Source: Chiloscyllium plagiosum (lineage: Eukaryota). Taken from it: a DNA stretch of 64,000 nt. The stretch lies in contig NC_057752.1 of the NCBI RefSeq assembly GCF_004010195.1, positions 8,018,317 to 8,082,316 on the forward strand, given 5' to 3'. Positions 1 through 64,000 of the stretch are shown here, in pieces. The notes beneath the pieces were generated by a model that saw nothing but the letters and a program-made list of their open reading frames with translations, made no database searches and was not told the DNA's origin. Position numbers and translations under genes: made by a program. Position 1 is the stretch's first letter; each line of letters starts with the position of its first letter.

Positions 1-53
1 GTTGATGTGGTGTATATGGACTTCAGTAAGGCATTTGATAAAGTTTCACACGG
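1..53 (+). mobile_element. CR1 LINE RT fragment
   Basis: Encodes VDVVYMDFSKAFDKVSHG, the vertebrate CR1 RT motif. Confidence 0.8.
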
Positions 54-272
54 TTGGCTCTTGCACCTATCACATTTCCAACTCCCCTCCTCCAAGTCCC
101 TCCTCCCTACCTTTTATCTTCTCCTGCTGAACACTCTCTGCTCATTCCTGAAGAAGGGCCTGTGCCCGAAACGTCGAATTTCCTGTTCCCTGGATGCTGC
201 CTGACCTGCTGTGCTGTTCCAGCAATAAAGTTTCAACTTTGATCTCCAGCATCTGCAAACCTCACTTTCTCC
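54..272 (+). mobile_element. Penelope-like element 3' terminal repeat (family A)
   Basis: C-rich tract, HHR core, then ggatgctgcctgacctgctg...ccagcatctgca...ctcactttctcc; the same end follows a GIY-YIG C-terminal remnant at 17050-17425. Confidence 0.75.
144..179 (+). ncRNA. Minimal type I hammerhead ribozyme motif
   Basis: AUUC-CUGAAGA-A-GGGC(cugu)GCCC-GAA-ACGU-C^GAAU: intact core, stem II, palindromic stem III, 4-bp stem I. Confidence 0.7.
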
Positions 273-319
273 TTGAAAATACATGTCACTAAGTTAAAGC
301 ATCTGAAATGGAGATGACC

Positions 320-3205
320 CACTGGTATTGTCACTGGATTAACCATTCAAACATTGAGTTAATAGAGGAAGCACCTGGGTTCCAATCTCAATATGGGAGA
401 TGGTAGAATTTAAATTTAAGGAATCTGCAATTCATAGTGAAACCATTATCAATTACCACAAAAACTCATCTGACTTAGGCCCCTAATATAACAACTGTAA
501 ATATGACCTCGTTGATCGTGCAAATTCCTTCTTACTAACATCTGGGGTCTCATGCCAAAATTGGGAGAGCTGTCCCAAAACTCATCAAGCAACAGCCTGA
601 CATGGTCATACTCACAAAATCATACCACATAGACAATGTCCCAGACACCACCATCACTATCCCTGGATATGTCCTGTCCCACTGGCAGGACAGACCAAGC
701 TGAGGTGATGGCACAGTGGGATACAGTTGGAAGGGAGTTTCTCTGGGAGTCCTTAACATTGACTCTAGTTCCCATGAAGTCTCATGGCACCAAGTCAAAT
801 AGGGCAAGGACACCTCATGCTGATTTTCACATACCATCCTCCCTTGACTGATTAATCAGTACTCCTTCATGTTGAACAACACTTGGAGGAAGCATTGAGT
901 GTGGCAAAGGTGCAAAATGTTCTCTGGGTGGGGCATGTGAATGTCCACAACCAAGAGCGGCTTGGCAGCAGCACTACTGATTGAGCTGGTCAGGTCCTAA
1001 AGGCAGTTGCCAGACTGGGTCTGCGGCAGGTGGTGAGGGAACCAACAAGAGGGAAAAACATACCTGACCTCATCCTTATCAATCTGTCAGCTGCAGATGT
1101 GCCTGTCCATGACAGTATCAATAAGAGTGACCACTGCACAGTCATTATGGAGACGAAGTACCACCTTCACATTGAGAATACCCTCCATCGTGCTGTGTGG
1201 CACTATCAATGTGCTAAATGGGACAGACTTCAAAAAGATCTAGCATCTCAAGACTGGGCATCCATGAGGTATTGTGGGCCATTAACAGCAGCAGAATTGT
1301 ACTCACGTGCAATCTGTAACTTCGTGGCCTGGTATATTCCCCAGACAACTATTACCATTGAGCCAGAGGATCAACCCTGGTTCAATGGAGAGGGCAGGAG
1401 GGCATGCCAGGAGCAGCACCAGGCATTCCTGAAAATAAGATGTCAACCTGATAAAGCCAGTAAACAGGACTACTTGCAAGCCAAACAGTGCAAGCAGCAA
1501 GTGATAGACAGAGCTAAGCGATCCCACAACCAATGGATCAGATCTACGTCCTGCCGCATCCAGTCATGAATGGTTGTGGACAATTAAACAACTCACTGGA
1601 GGAAGAGGAGGCTCCACAAATATCTCCATCCTCAATGATGGCAGAGACCAGCACATCAAAGCAAAAGATAAGACTGAAGCATTCTCAGCAATCCTCAGTC
1701 AGAAATGCCGAGTGGATGATCCATCTCAGCCTTCACAAGTGGTCCCCTGCATTACAGATACCAGTCTTCAGCCAATTCAATTCACTTCACATGATATCAA
1801 GAAATGGTGGGAGACATTGCACACTGCAAAGGCTATGGGCCCTGACAATATTCCTGCAATAGTACTGAAGACTTGTGCTCCAGACCTTGCCACTGCCCTA
1901 GCCAAGCTGTTCCAGTACAGTTACAACACTGTCATCTACCTGGCAATGTGAAAAATTGCCCAGATGTGTCCTGTATATAAAGTGCAAGGTCAACCAACCA
2001 ATTACTGCCCCATCAGTCTACTCTTGATCATTAGTAAAGTGATGGAAGGTGTTATCAACAGTGCTGTCACGGAGCACCTGCTCAACATTGACACCCAGTT
2101 TGAGTTTCGCCAAGGCCACTCAACTCCTGACCTCATTATGGCCTTAGTTCAAACATGGACAAAAGAGCTGAATTCAAGAGGGGATGTCATACCTAGCACA
2201 AAGGAAGATGGTCGGGGTTGTTGCAGGTCAGTCATCTCAGCTCCAGGACATCTCTGCAGGAGTTCCTCACGGTAGTGTCCTAGGCCCTACTATCTTCAGC
2301 TGTTTCATCAATGATCTTCCCTCCATCATAAAGTCAGAAGTGGGAATGTTCATTAATGAATGCGCAATGTTCAGTATCATTCACAACTCCTCAGATATTG
2401 AAGCAGTCCATGTGCAAAATGCAACAAGATCTGCACAATATCCAGGCCTGGGCTGACAAGTGGAAAGTAATATTCATGTCAATTCATGATAATCTCCAAT
2501 TACAGACAATCTAATGACTCCTCTTGATGTTCAATGGTGTTACTGTCACTGAATCCCCCACTATAGACATGCTAGGGTTTACCATCGACCAAAAACTGAA
2601 TTGGACTAGTCACATAAATACAGTGGTTACAAGAACAGGTTAGGAATCCTGCAGTGAGTAACCCACTTCCTGACTCCCTCAAAATATGGTCCTGTCTACA
2701 AGGCACAAGTCAGGAGTGTGATGGAATACTCCCCTCTTGCCTGGATGAGTGCAACTCCAACAGCACTCAAGAAGCTTGATACCATCCAGGACAAAGCAAT
2801 CCGCTTGATAGGTATCCTACCCACAAACATCCAACATCGACGAACAGGTCTGTCCCGTCTACAAGGAGCATTACAGAAATCCACCAAACATTCTCAGACA
2901 GCACCTTGCAAACCTAGATTGCTACCACATAAAAGGACAAGGGCAGCAGATGCATAGGAATGCCACAACCTGCAAGCTCTCCTCCAAGCCACTCACCATC
3001 CCACCTCAGAAATATATCGCTGTGCCTTCACTGTCACTGGATCAAAATCTTGAAACTACCTCCATAACAGCATTGAAGATGTACCTAAACTAAAAGAACT
3101 GCAGTGGTTCAGGAAGGCAACTCATCACTTTCTCAAGGACAATTAGGGATGGGTTATAAATGCTGGCCCCCAACCAATGAAGCTCACATCGCCTGAATGA
3201 ATAAT
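320..3205 (+). mobile_element. Near full-length decayed CR1-group LINE (APE+RT) with tRNA-like 5' head
   Basis: APE motifs (QQPDMVILT; VREPTRGKNIPDLIL; SDH), RT motifs (KAMGPDNIP; GVPHGSVLGPTIF; MEYSPLAW), many frameshifts; 3' tail ggacaattagggatggg..aatgaataa. Confidence 0.9.
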
Positions 3206-3499
3206 ACAAAATGAGACCCTTCCATTTCAGTGTTATATATGTCAGACTTGAAGATATTAATCTGACCCATAATTCCCCAGCACACTGAGTTCCCAATCTC
3301 ATGCCTGTCATAGACATAGAGTGAGGACGAGATGTTCAAAAAAAATAGATGAAGTTCAAGTCATCCTGAGATACTCCCTGCTGTAATGCACATAGAGGAA
3401 ATAAGACAGTGTATGTGACAGAGGTCGAAGGATCACTATCTGTTCTACCGGGAGGAGCTACACCAACAGGGGAAAACAAAAAAAAGGACTCCGCCCAGG

Positions 3500-4670
3500 G
3501 TGAATTTTTCCTTGTAAAGACAATGAAATAATTGCAGTAACACTCCGGTTCACAACACCTGACACAGTTGTGAAAGCCTGTCATTAGTTGTTAGCCCCTT
3601 GCAGAAACCAATACAACCCAACCGTGAAATTGAATAAATACTACCACCACCCTACCACATATCACAAACTCAACACTGGCAACATGCAAGATCACTCACG
3701 TATTCTGTGGGTCCTTTACACATAAATCAACCAAGAGATTTTAATAAGCAGAAAGCTACAATTATATGTTCCACGTGAATTGTGGACATTTGATGATACT
3801 CCCACAAATCACAGAGCAATAAAGCAATAGCAATACTGCAAGCTGTACTCATAAATATATCAATGGACAGAGACATAGCACATCTCAGGGTCAAGGTTAC
3901 TGATTAAAATTTCCACCAATTCCTTCAATGTTCCAGTGTTACTGTGTTCACCAAATATGAAATCTATTCCAGCCTAGCCTGCTCTAAATGCAGGACATTG
4001 ACCTGACTCAAGAACATTTCATGCATTATTTAATTTTTAAAAATATTTAAATCCAACCATGGTTTGGTTCAAGTGATTTAAATTTCTGATTATTGCATCA
4101 GTATAAAAAGCATGGGGATCAGTGTAATCTGATTGAACAAATTATATACCTATTGTGATTGTCGAATGACAAACCCATTTGTCTGGAGACCCATTTGTTT
4201 GCAGACAGAAATTTACTTTCCTATTGTCTGATTCACTTATAAAAAATGCCCATATGGGAGGCGATTGCTGCCTGTGGAATTATCTCCCACCAACAGACTG
4301 TGCTGTTGCAGCAGAGGAGCGAACCTTGAGGTAACAACAAAGAAAATACTACCCCTCAACATTAAATGTGTGTCCACTTCCAAATATCCAAGATCCACTA
4401 ACATTTAATTGGACACAACAAAAGAGGAAGGAAGCCACTCAATGTACTTCTGCGACGATGACAGACAACACATTCAATATTAAATTGAATGTATTGAAAT
4501 AGGTACCAAAAATATCCAGGGCAAATCCTCTGGAAAGGGACAGTGTGACAGGAAAGAATGGGATAAGGTGGAGAATTGGATGAGAATGAACAAGGTGGAG
4601 GTGATTACAGGCTAACAGTGGTCCTTGTGGGTGTTATGGTGTCAGGAAAGACATTTTTTGCATCAACATA
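3500..4670 (+). pseudogene. Possible highly decayed retroviral/LTR envelope-like sequence
   Basis: Broken + strand frames give an amphipathic helix, Cys-containing segments and a terminal W-rich plus hydrophobic stretch; many stops and frameshifts. Confidence 0.3.
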
Positions 4671-4715
4671 AAGGCAAGTTAAAAAGGACAATTTTTTAAA
4701 AATTAAAGTGTTACT

Positions 4716-5093
4716 GGGATGCAGTGGTGTAGTGGTAATTGGACTAGTAATCTAGAACCCCATTCTAATGTTCTGGGACATGGGTATGAATCACACCATC
4801 GTGGCTGGTGAATTTTTAAATTCAATAAAATTCAGGGTTAAAAACTAGACTAATGGCAATAATGTAATCACTGTTCACTAATGTATTTTAGGGAAGGAAA
4901 CTGCCATCCTTATCTGGTCTGGCCTACGTGTGACTCCAGACGCACAGCAATATCATTGCCTCTAACTGCCAACTGAAATGGCCTAGCAATTCATTCAACT
5001 GGATCAAATGCCAGAAAGTCTAAAGATAGGAATGAAACTGGACAGACCATCTGACATAAACCTAAGGGAACAGCAACAACTTACACAGCCCCA
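4716..5093 (+). mobile_element. 5' end (tRNA-like head + 5' UTR) of the CR1-group LINE/SINE family
   Basis: A-box tggtgtagtgg, B-box-like ggtatgaatcac; its continuation matches the sequence leading into ORF2 at 42540-42830 (-). Confidence 0.75.
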
Positions 5094-5217
5094 TTGTAAA
5101 GATAGCTTGCTTTTTTCTTGGACTGTGAACTAAAAATGGAAAAAAGATATAGTTTTAAACCAAGGATGCTCTGTAAGAAGATGTTTGCAGTTTTAAAAAC
5201 AAGTTACTAGAACTCAT

Positions 5218-5422
5218 TGTGAGTTATATCTCCAAAGAAACAAGTATGTAAATCTTTATTGATATTCTACCACCAGGAAGAAAGGAAACACTGGAGTAGC
5301 CAGTGACAAACAGTGCCCTTCTCTGTCAGCCAGGGCTCCCTGATCGGACAAGATTAACAGCCCCAAACAGGGAACTCATATTTTGTGAGGTCCAGCTGGC
5401 TGACCTTGTTACAGTCATTACA
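5218..5422 (-). mobile_element. Gypsy-type LTR
   Basis: On - strand starts TGTAATG, contains aataaa, ends ..cACA; 5' half homologous to the PPT-preceded LTR at 33532. Confidence 0.7.
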
Positions 5423-5434
5423 ATGAGCCCAAAG

Positions 5435-5597
5435 AATTGAATGCTTTCAAGATGGAATTTGAAGTAGTTCTTAAGGCTAAAGGGGTCAAAGGGAATGGGG
5501 GAGAAAGTGGGAACAGAGGACGAAGTTGGATGATGAGCCATGATCATATTGAATGGCAGATCAGGCTCAAAGGGCAAAATGGCCTACTCCTGCTCCT
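5435..5597 (+). mobile_element. CR1 3' end fragment
   Basis: aaaggggtcaaagggaatggg...gccatgatcatattgaatggc...ggcctactcctgctcct tail. Confidence 0.75.
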
Positions 5598-8500
5598 ATT
5601 TTCAAGAATTGACAGACATGGTTAAGAATTATTACGAACGCAAGCCTCCTCCAATTGTGAGATGCTATAATTTTTACACCGTAATTCGAGAACTGGGGAA
5701 TCCATAATGGGAATCTTGACTAAGTTAAGACAACTGGCAGATGCATGTAACTTTGATTTAACTCTTAGTGAAATAGAGTCATAGAGATGTACAGCACGGA
5801 AACAGACCCTTCAGTCCAACTCATCCATGCTGACCAACCCAACCCAATCTCGTCTCATCTGCCATCATTTGGCCCATAAACCCTTCCTATTCATATATCT
5901 ACCCAGATGCCTTTTAAATGTTGTAATTGCACCAGCCTCCACCAATTCCTCTGGCAGCTCATTCCATACACACACCACCCTCTATGTGAAAAAGTTGCTC
6001 CTTAGGTCCCTTATAAATTTTCCCCCTCTCACCCTAAACCTCTAGTTCTGGACTCCGCCACCCCAGAGAAAAGACTTTGTCTATTTATCCTATCCATGCC
6101 CCGCATAATTTTGTAAACCTCTATGATGTCACCCCTCAGCCTCTGACGCTCCAGGGAAAACAGCCCCAGCCTGTTCAGCCTCTCCCTGTAGCTCAAGTCC
6201 TCCATCCCTGGCAACATCCTTGTAAATCTTTTCTGAACCCTTTCAAGTTTCACAACATCTTTCCGATAGGAAGGAGACCAGAATTGCCCGCAATATTCCA
6301 ACAGTGGCCTAACCAATGTCCTGTACAGCTGCAACATGACCTCCCAACTCCTGTACTCAATACTCTGACCAATAAAGGAAAGCATACTAAATGCGTTCTC
6401 CACTATCCTATCTACCTGTGACTCCACTTTCAAGGAACGATGAACCTGCACTACAAGGTCTCTTTGTTCAGCAACACTCCCCAGGACTTTATCATCATTA
6501 AGTGTATAAGTCCTGCTCTGATTTGCCTTTCTAAAACCTTACAGCTGAAAGACCGTTTGGTATGTGGGATTAATGATGTGACCATGCAAACACACCTACT
6601 AGTTGAAGCCCAACTGGACTTCAAACAGACACTACAATTAATATTATCATTAGAAAATGCAGCAAGTGGAGCCTATGAGTTGCAGGGTATTCCAATGGAA
6701 GTTGATTCTCTTGCCAGGTCAACTGAACTTGGGGAACACCACTTGAATGAAGGCAATTGCATAGCCTCACTCAGGACACATTCTGAACAGAGGGATTCTC
6801 GGTCAGTCCACAGCAAAACCCCAAACCAAAGCCAAGCCTCAGCCAAATGGTTAACATTTTCCTCATGATCCAGGCCAGCAAGCCATTGTAGTTACTGCTA
6901 ATATGCAGACTCGAGACAAAATGAAGAGAACTCATAGACCAGTATTCAGGAGATTGCACACCCTGGGAAATTCACCTAATCTGGTTTGGAACAGTTAAAT
7001 TGTTTAACATCCAAATCAGAACCAATCAGAATAAACATCCAGTTAAATGGTCATCCAGTTCTAATGGAGGTTGATACTGGTGCAGCTGTATCAGTGATTA
7101 CAGAACCAGTCTTAAATAAAATTCACTCTGGAGTCCAACTTGGTTTGTGCAAGGCCTCGGCTAGTCTGAGAACCTACGCCAGGGAACCTTTACAGATTAA
7201 GGTTCAACTTCGGTTCCGGTCTCTTATGAGAAGCAGCTGGTTGTTACCACTGATTGTAGTAAAAGACTCTGGCCCAAGCTGGATGGGGTGAAATTGTTTG
7301 CGAGAGACTCACCTTAATTGGCTCAACATTTTTCAATTAGAAAATGGCTGCCTAAGTAAAGTCCTAATTAAATACCTGAAAGCTTTTCAGGAAGGTCTAG
7401 GGACTATTAAAGGAGTGAAGGCCACCTGGCATGTTGATCAGGAAGTAATTCCATGATTCTGCAAGGCTTGCCCAATGCCATTTGACTTACAGGCAAAAGT
7501 ACAGCCAGAAATCAGGAGGCTGGAAAGTGAAGGAATCATCAAACCAATCCAGTTTGTGGAATGGGCAGCACCAATTGTGAAGCCAGACGGGTTGGTCCAC
7601 CTTTGTGGGCATTATAAACAAATAGTAATCTGCTTCTTGCAGCTGGATAAATTTCCAATCCTTCGCCTAGAGGATTTATACACAAAGATGACAGGGGGCT
7701 GTCCTTCACAAAGCTGGATGTGAGCCATGCGTACCTGCAATTGTGGTTAGATGAGGATTCCCAGACGTATGCTACAATTAATACCCATAAGGGTTTGTAC
7801 CAATATACGAGACTACCATTTGGGGTCTCATCCATCTGTGCAACTTTTCAACAGACGATGGAGAACATTTTGCAAGGTTTACCACAGGTTGCCATTCATC
7901 TAGATGATGCCCAAATAACAGGGAAAACTAATAAGAAACACTTAGAGAACGTGGAGGTAGTCCTAAGGCATTTTCCCAAGGCAGGTGTCAACCCAAGATG
8001 GGAAAAAATGCCCCACAAGTGAACTATTTGGGCTGCAGAGTTGACAAGACTGAGTTTACACCATTGGAAAATAAAGTGAGGGCGATCAAAGATGCTCGGT
8101 CCCCATGTCTGTCAAGGAGCTTGGGTCATGTCTTGGACTGGTAAATTGACTATGGGAAGTTCATCATAACATGGCCTCCATCCTGGCACCTTTTTGTATC
8201 AACTCCTTAAAAACAAGGGTCTGCTTTGGAAATGGTCACACTGACAAGCTCAAGCTTCCAGCTCTCATCCTGTAATGTGTTGGCCCACAATGATCCCAAC
8301 TATTGATATATGATGCCTCCCCATACAGTATTAAGGTGGTACTAGCTCATAGGTGGCCTAGTGGAGAGGACTGCCCAATGACATATGCATCCAGGACTTT
8401 GGCTAATGCAAAGCATTAATATGCCCAGATAGAAGGATTGGCAGTTGTAGTTGGAGTGAGGAAGTTCCATCAGTACCTTCATGCATGAAAATTTGTGTTA

Positions 8501-9088
8501 ATTATGGACCACACACCTCTACTTGGTCTAATTAAAGAGAACATAGCTTCAGGCCGAATTCAGCAGTGGGCTTTAATACTAAGAACATATAATTACAACT
8601 TGGAACACCATTTGGGAGGCTGAGTAGTGAATGTGGATGCATTGAGCTCCTTCTCATTGGCAGATACACGCCCAGTGGTACCACCACGGAAGAGTCCATA
8701 ATGGTTTTAAGTTGTCTGGTCACAGCTTACAACATCAGACTTTGTACGCAGAAAGATCCAGTTCTAGCAAAACTGAAACAGCTGGTGGTGACGGAGGAAA
8801 CCAAAGGGCCGTCACAACTAGAATTAAAATCTTTTTGGACCTAGAGAGACTAGTTCACAGTAGAGGGTGGAATATTATTATGGGAGCAAGAGTGATTGTC
8901 CCGAGCAAAGGCCGCTGCCAGATAGTGGCTGAACTCCACCAGGGTCATCCAAGGGTGTCCAAAATGAAGATGTTGGTGAGAAGTTATATCTGGTGGCCAG
9001 GATTAAGTACAGGCATAGCAGCATTGGTGAGGCAGTGCCCAGAGTGCCAACAAGGACAAACATTACCAGCCTCCTCTGGAAGTCCCTA
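5598..9088 (+). mobile_element. Decayed Gypsy (Mag-like) internal region: gag-PR-RT-RH-IN(N-term), interrupted by a CR1
   Basis: gag LKDRLVCGIND; protease MEVDTGAAVSVI; RT WAAPIVKPDG, YQYTRLPFGVSS, IHLDD; integrase Zn finger LHQGHP...RSYIWWPG...CPECQ. Confidence 0.9.
5775..6530 (-). mobile_element. 5'-truncated CR1 (HER1-like) LINE inserted in Gypsy gag
   Basis: ORF 6029-6451(-) LYRTLVRPLLEYCGQFWSP...RRLRGD-like C-terminus; tctatgactct tail. Confidence 0.9.
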
Positions 9089-9089
9089 G

Positions 9090-10735
9090 TCTTCAACCAT
9101 TTCATTCATCCCACGTTGTATCAAGCAAAGTCTATGGTCCCTGATAACATTCTGACAATAATACTCAAGATACATGCTCCAAAACTAGCCACTTCCCCAG
9201 TGACAAAGGGACTCCAAACATTAACTCTGTTTTTCTCTCCATAGATGCTGCCAGACCTGCTGAATTTCTCTAGCACTTTCAGTTTTGGTTCCGAGCCAAG
9301 CTCTTCCAGTACAGCTACAACACTGGCATCTACCCAACAATGTGGAAAACAATGAGTAATGTCCAGTACTCAAAAAGCAGGAAAAATCCAGCCCAGCCAA
9401 ATGCCACCGCATCAGTCTTCTCTTGATGATCACCAAAATGATGGGATGGGTCGCTGACAACGCTATCGGGCAGCACTTATGAAGAAATAGCCTGCTCACT
9501 GACACCCAGTTTGGGTTCTGTCAGGGCCACTCAGCTTGTGACCTTATTGCAGCCTTCGTTCAAATATAGATAAAAGATCTGAATTCCAGAGGGGATGTCT
9601 TTGACATCAAAGTTACATTCGACCAAGTAAAGCATCAAGGAGCCCTAGCAAAACTGAAGACAGTTGGAACTGGGGGAAATGTGTTGCTGGTTAGAGTTAT
9701 ACCTGTCACAAACAGAAATAGTTGCCATTGGTTGTCGGTCATCTCAGCTCCAGGACATCTCCACAGGAGTTCCTCAAGGTAGTGTCCGAGGCCCAACCAT
9801 CTTCAGCTGCTTCATCAATGACCTTCCCTCCATCATAAGGTCAGAAGTGGGGATGCTCACTGATAATTGCACAATGTTCAGCACCATTTGCGACTCCTCA
9901 GATACTGAAGCAGTCCATGTTCAAAATGGACAATATCTAGGCTTGGGCTGACAAGTGGCAAATAACACTCACGCCACTCAAATAACAGGCAATGACCATA
10001 TACAGCAAGACAGAAGGTAACCACCACCCCGTGATATTCAATGGCATTACTTACCATCACTGAATCTGAACTCCCCACTACCAACTTCCTAGGGCCTACC
10101 ACTGACTACAAAATGAAATTAATTGACCATACGAATACAGTGGCTACAAGAGTAGATCAAAGGTTGGGGATTCTGCAGAGTGCAACTCATCTCTTGACTC
10201 CTCAAAGCCTATCCACCATCTACAAGGCACAAGTTAGAGTGTGGTGGAATACTCCCCACTTACTTGGATGAATGCACCTCCAACACTCAAGAATTTCAAA
10301 ACCATCCAGGTCAAAACAGCCCACTTGATTGTGTACCATCCACCATGTTCAACATCCACTCCTTTCATCATCAATGGACAGTGACAGCAGTGTGTACCAT
10401 CTACAAGATGCACTGAAGAAATGCAATAACGCTCACGTTACAGCACCTTCCAAATCCATAGCCTCTACCACCTAAAGGCAGTAGATACATGGCAACACTA
10501 TTATCAGCAGGTTCTTCTCTGAGTTACACACCAGCCTGACTTGGAAATATATCACCATTCCTTCATTGTTGCTGGGTCAAAACCCTGAAATTCCCTAACA
10601 GCATTGTGGTCTACTTACAGCACATGGACTACAGCATTTCAAGGCAGCTCACCACCACCCTCTCAAGGGCAACTAGGAACAGGCAATAAATACTGGCCCA
10701 GCCAGCAATGCTCATATCCCAAGGACATATAAAAA
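9090..10735 (+). mobile_element. CR1-group LINE RT and 3' end (same family as 320-3205)
   Basis: GVPQGSVRGPTIFSCFINDLP; tail gggcaactagg..aataaatactggcccagccagc; short PLE end inserted at about 9200-9290. Confidence 0.9.
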
Positions 10736-11649
10736 TTTTTAATCATTTGGACAATTTATTCCCCATGATTCATAAACATTAGCCTGCTTCTATTGTGCAT
10801 GCTGTTTACCTTCAGATTCTTGGAGATTGATGCCTATAAATTGAATCCCACTTACCCCACTAATTACTAATCCATGAGAAACTGAATGAGTAAGCTGTAT
10901 TCAGTCATTTCATTATTAATAATTGGCCCTGAAATCTGTACTCTAAACAACAGCAACGTAAAAGCTGTTTAACACTGTTCTACAAATAATTATTTTCTGG
11001 CTTTAATTTACTTTAATCCCTCAATCTTCCGCATCATTAATTGAACCTATCTCACTTTACAATCTCCTTTCAATTTATCTTTGAAATGCATTGCATCAAC
11101 ACTGAGATGACTCAAATTAAGATGACAGCACGTATTGATTTTCTACAGTTAGTTTATCTGTTCTTCTGAATCTGCAATTCACTGGCAAATGTTACAAATA
11201 CATTTTTTGGTATCTGTCAGCAGATAATTCACTAAGTAACGAAGCCCCAAGCATTCACATCCAAACAATCTGAAATCTAAAACACATCCTAACAAAAACT
11301 AAAGAGAAATTGTTACATGGTAGTACAAAGCATGAGTATTGCTGGAAAGAGACATATTGTCAAAGCTTTTGAACTTGTACTTGTCAGGACAGACTTGCAA
11401 GAATGCAAAATCTGAGTGGAAACAACAATTTCTACTGCACAAGAAGAGGGTGGTCATTGGTTGGCAAGTGGACTCTAATTCATAAAGTGATGCTATGGAG
11501 AATGTATCAAGGAGCCGTTAACCACAAGCTTTTGTTTAAATTCAAACCAAGGAAGTCGACTGGCAGGAGCATGGAAACGTTCTTTCTGTTTGCAAAGGAC
11601 AAAGTCCTAGTGTGAATATTTGTAACTTCTAGTATACGTGAGCCTGACT

Positions 11650-12372
11650 GGTGACGCACTTCAGAAGAAGTAATAAGACAAGGGGGTACTCAATGAATGG
11701 CAGGACTTTAGGAGGTTCAGAGGAACAGAGGGATCTTGGGGTTCTTATCTACAGAACCCTTAAGGTGGCAGGAGAGGTTAATAGGGTCATTCAGAAGGCA
11801 CATGGGACACGTCTTTATCTATTGTGGCATAGAATAAATAAAAGCAGGTCATGATGGAGCTGTACAGAACTTTGGATCAGACACAGCTAGAGCACTGTGG
11901 GCAGTTCTGGTCACCACACTAATAGGAAGGATGTGAAGGGGGTGCAGAGGAGATTTGCCAGCTTGTTACTTGAGATGGAGCATTTCAGCTATGAAAAGAA
12001 GCTAGATAACCTTGGGTTTTTTCCTTTGGAGCAAAAAAGGTTGAGGGGGACCTAATGTATAAGGTTATGAGGGGTATGAACAGGCTGGATAGAAAGTAGC
12101 TATTCCCCTTAGTCAAAGGGTCAAAAACAAGGAGGCACACCTTTGAAGTGAAAGGCAGGAGGTTTAGAGGGTGATACACTATTTGGGAGGGTAATTGATG
12201 CAAGTAACCTCATACCTTTAAAAAGTACTTGGATGAACACTTGAAGTGTCATAACATTCAAGACTATGGGCCTAATGTGGCAAAGTGGGACTCGGGTAGG
12301 GAGTAGTTTATTTTTGGTGGTACAGACTCAATGGGCTGAAGGTCCTCTTCTGTACTGTATGACTCTATGACT
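11650..12372 (+). mobile_element. CR1 3' part inserted in the PLE
   Basis: YSMNGRTLG..EQRDLGV; cagttctggtcacc; gactctatgact tail. Confidence 0.85.
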
Positions 12373-13318
12373 GCTAATTTAAAATTGGTTGTTTGAGTAA
12401 TTCTATGAACACAGGATTATTTAGCAAATGTTATCCAATGGTGGAATCACATCCAACATTGGACACTATGTTCTGAGTTTTGCATGCATTTTGGTTGAGT
12501 ATGGTCAGTCCTCTGCCTGTCATGGATAAATCGACTTGCTGTTTAGTAATGATCCATCGGTTGTTAAGACCTACAACATATCCAGCTGGCATCACACTGG
12601 CTCTGAAATTCATATACCACATTCTTTTTGTGTGTAGTAGACTGAACATCTTTTTTGACTTGACAGGAACATTCCGTCAGGTGCTGAATACTGAATTTCA
12701 CTAGTGTTACTATTGCACAGTAGCAGCACAACACAAAGAGCTTACTTGCTGTACAAACTTCTGAGACAACGTAGCCTTCCAAGAGTAATTGGAGGTAGAC
12801 CGGACATTTGCTAGGATCAAAAGTGGCAGCTGAGGCCGTTTCATGATATTATGTGTCATACAGTGAACAATGACCTGATCGCAGCAGCCATTATTACACA
12901 GGATAGCTTTGATGCAAATGATTTCAGCATCAAGCTTGTACAGTCAGTTACTGACTTGGGCCTATTCACAAGGTTGTCACTAAGGCCAGTCTTATAGCAT
13001 GTGGAACTACAGGAATTGCAACATGCTTATTGACCAGTGGTAGAGAACCTATGAGCAGATTTCTCAAATGAACACATTGAGGAAAGAGAGCTTGTTTGAC
13101 TGCTCCATTTCAAAGGTGAATTTGAGCACAGGTGGAACCCATTAAGGTGTGGAAAGACGTTCTTGCATATAGCTGCAGAAATAAATACAGCAAATGTATC
13201 ATCTACATATCGGAAATTTGTTGGAGATTAGGTATCATTCCATTGAAGACAGGTTTCTTGTGGAAACTAATAAAGATATTAGTCTAGAGGGGATCCAATG
13301 GCAACATAATCTATTATG

Positions 13319-13496
13319 TTAAAAATTACACAACACCAGGTTATAGTCCAACAGGTTTAATTGGAAGCACACTGGCTTTAGGAGCGGTACTCCTTCATCA
13401 GGTGACTATCACCTGATGAAGGAGCGTCGCTCCGAAAGCTAGTGTTGTGTGATTTTTAACTTTGTACACCCCAGTCCAACACCGGCATCTCCAAAT
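13319..13496. mobile_element. Palindromic non-autonomous PLE derivative (family B) with TSD
   Basis: Inverted arms centred at about 13407; flanking duplication cataatctattatg at 13305-13318 and 13497-13510; homologous to termini of 58106-59496. Confidence 0.85.
13410..13444 (+). ncRNA. Minimal hammerhead ribozyme motif
   Basis: CAC-CUGAUGA-A-GGAGC(guc)GCUCC-GAA-AGCU-A^GUG. Confidence 0.7.
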
Positions 13497-13639
13497 CATA
13501 ATCTATTATGCACTACATGAATTGGCAAAATGGTCAAGTGAATTGCTACAACCAGTCCTGAGCAGATCTTTACTGACACAGTGCAGGATTCCTTCAGCTT
13601 CACAAAGACCAACAGGACTCGCGAATCGATAACAATACT

Positions 13640-14125
13640 GTGTCAATGTGTTCATTCCATGCTTTCACCAAGATTATCTATCTTCACCCCATGTCACCTC
13701 ATCTGCTGTTGCAACTCTCATTCCCACCTTTGTTACCTCCAAGCTTTGGTATTCCAATGTACTCCTGGCCCGCCTCTAGTGGTCCATCCTCCAGAAACTT
13801 AGAGTAATCTAAAACCCTTCTGCTGCTGTCCTAACTCACAGTGAATTTCATTCACTTAGCAACTCTTTGTTCACTCACTTACATTAGCTCCTAATTAAGC
13901 AATGTCTTTATTTTAAAATTCTCAATCTTGTTTTCAAATCTGTCTATGCTTCATTGTTCCCTATCTCTGACATCCATTCCACAATCCTGTGAAGTATCTG
14001 TGCTCCTGTGGTCTATTGAGCAATCCAGATTTTAATTATTTCTTCAGCTACCAAGGTCCCAAACTCTGGAATTCCCTCCTTAAACCTCTTCCCCTATATA
14101 ACTCCCTTTCCTCCTTTAAGATGTT
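13640..14125 (+). mobile_element. L2 LINE 3' region
   Basis: tattccaatgtactcctggccc..., tttaaaattctcaatcttgttttcaaatc, aaactctggaattccctcc typical of L2 3' ends. Confidence 0.65.
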
Positions 14126-14625
14126 NNNNNNNNNNNNNNNNNNNNNNNNNNNNNNNNNNNNNNNNNNNNNNNNNNNNNNNNNNNNNNNNNNNNNNNNNNN
14201 NNNNNNNNNNNNNNNNNNNNNNNNNNNNNNNNNNNNNNNNNNNNNNNNNNNNNNNNNNNNNNNNNNNNNNNNNNNNNNNNNNNNNNNNNNNNNNNNNNNN
14301 NNNNNNNNNNNNNNNNNNNNNNNNNNNNNNNNNNNNNNNNNNNNNNNNNNNNNNNNNNNNNNNNNNNNNNNNNNNNNNNNNNNNNNNNNNNNNNNNNNNN
14401 NNNNNNNNNNNNNNNNNNNNNNNNNNNNNNNNNNNNNNNNNNNNNNNNNNNNNNNNNNNNNNNNNNNNNNNNNNNNNNNNNNNNNNNNNNNNNNNNNNNN
14501 NNNNNNNNNNNNNNNNNNNNNNNNNNNNNNNNNNNNNNNNNNNNNNNNNNNNNNNNNNNNNNNNNNNNNNNNNNNNNNNNNNNNNNNNNNNNNNNNNNNN
14601 NNNNNNNNNNNNNNNNNNNNNNNNN
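14126..14625. other. Assembly gap (500 N)
   Basis: Run of N. Confidence 1.
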
Positions 14626-15924
14626 CCTGCTGAGTTTCTCACTTATTGTTTGTGTTTCAGATTTCCAGCATCTAGAGTTCTTTGTTTTTATTTTATTTAA
14701 GAAATAAATATTGCTTGTCTGAGCCATAAATTAGCATACTCAGTGACTCAGAAAGAAATATATTCATGGAGTGTGGGCATTGCAGACACTGCAGCTATTT
14801 CTCTGGGGTCCATGTTTTACTGTGAAATTGGACAGAAATATGCTAGCAAGGTTAAATTCACCTTATATCTTGGCATATGTAAACAAGCCCATAGATTGAA
14901 AATGGAGCCATTGCTACTAGACTTACGTTTCAATAAATCTGTCCAGCAGTTCAAAGCATGTGGCATAGTTTAATAAAATGTATTCTTCTACGAATTGTTT
15001 CTGTAATTTCAGAAGCAGAAGAATAAATAATTATCACAGCGGGTGCTCTTTTGCATGACTACTGTATGAAATGGAAGGATTATCGTTTTCGACATTTCCA
15101 CAGTAGTTCTCTGAACTTGAACCAAAGTTCCTCAGACGAATTAGGCCAAATGGTCTGTTTCTGTGCTGTGTATTCTGTTCATACATACCAATTGGTTTCT
15201 CTGCTGATACTAATTTGGCTCAAGCATGCCATTGGGCTCATTACTCCTCCCAACCATTTGTTCCAATTATGTCGCAAGGATAGTTTGCTTTCCATCCATC
15301 AGCATGTACAACAACTGCAATGTCATTAAGAAAGCGACTGGTGGGGGGAACTCCTGTGTTTCAACGAACAAGCAGGTTATGATCTTGGTTATAGTGGGTA
15401 CTAGTCTCTGTGGAGTCAGGCATCTCAGCTGCACCAGCAATAAAATATACCAGAATGGTCTTAAAAGTACTTGGGTAAGTGGAAAACAGCCAGTATTCCC
15501 ACTATTAATCACTGTGCAGCAAATGTTAGACAAAAAAATGCATTAAAAAGAAAACAGGGTCCGGTCAGCTTGCCCTTCAGGAGTAGCAGAACCGCCCAGT
15601 AGAATTAATAGCATTTAGTACAGCTCTTTCTTGTTGCTTCCATTAACCTCTGTTTTGTTGCTTCTATTCTGACATCAGTTGAAATTCTGAATTTATTTAC
15701 GATACTGCAGCCAACCTGCAGGAAGAAGACAAATCAATTCTGCCACAAGACTGCAGCATCCTGACTAAGCTCCATTGATGGAACAGCTGCTGACCTCAGC
15801 AGAATCATGTCTGTACCTGTTACCAGCATTTTCTTTGAGGCACAGCATAAATGATCTTAATGATTCAGCTCCCTCACATGTTCTCTTTTAGGCCTGTGCT
15901 CATTAGTAAATGAATCAGTTTGGC

Positions 15925-16715
15925 CTCAACGTAGAAACAAAATTAGAAACTGCTGAAAAAACTCAGCGGGTCTGGCAACATCAGCAGTGCTAACCACTGT
16001 GCCACCATGTGGGCGGCACGACTGACTGTGTGGAGTTTGCACATTCTCCCCGTGTCTTCGTGGGTTTCCTCCGGGTGCTCCGGTTTCCTCCCACAGTCCA
16101 AAGATGTGCGGGTCAGGTGAATTAGCCATGCTAAATTGCCCATAGTGTTAAGTAAGGGGTAAATGTAGGGGTATGGGTGGGTTGCGCTTCGGCGGGGCGG
16201 TGTGGACTTGTTGGGCCGAAGGGCCTGTTTCCACACTGTAAGTAATCTAATCTAATATCACTGAAGAGAAGCAGAGTTAACATTTCAAGTCCAGTGACCC
16301 TTCTTCAGAATTGATTGTAGCTGAGAAATGGTTGGTATTTATGCCGAAGATGAAGTGGGGGTAGGAGGAGGATGAGTAAACAATAGGTAGCAATAGAGCC
16401 CAGAGAGAGAGAGTAAAACAGTTGGTCAGACAAAGGCATGGGTAAAGGTCAGCCTAGGAGAATGAATAGCTGCTAATAGAAACTGTTAGTGCCTGAGAAT
16501 GGGCTGTTTGAGGTAGCTGTTTGTGTAATGACAAGGCCTGGAATGTGAGGCTGGGGAGAAGGTGCCTCAAACCCTAAGGTTGTTGAACTTGATATTGAGT
16601 CCGGAAGGCTGTAAAGTTCGCAAGCAGAAAATGAGGTGCTGTTCTTATAGTTTGCGCTGGAGCACTGCAGCAAGCTTGAGACAGAGATATTGGCCAGGGA
16701 ACAGGGTCGTGTGTT
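15925..16715 (-). mobile_element. Penelope-like element 3' end (family C), interrupted by an HE1 SINE
   Basis: - strand EQHLIFCLRTLQPSGLNIKFNN (GIY-YIG C-term); HHR-like ctgaagaagggtcactggacttgaaatgtta at 16278-16310. Confidence 0.75.
15982..16255 (+). mobile_element. HE1-type SINE with rearranged 5' end
   Basis: V-domain body gtgtggagtttgcacattctccccgtgtc; ctaatctaa tail; head segment inverted. Confidence 0.85.
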
Positions 16716-17047
16716 GACTGATTGATTGATTTATTGCCATGTGCACTGAAGTACAGTGAAAAGGTTTGTTTACAAGCAGTATAGGCAGATCGTAGTCAGC
16801 AAGGATGTACAGATGGACAGAGGAATACAGGTTACATCACACAGGGCAACGCTTGGCAAGATCCACATTAACAAGATCAGCATTATTTGAAGTTACAGAT
16901 CCATTTATCAGTCTAATAATAGCACGGAAGAAGCTGTTCCTGAACCTGCTGGTGCATGTGTTCAAGCTTCTGTCTCTTACGCCTGATGGAAGAGTTTGTA
17001 GGAGAGCATTACCAGAGTGCAATGGGTCTTTGATGACAGCCTTTCTG
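16716..17047 (-). mobile_element. Rex1/Babar LINE 3' end
   Basis: - strand IKDPLHSGNALLQTLPSG..TSRFRNSFF..AIRLIN; aataaatcaatcaatc tail. Confidence 0.8.
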
Positions 17048-17049
17048 TG

Positions 17050-17425
17050 ACCCTCTAACCACACAGCATCAATGTCAATTTCACCAGTTTCCTCATCTCC
17101 CCTCCCCCCACCTCATCCCAGATCCAACCCTCCAACTCAGCACCACCCTGTTGAACTGTCCTACCTGACCATCCTCCTTCCCACCTATCCATTCTGACCT
17201 ATCACCATCAACCCACCCCACCATGCATCTATCACCTTCCCTTCCTATTCATCCCTCAAGGCCCTTCTCCACACTCCCCCCCCCTCCCCCCACATTCCTG
17301 ATGAAGGGCTTTTGCCCGAAATGTCAACTCTCCTGCTCCTCGGATGTTGCCTGACCTGCTGTAGACCTTTTCCAGCCCTACATTCTTCGACTCTAATGTC
17401 CAGCGTCTGCAGTCCTTACTTTCGC
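17050..17425 (+). mobile_element. Penelope-like element 3' end (family A) with HHR motif
   Basis: atcaatgtcaatttcaccagtttc, C-rich UTR, ctgatgaagggcttttgcccgaaatgtc at 17298-17325. Confidence 0.75.
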
Positions 17426-17689
17426 CATGGAAATGTCAAAGTAGATGCTAATTGTTGTGGAATCAAGTAGGTAACCTAGTGTGATCAGATTCTCTATAAA
17501 CCCATTGAACAGCACAGAATTGAAATGTATTGGAGCTCCAAAATAACAACTGTTCTGAACTGACACAGTGAATGTTATATCCTTCACTTTGTGGTACAAT
17601 CTGTTGAAACTTACCCTGTTGAAAGTTATAAAGATAGCATTGTAATTGAAGCACTGCACAGCCAGCTTGCATGCACTAAAAGGAGGATT

Positions 17690-18205
17690 TGGAACGGGAT
17701 TAAGAAATGAAAGCTGTGATCACTTAGGTTGTACAGTGTAAATCTACAAGAGTGAGTACAGTGGGTTACTTTCACAGAGGGTGGTGCATGTATGGAATGA
17801 GCTGCTAGAGGAAGTGGTGGAGGCTGGTACAATTGCAACATTTAAAAGGCATTAGGAGAAAGTGAGGACTGCAGATGCTGGAGATTAGAGCTGAAAAATG
17901 TGTTGCTGGAAAAGCGCAACAGGTCAGGCAGCATCCAAGGAACAGGAGAATCGACGTTTCGGGCATAAGCCATTCCTGAAGAAGGGCTTATGCCCGAAAC
18001 GTCGATCCTCCTGCTCCTTGGATGCTGCCTGACCTGCTGCGCTTTTCCAGCAACACATTTTTCAGCTGGGTATATGAATAGGAAGGGTTTAGAGGGATAT
18101 GGGCCAAATGCTGGCAAATAAGACAAGATGAATTTAGGATGTCTGGTTGGCATGGACGAGTTGGACTGAAGGGTCTGTTTCCATGCTGTACATATCTATC
18201 ACTCT
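17690..18205 (+). mobile_element. CR1 3' end
   Basis: cagagggtggtgcatgtatggaatgagctg...gggtctgtttccatgctgtaca. Confidence 0.85.
17854..18067. mobile_element. Palindromic PLE family A insertion with HHR core
   Basis: ~80-bp inverted arms 17889-17971 / 17985-18067; ctgaagaagggcttatgcccgaaacgtc at 17976-18003. Confidence 0.85.
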
Positions 18206-19187
18206 GTAAAGTTTAATTTGTGCAGCTTCCAGAACAGAATTTGGCCCGAAATCTGCAGCTTATTCAAAGCTACCTCAGTAAAAGTTTTCTACAGCATTTG
18301 TAAGTTTTGAGCTGTGTTAAAAACTGTTGAGAGCAGCCAATGTGCAGAACTCCAAGACAAAGGCTTTAAGAACCACTATCAAAGGGGGTGGTTTTGACCA
18401 GAGAGGACAATAAGAAAAGGTGTATACAAACCAAATACTGTTCTGTTGATGGTTTTCAGGCAATGTAGAAGCGCTCAGACCTCAACGATTCAATGACAGA
18501 AGCCATCACAGCTTCTGAATCTGACTTCAAGTGTTAATATCTTCAATTCAATAGGAAAGCCAAGCAAAAGCTTCAAGCACCTATTGAGGCTTTCTTGTAA
18601 GTTTCTTTTTGTCTTATCTATACTTGTTTTAATCTTGTTATATGCATCTTTCAGTTAATAACATTATCTCTTTATCCCAAAGGAATCTTCTTTAATAGCT
18701 GGTAATAAATAAACCTTTAATCTATTTTAACAAAATCTGGACAGCTGATCTACTTTAATTTGTATCAATAAAAATTAAAAGGAGAGCTAAGCAAGCTATA
18801 ATAATTCATTTCACTGACCATGTTGTGGACACCATGGTGGTCACGAGAAGTCCCAGGAATGAAAGCTGGGATTTCTGAAGAGGAAGGAAGTCAGCTGTCA
18901 GAATTATTTAGGACTTTTTTTTGTTAGGTTACAAGCAGGGAACAGTCTTGGAGATCGAAAAGGAGCTGAAAATTGTTCCTTGTATCTGATTATGTTTCTG
19001 AAAAACAAATTACTTTCTCTGATACATTGCAACCAATCAGAAAACTGGCACTTGAGGCTCCAGACATACATAACATAATAAATAATTAATATTTTTCACC
19101 TCCTTTAATTTTAGATGGCTCTATAGCACGAGTTTGCAGAATAGATTATGAAGACATACTGCAAACATTTACAATAGATCATGATAT

Positions 19188-20147
19188 TGTTACACCTCAC
19201 TGGGTTAGTCTGCTGGAAATCAAGCCTCATTCATCACAAAATTGACAGATTTTATAAAGTATGCAAAGTTCCCCAATTTACCTATCTTTCAGACCCAGGT
19301 TGACAGAAAGCATGGACTAGGTTTCTGTTATTAACAAGAATTACTATTTATTACAGATTATTAGATTGGAGCAACAGGTAAACAGTATAAACTGTTGGCA
19401 TATAAAACTACTAATAATTAATTCTCATTTTCTTATAAACTCCCCCTTACACACAAACAGGGTGAAAATAGTTTATGGACGGAGGGGGAAAAACTGGAAG
19501 GACAGGTCAGTAGTCTTTATTCCCAGGTTCTATTGTTGAGATCATCTTTATGACTCTCCTGCATTGGCCATCTTTCTCTGGATGCTTCCACTGGCTAACA
19601 AGAGACACAAAGCAGCTGGTTGACTTCTAGAAGTCTGACTTATCAGTTCAAAGTTACAGCATACAACCACTGCTGGAAAGATAGGTTGGTTTTCTTCAGG
19701 TTTACAGTGCACTTTGACTGCAGAGAACAGACAGACTGCTCCTAAGCTGAGAATGAGCTAAATACTTTTCTCTCTCTTTTTCTGTAACTTGTTCCCAACT
19801 GTTCCAAGCCGTTCATTGCCTGAGAACCAATCACAAAGTTCTTGGCAAGCAAAAAGGTGTCTATCATTCATAACTGATCAGCAATCCATAGACCAATCAA
19901 CTTCTTGTTGCCAGCAAAAGCTGCATCATCAGTACACCCCCTCAGCCTCAAATCATCTGCAACTCAAACATCAATTATTGCTTGTTCAAACAGTTGTTGA
20001 CGCAATGCTTACAATGGGGATCAGGTTACTTGTTTTCAAAACTACTGCCACACTTTCAAGCACTGGTTTTTAAAACAGGTCTTTCACATTTCAGTCCACA
20101 GATTTTTTTTTTAAAAACTCACAAATAAAAAAAACATGGTCCTGACA
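19188..20147 (-). mobile_element. Solo LTR (960 bp) with 4-bp TSD
   Basis: TG...CA termini (tgtta.../...tgaca), ATAT at 19184-19187 and 20148-20151; aataaa on - strand. Confidence 0.75.
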
Positions 20148-21972
20148 ATATAAACATTCCATTCTATTCATACACCTAATCTATTACTTAATATTAAAAA
20201 TGGTCACACAGATGTCACGCACTTTGTTACACTTCATTATTGATGACAAGTCCCCGCCTGAGCAAGCATACTCCAGTTGATCTCTGATGAGGCTGCATTT
20301 ACTTAACAACTAAATTTTATGAACCTAAATGGTCACTGCAACATACTCTTGCATTACATATACATAGTATGAGTTGCTCTTCCTGTATATCAGCATCTAT
20401 CTGAGTTATCACAAGCAACATGACAGGGGGTGCCCATCGCATTGTTGAAAATAGAAAATAAATCACAAGCATTTAATTCTGGTAGAGAAAAATGAGGAAG
20501 GTGGTAAGTCATTTCCTTCTGTTTTTTCTGACTATCATCAGGATGACTCAAGTAGCTGTCAGACAAAGAAACTACTGACACCAATCATCATCCAGTTAAT
20601 ATCAAGCTAAACTTATTTAAATCTCTTCCTCACAGGTAGCACCAAAGCTAGCTTACAGCTTGCACCATGTTGGAACCTGTGCTTCAAGACCCAAAATTCA
20701 TACAGGGAACACCACAAGCAATCAGCTGAAAGCATGCACAGTAAACGGTCACCCCTTAAATACATGCCAATTATCAGAGTTGTTCAATAAACATGCAATT
20801 ATGAAGTGCTTGAAATATACTCATTGAACATCAGTAGCAGGCAATGCACTGGTCAGTGTCAACACTGAGACCCCCATTATGGATAAAGGAACAGCAAAAA
20901 TTTCAGTCCACACACAGGATGATGCTTTGGCAAAGCTATTCATGCTGACCTCATTCATTTGCATGATGACTCAAAAGTAAGTACTGTAACAGAAAACTGT
21001 GCATCACTTCAAGCTTCTAATCTCATTCTGGGCTCAGACTGAAGAACACAAACTTAGCTGCTGTAGTCAATAACGTCAAGCAAGTCAAACAATTCAATTT
21101 TAACTGTGGAATCCCTCCTTGAATGTTTTTTTGTTTAAACTGCAAATATTAAACAACAGAATTCTTCTTCAACCAAATACTTGTGAAAATGGAAGGATTA
21201 GGCAGAGCAGTGTGCCAGTATTTACATTATCACTCTGGGAGAGAGCAGAACAGTGCTCTTTGATGTAACACAATGGCAGAGAAAAGCATAAGCCGAACAA
21301 ACTGACAATACTGCCAGAAAAGCAAGGCCCCAACCAAAACAAAACAGCTCGGTATTGATATAGTTGTCAGAGAGCAGCTTGGAAAGCAATGCAGTGTGGA
21401 AGTTTCATTCATGTAGGGTGGTTGCAGGATGGGACTGAGTGTGAAAAAGAAAACTTGTTTACTATCTGTTGTGTGCAGATCTGATTTAATGGCCTTGCCC
21501 TTGAAAAAATGTTTCAATGCAGATATAACTGGTTTAGAGAACAGAATGAGTAATAAAGCGAGCTGTCCATTAAATGTGACTCATCTCCAAAAAGCAAGTC
21601 TAATCCTCTTCAGGCCAATTTGATATTTTCCATCCAATGTTATCTCTTAAAGGGACTCTGCTGTGCAAATAACAAAGAACAGTACAGGACAGAAACAAGC
21701 CTTCGGCCCACAAAGACTGCACCGAGACATGACACCTTTCTAGACTAAAATAGCTCTACATTGTCCGTATCTCTCTATTCCCTGCCTATTCATGTATTTG
21801 TTGAGATGTCTCCTAAACGTTGCTATTGTATCTGGTTTTACCAACCGAGGACTACTCTTAAAACTTAGAGAATTATGATCAATGTTCCCAAAATGATCCC
21901 ATACTGAAACTTCAATGGCCTGGCTGGGCTCATTCTCCAATATTGAGTCTAGGGTAGCCTCTTCCCTAATTA

Positions 21973-22238
21973 GGTAAAAACAATGACTGCAGATGCTGGA
22001 AACCAGATTCTAGATTAGAGTGGTGCTGGAAAAGCACAGCAGTTCAGGCAGCATCCGAGCAGCAGGAAAATCGACATTTCGACAGGCAGAGAGCCTGGAG
22101 GGTGGAGAGATAAGCTAGAGGAGGGTGGGGGTGGGAAGAAAGTAGCATAAAGTACAATAGGTGAGTGGGGGAGGGGATGAAGGTGATAGGTTGGGGGAGG
22201 GAGGGTGGAGTGGAAAAGAACTCCCTCCCCTGACCTAT
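21973..22238 (-). mobile_element. PLE family A terminal insertion with 13-bp TSD
   Basis: tcttccctaatta at 21960-21972 and 22239-22251; short inverted segment 22221-22238. Confidence 0.8.
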
Positions 22239-22723
22239 TCTTCCCTAATTAAACTATTTACACAATGCTTCAAGAAACCCTACGGGATACGTTTAACAAA
22301 TTTCTCCTCTCATCTAAGCCCCTGACGCTAAGTCAATATGTGGGAAGTTAAAATCACCACCATAACAACCTTGTTGTTTTTACAATGTTTCATAATCGGT
22401 GCACATATCTATCTCCCACTTGCTGTTGGGAGGCCTGTAGTACAACCCCATCAAAGTGATTGCACCCTTTCTATTCCTGAGCTCTACCCATATGGCCTCC
22501 AAGGTGTTCTTCCTCAGTGCAGCTGTGATATTCTCCTTTGTCAGTAACGCAACTCCCCCACCTCTTTTACATCCCTCTCTATCTTGCCTGAAACATGTAA
22601 ATCCCAGAATGTTAAGCTGCCAGTCTTGTCCCTCTCTCGACCAAGTCTCTAGAACAGTTACAACATTATAGTTATATGTAATAATCTAGACTCTAAACTC
22701 ATCTGCCTTATCTGTCGTAATCC

Positions 22724-23062
22724 TAGATTCCCTACAGTGTGGAAACAGGCCCTTCGACCCAACAAGTCCACACCAACCCTCCAAAGAGCAACCCACCCAG
22801 ACCCATTCCCCTCCCCTATTATCCTATGTTTACCCCTGACCAATGCACCTCGCCTACATATCCCTGAACACTATAGGCAATTTAGCATGGCCAATTCACC
22901 TAACCTGCACATCTTTGGATTATGGGAGGAAACCAGAGGAAACCCACGCAGACACAAGGAGAATGTGTAAACTCCACACACAGTCGCCTGAGGCTGGAAT
23001 TAAACCTAAGTCCCTAGCGCTGTGAGGCAGCAGTGCTAACCACTGAGCCACCATGCTGCCCC
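22724..23062 (-). mobile_element. HE1-type SINE
   Basis: tRNA-like head, V-domain, CR1-like tail. Confidence 0.9.
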
Positions 23063-23777
23063 AATAACCTCTCCTGTAACATTCTTTCTCTTAACCTTAC
23101 TGACCTTAGTCATTTTACTTGCTGACCCATTGGTCTGGTTCCCAGCCCCTGCCATACTAGTTTAAACCTTCCCGAGTAGCACTAGCAAACCTCCCTGCCA
23201 GGGTATTGGTGCCTGTCCAGTTTAGGTGCAACTCATTCTTTTTGTACAGTTTGCATTTGCATCAGAAGAGATCCCAATGATCCACATATCTGAAGCCCTT
23301 CCTCCTAGACCAGCTCTTAAGCCAAGTATTTAACTGAACTATCTTCCTATTTCTAGCCCCACTGGCATGTGGCACAAGGAGCAATCCTGAGGTGACAACT
23401 CTAGAGGTCCCACTTTTCAACTTCCTTCCTAACTCTCTGAACTTCCTTTACAGAGCCTCATCCTACCTATGTTGTTAGTACCAGTGTGTACCACAACCTC
23501 TGATTGTCCCTTTTGAGAATGTCCCAGGCCTACTCAGAGACATCCTTGACCTTGGTACCAGGGAGGCAGCACACCATCCTGAAGTCTCTTTTGCAGCCAC
23601 AGAAACACCTATCTGGGCCCCTGACTATTACTACTGCTCTACTTCACTTTGACCCTCCCTGTTGTAAAACGGAACCAGTTGTGGTGTCACCATTCTAGCT
23701 GCTGCTGCCACCATCCCCTGATAGGCAATTCCCCGCCCCTGCCCCAACAGTATCCAGAACGGTATACATTTAGGCTC

Positions 23778-24009
23778 AAAGCAATGGAAAAGGGTGGTTT
23801 GCATGTGGAATGAACTTTCTGAGGAAGTGGTGGTACAATTACAATGTTTAAAAGACATTTGGATAAGTACATGAATAGGAACGGTTTGGAGGGATATGGG
23901 CCAGGAGCAGGCAGGTGGGACTAGTTTAGTTTGGGATTATGTTCGGCATTGACGGTTGGACCGAAGGGTCTGTTTCTGTGCTGTATGACTCTATGACTAT
24001 GACTCTATG
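23778..24009 (+). mobile_element. CR1 3' end with (ATGACT)n tail
   Basis: gggtctgtttctgtgctgtatgactctatgactatgactctatga. Confidence 0.85.
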
Positions 24010-24104
24010 AATCTCTCAGATCCTTGCTTCTGCTTTAACATGCTGCTTAAAAGCTATCTTTTTCACCAAGTCTTAAATCATCTGACTTACCTGCTCCTTT
24101 ACTG

Positions 24105-24302
24105 CAGGGGGCTATCAAGTCTAGAACATTAAGTATATTCATGACTGAGATAAGACAGATTTTTAATCAGTAAAGAAATTGAGGATTCTGGGGAATCAGC
24201 TGGGAAGTGGTGTTGAGGATTATCACTTCAGTCATGATCTCAGTGAATGGCAAAGCAGACTCAATGGGCTGAATGGCCTGCTTCTGCTCCTATGTCTTAT
24301 GG
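24105..24302 (+). mobile_element. CR1 3' end fragment
   Basis: gtcatgatctcagtgaatggc...ggctgaatggcctgcttctgctcctatgtcttatg. Confidence 0.75.
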
Positions 24303-24429
24303 TACATCATACAGGAACAGGTTCCAGGTATATTTCCCTCGTGTGTAGTAACCAGAGTGATGGTCAAACAAAATCCGTCAATAAAGGTTAACATGACAAC
24401 ACAAACAAATGAAAGGGTAATTCAGAGGG

Positions 24430-24990
24430 AGCATTTGGTATAACATTATGGAAAGAAGGTCCTGACTTAAATAAATTAGCACTGTCAGTTCATACTGAGG
24501 TGGACACCAAAACAGTTGCAGAGTGATATCATCTAAAGAATGGAGTGGAAGATGAGGAAGTGGAACAACCCAAAGACCCACAGATGAAGAATGGTCAGTT
24601 GTACATCAGGTAGTGATAGCCCCCAGCTAATGAAGGGAGATATTGCAAGAAGCACGTGAAATTCCCATGGCAGGGCATGTGGAAATCTGAAAAACTCAGA
24701 TGCCCATAAACAGGCATTTTACCTGGCCAAAACTGCATGAAGGTATTGTGCAGTTTTGTAAAACATGCCATATTTGTCAAGTTGTAGGTAAACCTCAACA
24801 TGTAATTAAACCAGTGCCCCTGATTCCAACAGTGGCTTTTGAGGAACCATTCAGTCATGTACTAATGGATTGTGTTGGACCATTATCTAAAAGAAATATA
24901 TTCCTACAATTATGGATACCACCACTCGATTTCCAGAGGTTATTCCCTTAAGGACAATCAGAACTAAGGTGGTAGTGGAAAAACTAAGTT
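24430..24990 (+). mobile_element. Gypsy integrase fragment (Gmr1-like)
   Basis: HFTWPKL...FCKTCHICQVVGKP...PLIP..AFEEPFSHVLMDCVGPL, TRFPE.IPL. Confidence 0.85.
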
Positions 24991-25009
24991 TTTCACTTTT
25001 TCTCGTCTA

Positions 25010-26885
25010 CTATTGATAAGGCCTCTTCTGGAATGCTGTGTCCAGTTATAGGAAGGATATTATCAATCTGGAGAGGGTTCAGAAGACATTTACTGTACCA
25101 GCATATTACCGGGTATGGAAGGTTTGAGTTATAAAGAAAGGCTGGATAGGCTGGGACTTTTTTGACTGGAGCATAGGAGATTGAGAGATGACCCGATAGA
25201 AGTTTATCAAATCATGAGGGTGATAGACAGGGTTAATGGTAGTACCTTTTCCCTAGGATCAACGATTACTGTCCAGTGACTCTGACCTCCATGAATTGGT
25301 TCAAGAGGCTAGTCATGGTCCACATCAACTCCAGTCTCCCAGCCTGCTCCAATCCCCTGCAATTTGCCTACCGATATAACAGGTCCACAGCAGATGCCAT
25401 TTTCCTTGCCCTACACTCATCTCTGGAACATCTGGACAACAATGACACCTACATCAAACTCCTGCTCATTGACTACAGCTCCGCCTTCAACACCATGATC
25501 CCTTCCAGACTGATCTCAAAACTCTGAGATCTCGGTCTCAGCTCCAACCTCTGCAACTGGATCGTCAGCTTCCTGACCCACAGACCGCAATCAGTGAAGA
25601 TAGACAACAGCATCTCCTCCATGATAATACTCAATACTGGAGCCCCCACCAAAGGAAGTGTTCTCAGCCCCCTACTGTACTCCCTATACACCCACAACTG
25701 TGTTGCCAATTTCAGAATGAACGTTATCTACAAGTTTGCTGATGACACCACCGTTGTTGGCCGGATATCAAACAACAATGAGTCAGAATACAGGAAGGAG
25801 ATAGAGGGCTTGGTGTCATGGTGCAATGATAACAATCTCTCTCTCCCAATGTCAGCAAAACAAAAGAGCTGATCATTGACTTCAAGAAGAAAGGAGAAGG
25901 ACATGGTCCTACCTGTATCAACAGAGCTGAGGTGGAAAGGGTCGAGAGCCAACAATAACCAACCATCAGTCCTGGACTTCCCACACAGACATGATGGTCA
26001 AGAAGGCACAACAATGTCTCTGCTTCCTCAGGCAGCTTTGGAAATTTAGCAAGACCATAAGAATCCTCACCAACTTTTACATATGCACGAAAGAAAGCAT
26101 ACTATCTGGGTGCGTAATGGCCTGGTATAGAAACTATTCTGCCCAGGTCCGTAAGAAACTTCAGAAGGTGGTGTGCACAGACCAGACCATCATGGAAGCC
26201 AACCTCCCATCCATGGACTCCATTTACACTTCCCATTGCCGTGGAAAGGTTGCCAACATCATTAAAGACCCCTCCCATCCCAGTAATGCCAACCTCTTCC
26301 GTCAGGCAGAAGATACAGAAGCTTGAACACAAGTATCAAAAGGTTCAAGAACAGATTATTCTCTGATGTTATTAGCCTGCTGAATGGAACTCTCTAATTT
26401 CAAATCTAATCTTGACCTTGCTTTTGTGCACCACCTGTGCAGCCATAACCTTGTATGCCTTGCTCTGTCTAAGCAGCCTATGATCTGTATGTCCTTGCTT
26501 GTTATAATCTGCCTGTACTGCACGCAAAACAAAACTTTTCACTGTACATCGATACATGTGACAACAATAAATCAAACTGAGGCCAAGCATGGGGCATTTC
26601 AAGATTAGGGGACACATTTTTACAGTGAGAGGAGAAAGATTTAAAAAAGACATGAGGCAATTTTATTTACACAGAGGGTGGTTCACATGGGAAATGAGCT
26701 TCCTGAGGAAGTAGTGGAGGAAGTTACAATGTTTAAAAGACACTTAGATAAGCACATGAATAGGAAGGGTTTGGAGGGATATGAACCAGGGGCAGGCAGG
26801 TGGGATTAGTTTAGTTTGGATTATGTTCAGCATGGACTGGTTGGACTGAAGAATCTGTTTCTGTGCTGTATGACTCACTGACTCT
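25010..26885 (+). mobile_element. CR1 3' part split by a Rex1/Babar insertion
   Basis: CR1 C-terminal coding 25010-25255 resumes at about 26576 and ends in a gactcactgact tail. Confidence 0.8.
25258..26575 (+). mobile_element. Rex1/Babar LINE RT and 3' end
   Basis: [50 protein letters not shown]; aataaatcaaa end. Confidence 0.9.
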
Positions 26886-26889
26886 AAGT

Positions 26890-27360
26890 GAGGCATAACC
26901 AGGGTTTTGTATAATTGCAGCATAACTTTTACATCATTGTACTCCAGTTCACTAGATAGAAAGGCCAGCAATCCATTAGCTTCCTTGATTATGTTCTGCA
27001 CCTGTTGGTGATATTTTAAAGATCTATGAATCTAAACCCCCAAATCTCTTAGGGCATTCACTATATTTTAGCTTAATGCCATATAGAAAGTACCCTCATC
27101 TATCCTTTTGGTCCAAGAGACATAACCTCGCACTTGCTTACATTAAACTCCCCACCTGCCAGTTTTGCTTATTCACCTCATCTATCAATATCCCTTTGTA
27201 ATTTTATGCCATCATCTACACGGTCTACAGTGCTCCCTAACTTTGTGTCATCAGCATGTTTGAATATATTTCTATGCCATTATCCAAGTCATTAATAAAT
27301 GATGTGCATAACTGAGGCCCAAACACAGATCCTTGTGGGGCACCACTAGTCGCATTCCAC
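26890..27360 (-). mobile_element. CR1 RT fragment
   Basis: - strand GAPQGSVFGP..FINDLD, ADDTK, LYKTLVMP. Confidence 0.8.
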
Positions 27361-27370
27361 CAATTTGTCC

Positions 27371-28127
27371 TGTTGGAAACTGGCCTTGGAAATAATGCAA
27401 CTTAATTACTGATATAAGGACACTGTAAGTGAATCAGCACCAAGTTGATGAGATGCTACAGGCATCAACCTAGTTGAATGTTGAATTGGTCAATCGGGGC
27501 TAACCAGCCAAACACGAGAATGTTGATTAAAAGGAGAGGAAAAAACAGACAGCCAGTTCTGACTGGGTTTTGGCAGGATGTATTGTGATTTTTGGAAGCG
27601 TCTGGACACTGTGCTGCTCTGTTTTTCTCTTTCTCTAGTTACTTTTCAGTTGTTGAATTGTAGAATTATTGAATTTCAGTCTGTAAGAAACATGTAAATA
27701 TTTCTAGAAAGTTGCTGAAACAGTTTGTATTAACCGGTGACTTTGGAATTCAAGCAAGGTACACAGTTATATTTTCCTGTGGACAACTCATTGTTCAAGG
27801 ATTTCATTATGACCTAGTATCTATCATTTCAAACTGTTCTTCACTGGCAAATGATAATTCTGCGTGAGAGTGGGTGGTCCTGATTAAAAGAACCTTGGGC
27901 TTTAGATTGTAGATATTAATTACCTTATTTCTTGCGTGTTCTGCTAAAGTTACATTAGTAATAATAAGTTGTTTTATTTTTGCTAAAGTTACAAACTTTC
28001 CGCCCAAGACTTGTAAAGTCTGGTTGTTAGGAACAATTGGGCAAAATTTGAGGGTCATTGCATGTTTTAATTGTACATTGTGAATCAGGCTGATTTGGTT
28101 TGGCTTACTATCCCTTGGGTTGTAACA
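27371..28127 (+). mobile_element. Probable LTR
   Basis: tgttgg...gttgtaaca termini and LTR-like composition; no clear TSD. Confidence 0.45.
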
Positions 28128-28129
28128 GC

Positions 28130-28545
28130 TGCCTGGTGTGAAGTCACAATGAATCCTTCTTCCAGAACATCCCTGTGTTCACTGGCCCACATTTGCTAAG
28201 CCAAACTACTTCTCAACTTTAAAATTTTATCCTTGTTTCAAAATCCGTCCATACTGTTGCCCCTCCCTCTCTTTGCAAAATCCTCCCACCCCCGATATCT
28301 GTGCTCCTCTAATTCTCACCTCTCAATAACTCCAATTTTAATAATTCTATGATTCAAATTTGCCATCAATTCTCTCCACTTCACTTTCACTCCTTTAATA
28401 CATCTCTTAAAAAACTTGACTAAGATTTTGATCATCTGAGCTAATATCTTATGCAGCTGTGTTAAAGTTTGTTTCATAATACTCCATAGAAACCTCTTAT
28501 GTTATTCCATTTATGTTAAAAGGTGCTAGATAAATATATATTGTT
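28130..28545 (+). mobile_element. L2 3' end
   Basis: tttaaaattttatccttgtttcaaaatc...aaaggtgctagataaat. Confidence 0.6.
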
Positions 28546-28699
28546 CTTGCTACAAGTACAAGAAGAATAAACATAGAATTGACACGTAAACAATAGCTGG
28601 CCTGCTCTAACTGTGCTTTATACAACTTTGCCTCTGGTGCCTCAAGAGACATTAACACTGAAAACAAAATCAGTCTTGGCAGCGATGCAAAGTAATAAA

Positions 28700-28830
28700 C
28701 TCAGTCCAGTTATTACCTGTGACTGACAGCAGTAGAGAGTAAGCCTAGATTTTGTGCTCCAGCCTCTGGACTAGGACTTGAAGCCACAGCCATCTGACTC
28801 AGAAGAGAGTGCCACTCACTGAGCCACAGC
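28700..28830 (-). mobile_element. DeuSINE (SacSINE1-like) 5' part
   Basis: - strand gtggctcagtgagtggcactctc..tgagtcaga..ttcaagtcc..gagcacaaaatctaggct. Confidence 0.6.
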
Positions 28831-29284
28831 CAACACTGTGAGTCAATCAGTCCCTCAGTTTAAGGCCACCTGATCCACCCAAATAAACACCAAGTGCCAA
28901 TCCCAGTAACTACATCCTGGGCCCTCTCAATTACACAGTGGCACTTATTGCTGAATGTATAAAAATGCAAGGCAGGACACAAAAGCAGTAGTAGTGCATG
29001 TCCCCAAGAAGTCCAGTATTGTTCAAATTCGTTTTAACTTTGATGACAAGTGACACAACGAAAGCCGTGCTTCATGGTATGTACTGGTCTGGTGATAAGA
29101 ATTTTGTCGTTTTCGTTTGCTGAAATTGGAGGAAAACATCATCAAGCTTGTGGAGGGAGCAGGTGGTGGCGGCGGTAGATAATTCTTTTAGTTCTGATTC
29201 ATGGCTCTTAGTCTTGTACAAAAGGGACGTAGTTGCATCTGTCATGCTACTGGCTGACTTTCTACTACTGTACATATTTTGCCT

Positions 29285-29642
29285 TTATTCATTCACAGAA
29301 TGAGGGTGTCGCTGGCTAGGGCAGCATTTATTACCAATTCCTAATTGCCCAGAGAACAGTTAAGAGGCAACCACATTGCTGTGGGTCTGGAGTCACATGT
29401 AAGCCAGACCGGGTAAGGATGGCAGATTTCTTTCCCTAAAGAAGATTAGTGAACCAGATGGGGTTTTTTTTCCAACAATTGGCAGTGGATTTATAATAGT
29501 CATTAGATTCTTTATTACAGATATTTGTTGAATTCAAATTCCACCATCTGCCATGGCCGGATTCAAACCCAGGTCCCAGAACATTATCTGGGTCTCGGGA
29601 TTAACAGTCCAACGATAATACCACAAAGCCATCGACTCCCCA
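29285..29642 (-). mobile_element. Bipartite SINE: tRNA-like head/5' UTR joined to 3' tail of the CR1-group LINE
   Basis: Head homologous to 4716-4970, followed directly by gggcaattagg..aataaatgctgcc..gaatgaataaa. Confidence 0.8.
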
Positions 29643-29744
29643 CAGTACTTTGGAAGCACTGCAGTTCAGTCAAGATGCTCAGCCAAAGTCCGTGTGCCCT
29701 CTTTTCTGGGTACAAATGGCCTGGCCAATATTTATTTCTCAAAC

Positions 29745-29910
29745 ATCAACACTATATTGGATTATCTAGTTAGTCCTATCTGTGGGAACTTGCTGTATGC
29801 AAATTAGATGCTGCATTTCCTTTATTACAATAGTGACTACATTTCTTCATCGGCTGGCAAATGCTTTTGAACATCCTGAGGCCATAAAAGACACTGTATA
29901 AATACAAGTT
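29745..29910 (+). mobile_element. DeuSINE (SacSINE1-like) 3' part
   Basis: tgtgggaacttgctgtatgcaaatt...gtgactacatttc...tataaatacaag. Confidence 0.6.
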
Positions 29911-29998
29911 TTTTTATCAGTGGCTATGCTGATGGACTACTGACCCAACAAGTTCAAATTCTATTATAGCATGATGTCACACTGAACAGCAGTAGAGA

Positions 29999-30313
29999 GG
30001 GTGGCACGGTGGCTCAGTGGTTAGCATTGCTGCCTCACAGCACCAGGGACCCAGGTTTGATTCCAGACTCGGGCGACTGTCTTTGTGGAGTTTGCACGTT
30101 CTCCCCGTGTCTGCATGGGTTTCCTCCGGGTGCTCCGGTTTCCTCCAACTGTCCAAAGATGTGCTGGTCAGGTGAATTGGCCATGCTACATTGCCCATAG
30201 TGTTAGGTGCATTAGTCAGAGGGAAATGGGTCTGGATGGGTTACTCTTCAGAGGGTCGGTGTGGACTGGTTGGGCCAAAGTGCCTGTTTCCACACTGTAG
30301 GGAATCTAATCTA
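29999..30313 (+). mobile_element. HE1-type SINE
   Basis: ggcacggtggctcagtggttagc head; V-domain; gggaatctaatctaa tail. Confidence 0.9.
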
Positions 30314-31497
30314 AATCTGATTATTCTGATGCCATCCCACAAATTATGACCATGACTGCTGCAAGGCTGACAATAAGAATCTAAACAGCTCTACTTGTAA
30401 TGCCAAACGACACTATACAAGTGGTTTTAATGCCCTCTGAGAAACTAAGGCAAAGCAATAAATGTAGAATTTAAAAAGAAACCTTCTGGAAGATTACTCA
30501 ATTCTTCTGCACTGAATTGGGCTTCCTATAAGTTCTGATATTCACATCGAGGGATGTTGCTGAGAGGCTGTGGTCCTGGAAATTAAAGCATCCTATGGGT
30601 TACATCCCACCACAGTAACAGATCTGTAATATCTGGGGTGACTGCAAAAAAATTGAAGATTCCCACACTTACAGTATTGCAGCACATAACTGCTTCCAAG
30701 CAACAAGTCTACAGTTTCACAACTGATTGACAAATCACCCCTCAGCACTGAAGTTTCACTTCTGAACATAAATATGAAAGGGTCTATTATTAAAATGTTG
30801 AAGTGCACAACCTTCAGGTGAGCCAAGCTAAAAAACTAGTGCGAACATATTCTGTGCTAAACAAAATGGCTGTTTATTCAACAAAGCAAACTGTATCTGT
30901 GTTATTTTGATATCTTCTGATGCTCTACATTTGTTCTTTATGATTTGAGAAGGCTGTTTGCAATTATATATCTTTCAAAGGGCATTCCCTTCTCCACCCT
31001 GACCTGCAAGCTTTAAATTTCCTCTACTCAGCATCTTGCGGAGAATCTTGGACATGTCACTGCAGACAGTACTTTTTTCTGGTTCTGTCAGTGACTTGTT
31101 CAGAATCACAGAAAATTTGTTGTTATTCTGGTGTATAATTATTAAAGCTAATGACTACCTTATCTATTACTTAATCAACAAAACACAAAGTTTACAGTTA
31201 ATTAATCTTGGCTAACAGGCCCACCTCATTAAATTATACCAATTAACTCAGGTAATGAGCTGAACAAAAACATGTTTAATCAATTTATTAATTGGATTTC
31301 TACAGGGACTATAGTGGTTCAAGACAGTGGCTTACCACCAAATTTTCAAAGATAATTAGGGGTCGGCAATAAATGTCAGTAATGTGCACATCTTAGAATA
31401 AACGTAAAAATCTCTTGTTCCCAGAACCAAAGGTTCCTAAAATTGCTTTATCTTTTCTCATCAACTTTCTCTGTTAATTATTTTCTTCACTCCAATT

Positions 31498-32398
31498 ACA
31501 GGTGTAGTGGAAAGTAAAGAAGATTACATCATATTACAACAGGATCTTGATCAGATGGGCCAAAGGGCTGAGGAGTGACAGATGGGAGTTTAATTTAGAT
31601 AAATGTGAGGTGCTGCATTTTGGAAAGGCAAATCAGGGCATGATTTAATGGTAAGGTGCTGGGGAAAGTTGCTGAATAAAGAGACCTTAGAGTGCAGGTT
31701 CATAGCTCCTTGAAATTGGAGTCGCAAGTAGATAGGATAGTGAAGAAGGCATTTTGGTATGCTCTCCTTTTTTGGTCAGAGTATTGAGTACATGAGTTGG
31801 GAAGTCATGTTACAGCTGTACAGGATATTGGTTTGGCCACTTCTGGAATATTGTGTGCAATTCTGGTCTCCTTCCTTTCGGAAGGATGTTCTGAAACTTG
31901 AAAGGGTTCAGAAAAGATTTACAAGGATGTCGCCAGGGTTGCAGTATTTGAGCTATAGGGAGAGGCTGAATAGGATGGGGTTGTTTTCCCTGGAGCATCA
32001 GAAGGTGAGGGGTGACCATGCAGAGATTTATAAAATCATGAGGGGCATGAATAGGTTAAATAGACAAGATTTTTTTTCCCTGGGTAGGGGAGTCCAGAAC
32101 TAGAGGGCATAGATTTAGGGTGAGGGGTGAAAAATTTAAAATTGACCTAAGGGGCAACTTTTTCACGCAGAGGGTGGTGCGTGTATGGAATGAGCTGCCA
32201 GAGGAAGTGGCGGAGGATGGTACAATTACAGCATTTAAAAGGCATCTGGATGGGTACATGAATAGAGGGAGAGGGTTAGAGGGAGATGGACCAAGTGCTG
32301 CCAAATGGGACTAGATCAGGTTAGGATATCTGGTTGGCATGGACAAGTTAGAGCAAAGGGTCTGTTTCTGTGCTGTCCAGCTTTATGACAATATGACA
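31498..32398 (+). mobile_element. 5'-truncated CR1 (HER1-like)
   Basis: ORFs 31759-32103 and 32120-32314 are the CR1 ORF2 C-terminus. Confidence 0.9.
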
Positions 32399-33094
32399 CT
32401 CCTAAAGCTAGTGACTTGTTTCAGAACTGTTTCACAATGCTATACAGCCTCTGGTTCGCCAAGTGTGATTTCATGAGTGAGAGAATCTCAGTAGTGAGTG
32501 TGGGTATGCTATTCTGCAATTACTCAATTTTGAGGCCACCAGATTCTGACTGCACCAGATGCTCATGCACACATACGTCCAGCAGGACGACAATCAGGAA
32601 TCAGAACCGTGGCCAATATGTCCCTTGCATTACCTCAGGGCTGCAAAGGATAATTGTCATAACCTGCTGAGATTAGTTAACAATGCAGATCCAGGTTCAA
32701 GATGTTTTGGAACTGTACGGTCCAACCATTCACTTGTTAAACTCAGCCACTGGGGGAAGCTGGTCCCTAATGCCTGTCATTTATTCGAATGCTCTATAGG
32801 AAAGACTTTTTTGTATACTGGCTGTGAATAAACATATGGGTTTCCTATTTGGGTCTCATGCAAATATACAAGAGGCCACAATTGGAGGACTACAGATCTC
32901 TTGAAAAATTGGGGAAAGCTTACTGAGACTTTTTTTGGGAGGGGGAGGAGGAGGGAAAGTGATGAAGAGAAAGGCCACAGATTGACTTTAAAACAAAGGT
33001 GAAAATTTTAAAGTATAAGAAGTTGCTTGATCAGAAGTCAATGTATGTCAGCAAGCATAGGGGTAATAGATGAATGGGACTTCAAGTGAACTTG

Positions 33095-33531
33095 GACATG
33101 GGTAAGAGGAATGGTCAACGTGAGGTCAGGTCCAGTGACGGATAGAATCTGGGTAGGTGTGACAGTCCTAACAAGCATGTGCACCATTTGAAAGCTGCAA
33201 ATTTTCAAACAGTGTGGGAGAAAAACATGCCCAACTCCTCATTAGCCTTTATGACTGTTCCTGAACCTATGGGTACTCCCTCTTCATCAACCATTGAAGA
33301 TACCTCAGAATCTGAGGTGAACATGGCAGGTGTCACTGCCTCAATGCCTTTGTCACCTGAAGAGGAGAATTTATTTCTTCCAAGATGCTCCTCGTGCAAG
33401 GGGTGAGCTGTGTGTAACACGTCACCCATATCAGAAACAGAGGCAGAGGAACCTGACCCGGTGTTAAAATGCCCCAGGAGGAGCTCCAAAAAACAGAACC
33501 AGCCTATGTCTTTGGACTTAGAGGGGAGGAC
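33095..33531 (+). mobile_element. Gypsy 3' internal region (integrase C-term) with PPT
   Basis: W.RGMV..RSGPVT, KHVHHLK; purine tract agaggggagga 33520-33530. Confidence 0.75.
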
Positions 33532-33766
33532 TGTAGTGATTGTAATGATGTGGGTCAGGTGGACCTCATAAAATATGAGTTCCCTGATTGGACCAGATTA
33601 ACAGCCCCAATCAGGGAGCCCTGGCTGACAGATATAAAAGGAAGGTCAGAGGTTCTGTTCACTCTGAGAGCTGGCTCTGAGGGAGCTGGATCGGTGCCAA
33701 TGACTCTCCATGTGTAAATAAAGGGTGATTTGGTGATAGCATACTGGCCTCTGTGGAGCTATTTTA
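33532..33766 (+). mobile_element. Gypsy 3' LTR
   Basis: Starts TGTAGT one base after the PPT; tataaaa and aataaa present. Confidence 0.8.
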
Positions 33767-33779
33767 ATTAGCAAATATG

Positions 33780-34165
33780 TAAGCACAAAACTGTGTTTTT
33801 GGATGGAGTTGCCAATAGTTAGCATGTAGATGAGCCTTGGATGAGACCAAAGATACATCTTTAAGGGACACTAGAGATTATAGTGCAGAAGCAGCAATAA
33901 AAACCACTGATAATGATTCTCTGGCTACTACGTTGGTAAGAATGAATCCACGCAAGTCAGTCCCAGGTAGCTCTGTGACAGTGGAAAGCTGTTGGAGAAG
34001 GATGGCATCATCATTTGTGTCCAAGGCTGCAGGCAGGTCAAGAAGGATAAGCTGGGGCAGTTCATGATCACAACAGTCACATAGGATACCAGCAGCTTTT
34101 ACATGAAAAAAACTGGAAGCATATAAGCCAATCTCTGTTAAAAAGATTACATTCTCAAAATTGGC
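33780..34165 (-). mobile_element. L2 RT fragment
   Basis: LILLDLPAALDTNDDAILLQQL (L2 LLDLSAAFDT motif). Confidence 0.7.
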
Positions 34166-35159
34166 CACTCAGGCAAATACTTGAAACATAGCCAATGCCT
34201 GAACCATAAAGGGGTAAGTCTGACCATGAGCTATGTTAATCAGACAGTACTGTGATAAAAGGTGCATAATTTATAATTATCATTTTTTGGAATTGGACTT
34301 CAAAATAGAGGCAGATGGGTGTTGATTATTTTTGTCAATGTTTTCTTTTTTAAAAAGTCAGAGTTCTGACAAAACAGTGACAAAATCCAGCACTTTGTTA
34401 AAGCAAGTGACTACAGAACCCCTATGGTGTTGATGAAAAGAGATTTGTATTGTTGGGCTTACACCAGATAGGGTAAACGTATCAGGCCATCAGTTTTGTT
34501 TTCATTTTTTAGAAGAATCTGGGATAAGCAAGTGTTTAAATTCAGATCAGATGTCACCAGGATTGAGTTTAGAAGTTTAGTTTCTCCACAAGAATGATTC
34601 AGGGCAGTTCAGGAAACACATCACCTGAGCAGAAGGGTTTAATTGGTGAAGTTACCAAACCAGGAGAGTTTAGTTAGAAATCTACAGATTATTAGAACTG
34701 AAAATGTTTAGGCTCTCTGATGTATGGAAACATTCATGTCGCCATATTTGGAAAGGATGCATCAAATTGTCTCCACAGCCCAAGGCAATAAAAACTGAAA
34801 GGAGTTAGGGGTCTGTTTCCATGCTGTACACCTCTATAACTCTATAAATAAGCAGAAACTTGAAATAGTGGTGTGATTTCTCCAGACTTGAGTTTCTGTA
34901 ATGGATAGTGTCAGGAAACAGTTTGAGACTGTTTTCATTGTGTTTTAAGATGATTATAATGGTCTTCTATATTTAGATAGCTTGCTTTTTTAATTTCTTC
35001 TTTTCCATGTTCAGCTGTTAAAGTTAACTGCAGCTGTGTGTGACTATGTCTCAGTGATGAATCGCAACATTAACTGACTTAAAAATAATAAACCTATGAT
35101 CTATCAAGTCAGATTTTATTCTGACTTCTCCAGTAGTATACAGTATACATCTTCACAAT

Positions 35160-35600
35160 AAGGGATGGAATACTGTCCACCTGCTTGGATGAGTGCTGCT
35201 CCACCATCACTCAAGAATCTTCACACCATCCAGAATAAAGCAATCCACTTTTATTGGTACTCCACCCTACCATCTTCAAAATTCACTCCTTCCACCACAG
35301 ACACACAGGGACAGTAGTGTGTCCCAGCTATAAAAAAATCTATTGCAGCAACTCACCAAAGCTCCATTGACAGCACCTTCCAAAACTGGAACCTCCACCA
35401 AGGACCAAAGCAGAAGATACTTGGGGGCACCAATACCCACAAGTTCTCCTCCAAGTCACACATTATCCGGAGCTGGAACTATATCACTATTCCTTCATTT
35501 TTACAGAGTTAAATTCCTGAAATACTCTTCCTAACAACACCATAGGCAGCTTGCCAACACCTTTTCAAGGGCATTTCAGGATCAGCAATGAAATGACATG
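35160..35600 (+). mobile_element. CR1-group LINE 3' end
   Basis: Homologous to 2720-3205. Confidence 0.75.
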
Positions 35601-35644
35601 ACATACGACAATATTACAATTTAGATGTTTGGCTTCTAAAGTGA

Positions 35645-35740
35645 CATTCGTCTTGAAGGGCTTATGCCCGAAACATCAACTCTCCAGCTCTTCAGATGCT
35701 GCCTGACCTGCTGTGCTTTTCCAGTGCCACGCTTTACAAA
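35645..35740 (+). mobile_element. PLE family A terminal fragment
   Basis: gaagggcttatgcccgaaacatc...gatgctgcctgacctgctgtgc. Confidence 0.7.
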
Positions 35741-35804
35741 TCCAAAGTAGAACTACCACATATAGCTTTAAGTTTGATTTGTATTTTCAAATTGTGTGTT
35801 AAGA

Positions 35805-36920
35805 AGGGGAGATAAAGATGCAAGGTGTTATGGGCAATGTGTTAGCATGGATAGAGGATTGGTTGACTAAAAGGAAGCAAAGCGTGGGGATAAATGAGTA
35901 CTATTCTGGTTGGCAATCAGTGACAAGTGGTGTGCCTCAGGGATCAGTGTTGTGGCCGCAATTATACACAATTTACATTGATTATTTGGAGTTGGGGACC
36001 ATGTGTAGTGTTTCTAAGCTTGCGGACGACACCAAGATGAGTGGTAGAGCAAAGTGTGTAGAGGACTGTGAAACTTTGTGAAGGGACATAAATAGTTTAA
36101 GTGAGTGGGTGAAGGTCTGGCAGATGGAGTACAATGTTAATAAATGTGAAGTCATCCATTTCAGTAGGAATAACAGTAAAAAGGACTATTATTTGAATGG
36201 TAAAAAATGGCAGCAGAGGGACCAGGGTGTCCTTGTGCATGAATTACAGAAGGTTGGTCTGCAGGTGCAACAAGTAATTAAGAAGGCACATGGCATTTTG
36301 TCTTTCATTACTAAAGGAATTGAATTTAAAAGCAGGGAAGTTATATTGCAGCTGTATAGGATGCTGGTGAGGCCAGAGCTGGAGTACTGCGTGCAGTTTT
36401 GGTCTCCTTACTTGAGAAAGGACATACTGGCACTGGAGGGGGTGCAGGGAAGGTTCATTCAGTTCATTCCGGAGTTGAGGGGGTTGGCTTATGAGGAAAG
36501 ACTGAGTAGACTGGGATTATATTCATTGAATTTAGAAGAATGAGGTGGCATCTGATAGAAATATATAAAATTATGAAGGGAATAAATAAGATAGAAGTAG
36601 AGGGGATGTTTCCACTGGCGGTTGAAGCTAGGACAAGATGGGGGAGCAGATTTAGGACCAAATTGAGAAGGAACCTCTTCACCCAGAGGGTTGTGAATCT
36701 GTGGAATAACCTGCCCAGTGAAGTGGTTGAGGCTTAATCAGTAAATGCTTTCAAAGCTAAGATAGATTTTTTTTTGAACAGTAAAGGAATCAAAGGTAAT
36801 GATGAGAGGATGGGTAAATGGAGCTGAGGCCACGAAAAGATCAGCCATGATCTTATTGAATGGTGGATCAGACTCGAAGAGCCAGATGGACTATTCCTAG
36901 TTCTTAAGTTACATAGCTTT
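35805..36920 (+). mobile_element. CR1 RT and 3' end
   Basis: SGVPQGSVL, ADDTK, LVRPELEYCVQFWSP. Confidence 0.9.
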
Positions 36921-36949
36921 AGTTTCATTTTAGGTTTGTTCTAAGAGTG

Positions 36950-37643
36950 GTGAAACAGTGTCTGAACTTTACTGATACATGCAATTCAATGAGGGTTTAC
37001 AGATTTGGAGTCGACTTTGAGGTGAACAGTTCAGTGCATTAAGAAAAAAAAGCATAGAAGAGAAAAAAAAATGCTGCTGCTTAGCACCAGTATTCCAGAA
37101 AGACAGAGCTGTCCAGAAGGTCAGGCAGTGTGCATAGTTTCTGTCAGAGCAAAAGGCTCTGTTATTGTAGCAGTGTCCAGAAAGTCTTGAGTGACTTTGA
37201 GGAAAACTCCAGAAGCAGAAAACTTTTGGAAGCTGGGGGTATGGAAAATCTATGTGGTTGCTCTGAAAATGTTCAGAAGTTAGCAAGAAAGGCTCCAAAA
37301 CCAATAATAGCTATTCCAACTTAACAAGCGGAGACCTTTCACTGAGGTTTGGATATCTACAAGGTTGTTGTTAAGGGTAAGAGTTAAACTTTTGTTCCTG
37401 ACATTTGCAATGAAATTTTTTCAGATATTTCTTATTGAGTGTAAAATAGGTATTTCTTTTCCCTTCAGTGTGTAATAAACTTCAATGCTCTTTTATTAAA
37501 AGTATATTGACACCCTCTAATTAATAAGTTCAGTAACTGATCACCATAGTAAATAGATACCAAAAATAAAATGTATGATCTATCAAACCAGGTCTCAATC
37601 TGGGATCAGACTCGTCCCACATACAATCAATTGGTATCATAAC
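36950..37643 (+). mobile_element. Probable LTR (related to 34430-35150)
   Basis: aataaa, shared atgatctatcaa motif, ends atcataaca. Confidence 0.45.
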
Positions 37644-38060
37644 ATGTGAACAAACAAAAAGTGGAATGCTATGTCACATGACCTTGCTATGTCTTACAGC
37701 CTCATAGGAAGATTAGACACAGCAAGATGTTCCTTAAGTCAGATTAGTGTTTTCCTTACCTTAACTAAATAATCTGTAGCAACACAACTAGATTAAGGAA
37801 TATTATAATACTTTACTCAACTCTGCATACCAAATTCATGTTGTGGCAAGCAATTCTTAGTGACAAGATTTGAACATTAACATCTCTTCTCTATTAATTC
37901 CAGGGAATTTAACATCTGCTTTAACTTTTAGTAGCACAATATGGTTTCACCAATAATTCAGAGCTACAATAAAATATTTTAATAACTAGGCTTGATCCAT
38001 CTTCCCATATTAACTAGAAAGCAACAGATTCTTTCATACCTGATTGGCTGATAATTGACT

Positions 38061-38258
38061 CTGGGAGTGTATTGCTGGAAAAGTACAGCAGTCAGGCAGC
38101 ATCCGAGGAGCAGGAAAATCGACGTTTTGGGCCAGAGCCCACATTCTGATGAAGGGCTCTGGCCCAAAACATCAATTTTCCTGCTCCTTGGATGCTGCCT
38201 GACCTGCTGTACTTTTCCAGCAATACACTCTCAACTCTGATCTCCAGCTCACTGTCTC
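38061..38258. mobile_element. Palindromic PLE family A insertion with TSD
   Basis: Inverted arms around 38141; ctgataattgact at 38048-38060 and 38259-38271; HHR core with G12 mutated. Confidence 0.85.
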
Positions 38259-40195
38259 CTGATAATTGACTTTGCCACCCCAATCCTTTTTTTTAAAACA
38301 TCATCCCCGGATTTTTCAGGAAACTGCAGAAAAGCCCAGGAAGGTTTTCAACCCTATTAGTAACTAAGGGAATGTTAACAGCTGGCCTTAAATTTACTGT
38401 AAGTTGTTTGTTGACAGTACTTTTAGGTCAGCACAGACTGTTGTGTCAGAGATGAGGAATCCACACCCAGCCCCAGAGGGAAGTGCAAAATAACTCTCAA
38501 ACTTGTAAGAAGATTATTTTTAAAAATAAACACATAGAGGAGAAACACTTTACAGGATGTCAAGGCTTTGTAAGGCAGCTGAGGAAATTTACAAGAATGG
38601 GAATGTGATTATTTAAAATAACTACACAATGACAGTTAAAGGGAAATTTAATACAGATGTTCAGCATGGAAGGGTTTTTGACGGAACAGATCAGGAATGT
38701 TTCCTGTGGCAGTAGCCATCAACATGAGGATACAGATTTAAGACGACTGTACAGCAGTGATAAGAATGCTTTCACTCCAGCAAGTTATGATAATATGGAA
38801 CACACTGCTTAAAAAGCAGTGAAAGCAGTTTCAATAATAACTTGCAAGAGTAAATTTGATATACTTAAAAGAAAACAAAATGTAAAACTAATTTGATAGC
38901 TGTTCCAGAGCCAAAAAAAGCACAACAGGCCTAATGGCTTCTATGAAAAATAGAAAATCAAATACACTGAGTTTTGAACACAGAATGTTCATTAACATTA
39001 GGAGCATGAGTCATATCAATGTATGGTTTAATGAAAAATCTCTTTTAGTCGCCAGTGTCTTGATCCACAGCAGATGCCAAATTTCACATTCCATTAGCAA
39101 ATTCCTAGAGCTGCTTCTGTAAGCAGACAGTTTTGTTTCGAAATGAAAGCATGAGATTCCAGTCTATAAGAAGATGCAACACATTAAAAAGAACTGAACT
39201 GTTTTTTCACGTCAGCTCATCTTCATAACAATCTTAGAAGCAATCTTTACTTCTTAGGTTCCAAACTTCAAATTTGCGACATCACAGGAACAATCCTCTA
39301 CTCAACTCCCCCACCCCATTCTGTATTATTCAGACAGATCAGGCTTCTGATTTAACCTCTGAATATATTTTCTCATTTTCCCCTAATGCCACTAAACTTC
39401 TACTAGCCCACACCCACATACACTGTGCCAGGTGGCCTGTGAAATGTTACGGTGTTCAAAACGTCTCTGATGCCAATCATTTTATCGAAAAATTTGCTCA
39501 GTTTCCCAGAGTTACACTGTGAAACTGTGATGTTATCCAACTGGAAGTTCAGTTAGATAATCACAGGGCTCTGTTCCTGTTCTGTGAACAGTTACACATT
39601 GGGCTGCATTCTAGTGACGTAATTGAAAAAGAGCTTCTCAAATATCTTGCTGAAAAGCACTCTGAGAAGTTATCACAGAGAGGAAATCTGTGCAGTACCC
39701 ACACAACCAATGCCAGAGTTCTCTGGGACTGGTCATATCTAGGTAAAAGGATCATCAATCAGCGGTCACAGATTTAAATGTGTTTACAGATTTATTGGGG
39801 AGATAAAGAGATTTGTTGGGATCTGTGAATACATGGCATTTGCTGATTACTGAATAATTTAAAAAATAAGTTGCAAATATTCTTAGGGATGTGGAGACAA
39901 CAGGACTATCAGCAAAAAGAAAGGGTGAAGGTCTAAGCATGACTGCTCTTTCAAAATGTTAGCAGATGCCCGTCAGGATGAGTAACTCCTAATTGTGCTG
40001 TAATTTTAACGATTGTATGACTGATGCAAAGTCATGAGACCTCACTTTCTCCTTTCATTAAACTCAGCCAACCCAGATGTAAGCAATTCTTCTATCATTA
40101 CATTCCTTTATTCATTGTAAATATATAAATTGTATGACAAGGATTGATGAAAAAAGGGTTCTTTATTTGAAGATAAGATTAATATAACATAGCGA

Positions 40196-40243
40196 CAGTA
40201 GTCTACACTAGTGTACAAGACTGTACACTAGTGTAGACTACTG
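40196..40243. repeat. Perfect 22-bp inverted repeat with 4-nt loop
   Basis: cagtagtctacactagtgtaca-agac-tgtacactagtgtagactactg. Confidence 0.95.
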
Positions 40244-40416
40244 CTACTATATTTGGAGGACAGTCGTGTGAGAATTACAGCACATAATTTCATTTTTATT
40301 CACTCATGGGACGAGGATGTTGCTGGCAGTGCCAGCATTTATTACCCATCTCTAGTTGCCCTTGAGAAGGTGAGCTGCCTTCTAGAACTGCTGTAGTCCA
40401 TGCACTGGAGGTTAGT

Positions 40417-41615
40417 GTGACGAAACTATGGCTTTCAGAGGTGTATGTTGTCCTTTTTCTTTGAAGAGTTGTTTAAAGACAGAAGCAATGAGCTGTCTAT
40501 TGAAAGCCCATAACGTGAACAGATTGAGACCTTGGGGACTTTTTTAAAAGTTGAAACAATAGAAGCAGCCTGAATGGGTGAGGCCAAGCTCCCTCAGAGC
40601 CAGGATTTTTAGTTTTAGCTTTCAGCATTTGCTGCTGGGGTCTTGAAGCTAGATGTGAAAGCTGTTCTTCCCTCTCTTGGTTACAGCTAAAAGCTAGGGG
40701 TTCTCTTCCAGCTACTGGAGTTGCATGTGAAACAATCTATTTTTTTCTAAGCTTGCTTTTTGCCAAGGGTGTGTTTAGGGGATGTAAATGTAATGTTTAG
40801 GTAATGACAGCATCCTTTAGGTCTCTGGATCAAATGATGACATAGTTGATAATGTGCAAATGCTTTGATCGTGGCTATCTCCAACAAGTCTTGTACATGT
40901 TGCGGGTAAATCACCACAACTTACCTTTAATTTGGCTACTGATTAAGAAATCTCATAATCAAGTACTGAAACAATGATTTAAACTTTATTGCGTGTAGCA
41001 ACCAAAATAAGACCCTTCAAGTAAGCAAGTTAAACCTCTCAATCCAATTCGGCTATTACCTGATTCAAGGTAAAGTTTGGCTAGTTTTCATCAACAGCGA
41101 TCTGTCTCTGGAAGTGTCCATGGTTCAATCCTTAAGCAGTATTGTTCTTCAAAGTTCTGCTACTGAATTGTTCTGGTGTTTGATTTTCATCCTTCAGATC
41201 ATTATTGATGCTTCTTTAAATTCCTTTCATCCAAATTGCAGCAAGTCCGCAGCTTGCCTTCTTCTCAGAAGTAATGTCTTTGCTCCTTGTTACATTTGGC
41301 CTTAATTGTCTGTTTGAAGACACAACTTTCCTGTGATTAACTCCTTACATTCTTCTGCAGGCCAATCTTTGTCCTTTGTGGCAATAAAGCATCCAATTTA
41401 ATCAGGTGTCTAAGCAGTTTTATTTATGTAATCTCAACTCCCTCCTTCCATGGCATGGCTTCTTGCTTTCAATTCCTGTATAACTTTGTTCTTGTTTTTA
41501 ATAGACTATTCCAGACAGAGCTATTGCTGCTGCTTTTCATGTGTAACAGTTTATATTTTGTTGATTCATTCAATCCATGAACAGTTATTAAAGTTATGAA
41601 GTCTATAATATCACG
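40417..41615. mobile_element. LTR-like segments flanking a short RTE fragment (40801-40897)
   Basis: tgtgacg start; the RTE piece matches 51109-51178; second segment starts tgttgc. Confidence 0.45.
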
Positions 41616-41759
41616 ATGTCTTTTTGGCAGAACAGTGTGTATGTGATGACCAATTATTGTTCTCTACATTTGGTGAACAGAAGAATCCTATTGGAATTTC
41701 AATTCTTGACTTCTTTTTCTGATGGCTCCTTTCCAGAGTTGGGTGTCCTGTTCAACCCT

Positions 41760-42060
41760 GGATGACTGTTTTGCTTGTTTTCTTTAGATAGTGGCATTTT
41801 ATTAGCTACCTTCCAATCCATAGGAAATGTTTCAGAGTCTACAGAATTTTAAAAGATAACCATCAATACATCTACTCTTCTTAGGGCCACTTCCTTAAGT
41901 ACTCTGGGATATATTTATTGAGCCCTGGGATTTATTGGCCTTTAATCCAATCAATTTTGCTAATATCGGTTTCTGACTAATACTGATTTCTTCAGTTCCT
42001 TGCTCTTTTTAGACCCTGTGTACTGCAACATTTCTGGGACATTATTTGTATCCTCATTTG
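41760..42060 (-). mobile_element. CR1 fragment
   Basis: - strand linker region with PGLN.YPRVLKEVA-like motif. Confidence 0.6.
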
Positions 42061-42064
42061 TGAC

Positions 42065-42830
42065 TACACAACCAGAAGTATCTCATGGACGGATGCATCG
42101 TCAGAAAACAAGATGAAGTCAAGTAAAATTCTCCCTCTTGCTGGTTCTCTCACCACCTTCTGTAGACCCAGTCTCATAGCCATGCCCTGTTAGACATGAC
42201 CAGCTTGATAGTAGTGCATTTGCTGAGCCACTCTTGGTGATTGTTCATGAATCTCTCCACCCTCAGTGCTTCTTGTCAGTGGTATTCAACATGGAGGAGC
42301 ACTGACTCTGGACCCTTTGGCTAATGAATCAATGTTGAGGACTCCCATAAGAACTCCTTCCCTTTGTGCTACCATCTCTGCTGGGTCTGTCCTGCAAGTG
42401 GAACAAGATATACCCAGGGACAGTGATGGTGGTGTCTTAGACATAGTCACACTCACAGCATCATACTTTACAGCATTGTCAGGCTGTTACTTGACTTCTC
42501 TGAGACAGCTCTCCCAATTTTGGCACTAGCTCCGAGAGCTCAGGAAGGTGGATTTTACAGGGTCGACAGGGCTGCATTTATCATTATCATTTCCAGTTGA
42601 TAGGGTCTGTCCAGTTCTATTCCTTGCTTTAGACTTTGTAATGGATTTGATACAACTGCATAGCTTGCTCATCCATTTCAGAGTCAACTAGATTGCTGTG
42701 GGTCTGAAGTCACAAGTAGGTGACACTAGGTGAGGACGGAAAGTTTCTTTCCCTAAAAGATATTAGGGTATTTAACAACAATTAGCAATGGTTACAGTGG
42801 CTGCTTTTAAACTAGCATTTCATTCCAGAT
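42065..42830 (-). mobile_element. CR1-group LINE 5' UTR + APE start
   Basis: - strand gtgactt..agacccacagcaat leader runs into LVPKLGELSQR.VK. Confidence 0.75.
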
Positions 42831-43011
42831 TTTGTCTTCATGTGTATGGATGAGAGAGACTTGTCCATCATGTTTGTGACTATTTTGGAAATTGGAAACA
42901 AAGCCAAATTCTATAACACTGGCTCGTGTAGAAACATTTTCAGCAGGGATTTCACAACTGCGTCAACGACTGAGCTTCTTCATTGTATTTAAAATATCAG
43001 CAACAACAATA

Positions 43012-45075
43012 TTAGACCACATGAAATAGGAACAGGAGTAGGCAATTCGGCTACTCAAGCCTGCTCTATCATTCAATAGGATCACGGTTGATCCAACACT
43101 CCTCACTGCACTTTCCTGCCCTTTCCCCATAACCGTCAACTCCCTGAAAGATCAAGAATCTATCTCAGCCTTAAATATACACAAGGACTCTGCCCCCATA
43201 GCTCTCAACCTTTTGAGAGAAGAGAATTCCTCCTCGTTTCAGTGTTAAGCTAGCACCCCTTTATTCTGACACCATGCCCCTCTGGTCCTAGAATCTCCCA
43301 TGAGGGGAAACATCCTCTCAGCATTTACCCTGTCAAGCCCCATAAGAATCCTGTATGTTTCAATGAGATCACCTCTCATTTTTCTAAACTCCAAGCAGTA
43401 GAGTTCCAACCTGTTGAGCCTTTGCTCACAAGACAATCCCATTTTCTCTGAAGTGTCTCCAATGAAATACCTCTTCTCACATAAAGGGGTCTCTGAATAT
43501 CCAGATTTTCTTCTCCGTTTAAAAGTACTGTTCTTTGGTCCTCCCTTCCAAACTGAAAAACTTCACATTTTTTCCACATCATACTCTACTTGCCAACTTA
43601 TTGCCCACTTACATAATCGATTAATATCTCTCTGTAAACTGTATCCACCTCACAACTTGCTGTTCCAACTATTATTGTGTCATTTACAAATTTGGATAGA
43701 GAACATTCACTTCTTTTTTCCAAGTTATTGATATATTTTATAAACAGCTGCAGTCCCAGCACTGATACCTGTCAAACCCACTGGTCACAGTTTGCCAACC
43801 TGAAAAAGAATCCCTTATCCACACTTGCTGTTTCCTACCCATGAGCTAATTCTCTATCCATGCCAATATACTACCTCCAACACAATGGGCTGTTATCTTC
43901 TGACTTAACTTTTTATGAGGTATCTTGTCAAATGTCTTCTTAAGGTCTAAATGCTATATATCTACCAGTTCCCCTCTATTCACTCTGGTTGAAACCTCCT
44001 CAAAAATTTATAATAAATTAGTCAGACACAATTTCCTTTTCATGAAGCCATGCTGAGTCCGTTTGATTAGATTATGGTTATCGAAATGTGCTGCTATTAC
44101 TTCTTTAATAATTGATTCCAATACTTTTCCAACAACAGATATTGGGCTAATCAGCGTTGAGTTACCTGCTTTTTACCTCCCTCCCTTTTTGAATAGGGGT
44201 GTCACATTAGCAGTTCTCTAATCCTCTGGTTCTTCTCCAGAATCCATTTATAATTGAAAAATTACAAATGCATCCAATATCTCTGTAGCTATGTCTTTTA
44301 GGATCCTAGGATGCAAGACATCAGAGCTAGAGGGTTTATCTGCCTTTAGACCCATTAGTTTGTCTAATACTATTTCTTTAATGATGGTGACGTTACTGAA
44401 TTCCCTCCTTTAATCTTTAGTATTAATGGGATGTTCAAAGTATCTTCCATTGTAAAGGCAAATGCATAATATCTATTTAACTCCTCTGCCATTTCCTTGT
44501 TCCCCATAATGTCTTGCTAGATTCATTTTCTAAGGGGCATATGTTCACTTTGACCTTTCATGTCCTTGTTATTATATTTAAAGCTCTTATTCTCAGATTT
44601 TATATTCTTCACTAGTTGCTTATTTTCTCTCTCTCTTTGTTAGTAGTCCTATACTGGATTCTGAATTTATCCCAGCCTTTAGGATATCACTGACTTTGGT
44701 CTCATTGTATGCTTTTTCTTTCAACTTAATATTCTCCTTCCCTTCCTTGGTTAGCCATGGTTAGATTATCCTTCCCTTCAGAATTTTTCGTCCTTAATGA
44801 GCTGTATTTTGGCTGAGTCATGAATTACTTCCTTAAATGTCTGTCACTGCTTGATTACTGTCATCTTGCTAATCTATCTCCCCAGTTCACTTTAACTAAC
44901 TCTATCCTCATTTCATTGTAATTCCCTTTATTTAAGTTAAACACAGTTGTTTTCGACCCATGTTGCTCACTCTCAAACTTAATTTCTATCATGCTATGAT
45001 CACTGCTACTTTTTACTCTCAGGTTATTTACTAAACCTGCCTCATTACCAGGTCCAAGGTAGCCTGCTCCTTGGT
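43012..45075 (-). mobile_element. Decayed CR1 ORF2 and 3' end
   Basis: - strand RKMRGDLIETYRILMG, QHGFMK, DL.KTFDK. Confidence 0.8.
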
Positions 45076-45149
45076 TGGCCCCAAGAGATATTGCAGTGTC
45101 ATCAATCAGGATTTCAGTGCAGCAAGGTTATCACTTAGATTATTAAAAC

Positions 45150-45470
45150 AATAAGAAATGGAAAGAGTCCATTCAGCCCCTCAAGTCTGTTCAGCCATTC
45201 CATGGGATTATGGTTGATTTGTATGTCAACTCCATTTATTCTCCTTGACTCAAACATTCCTGAATAGCCTTGTCCAACAACAATCTATCAACCTCAGTTT
45301 TGAAATTATCAACTGATGTCCTCCTCCAGCCTTAACCTTTTGAGGGAGATTCTGTTGCAGATTCCCACTACTTTTTAAATGAAGAAATGTTTCCTGACAT
45401 CTAAGATTCTTTGACCATCCCTGAATGGCCTGGTTCTAATTTTAAGGTTCCGCCCCTTTCTTCTGGACAC
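45150..45470 (-). mobile_element. Old CR1 3' end
   Basis: ccattcagcccctcaagtctgttc tail. Confidence 0.6.
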
Positions 45471-45611
45471 CCAGCAATGCAATTATAAGCTTCAATCTCT
45501 CAAACCTGGGTGGCATCTGGAAAGTGGATTTTGAGCTGATAGTATCCACTGAGTATGTTCCCCATTAGGAAAGAAGCTCAATCTAAAAAATGCAACATCG
45601 GAAGGATGAAA

Positions 45612-45937
45612 GATTAGATTAGATTCCCTACAGTATGGAAACAGGCCCTTCGGCCCAACAAGTCCACACCGACCCTCCGAAGAGTGACCCACCCAGACCC
45701 AGTCCAATACCCTATACTGACCCCTGACTAATGCACCTAACACTACGGGAAATTTACCATGGCCAATTCAGCTGACCTGCTCATCTCTGGACTGTGCGAG
45801 GAAACCGGAGCACCCGGAGGAAACCCACGCAGACATGGGGAGAATGTGCAAACTCCACACAGACAATTGCCCGAGGTGGGAATCAAACTTGGATCCCTGG
45901 CACTGTGAGGCAACAGTGCTAACACTGAGCCACTGTG
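45612..45937 (-). mobile_element. HE1-type SINE
   Basis: Full V-SINE structure on - strand. Confidence 0.9.
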
Positions 45938-46021
45938 CAGACAAAGCTGCTGCTTTCCCAAACTTGCAATGAAATACATTAAAAAAACCATTAAATGAGA
46001 AGATGATTTTCAGATACAATT

Positions 46022-46345
46022 GGGCGGCACGGTGGCACAGTGGTTAGCACTGCTGCCTCACAGCGCCTGAGACCCGGGTTCAATTCCCGCCTCAGGCGAC
46101 TGATTGTGTGGAGTTTGCACGTTCTCCCCGTGTCTGCGTGGGTTTGCTCCAGTTTCCTCCCACAGTCCAAAGATGTGCAGGTTAGGTGAATTGGCCATGC
46201 TAAATTGCCCGTAGTGTTAGGTAAGGAGTAAATGTAGGGGTATGGGTGGGTTGCGCTTCGGCGGGTCGGTGTGGACTTGTTGGGCTGAAGGGCCTGTTTC
46301 CACACTGTAATGTAATGTAATGTAATGTAATGTAATCTAATCTAA
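46022..46345 (+). mobile_element. HE1-type SINE with (AATGT)n tail
   Basis: gggcggcacggtggcacagtggttagc, gggttcaattccc B-box. Confidence 0.92.
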
Positions 46346-47177
46346 ATAAGAGGAACAAGAAATCGGAATTTTGATCTCTCATGTCCCACAGGGTTTCAGG
46401 TATAGCAACAGCCAATTTGCCAACATGCTTGCAGCTTCACCAAAGCTGATTCCACACAAATAAACCCAGGATAGTACAGATCAGAAGACTGCCTTGTTGG
46501 TATCCTGCATAGTGCCCTGATTATCCTGCCCTCCCCTTATATTTCTGGTCATTCACTAGTTGATGCCATGACTAGGAGACAGAATTTGTTGCTTCATCAG
46601 TGCACTTCCATTATGTTATTGAATTCTTATTTCCCCTAAGCAACTCAGATTTGTCAATGGTCAGTCTGGGATGAAGTGTTACACACCGACCAAGTCCCAT
46701 ATTGAAATTCTGGATTTCAACGATACCACCTGGGGCATGGTTAGCATTGTACAATAAACCAAAATATCCCTGGCAGTAAGAAGGAAACAAAAAGGAACTT
46801 TCTGTTTAAGAGAGAAATCTGTGTCACTCTTTTTCCAAACTCTAGAAAGATAGCATGTACCATACTGTTGTTATTGTAAATGCCAATCTCTTATTTTGCC
46901 CCATTATCCAATACTGGAAGACAACTATCAGAAATAGCAGGAAACAAAGAGTGAACAAAAGAGACTCTTGTTATAAATTTTAATGAGGTGGATTACTTTC
47001 CTGCGGCTCTGGCCTGTTTTCACAGACCACACCTACAATTCCAAACAATTTCCAACCTCAATGCCAAAAACAAAACCTTGTTGTCTGAGCAACAACTTAA
47101 CAGAACTGGTTTGTTTTTTTTTCATGTCTGTGCACAGTCTTATCACAGTGAGGCTGTCAGAACCTTTGTGAGAACAT

Positions 47178-47340
47178 GGAAACAAAAGCAAAGTTCTGCA
47201 TATGCTGCAGATCTGAATTAAAAACAAAGTGTTGGAAAAACTCAGCAGACAATTGGATTGAATTAGAAATGTTAACTCTATTTCTCTCTCCACAGATGCA
47301 GCCAGACCAGCTGAGTTTCTCCAGCAATTTCTGTTTTTAT
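47178..47340. mobile_element. Degenerate fold-back PLE family C terminus
   Basis: ggaaaaactcagc ... gaaatgttaactctatttctctctccacagatgc...ctgagtttctccagc. Confidence 0.6.
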
Positions 47341-47377
47341 GTTGGAGCACGTATGTCCACTTACACACAGAGCAGGA

Positions 47378-48860
47378 AGTGGCTGAATGGTAATATCACT
47401 GGATTAGAAATCCAGAAACCCAGGTTAATATTCTGGTAACAAGGATTCAAATCACACCATGACAGATGGTGAAATTTGAATTCAATAAAATCTGCAATTA
47501 AAGGTAAATCTAAAAGCCACTGTGTAAATTATAGGCAACTGCATATGACCTGTCCTACTGGCAGGACAGACCCAAAAGAGGTGGCAGCAGAGTGGTAATC
47601 AGTCAGGAAGGGGTTCACCTGGGAAATCTCAACATCAACGGCATACCCCATGAAATCCCATTAAAACAGGCAAGAAAACTTTCTGCAGCTCCACTACAGA
47701 TCAAGATGGTCAGGCCCTAAAGGAAATAGCTGCAAGACTGGGTCTGCAGCAGGTGGTAAGGTAACCAACAAGAGGGAAAAATATACTTGACCTCTTCCTT
47801 ACTAATCTGCGGCTGCAGATGTATCTGTCCATGACAGTATCAGTAAGAGCGACCACTGCACTGTCCTTGTGCAGACGAAGATATGCCCTTGCCAATGAGG
47901 GTGCCTTCAATTGTGTTGTGTGGCACTATTAGGCAAAAGTGAGGACTGCAGGTGCTGGAAATCAGAGTCTAGATTAGAGTGGTGCTGGAAAAGCACAGCA
48001 GGTCAGGCAGTATCCGAAAAGCAGGAAAATCAACGTTTCGGGCAAAAACCCTTCATTAGGAATGAAGGGGCACTGTTCAGTTAGCATAGCACTATTGCCT
48101 TGCTAACTGAACAGATCTAGCAATTCAATACTGGGCATCCAAGAGGTGCTGTGAGCCATCAGCTGCAACAGAGTCATACTCCAGCACAATCTGTAATCTC
48201 ATGGCCCATCATATCCCCCACTCAACTATTACCATCAAGCCTGGAGATCAACCCTGGTTCAATGGAGACTGCAGGATGGTATGCCAGGAGCAGCACCAGG
48301 CATTTCAAAAATAAGATGTCAACCTAGCGAGGCTACGAAACAGGACTACTCGTATGCCAGACAGCATAAGCAGCAAGTGATTCACAGAGCTAAGTGATCC
48401 CACAACCAATGGATCAGATCTAAGTTCTGCAGTCCTACCACATCCAGTCATGAATGGTGGTTGATGATTAAACAACTCACTGGAGGAGGCGGCTCCACAA
48501 GTATCCCCATCCTCAAATGATGGAAGAGCCCAACATATCAGTGTAAAAGATAAGGCTGAAGCATTAGAAAAACCATTCAACCAGAAGTGCCAAGTGAATG
48601 ATCCACCTAGGGTTCCTCCAGTGGCCCCCAACATCACATTTCAATTTACTCCACGTGATATCAAGAAACGGTTGCAGGCACTGGATACTGCAAAGGCTCT
48701 GGGCCCTGACAACATTCCAGCAATAGTACTGAAGACTTGTGCTCCAGAACTTGCTGCTCCCCTAGCCAAGCTCTTCCAGTACAGTTACAACACTGGCATC
48801 TACCCGACAATGTGGAAAATTCCCCAGGTATGTCCTGTGTATAAAAAGCAGAACAAATCT
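47378..48860 (+). mobile_element. CR1-group LINE 5' half with tRNA-like head
   Basis: gtggctgaatggtaatatcactggattag...ggattcaaatcac head, then APE and KALGPDNIPAIVLK. Confidence 0.85.
47931..48088 (-). mobile_element. PLE family A terminal insertion with TSD gcactatt
   Basis: gcactatt at 47923-47930 and 48089-48096. Confidence 0.8.
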
Positions 48861-49194
48861 CTAATGATAGCTGCTAATCCTGACAGCAAGAAGTTGCAGC
48901 ATGAGTTGACTATATTCCAGACATGGTCCTGACAGAAGACAGGCTTTTAGAGAGCCCTGAAGAGCACCCCATTCCACCCTCCCCCCCCCCCCAGTCTATA
49001 ATCAGGAGCTGCATATTATGATTCAGGCTGTGTACCTTGTGGAAGAAATACATTGCCAGGGCACTCCATCTGGGAGGAGGCTCAACTCAAAAACCCAGCT
49101 CTTTTTTTTTGTTTTAAAGCACCAAATCACTCAATTAATTAAAATACAAGCACTGCCTGCATGGCCAGCCCAGTGGAGTTGGTTTTGGCTTTAT

Positions 49195-51185
49195 CATGGT
49201 CTTGATGCTGCTGCTATTGGCTGCTTCGGGGGCAGATGCTAGTCAGCTTGTACATGATGCGGAGAACCCATCTCAAACAGCATTGATGATACATCTCAAG
49301 GACTTGAAGGGGTATCTACATGCAGTCCAATTTTCAGAGCCATATAGAAAAGCCGGAAGGATGACTGTCTTACACATAAAGATCTTGGTATCAGCATGGA
49401 TGTCACAGTCATTGAAGACTCTCATCCTTAGGCGTCTGATGGTGGCGCTTACAAATTGGATGCGATATTGAATCTCCACACTGAGGTCAGTCTTAAGATG
49501 AGAAGTACCTTCTCAGGTAAGGGAAATGTTCCACATTTGGGAAGATTTCTTTGTTGATTTTAATGTAGGAATGGACCAGAGCTTGACCTAGAACAGGTTG
49601 GTAAAGGATTTCCATCACCTTGAGATTAAGGCTGAGGCCATTTCTTCGGTATGCTTCCACAAAGACATTAGGCAAGACTTGAAGACTCTCTTCTGAGAAA
49701 GCAGAGATGGCATTGCCATCCACATGCTAAAGTTCCACAAGTGAGGGTGGTGTCATTTTCTTCTTGGTTTCAGTGGTGGAGGTTGAAAAGTTTTCCATCC
49801 ATCCTGTAGACAATGTCTACACGGCTGGCAAGCTTGTTCTTGACAAGGTGGAGCATGGTGGCAATGAGGATGGAGAAATGGGTAGGGGTGATGACACATT
49901 CATGCTTGACCTCAAAGGATTCTGTCATATTTACCACTGGGAAGGACCATCGTCAACATCTTGTGTTGGAGCCGGAGAATGTTGATGAATTTCACTGGAA
50001 AGCCGGCCTTTAACAAAGCCTTCCATAGCACTTCCTGATTGAGTCAAAGGCCTTGGTCAGATTGATGAAGGGCATGTAGAGAGGTTAGTGTTGTTCCTGG
50101 AACTTCTCCTGGAGTTGCTGAGCAGCAAAAATCATACCCATCAAAGCCACAGTAACTTTCAAGAAGGATTTCCTCACGCTGGGAGAAGGCACCTGGGAGG
50201 ATTCAGGCGATGAGCTGCCTGGCGACGGAGAGTAGGGAAATTCCACAGTAGTTCCTACTGCCCACTTTATCTCCTTTCTTGAAGACAGTGGCACTGGCAG
50301 CATCCCTGAGGTTGGCAGGGATATCTTTTTCCATTTTTCATGAGATTAATGGAGGCTTCAACTTCTGCCACACTAGGTAGGAGTGCAAGAACATCTTTGT
50401 TGAGGAGTTAGGGGATTTCCTCAAACACATTCTCATCTCCAGTTGTATCACAGTTTAGGAGTTCATTGAAAGGTTTTTTCGTCAGAGGCTGATGTTTACT
50501 CTGTCTCTTAAAAGGATTCCATCTTTACTCCACACCGGTTGAAGCCATGGGTATTGGGTCCTGCAATTGCCTTGGTGACACTGAAGAAACCCCGGTGTCA
50601 TGCTTGTCAGTAATGAGCTGCAGCTCCTTAGTTTTCTCAGTCTGTCATTGGTTCTTGATGCCCCCAGCTCTTCTCTGTAATGCTGCCTTTTCTGTAACAG
50701 TAACTCTGCCTTTTCATTTTGAGGAGTTCTCCTCTTTGCTTCACTGACGATGTCACTCACCCAGGAATGGAGAGCTTTCCTCTTCTTGTCAATGAGGTCT
50801 TAGATGATGTGGTCATTAAACCAGTTTTGGTGTTTCCTGGTCTTGTAGCCAATGGTTTCTTCACAGCTTCAGATGATGGCTGTCTTCAGCTCTTTCCAGA
50901 TTTCCTCCACCCCATGAAAATGAACTCTTTGCAGCTTTTAGTGAAGACATTGTTGGAAGTTTGCTAGCCTTCTTGAAACTACTTAATGATGAGCGTTTTT
51001 CTAAAATGTTTCTTAGTCTTCAGCTGCTTCTGGTGGTATTTGATGGATATTGAGGAGCAAATGAGCCGGTGTTCTCTCCAGCAGTCATCTGCACTGGTCT
51101 TCGCTTTGGTCATGACAGCATCCTTTCGGTCTCTGGATCAAATGATGACATAGTTGATCATGTGCAAATGCTTTGATGTTGCTGT
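49195..51185 (-). mobile_element. RTE (BovB-like) LINE, decayed
   Basis: - strand KHLHMINYVII (APE), MIFAAQQLQEKFQEQH, FINLTKAFDS, VEHFPYL, VILPAFLYGSENWT. Confidence 0.85.
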
Positions 51186-51189
51186 TACC

Positions 51190-51660
51190 TGGTTACTTCT
51201 TCAATACATTCGATCAAGTTGGTCAGAAATGACTTCCGGTTAGCAAAGCCATGCTGACTGTTCTTGATTAATCCCTGCATCTCCATGTGCAGATTCATTC
51301 TATCCTTCAGAATTGCTTCCAATAGGTTCCCCAGCACTGAGGTTAGAAAGACTGGCCTGTAGTTTCCTGGTTTATCCCTTCTTGAACAACAGCACCATGT
51401 TAGCTGTCCTCCAGTCCTCTGGCACCCCTCCTGTGGTGAGAGGAGTTGAAACTTATTGACAGCACCTCTGCTATTTCCTCCTTTGCCACACTCAACAGCC
51501 TGGGATACATTTCATCTGGCCCAGACGATTTGTCTGCTTTTAATCCTGCCAGACCACACAGAACCTCCTTTCTGTCTGTATTAGTTTCTTTAATTATATC
51601 ACAGTCCTTCTCCCTGATTTGCTTATCCACATTGTCCCTCTCACTAATGAACACTGACAC
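51190..51660 (-). mobile_element. CR1 fragment
   Basis: ADKSSGPDEMYPRLL, QHGFA. Confidence 0.8.
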
Positions 51661-51770
51661 TTCAATTCCACCTGCTGCCCTGGGATTTGAACTCTCGGCC
51701 TCAGAACATGAGCCTGGCCTCTAGATCATAAGTCCAATAACACAGTCACTTTGCCACCATTTCGCCAGTG

Positions 51771-51997
51771 AAAGAAAGTAGGGACTGCAGATGCTGGAGA
51801 TCAGAGTTGAAAAGTGTGGTCCTGGAAAAGCACAGCAGATTAGGCAGCATCCGAGGAGCAGGAGAGTCGACATTTCGGGCATAAGCCCTTCATCAGAATT
51901 GTGATGAAGGAATTCCTGATGAAGTGCTTATGCCTGAAACGTCGACTCTCCTGCTCCTCGGATGCTGCCTGACCTGCTGTGCTTTTCCAGCACTACG
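51771..51997. mobile_element. Palindromic PLE family A insertion with HHR cores on both strands
   Basis: - strand core 51868-51899, + strand core 51912-51948; imperfect flanking duplication ccatt..ccagtg. Confidence 0.85.
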
Positions 51998-52494
51998 CCA
52001 TTGCTCCAGTGTCATTCTGGTACTTTGCCCAAGTGATTATTCTTTTCTATATAATGCCTGGACAATGAGCATCTGTACTGAACAGAACGGGATAGCATTA
52101 TAACCAAACCCAATGTTTTCCCCACTCCACACAGGGAGGGTTTCTGGTTGATCTGCTCCTCCCCAACCCTGGACCCTGAACTCACTGTTGACACTCTGCG
52201 TAAGATCAGCTTCATCCAGCATAGATATGGAATCAAACTCTTAAATGTTCCTTGCTATTACCAGCAGGCACCCAAGCAGCCAAAACAACACTAGTTTGAA
52301 GTATAAATACTGTTATTGCTGGTGCTGAAATGCATGCTTTAATTGTGAAAATTCATTAAGTTGCAAATCACAAAACAACATTTTTAATTTAATACATTAT
52401 AATTAAAACAAAATAATTAATTTAATAATTTAATGTACCTGAGCAGCAAGCAAGTGCAGCACACCCAAAATGTAGTCTTACCTGCAACGACCAT

Positions 52495-54570
52495 CAGTAT
52501 TTACTGTGGAAAAGGATTGAAAGATATAGACTGTAGGGAAATAGATGGTGACATCTTGCAAAACGTCCAGATTACAGAGAAGGGAGTGCTTGAAACGGGT
52601 AAAGGTGGATAAATCCCCAGGACCTGATCAGGTGTGCCCGAGAACTCTGTGGGAAGCAAGAGAAGTGATTGCTGGGCCTGTTGCTGAGATATTTGTATCA
52701 TCAATAGTCACAGGTGAGGTGCCGGAAGACTGGAGGTTGGCAAACGTGGTGCCACTGTTTAGGAAGGGTGGTAAGGACAAGCCAGGGAACTATAGACCAG
52801 TGAACCCGACCTCGGTGGTGGGCAAGTTGTTGGGGGGAATCCTGAGGGACAGGATGTACATGTATTTGGAAATGCAAGGACTGATTAGGGATAGTCAACA
52901 TGGCTTTGTGCATGGGAATCATGTCTCACAAACTTGACTGAGTTTTTTGAAGAAGTAACAAAGAGGACTGATGAGGGCAGAGCAGTAGATGTGATCTATA
53001 TGGGCTTCAGTAAGGCGTTCGACAAGGTTCCCCATGGGAGACTGGTTAGCAAGGTTAGATCTCATGGAATACAGGGAGAACTAGCCATTTGGATACAGAA
53101 GTTGCTCAAAGGTAGAAGACAGAGGGTGGTGGTGGAGGGTTGTTTTTCAGACTGGAGGCCTGTGATCCGGGGAGATCCACAAGGATCGGTGCTGGGTCCT
53201 CTACTTTTTTTCATTTACATAAATGATTTGGATGTGAGCATAAGAGGTACAGTTAGTAAGTTTGCAGATGACACAAAAATTGGAGGTGTCGTGGACAACG
53301 AAGAGGGTTACCTCAGATTACAACAGGATCTTGACCAGATGGGCCAATGGGCTGATGGAGTTTAATTCAGATAAATGTGAGGTGCTGCACTTTGAGAAAG
53401 CAAATCTTAGCAGGATTTATACACTTAATGGTAAGGTCCTTGGGAGTGTTGCTGAACAAAGAGACCTTGAAGTGCAGGTTTATAGCTCTTTGAAAGTGGA
53501 GTCGCAGGTAGATAGGATAGTGAAGAAGGCGTTTGGTATGCTTTCCTTTATTGGTCACAGTATTGAGTACAGGAGTTCAGAGGTCATGTTGCCGCTGTGC
53601 AGGACATTGGTTAGGCCACTGTTGGAGGGTGTAGGACCATTTGGCGCAGCTACTTTGGCGCGAGCGATTCGGCGCAGCTCTTATTTATTCCTTTTCAGGC
53701 TTACTTACAAGCATTCATGAAAGCAATAAAAAGAAAAATAATGTTTATCCCCTTCAGTAAAAATGATAAAAAGAAAATAAAAATTAAAGAAATAAGGCAA
53801 ATACAAAATTGTTGATGGCATTTTAACGGGTTTATTTTATTTTAATAATTTGTATATTAATATGTTTTATTTTAATATATTTTATTTTAATAATAGTAGT
53901 TTAATAACTACTACTGAATAACTACAAAACAGTTCTGCACCGAGATGGGTCACGCCAAACTGGCCGCATCGAATCGCTCGTGCCAAAGTGGCTGCGCCAA
54001 ATGGTCCCACTCCGACTGTTGGAATATTGTGTGCAATTTTGGTCTCCTTCCTATCGGAAAGATGTTGTGAAACTTGAAAGGGTTCAGAAAAGATTTACAA
54101 GGATGTTGCCAGAGTTGGAGGATTTGAGCTACAGGGAGAGGCTGAACAGGCTGGGGCTGTTTTCCCTGGAGCGTCGGAGGCTGAAGGGTGACCTTATAGA
54201 GGTTTACAAAATTATGAGGGGCATGGATAGGATAAATAGACAAAGTCTTTTCCCTGGGGTCAGGGAGTCCAGAACTAGAGGGCATAGGTTTAGGGTGAGA
54301 CGGGAAAGATATAAAAGAGACCTAAGGGGCAACTTTTTCACAAAGAGGGTGGTACATGTATGGAATGAGCTGCCAGAGGAAGTGGTGGAGGTTGGTACAA
54401 TTACAACATTTAAAAGGCATTTGGATGGGTATATGAATACGAAGGGTTTGGAGGGATATGGATCGGGTGCTGACAGGTAGGACTAGATTGGGTTGGGATA
54501 TCTGGTCAGCATGGATGGGTTGGACCGAAGGGTCTGTTTCCATGCTGTACATCTCTGACTCGATGACTCT
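52495..54570 (+). mobile_element. Young 5'-truncated CR1 (HER1-like) LINE
   Basis: KSPGPD, NYRPVN, SQHGF, FSKAFDKVPH, PQGSVLGPLLF, FADDTK, LLEYCVQFWSP. Confidence 0.95.
53627..54014. mobile_element. Non-autonomous TIR element (MITE), Mutator/MULE-like, 9-bp TSD
   Basis: ~50-bp GC-rich imperfect TIRs, AT-rich core, actgttgga at 53618-53626 and 54015-54023. Confidence 0.85.
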
Positions 54571-56029
54571 GTGATCACTGCAAGTCACTTAATTCCCCAC
54601 AAATGTTAGGACTGCCTCTGGCAGCACCCAGTACCATGGAAGCCTGTTGATATTTAAGCCAGAATCAGGCAGTCAGAGGCCTCCAGTGCCAACCCAGGTT
54701 TTAGAACTCCTTGCTTCATGTGTTCTCTGTCTCATCTGACTGGAAAGGACAGAGCATAAGCCAATGCCCACTTCTTCCCCCATACTCTATCCCTGGTCTC
54801 ACTACTATGACAGTTGTCAAGCTTTGTCCCATGCCCCATGCCCCATGATCATACACCCCCACCCCCGAAGAAACTCCTGGAAAAGCAACATAAAGGCAGA
54901 GATCCAGCATCTCAAGTCTCTATCCCTATTTCCTCTGCTTTATCACTAGGAAACAAAGCATGTGAAACGCAGCCCTATTCCTTTCTACCCTTCCTGTTCT
55001 CTGACTTGCAGTATTGCATTTTTCTTCCCAACACTGTCACACATAATTATTTTTCTTTATTTCCCTACTCACCATTGATTCTCTCCCTTTCTGTTTTGAT
55101 GTTAGAAGTGTAATCTTGCTAAAATTTCATAGTAATGTCCCTGCCTCTTTTGAAAATTCTGTGAAAAACTACATTGTATTAGACTTGCAAGTAACGACTC
55201 CAGGGTACATTTGCACCAAAAATGTTTCTGCACAGTACTAGAGTAGACTACACATTCCAGTCCAGTCACATGCTTAGTCTAATTTATTGCTGTGGCTAAA
55301 TGTTAACTTTTAACTTTTATTTCACCCTCATATTTCAATACCACAACCCATTCAATACAGATCATCACAAGGTGTGACTTTTTAAAGAGTGCTCATATTC
55401 TTCATTAAACAACTTGCAACAATAACTGAAACTGGTCTTTAAAAATGCATGGTCTTGCAAAACAAAAAGAATCACTGCAACTGTACTGTGGGGGTTAAGT
55501 TCACAAAAATCCCCATGGCACCATGTTTCTAAATCTCAGTAAAACCTGAGGCAGTTTTGATCTAAACGAATAAGTTGTTCTATTCAAAGCTAAATGTATT
55601 TGATGACTGTTCAATTGACTGTAATGAACGTTGATACTGCTCAAAATAGAGTTATCAAAGGGATACTGATACCGTAACAATGTTCGAAAAGCTGTGGTTT
55701 TAAGCCTTGATTTCTGCTGCATTGTGTGGCTTAGAGGAAATTTCAAAAAGATAAAGTCATCGATGCTCCATGCCAGGTTCTGCAACTGCTCTTTTGATTT
55801 AAAATTTTCATGTTATCCTTGATGTCAGCTATACCAGCTAAGACCTGACTGTGCCAACCAGCCTATGGCTACTACTTCCCAGGTTGTTCTGCAGAACATA
55901 AGGATTGCTTTCATTGACCATCAATTGTACATACTATTAAGCACATTGGCAAGTTAGTATTCATTTAGATGACACAATCCAACCATTGAAGCTATGCCTT
56001 CATCACTGTAAGCTGCATGCTGCTTATGT

Positions 56030-56770
56030 TTGCCATTTGGGAACTTTCATGTCTTGGCGCAACCAAGCCACAAAGTAATGGTCTTGGTTGATACTTTTGA
56101 GTTCTTCAGCTGACATCTGCGGACAGTCCATATCTCTCAGCTGTATAGAAGAATGGCAAGAACAATAGCTTGGTAAATCTTGATTTCTATCAATAGCTTC
56201 ATGGAATACTTTTTGAATACTCAAGCACTTTGTCTTCAAATGCAACATATGCCATTACATTGCAGCTCACGTACCGATTGTTATGATGCCAGTTGTGGCG
56301 ATGCTGCCAAGGAAGGTGAACTGCTGATCTGTTTTTGGCTTTGGCTTTGTGTTACCAGAAGCAGGGTGAAATATCACTCCAACTTTGTCAAAGTTGAAAG
56401 TAAAGCCTAGCAGCAGAAAGTACATTCCTACCTGCTATTTAAGTTTTCTGCAAGGAATTGAAAGTCGTGCTCTGCCTGAGCTAACAAAGAACAGCCATCG
56501 GCAGACACAAGTCTGTGAATGTTCTCATTACTGATCTTTGTTCCTGCCCACAGAATCAGTTTGAACAAAATGCTACTTGTTCTGAAGCTACTGCAGATAC
56601 AGGATGATCAACTAGCTGTGGTGCATTCCACAAAATGACAGCTCAAAAACTTTACAACCAACCTTGTTTCAGTCCACTGCTCATTTGGAAATCATTTGAT
56701 ATCATGATGCATGTTGGCATTGTTGAAGCACTTGGCAGTACATTTCAGATTTACCAGGGTATCCCATGAT
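56030..56770 (-). mobile_element. Old RTE LINE fragment
   Basis: - strand QFTFLGS, KIYQAIVLAILLYS*EIWT. Confidence 0.6.
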
Positions 56771-56887
56771 GCTCGCCTGTTCATGGTATTAGATATGTTT
56801 TTAGGTCAATTAAAATGGTTAACAAACCTCGATTCTACACAGTAGCATTCTGCCAAACTTTCTCCTGTACCCAGGCAATAGGGGGAG

Positions 56888-57118
56888 GGTCAGCAGGCTG
56901 TAGGCCCCGAGCAGAGCAGGGATGGTCAGTGAGGCTGGAGGTCTGAGTGAGGTTGGGATGGTCAGTGGGTTGGAGGCCCGAGTGAGGTTGGAATGGTTAG
57001 TGGACTGGAGACCCGAGTGAGGTTGGGATGGTCAGTGGGCTGGAGGCCTGAGTGAGGTTGGGATGGTCAGTGGGCTGGAGGCCCGAGTGAGGTTGGGAAG
57101 GTCAGTGGGCTGGAGGCG
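56888..57118. repeat. 35-bp minisatellite, about 6.5 copies
   Basis: Unit ggtcagtgggctggaggcccgagtgaggttgggat (starts at 57030, 57065, 57100). Confidence 0.9.
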
Positions 57119-57339
57119 ATGTGCTGGCAAGTGGGACTAGATTAGGTTGGGATATCTGGTCAGCATAGATGAGTTGGACTGACTGGTCTGGTGTACATCT
57201 CTATGACTCTATGGTGTATAATTCCCAGGATTATCCCTATACTCTTTCCTGAACAAGGGAATAATATTTTTCATAACCTCTATATTCTCCTCAATCATTC
57301 CATGTTGACCAACCCTCCCCCTCAGAGTCTGTCCTTCTT

Positions 57340-57836
57340 ACAGTCATAGAGGTGTACAGCATGGAAACAGACCCTTCGGTCCAACCCATCCATGCCGACC
57401 AGATATCCCAACCCAATCTAGTCCTACCTGTCAGCACCCGGCCCATATCCCTCCAAACCCTTCCTATTCATATACCCATCCAAATGCCTCTTAAATTTTG
57501 CAATTGTACCAGCCTCCATCACTTCCTCTGGCAGCTCATTCCACACATGTACCACCCTCTGTGTGAAAAAGTTGCCCCGTAGGTCTCTTTTATATCTTTC
57601 CCCTCTCACCCTAAACCTATGCCCTCTAGTTCTGGACTCCCCCACCCCAGGGAAAAGACTTTGTCTATTTATCCTATCCATGCCCCTCATAATTTTGTAA
57701 ACCTCTATAAGGTCAACCCTCAGCCTCCGACGCTCCAGGGAAAAAAGCCCCAGCCTGTTCAGCTTCTTCCTCTTGCTCAAATCCTCTAACCCTGGCAACA
57801 TCCTTGTAAATCTTTTCTGAACCCTTTCAAGTTTCA
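57340..57836 (-). mobile_element. CR1 (HER1-like) 3' end
   Basis: ORF 57424-57921(-) VKLERVQKRFTRMLPG... Confidence 0.9.
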
Positions 57837-58105
57837 CTGCACGGATCCAACCTGCGGAAGACATCCAAATTATCCAGATATCTGAAGCGCTCCCTCCTTC
57901 ACCAGTTCCTAAGCCATGCATTCAATTGTATTATTTTCCAATTTTTGGCCATACCAGCACATTGTACACACCATTGCACAGTTATTGATACAAATTTAAG
58001 GAAGTGTTGAACAAAAATGAAATACTGCAGGAACTTGACAACAATCAAGTTAAAATAGTCCTATGGAAGGTATATTGTAAAATCAATTGTGCTTTAAAAA
58101 GCTTT

Positions 58106-59496
58106 GTTAAAAAATCACACAACACCAGGTTATAGTCCAACAGGTTTATTTGTAAGCACTAGCTTTCGGAGTGGAGTGTAAGATCGTAAGACACAGAATT
58201 TATAGCAAAAGTTTACAGCGTGATATGCAACTGAAATGATATATTGAAAAAGACCTGGGTTGTTTGTTAAGTCTCTCATCTTCTGTTCGCAGCAAACAGC
58301 CCGACTTTCAGGACAATGCCATACAACCCTGTCACAGTGGACGCTGCAAGACATGTTACAGAGTTGACGTGGATACCACCACTACACATGCGGACAACAC
58401 CCGCCATGTACGCGGCAGGTACTCATGCGACTCGGCCAAAGTTGTCTATCTCATACGTTGCAGGCAAGGATGCCCCGAGGCATGGTTCATTGGTGAGACC
58501 AAGCAGACGCTACGGCAACAGATGAATGGACGCCGCACAACAATCACCACTGAGGAGTGTACCCTCCCAGATGGAGAACACTTCAGCGGTCCTGACATTC
58601 AACCTCAGACCTTCTGGTGACCATTCTCCAAGGCGGACTTCGGGACAAGCAACAACGCAAAGTGGCCAAGCAGAGGCTGATGGTCAAGTTCGGCAGCCAT
58701 GGGGATGGCTTCAACCAGGACCTTGGGGTCATTTCACACTACAGATGACCCCACTGCACTACACTCTCTCTCACACACACAAACACACCTACAGACCTTC
58801 TCTCATACGCTCACACATACACACCCTCTCACAGACTTATACCCCTTTACACACATACACATACACAGTTTGTGGGGTGCATTTGTACTTGCAGAATTAC
58901 ATTTTATTTTGCTCAAATGCATGAATCCAAATAAGATTCTGTAGAAATAGAATCAATCTGAACATTGGTGCACAGATAGAAAAACTTTAACCTCAACCTT
59001 CAATGGCACCTTCAAAGGTGCTGACATGGCACCTATTGTTAAAGTTCACTTGAGAATGTAACTTTAAAAAAAGTTCTGGGGTTTACATATGAAAGAACTG
59101 AAAACAATATTGGTGCACAGATAGAAAAACTTTAACCTCAACCTTCAATGCATTATCTGAGCTGACATGGCACCTATTGTTAAAGTTCACTTGAGAATGT
59201 AACTTTAAAAAAAGTTCTGGGGTTTACATATGAAAGAACTGAAAACAATATGGTCATTCCAAAAGATGAGAGGCTTAACAAACAATCCCGGTCTTTTTCA
59301 ATATATAATTCTAGTTACATCACACTGTAAACTTTTGCTATAAATTCTGTGTCTTACGATCTTATACTCCACAACCACCTGATGAAGGAGCAGTGCTCCG
59401 AAAGCTAGTGCTTCCAAAAAAACCTGTTGGACTGTAACCTAATGTTGCGTGATTTTTAATTTTGTACACCCCAGTCCAACACCGGCACCTCCAAAT
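58106..59496 (+). mobile_element. Penelope-like element (Neptune-type, family B): inverted 5' arm, Zn-finger linker + GIY-YIG, CA-rich UTR, HHR
   Basis: QPCHSGRCKTC...CDSAKVVYLIRC..C..WFIGET..LRQ.MNG; 58106-58281 is an inverted copy of 59263-59460. Confidence 0.9.
59376..59410 (+). ncRNA. Minimal hammerhead ribozyme motif
   Basis: CAC-CUGAUGA-A-GGAGC(agu)GCUCC-GAA-AGCU-A^GUG. Confidence 0.7.
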
Positions 59497-61685
59497 TAAA
59501 AGAAAACATAGGCTGTGAGGAAACAATTCAGTGAGATTCTTAAATACTAGTATTGGTTGTAGAGAATCTTCTGGTCAACATATAAACAGTATTGTTCGGA
59601 AACAAAGACAGCTTCTTTTGGTGTCTAGGATTGAACAAATGTTGATCAGTATTCTCAGTGAATTGATCGAACCAATGGGTGATGTTAATGGATTTTGAAC
59701 TTTAATTGCAGCCTTTACCTGATGTAAAATAAGTGTTTCATTTAAAATAAACTTCAGATAAAGGATGTAATTGAGGAAATATTTGTGTTTTGTGAACATA
59801 ATGTTCACTGAGCTGATGCATGTTGCTGCTTGAGAATAAAGCACTTCATTGTGGGCATCAGGCTGTGTCAGGTCAAATTCAGCGTTCTTTAGTAGCAGGT
59901 TCTGATATCATTTACATGATTACACTGTGGGGTGAATTTTATCCTTTAACAATAAAATGGAAAATAACTATATTTTACAATAAATTCCAGGAATGTGTGT
60001 TATGAGAATACAATTTGTTAATTTTAAGCAAAAACAGACTTGCTCCCATTTTCAATCCAGAGGAATTTCACCCTGTTCTCTTTAATATATATTCTTCACT
60101 GTAACCGCCCCACATATTTCATTGTTTCCAAACGAACATGTATTTTGGCTTTCTCACTTTTAGCAATTAATTTTATTTTCTTTCCTCCCCAAACATTGAC
60201 TGATAGTGTTGCGATCCTGACACCAGAAGGTACTGAAGGGTGGCTTGGGAATGACCACAGCTACTCCACAAAGTAATGTTCGCATCAAATGACTCCAGTT
60301 CAGGCACAAAATACAATGGGGGAACCAAATTGTGCCCTGACACAGTGGTAATACTTATTACCTTACACTAGTTCACTTTGTGTAATTTCTGCCTTCTAAC
60401 CAGTCTTCAAGATGTTTCCCCCTTATCTATTGAGAGCTGTCAAGTGTATTAGCATGATTGTTACTTCCTCATTTTAAGTGAGGCCATCCCTCTCTTTGCT
60501 GTTGTCTGAACATCAGCATTTAAAGAAAATCTACTCTCAAGCTTGTTAACACATAGGAACTTACCCTCTTTAACAACATCCAGACTGTATTTTATGACTA
60601 GCTTTGATTTTATCTTTTTTTCCCAAGATTCTTTAATAACCTGACTCTTGTCATCCACTTTCACTCACACTCTTCCCCAATGCACATGCCCGAAACATTT
60701 TCTTCAAATCACATCCTAGGTTGCTTTGTAACAGAAGTGTATCTTGTGATCTTTGCTCGTCAAATTGGTGACTGGAGTAAAATGAAAGTGGCTGACAACC
60801 TCAGCCAGCATTGTACACATATGTTCACGACTCTCTCACCTTCTGAGCTCCTTGTAAACATGATCAATGTATTTCCAAGAGTTAATCTGGCCTTTCATCT
60901 GCATTTTAAAACTGTTTCACCCAATTTAAGAAATCTGATACCTTCTATGCTTATTGTTTGTTAAGCATTCTGATTTGTTTATATATCTTATTAACAGTGA
61001 ATACTGACATTACCATTCACTGATAAAGGCTTGGCATAATGAATGGTTACTATAGGAAAGTGGAAAATGTACTTTTTCCAAATAATGAGATAATAGAATG
61101 TGAGAAACATAATATTGGAGAAAAACTCAAGCTCCAATTAAAAGTTATTTGGAGTTTTAAAATCCTTTTTTAAGACTTCTTGTTAAAACTGAGTCAATCT
61201 ATCACTTGTAGTTTTGATTTCCATACCCTATGTAATTAGATCTATGGAGAGGTATTGAATAATATTTGAACAATGTTAATTTTGACTATATTTCTATATA
61301 ACCCTTCATCCACCGAATCTCATCTGTTCCCCATCCTCTAGCGCATCTCTCCTTTCTACCAAGACAGCACACAGCAATTGATGCATAATGCAATCAAAAC
61401 GTTGTTAGTTTGAGAGGCTCTAGGTGGGATAAACTGCCAGCGGGTAAAGATTCATTTTACTTTATACAGAAGCAATGTATTGAAAATGACTGTGGAAGCA
61501 GCTTTTAAATTAGTTTCACTCAATTGCTGCAATCTGAAGCAATGCTTCATTATTTATATGACATTAACAGGATGTGATGCACTCAACATTGGCAAGACTA
61601 ACGTCAGAACATTGATACGTGTACATATATTTGCGAATACAAAAATTCTCAGACTGAAGGCAGAGAATGAAGTATATTAAACTGC

Positions 61686-63762
61686 ATTTATTTCAATGCA
61701 AGAGGCCCAACAGGGAAGGCGGATGAACTCAGGGCATGGTGAGGAACATGGGACTGAGATATCATAGCAATTACAGAAACATGGCTCAGGGATAGACAGG
61801 ACTCGCAGCTTAATGCTATAGGAAAGCTAGAAGGGGGGGGGCAAGAGAGAGGAGGGGGAGTGGCATTTTTGATGACGGGTAACATTACAGTTGTGCTTAG
61901 GGAGGATATTCCTGGGAATGCGTCCAGGGAAGAAGTTATTTGGATGGAACTGAGAAATAAGAAAGGGATGATCACCTGATTGGGATTGTACTATAGACCC
62001 CCAATAGTCAGTAGAAAATTGAGATACAGATAGCTGAGATGTCCTTACAAATTTGTAAGAATAATAGGGTGGCTATGGTTGGGGAAAGCCTTCAAAAATG
62101 ATATAATGAGAGTCCAGAGACAGTATATTCCTGCTAGGGTGAAAGGAAAGGCTGGTAGATGCAGGGAATGCTGCTTGACTAGAGACATTGGGGTTTTGGT
62201 CAAGAAGAAGAAGGAAGCATACATTAGGTATAGACAGGATAGATAGAGTGAATTCTCAGAAAGAGTAAAAAGGCAGTAGAAGTATATTTAAAATGGAAAT
62301 CAGGAGGGCAAAAAGGGGGCATGAGATAGCTTTGGCAAGTAGGGTTAAGGAGAATCCAAAGGGTTTTTACAAATATATTAAGGACAAAAGGGTAACTAGG
62401 AAGAAAATAGGGCCCCTCAAAGATCAGTAAGGCAGACTATGTGGGGAACCGCAGGAGATGGGAAAGATACTAAACGAGTATTTTGCATCAGTGTTTACTG
62501 TGGTGAAGGACATGGACGATACAGAATGTGAGGAAATAGATGGTGACATCTTGAAAAACATCCATATTACAGAGGAGGAAGTGCTGGATGTCTTGAAACG
62601 CATAAAAGTGGATAAATCCCCAGGACCTGATCAGGTGTATGCTAGAACTCTATGGGAAGCTAGGGAAGTGATTGCCGGGCCTCTTGCTGAGATATTTGTA
62701 TCATCTATAGTCACAAGTGAGATGCCAGAAGACTGAAGGTTGGCAAACGTGGTGCCATCATCACGATGGGTTTATATTATAGGCCTCCTAATATTCAGCG
62801 GCAGATTGTGGAAAGATGTAAAGACAACAGGATTGTAGCAGTGGGTGATTTTAGTTTCTCCAGTATTGACTGGGACTCCTTTAATGCCAGGACTTAGATG
62901 GGGCGGATGTGTTAGGTACATTCAGGAGGGTTTCTTGAAACAATATGTAGACAGCACAACTAGACAACAGGCCATACTGGACCTGGTAATGGGAAATGAG
63001 CCCGGCCAGGTGATCAAAATTTCAGCGGGGGAGCATTTTCGTAAAATGAACAAGGGCAGAACCTATGCAGTTAATGGGAGGGCCCTGGGTAGTGCTGTTG
63101 AACAGAGACCTAGGGGTTCAGGTACATAGTTCTTTGAAAGATGTATTGCAGGTAGGCAGGATGGTTAAGAAGGCATTTAGCACACTTGCTTTCATTGCTC
63201 CTTCCATTGAGTATAGGAATTGGGATGTTATCTTGAGGTTGTACGGGACATTGGTGAGGCCACTTTTGGAGTACTGCGTACAGTTTTGGTTACCCTGCTA
63301 TAGCCAGGATATTATTAAATTGGAGGGGTTTCAGAAAAGATTTACCAGGATGTTGCTGGCACTGGAGGGTTTGAGTTATAAGGAGAGGCTGAATAAGCTG
63401 GAACCTTTTTCACTGAAACATAGAAAGTTGAGGGGTGACTTTATAAAATCATGAGGGGCATAAATAAGGTGAATTTCAAATTCCTTTTCGGTAGGGTGGG
63501 GGAGTTCAAAACTAGGGGCCATATTTTTAAGATGTGAGGAGAAAGATTGAGAAAGGTCCTAAAGTATGTGTAATGAACTTCCAGGGGAAATGGTAAATGC
63601 AGGTACAGTTACAACATTTAAAAGACGTTTGGACAGGTAGGTTTAGAGGGATAAAGGCCAAACACAGGCAAGTGGGACTTGTTTGGTTTGGGAAACTTGG
63701 CCAGCATGGACAAGTTGGACTGAAAGGTCTGTTTCCATGCTGAATGCTGTATGACTCCATGA
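61686..63762 (+). mobile_element. Mosaic/deleted CR1 ORF2 fragments and 3' end
   Basis: APE (IIAITETW, GLYYRP), KSPGPD linker, second APE piece 62760-63040, C-terminus LVRPLLEYCVQFW; RT core absent. Confidence 0.85.
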
Positions 63763-64000
63763 CCCTCCTTGCAACAAAGTGCCTTTACTTAACATCTTCC
63801 CTTGACAATGATATGTTGGAACACAAATCCCATCTGTTCATGATGCAGTAAATTAGAGTTTTTCAAGGCACAAAAACCATCCAGGGTGATAAAACCGTAC
63901 AGAGATCAAAAGTATTCAATCAAAAGTGCATGCGCTGCACCCATTTTTTTTAATTTAAAAATTCAAGTTTGGTATATATGGTGTCTACAATGAGGGGGAA

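Follow-up and report, generated by a model that had tools for sequence, protein, structure and literature searches.

Minimal hammerhead motifs of several Penelope-like families in a 64-kb stretch of shark DNA, with copies that are most likely not cutting

Setting and inventory of the motifs

The window, that is, the whole 64-kb stretch of Chiloscyllium plagiosum DNA that was analysed, has a G+C content of 41% and is made up in its bulk of retroelement fragments. A Pfam scan of 99 of the 201 stop-to-stop open reading frames (ORFs) of at least 70 aa, which omitted ORFs overlapping repeats or frames already seen, returned only retroelement domains and no host exons or genes. The neighbouring repeats are presumably CR1-like and gypsy-like.

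Dispersed in this setting are short motifs of the type CUGANGA-A-helix II-GAA, which an earlier note had placed at nine positions and divided into families A, B and C. All nine places carry the motif where they were said to, with C3 (in the standard hammerhead numbering) at 148, 13413, 16308(-), 17298, 17976, 38146, 51896(-), 51916 and 59379, and the predicted cut sites after 175, 13441 and 59407 are correctly placed. A descriptor search, one of the checks that had been proposed, was made with a strict minimal-hammerhead descriptor (full core, helix II of at least 4 bp, helix I of at least 2 bp, and palindrome). It found four matches in the window (C3 at 148, 13413, 17976 and 59379) and none in any of 200 dinucleotide shuffles, and therefore the motifs are not chance occurrences. 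When the palindrome was dropped, the relaxed descriptor matched six places in the window, against a mean of 0.045 and a maximum of 1 in 200 shuffles. The four strict matches are the copies that had been termed intact, rightly so, as they possess the complete core, the palindrome and both helices (4 of 9 overall).

The core C3 U4 G5 A6 N7 G8 A9...G12 A13 A14 A15.1...U16.1 H17 is kept in eight of the nine copies, the exception being 38146, in which G12 is changed to A. The G10.1-C11.1 pair closing helix II is present in seven, with G-U in its place at 51916 and 16308. Helix I has 2–4 bp in the six descriptor matches and is also seen by eye at 38146 and 51916, while it is missing at 17298. The palindrome is retained in five copies, as ACGU at 148, 17976 and 51916 and as AGCU at 13413 and 59379, and is lost in the other four, each time through one CpG-type change; AUGU replaces it at 17298, at 51896(-) and in family C. 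The ACGU that had been given as a mark of family A is thus present in three of its six listed copies and absent from 17298, 51896(-) and 38146, and the GUC site ascribed to the same family fails at 38146, which has an AUC site and ACAU. An extra A after A9 is present in all nine copies, as had been stated, but it had to be rejected as a novelty or special trait, because one unpaired base before helix II already belongs to the class published in PMC4209133.

A profile search brought out copies absent from the first list, namely 48059(-) with G5 changed to A, 35650 with a decayed core, and 13401(-) with G12 changed to U. It also found incomplete inverted arms (17983(-), 38140(-)), copies whose core is deleted (~22087(-), ~58170(-)) and C-like remnants (9201, 47266). 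The downstream tail is common to families A and C, and family B is unrelated to them at the DNA level. The positions of these features are collected in Table 1.

Table 1. Positions of motifs, carrier insertions and associated features in the window
Positions	Strand	Feature	Details
59..277	+	Family A terminal-repeat insertion holding the 148 motif	Leader rich in pyrimidines, then motif and tail; start position approximate
144..179	+	Family A minimal hammerhead, intact	C3 148; helix I 4 bp, helix II 4 bp; ACGU; predicted cut after 175
9201..9295	+	Decayed C-like terminal-repeat remnant	Core unrecognisable; E 1.2e-06
13317..13496		Family B head-to-head inverted insertion	Junction ~13407; ~38-nt tail on one arm
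13373..13404	-	Family B motif on inverted arm	G12 to U, palindrome broken
13410..13444	+	Family B minimal hammerhead, sequence intact	C3 13413; AGCU; predicted cut after 13441; hairpin-locked by inverted arm
14126..14625		Assembly gap	500 bases
15950..15982	-	Remaining family C tail	Split from motif by younger repeat at ~15983-16256
16277..16310	-	Family C minimal hammerhead	C3 16308; AUGU; two G-U pairs in helix II; GUU site
16573..16700	-	Penelope-type GIY-YIG endonuclease C-terminal remnant	Upstream of family C motif, same strand; one stop (X), one frameshift
17050..17151	+	Possible endonuclease C-terminus remnant, weak	Upstream of 17298 motif
17294..17329	+	Family A motif	C3 17298; AUGU, helix I broken, both CpG-type changes
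17851..18067		Family A head-to-head inverted insertion	Within LINE fragment; long tail on one arm
17972..18005	+	Family A minimal hammerhead, sequence intact	C3 17976; helix I 2 bp; hairpin-locked
21971..22230	-	Family A insertion	Hammerhead core deleted
35645..35742	+	Decayed family A copy	C3, G5, A6 changed
38057..38263		Family A head-to-head inverted insertion	C3 38146 motif, G12 to A; 13-bp target-site duplication at 38048 and 38259
47192..47328		C-like inverted remnant pair	Right arm from ~G12
47927..48070	-	Family A copy	C3 48059; G5 to A
51772..51998		Family A head-to-head inverted insertion	Nested fold-back at junction; motifs hairpin-locked
58106..58284	-	Family B inverted 5' arm	Hammerhead core deleted
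58285..58745	+	5'-truncated GIY-YIG endonuclease region of Penelope-like element	Frameshift near 58594
59376..59410	+	Family B minimal hammerhead, intact	C3 59379; helix I 3 bp, helix II 5 bp; AGCU; predicted cut after 59407
59417..59437	+	AATAAA/ATTAAA signal position (lost here) and family poly(A) addition sites	Sites 59433, 59437
59459..59496	+	One-sided tail	Lies between the two 3' ends seen in family B

Rfam hammerhead families gave no match up to E 5 in the window, nor up to E 10 around 148 and 59379. The Rfam matches that did appear were set aside as chance hairpins, and microRNA matches at 17929-18027 and 51849-51963 as inverted insertions with scores far under the thresholds. The pattern of the family A tail had no match in viral contigs and none in metagenome contigs.

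Carriers of families B and C

The family B motif at 59379 ends a 1.4-kb insertion that consists of an inverted arm, a truncated endonuclease region and a 3' repeat, and lies 630 nt downstream of the endonuclease fragment. This fragment aligns with a shark protein at 64% and 74% identity (E 5e-55) and is matched by 107 of 160 proteins. RT and GIY-YIG domains are present in its relatives, the best named of which are from Hemiscyllium ocellatum, Chiloscyllium punctatum and Mustelus asterias (57-67% identity; 7 of the 10 matches are so named). A C-X4-C-X2-C linker precedes the GIY-YIG domain at ~58330-58356, and family B is most likely of Neptune type, a placement made by the linker, which Nematis also has (PMC8557442).

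Family B is very abundant, its repeat being found in 41720 and 45332 DNA contigs in two runs (contig counts, not copy numbers). The 3' ends of these contigs lie at 59459, 59493 and 59496, that is, at both ends of the tail. Within the element, a 141-base tandem duplication occupies 58964-59251 in the 3' untranslated part. The tail region at 59450-59500 contains a run resembling a branch point, a pyrimidine tract and CAG, and in each of the three runs with reads the loose letters past 59496 start with CATG, as would be expected were an ORF start to follow the tail in full elements.

For family C, the endonuclease remnant upstream of the motif has an iE of 0.011 in the profile search and ranks 1 of 111518 windows with a small endonuclease profile, which was built from 24 of the 55 motif-bearing proteins (of 160) after the remnant had been noticed. 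At 15950-17431 the C element (-) and an A element (+) stand back to back with a LINE tail between them; both are truncated within the endonuclease C-terminus, and another repeat sits in the C tail.

Four short insertions in the window are head-to-head pairs with a tail of 35-40 bases on one arm, and two of the four have target duplications of 13-14 bp (for 13317..13496, 14 bp at 13305 and 13497). These inverted arms, one-sided tails and target duplications agree with the structure of Penelope-like elements (PLEs) as described in PMC8557442 and PMC11167929. The motifs had been attributed to minimal type I hammerheads in Penelope-like terminal repeats (pLTRs); the attribution holds for family B and is supported for family C, while that of family A is indirect. 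Neither a PLE RT nor two same-strand hammerhead pLTRs around an intact ORF were found in the 64-kb window, and the window copies are truncated elements.

Conservation between families and decay within family A

Between families, the core is identical and the helices change in step. The compensated changes comprise ACGU to AGCU, which preserves self-pairing, UC/GA to AC/GU in helix I, and G-C to A-U in helix II; these pairs were read from a coordinate-registered table, since the MAFFT alignment set family B out of register. Judged by such comparisons, a fixed core with co-changing helices would fit selection in active elements. The statement that stem II differs between families and still pairs is borne out by the G-C to A-U change, except at 51916, where helix II is broken.

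Greater conservation of the core than of the flanks, which had been expected of family alignments, is not seen among the family A copies, where the core decays like the flank. Changes number 5/88 in the core and 22/296 in the tail (Fisher p 0.81), in a test of low power on the eight copies with a complete span, three partial copies being omitted. Selection on individual copies was rejected on this comparison. In the same eight copies, 14/64 positions in CpG columns are changed, and three CpGs coincide with G12, the palindrome and the cut site, as a result of which copies die fast.

Proposed origin of the motifs

The motifs are real, and the window copies are almost all mutated or folded shut. 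With high probability, they are minimal type I hammerheads of PLE pLTRs from several shark families, present here as copies that were dead on arrival, are trapped, and most likely do not cut. Their carriers would be short, 5'-truncated and often head-to-head PLE insertions. Within one RNA of the living element, two copies would swap strands, the palindrome (ACGU in A, AGCU in B) forming helix III between them. The RT-endonuclease protein of the element probably assists the cutting, and a cut after C17 or A17 would, by analogy with published elements, process the element RNA. The window copies would then be insertion products not under selection, whose decay is mostly at CpG sites (G12, palindrome, cut site) and which are probably for the most part trapped by their own inverted arms and most likely uncut. 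The extra base, the palindrome and the dimer model are already in Cervera and de la Pena 2014 (PMC4209133).

RNA of family B

RNA data came from one poly(A) single-cell run, of which ~2% was read. On the family B repeat 3763 reads were found, only 36 of them at an identity of at least 99%, and therefore the reads stem from other family B copies; a few strong loci may supply most of them. The strand ratio is ~6 to 1, sense being assigned by the A-runs lying behind on the + strand. Depth is flat over 59407 (2040 before, 2080 across) and falls to 596 after 59431, and the flat depth implies that uncut polyadenylated family B RNA exists.

The A-runs start at 59433 (852 reads) and 59437 (597 reads), 26-30 bases past the predicted cut site and 11-15 bases after an AATAAA/ATTAAA signal, which is present in most reads and lost in the window copy. 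Both addition sites are upstream of both genomic 3' end positions of the family. Among the positions listed, none on the family B repeat has many read starts or ends. No RNA record was listed for 58240-59500, which tells neither for nor against its transcription. Because an oligo-dT library cannot keep either cleavage product, however, the run shows the uncut pool and not an absence of cutting.

Insertion boundaries near helix I

Six of the ten insertions that keep the C3 position (13413, 17976, 38146, 51896, 48059 and 35650) begin 3-6 bases upstream of C3, with boundaries or junctions at 13407, 17978, 38140, 51906, 48065 and 35645. The other four extend ~85, 250, 390 and 1095 bases further. 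The offsets were determined by eye, and three insertions without a placeable C3 were omitted; the p value of the clustering, 0.006 to 0.00001 according to the assumed span, is from an ad hoc post hoc binomial and should be taken as a hint.

The DNA contigs give comparable positions. In run X1, 5' loose ends lie at 59376 and 59377 (158 and 181 contigs), which are both of the two such ends listed, and in run X10 the largest of the three listed lies at 59377 (177 contigs); none of those listed is at the base following the cut site. All four opposite-strand joints listed have one end at 59368-59379. Since the letters preceding 59377 have a motif in common, one subfamily or an inverted arm may supply part of the peak there. 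A start or splice site close by would be a plain alternative for the clustering, and a D. virilis intron is described as ending at the 5' end of helix I (PMC4209133).

Boundary clustering and poly(A) site together may mark the ends of the element's RNA. A tentative joint reading, which is put forward as a possibility on the doubtful side, is that RT halts past C3, that poly(A) is added before the 3' priming sites, that cutting strips the tail, and that the uncut RNA is the template. RT starting from the tail of the 5' terminal repeat would run ~120 bases, halt 3-6 bases past C3 and fold back. With a poly(A) signal 10 bases past the cut site, transcripts would stop short of the 3' repeat's priming sites, and their poly(A) tail would be taken off by hammerhead cutting. 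If true, this would account for the very large number of short copies in sharks, whether hammerhead-plus-tail or head-to-head, and the insertion ends would constitute a genome-wide record of the uncut RNA template. No published account of the helix I boundary or of the poly(A) site was found in a literature search that lacked most subscription papers, and these two features may be the only new parts of the present analysis.

The same boundaries, which lie at the 5' edge of helix I and not at the cut site, could also mean that the motif is kept mainly as a structural or boundary signal (for the RNA 5' end, for protein binding or for the pairing of two template RNAs), cutting being secondary or absent. 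This proposition is compatible with the preferred explanation and is in keeping with the commonness of polyadenylated uncut RNA and with the anole element, in which catalytic mutants left insertion in vitro unaffected (PMC11167929). It is nevertheless considered unlikely, because all catalytic positions are kept across families with changed helices, which fits selection for chemistry, and because the anole hammerhead does cut, though only with the element's protein, with rescue between C3 and G8 (PMC11167929). Moreover, a promoter or splice site that merely adjoins the motif could give the boundary clustering.

Predicted folding and cutting

The earlier note had proposed that the four intact copies could cut themselves if transcribed, possibly in trans with another copy. 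Neither proposal is supported by the folding predictions, in which three of the four pair with the inverted arm of their own insertion. In native flank, the inverted arm brings the helix II probability to 0.00 at 13413, 17976, 38146, 51896 and 51916. The motif at 59379 has a local helix II probability of 0.66-0.84, and an inverted arm 1.2 kb upstream pairs its bases from G12 through the cut site with a probability of 1.00 in a transcript that includes the arm. The copy at 148 is the sole intact one without an inverted arm visible in the window, and its helix I probability drops to 0.00-0.01 in native flank. These are equilibrium predictions, whose outcome co-transcriptional folding or protein could alter.

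With regard to cutting in trans, heterodimers of A with B are rejected at +17.3 kcal/mol, and 148 alone is free of an inverted arm. Active same-family dimers lie +1.1 to +3.1 kcal/mol above two free monomers (40-nt pieces) and 5-14 kcal/mol over the best co-fold. As the dimer, taken in isolation, is only 1-3 kcal/mol over the monomers, a free pair may on energy grounds be able to cut. Dimer cleavage of this hammerhead class was reportedly described by Lunse et al.

Such energies bear on the proposition that intact dispersed copies cut host transcripts by pairing with a copy of their own family, either in trans or, across long introns, in cis. The dimers would hold a helix III of 4 bp and helices I of 2-4 bp each at the small cost just given, partners exist in the sense-biased family B RNA of the one run, and dimer cleavage of the class has been published (PMC4209133). 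The proposition is very unlikely all the same, in view of the trapping of three of the four intact copies, the loss of helix I in the fourth, the more stable co-folds, and the absence from the window of a compatible free pair or, in the 99 of 201 ORFs scanned, of a host exon. Published minimal PLE hammerheads were inactive as monomers and of low activity as cis dimers (PMC4209133), and one of nine Xenopus dimers cut in published tests. Read ends at the cut site are absent from the anole RNA-seq as presented in PMC11167929 and from the family B positions listed.

Assignment of family A

No link of family A to an ORF was obtained by profile search, by homologue search with its 40-residue remnant (a weak test) or by pairwise BLAST; the 40-residue remnant of family C likewise yielded no homologues in such a weak test, and pairwise BLAST of A against C found nothing. 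The possible endonuclease remnant upstream of the 17298 motif comprises 14 residues that rank 2 of 105000 windows, with a score of 12.2 against 11.5 for the next, barely over background. Although no convincing ORF adjoins the family A copies, it is very unlikely that family A is not Penelope-like and represents the tail of a SINE or LINE in which a sequence resembles a hammerhead, given the tail that it has in common with family C, itself provided with an endonuclease remnant, its head-to-head arms with a one-sided tail, and the matching peptide remnant upstream on the same strand.

Two family A insertions have further structure. The one at 51772..51998 holds two motifs, 51896(-) with AUGU and 51916(+) with the broken helix II. 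At the 5' end of the insertion with 48059, a 45-base hairpin (48070-48114) consists of flanking DNA and its inverted copy and adjoins an 8-base duplication; template jumping during insertion is possible.

Comparison with known elements

The assignment to PLE terminal repeats may be set against the known systems. The minimal hammerheads of metazoan PLEs in PMC4209133 share with the window motifs the CUGANGA core, the unpaired base before helix II, G10.1-C11.1, the GAAA-N-N-U-H segment with a palindromic 15.1-16.1, a short helix I (2-5 bp), and the absence of loop 3. They too occur as thousands of mostly single copies, with some opposite-strand pairs 100-700 bp apart. The intact window copies possess every sequence feature given in that paper, their helix II of 4-5 bp being at the short end of the published range. 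Acropora Neptune (Fig. S3 of PMC4209133) has a helix II and a site close to those of family A. The host group differs, as cartilaginous fish do not appear in the listed entries of Table S1 and Fig. S3. A canonical type I hammerhead, with helix III and a contact between loops 1 and 2, is unlike the window motifs in that a match to its Rfam model is absent.

The Anolis carolinensis Poseidon element PAc (Frangieh et al. 2024, PMC11167929) is similar in having a pLTR hammerhead, two reverse-transcription start sites that leave a one-sided tail of 30-40 nt, and uncut RNA as the template, with no RNA-seq ends at the cut site in the data presented there. In contrast, family B has the cysteine linker of the Neptune/Nematis type, and whereas the PAc ORF starts at helix II, the AUG in the family B core runs into a stop after 8 codons. 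Neptune EN+ PLEs (Craig et al. 2021, PMC8557442) resemble family B in the C-terminal GIY-YIG after a CX2-5CxxC linker, and the window copies in the 3' hammerhead, the inverted 5'-truncated arm and the tail at one end.

Non-LTR retrozymes (bioRxiv 10.64898/2026.07.22.740005; PMC7229834) are also short hammerhead repeats derived from PLEs, and they are reported in the sole chondrichthyan genome sampled (bioRxiv 10.64898/2026.07.22.740005). Retrozymes, however, are head-to-tail arrays of at least two units, and they were rejected here as none of the nine tandem arrays of the window overlaps a motif.

The window copies add shark examples to a hammerhead class known since 2014. As the starts and ends of copies relative to the cut site report which RNA was copied, shark genomes with very many copies could be informative on the role of the ribozyme in the life cycle of PLEs.

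Other repeats in the window

Broken pieces of LTR retroelements, with matches to protease, RT and integrase zinc finger, are found at 6980-9086 and 24691-24948. At 45613-46326 lies an imperfect inverted repeat of 700 bases, made up of two head-to-head copies of a further repeat family. The segment 47380-47436 has a tRNA-like match under the Rfam threshold (E 0.33) and belongs to a repeat also present at 4740 and 29503, which is probably the head of a tRNA-derived SINE. A minisatellite with 5.7 copies of a 35-base unit occupies 56919-57117.
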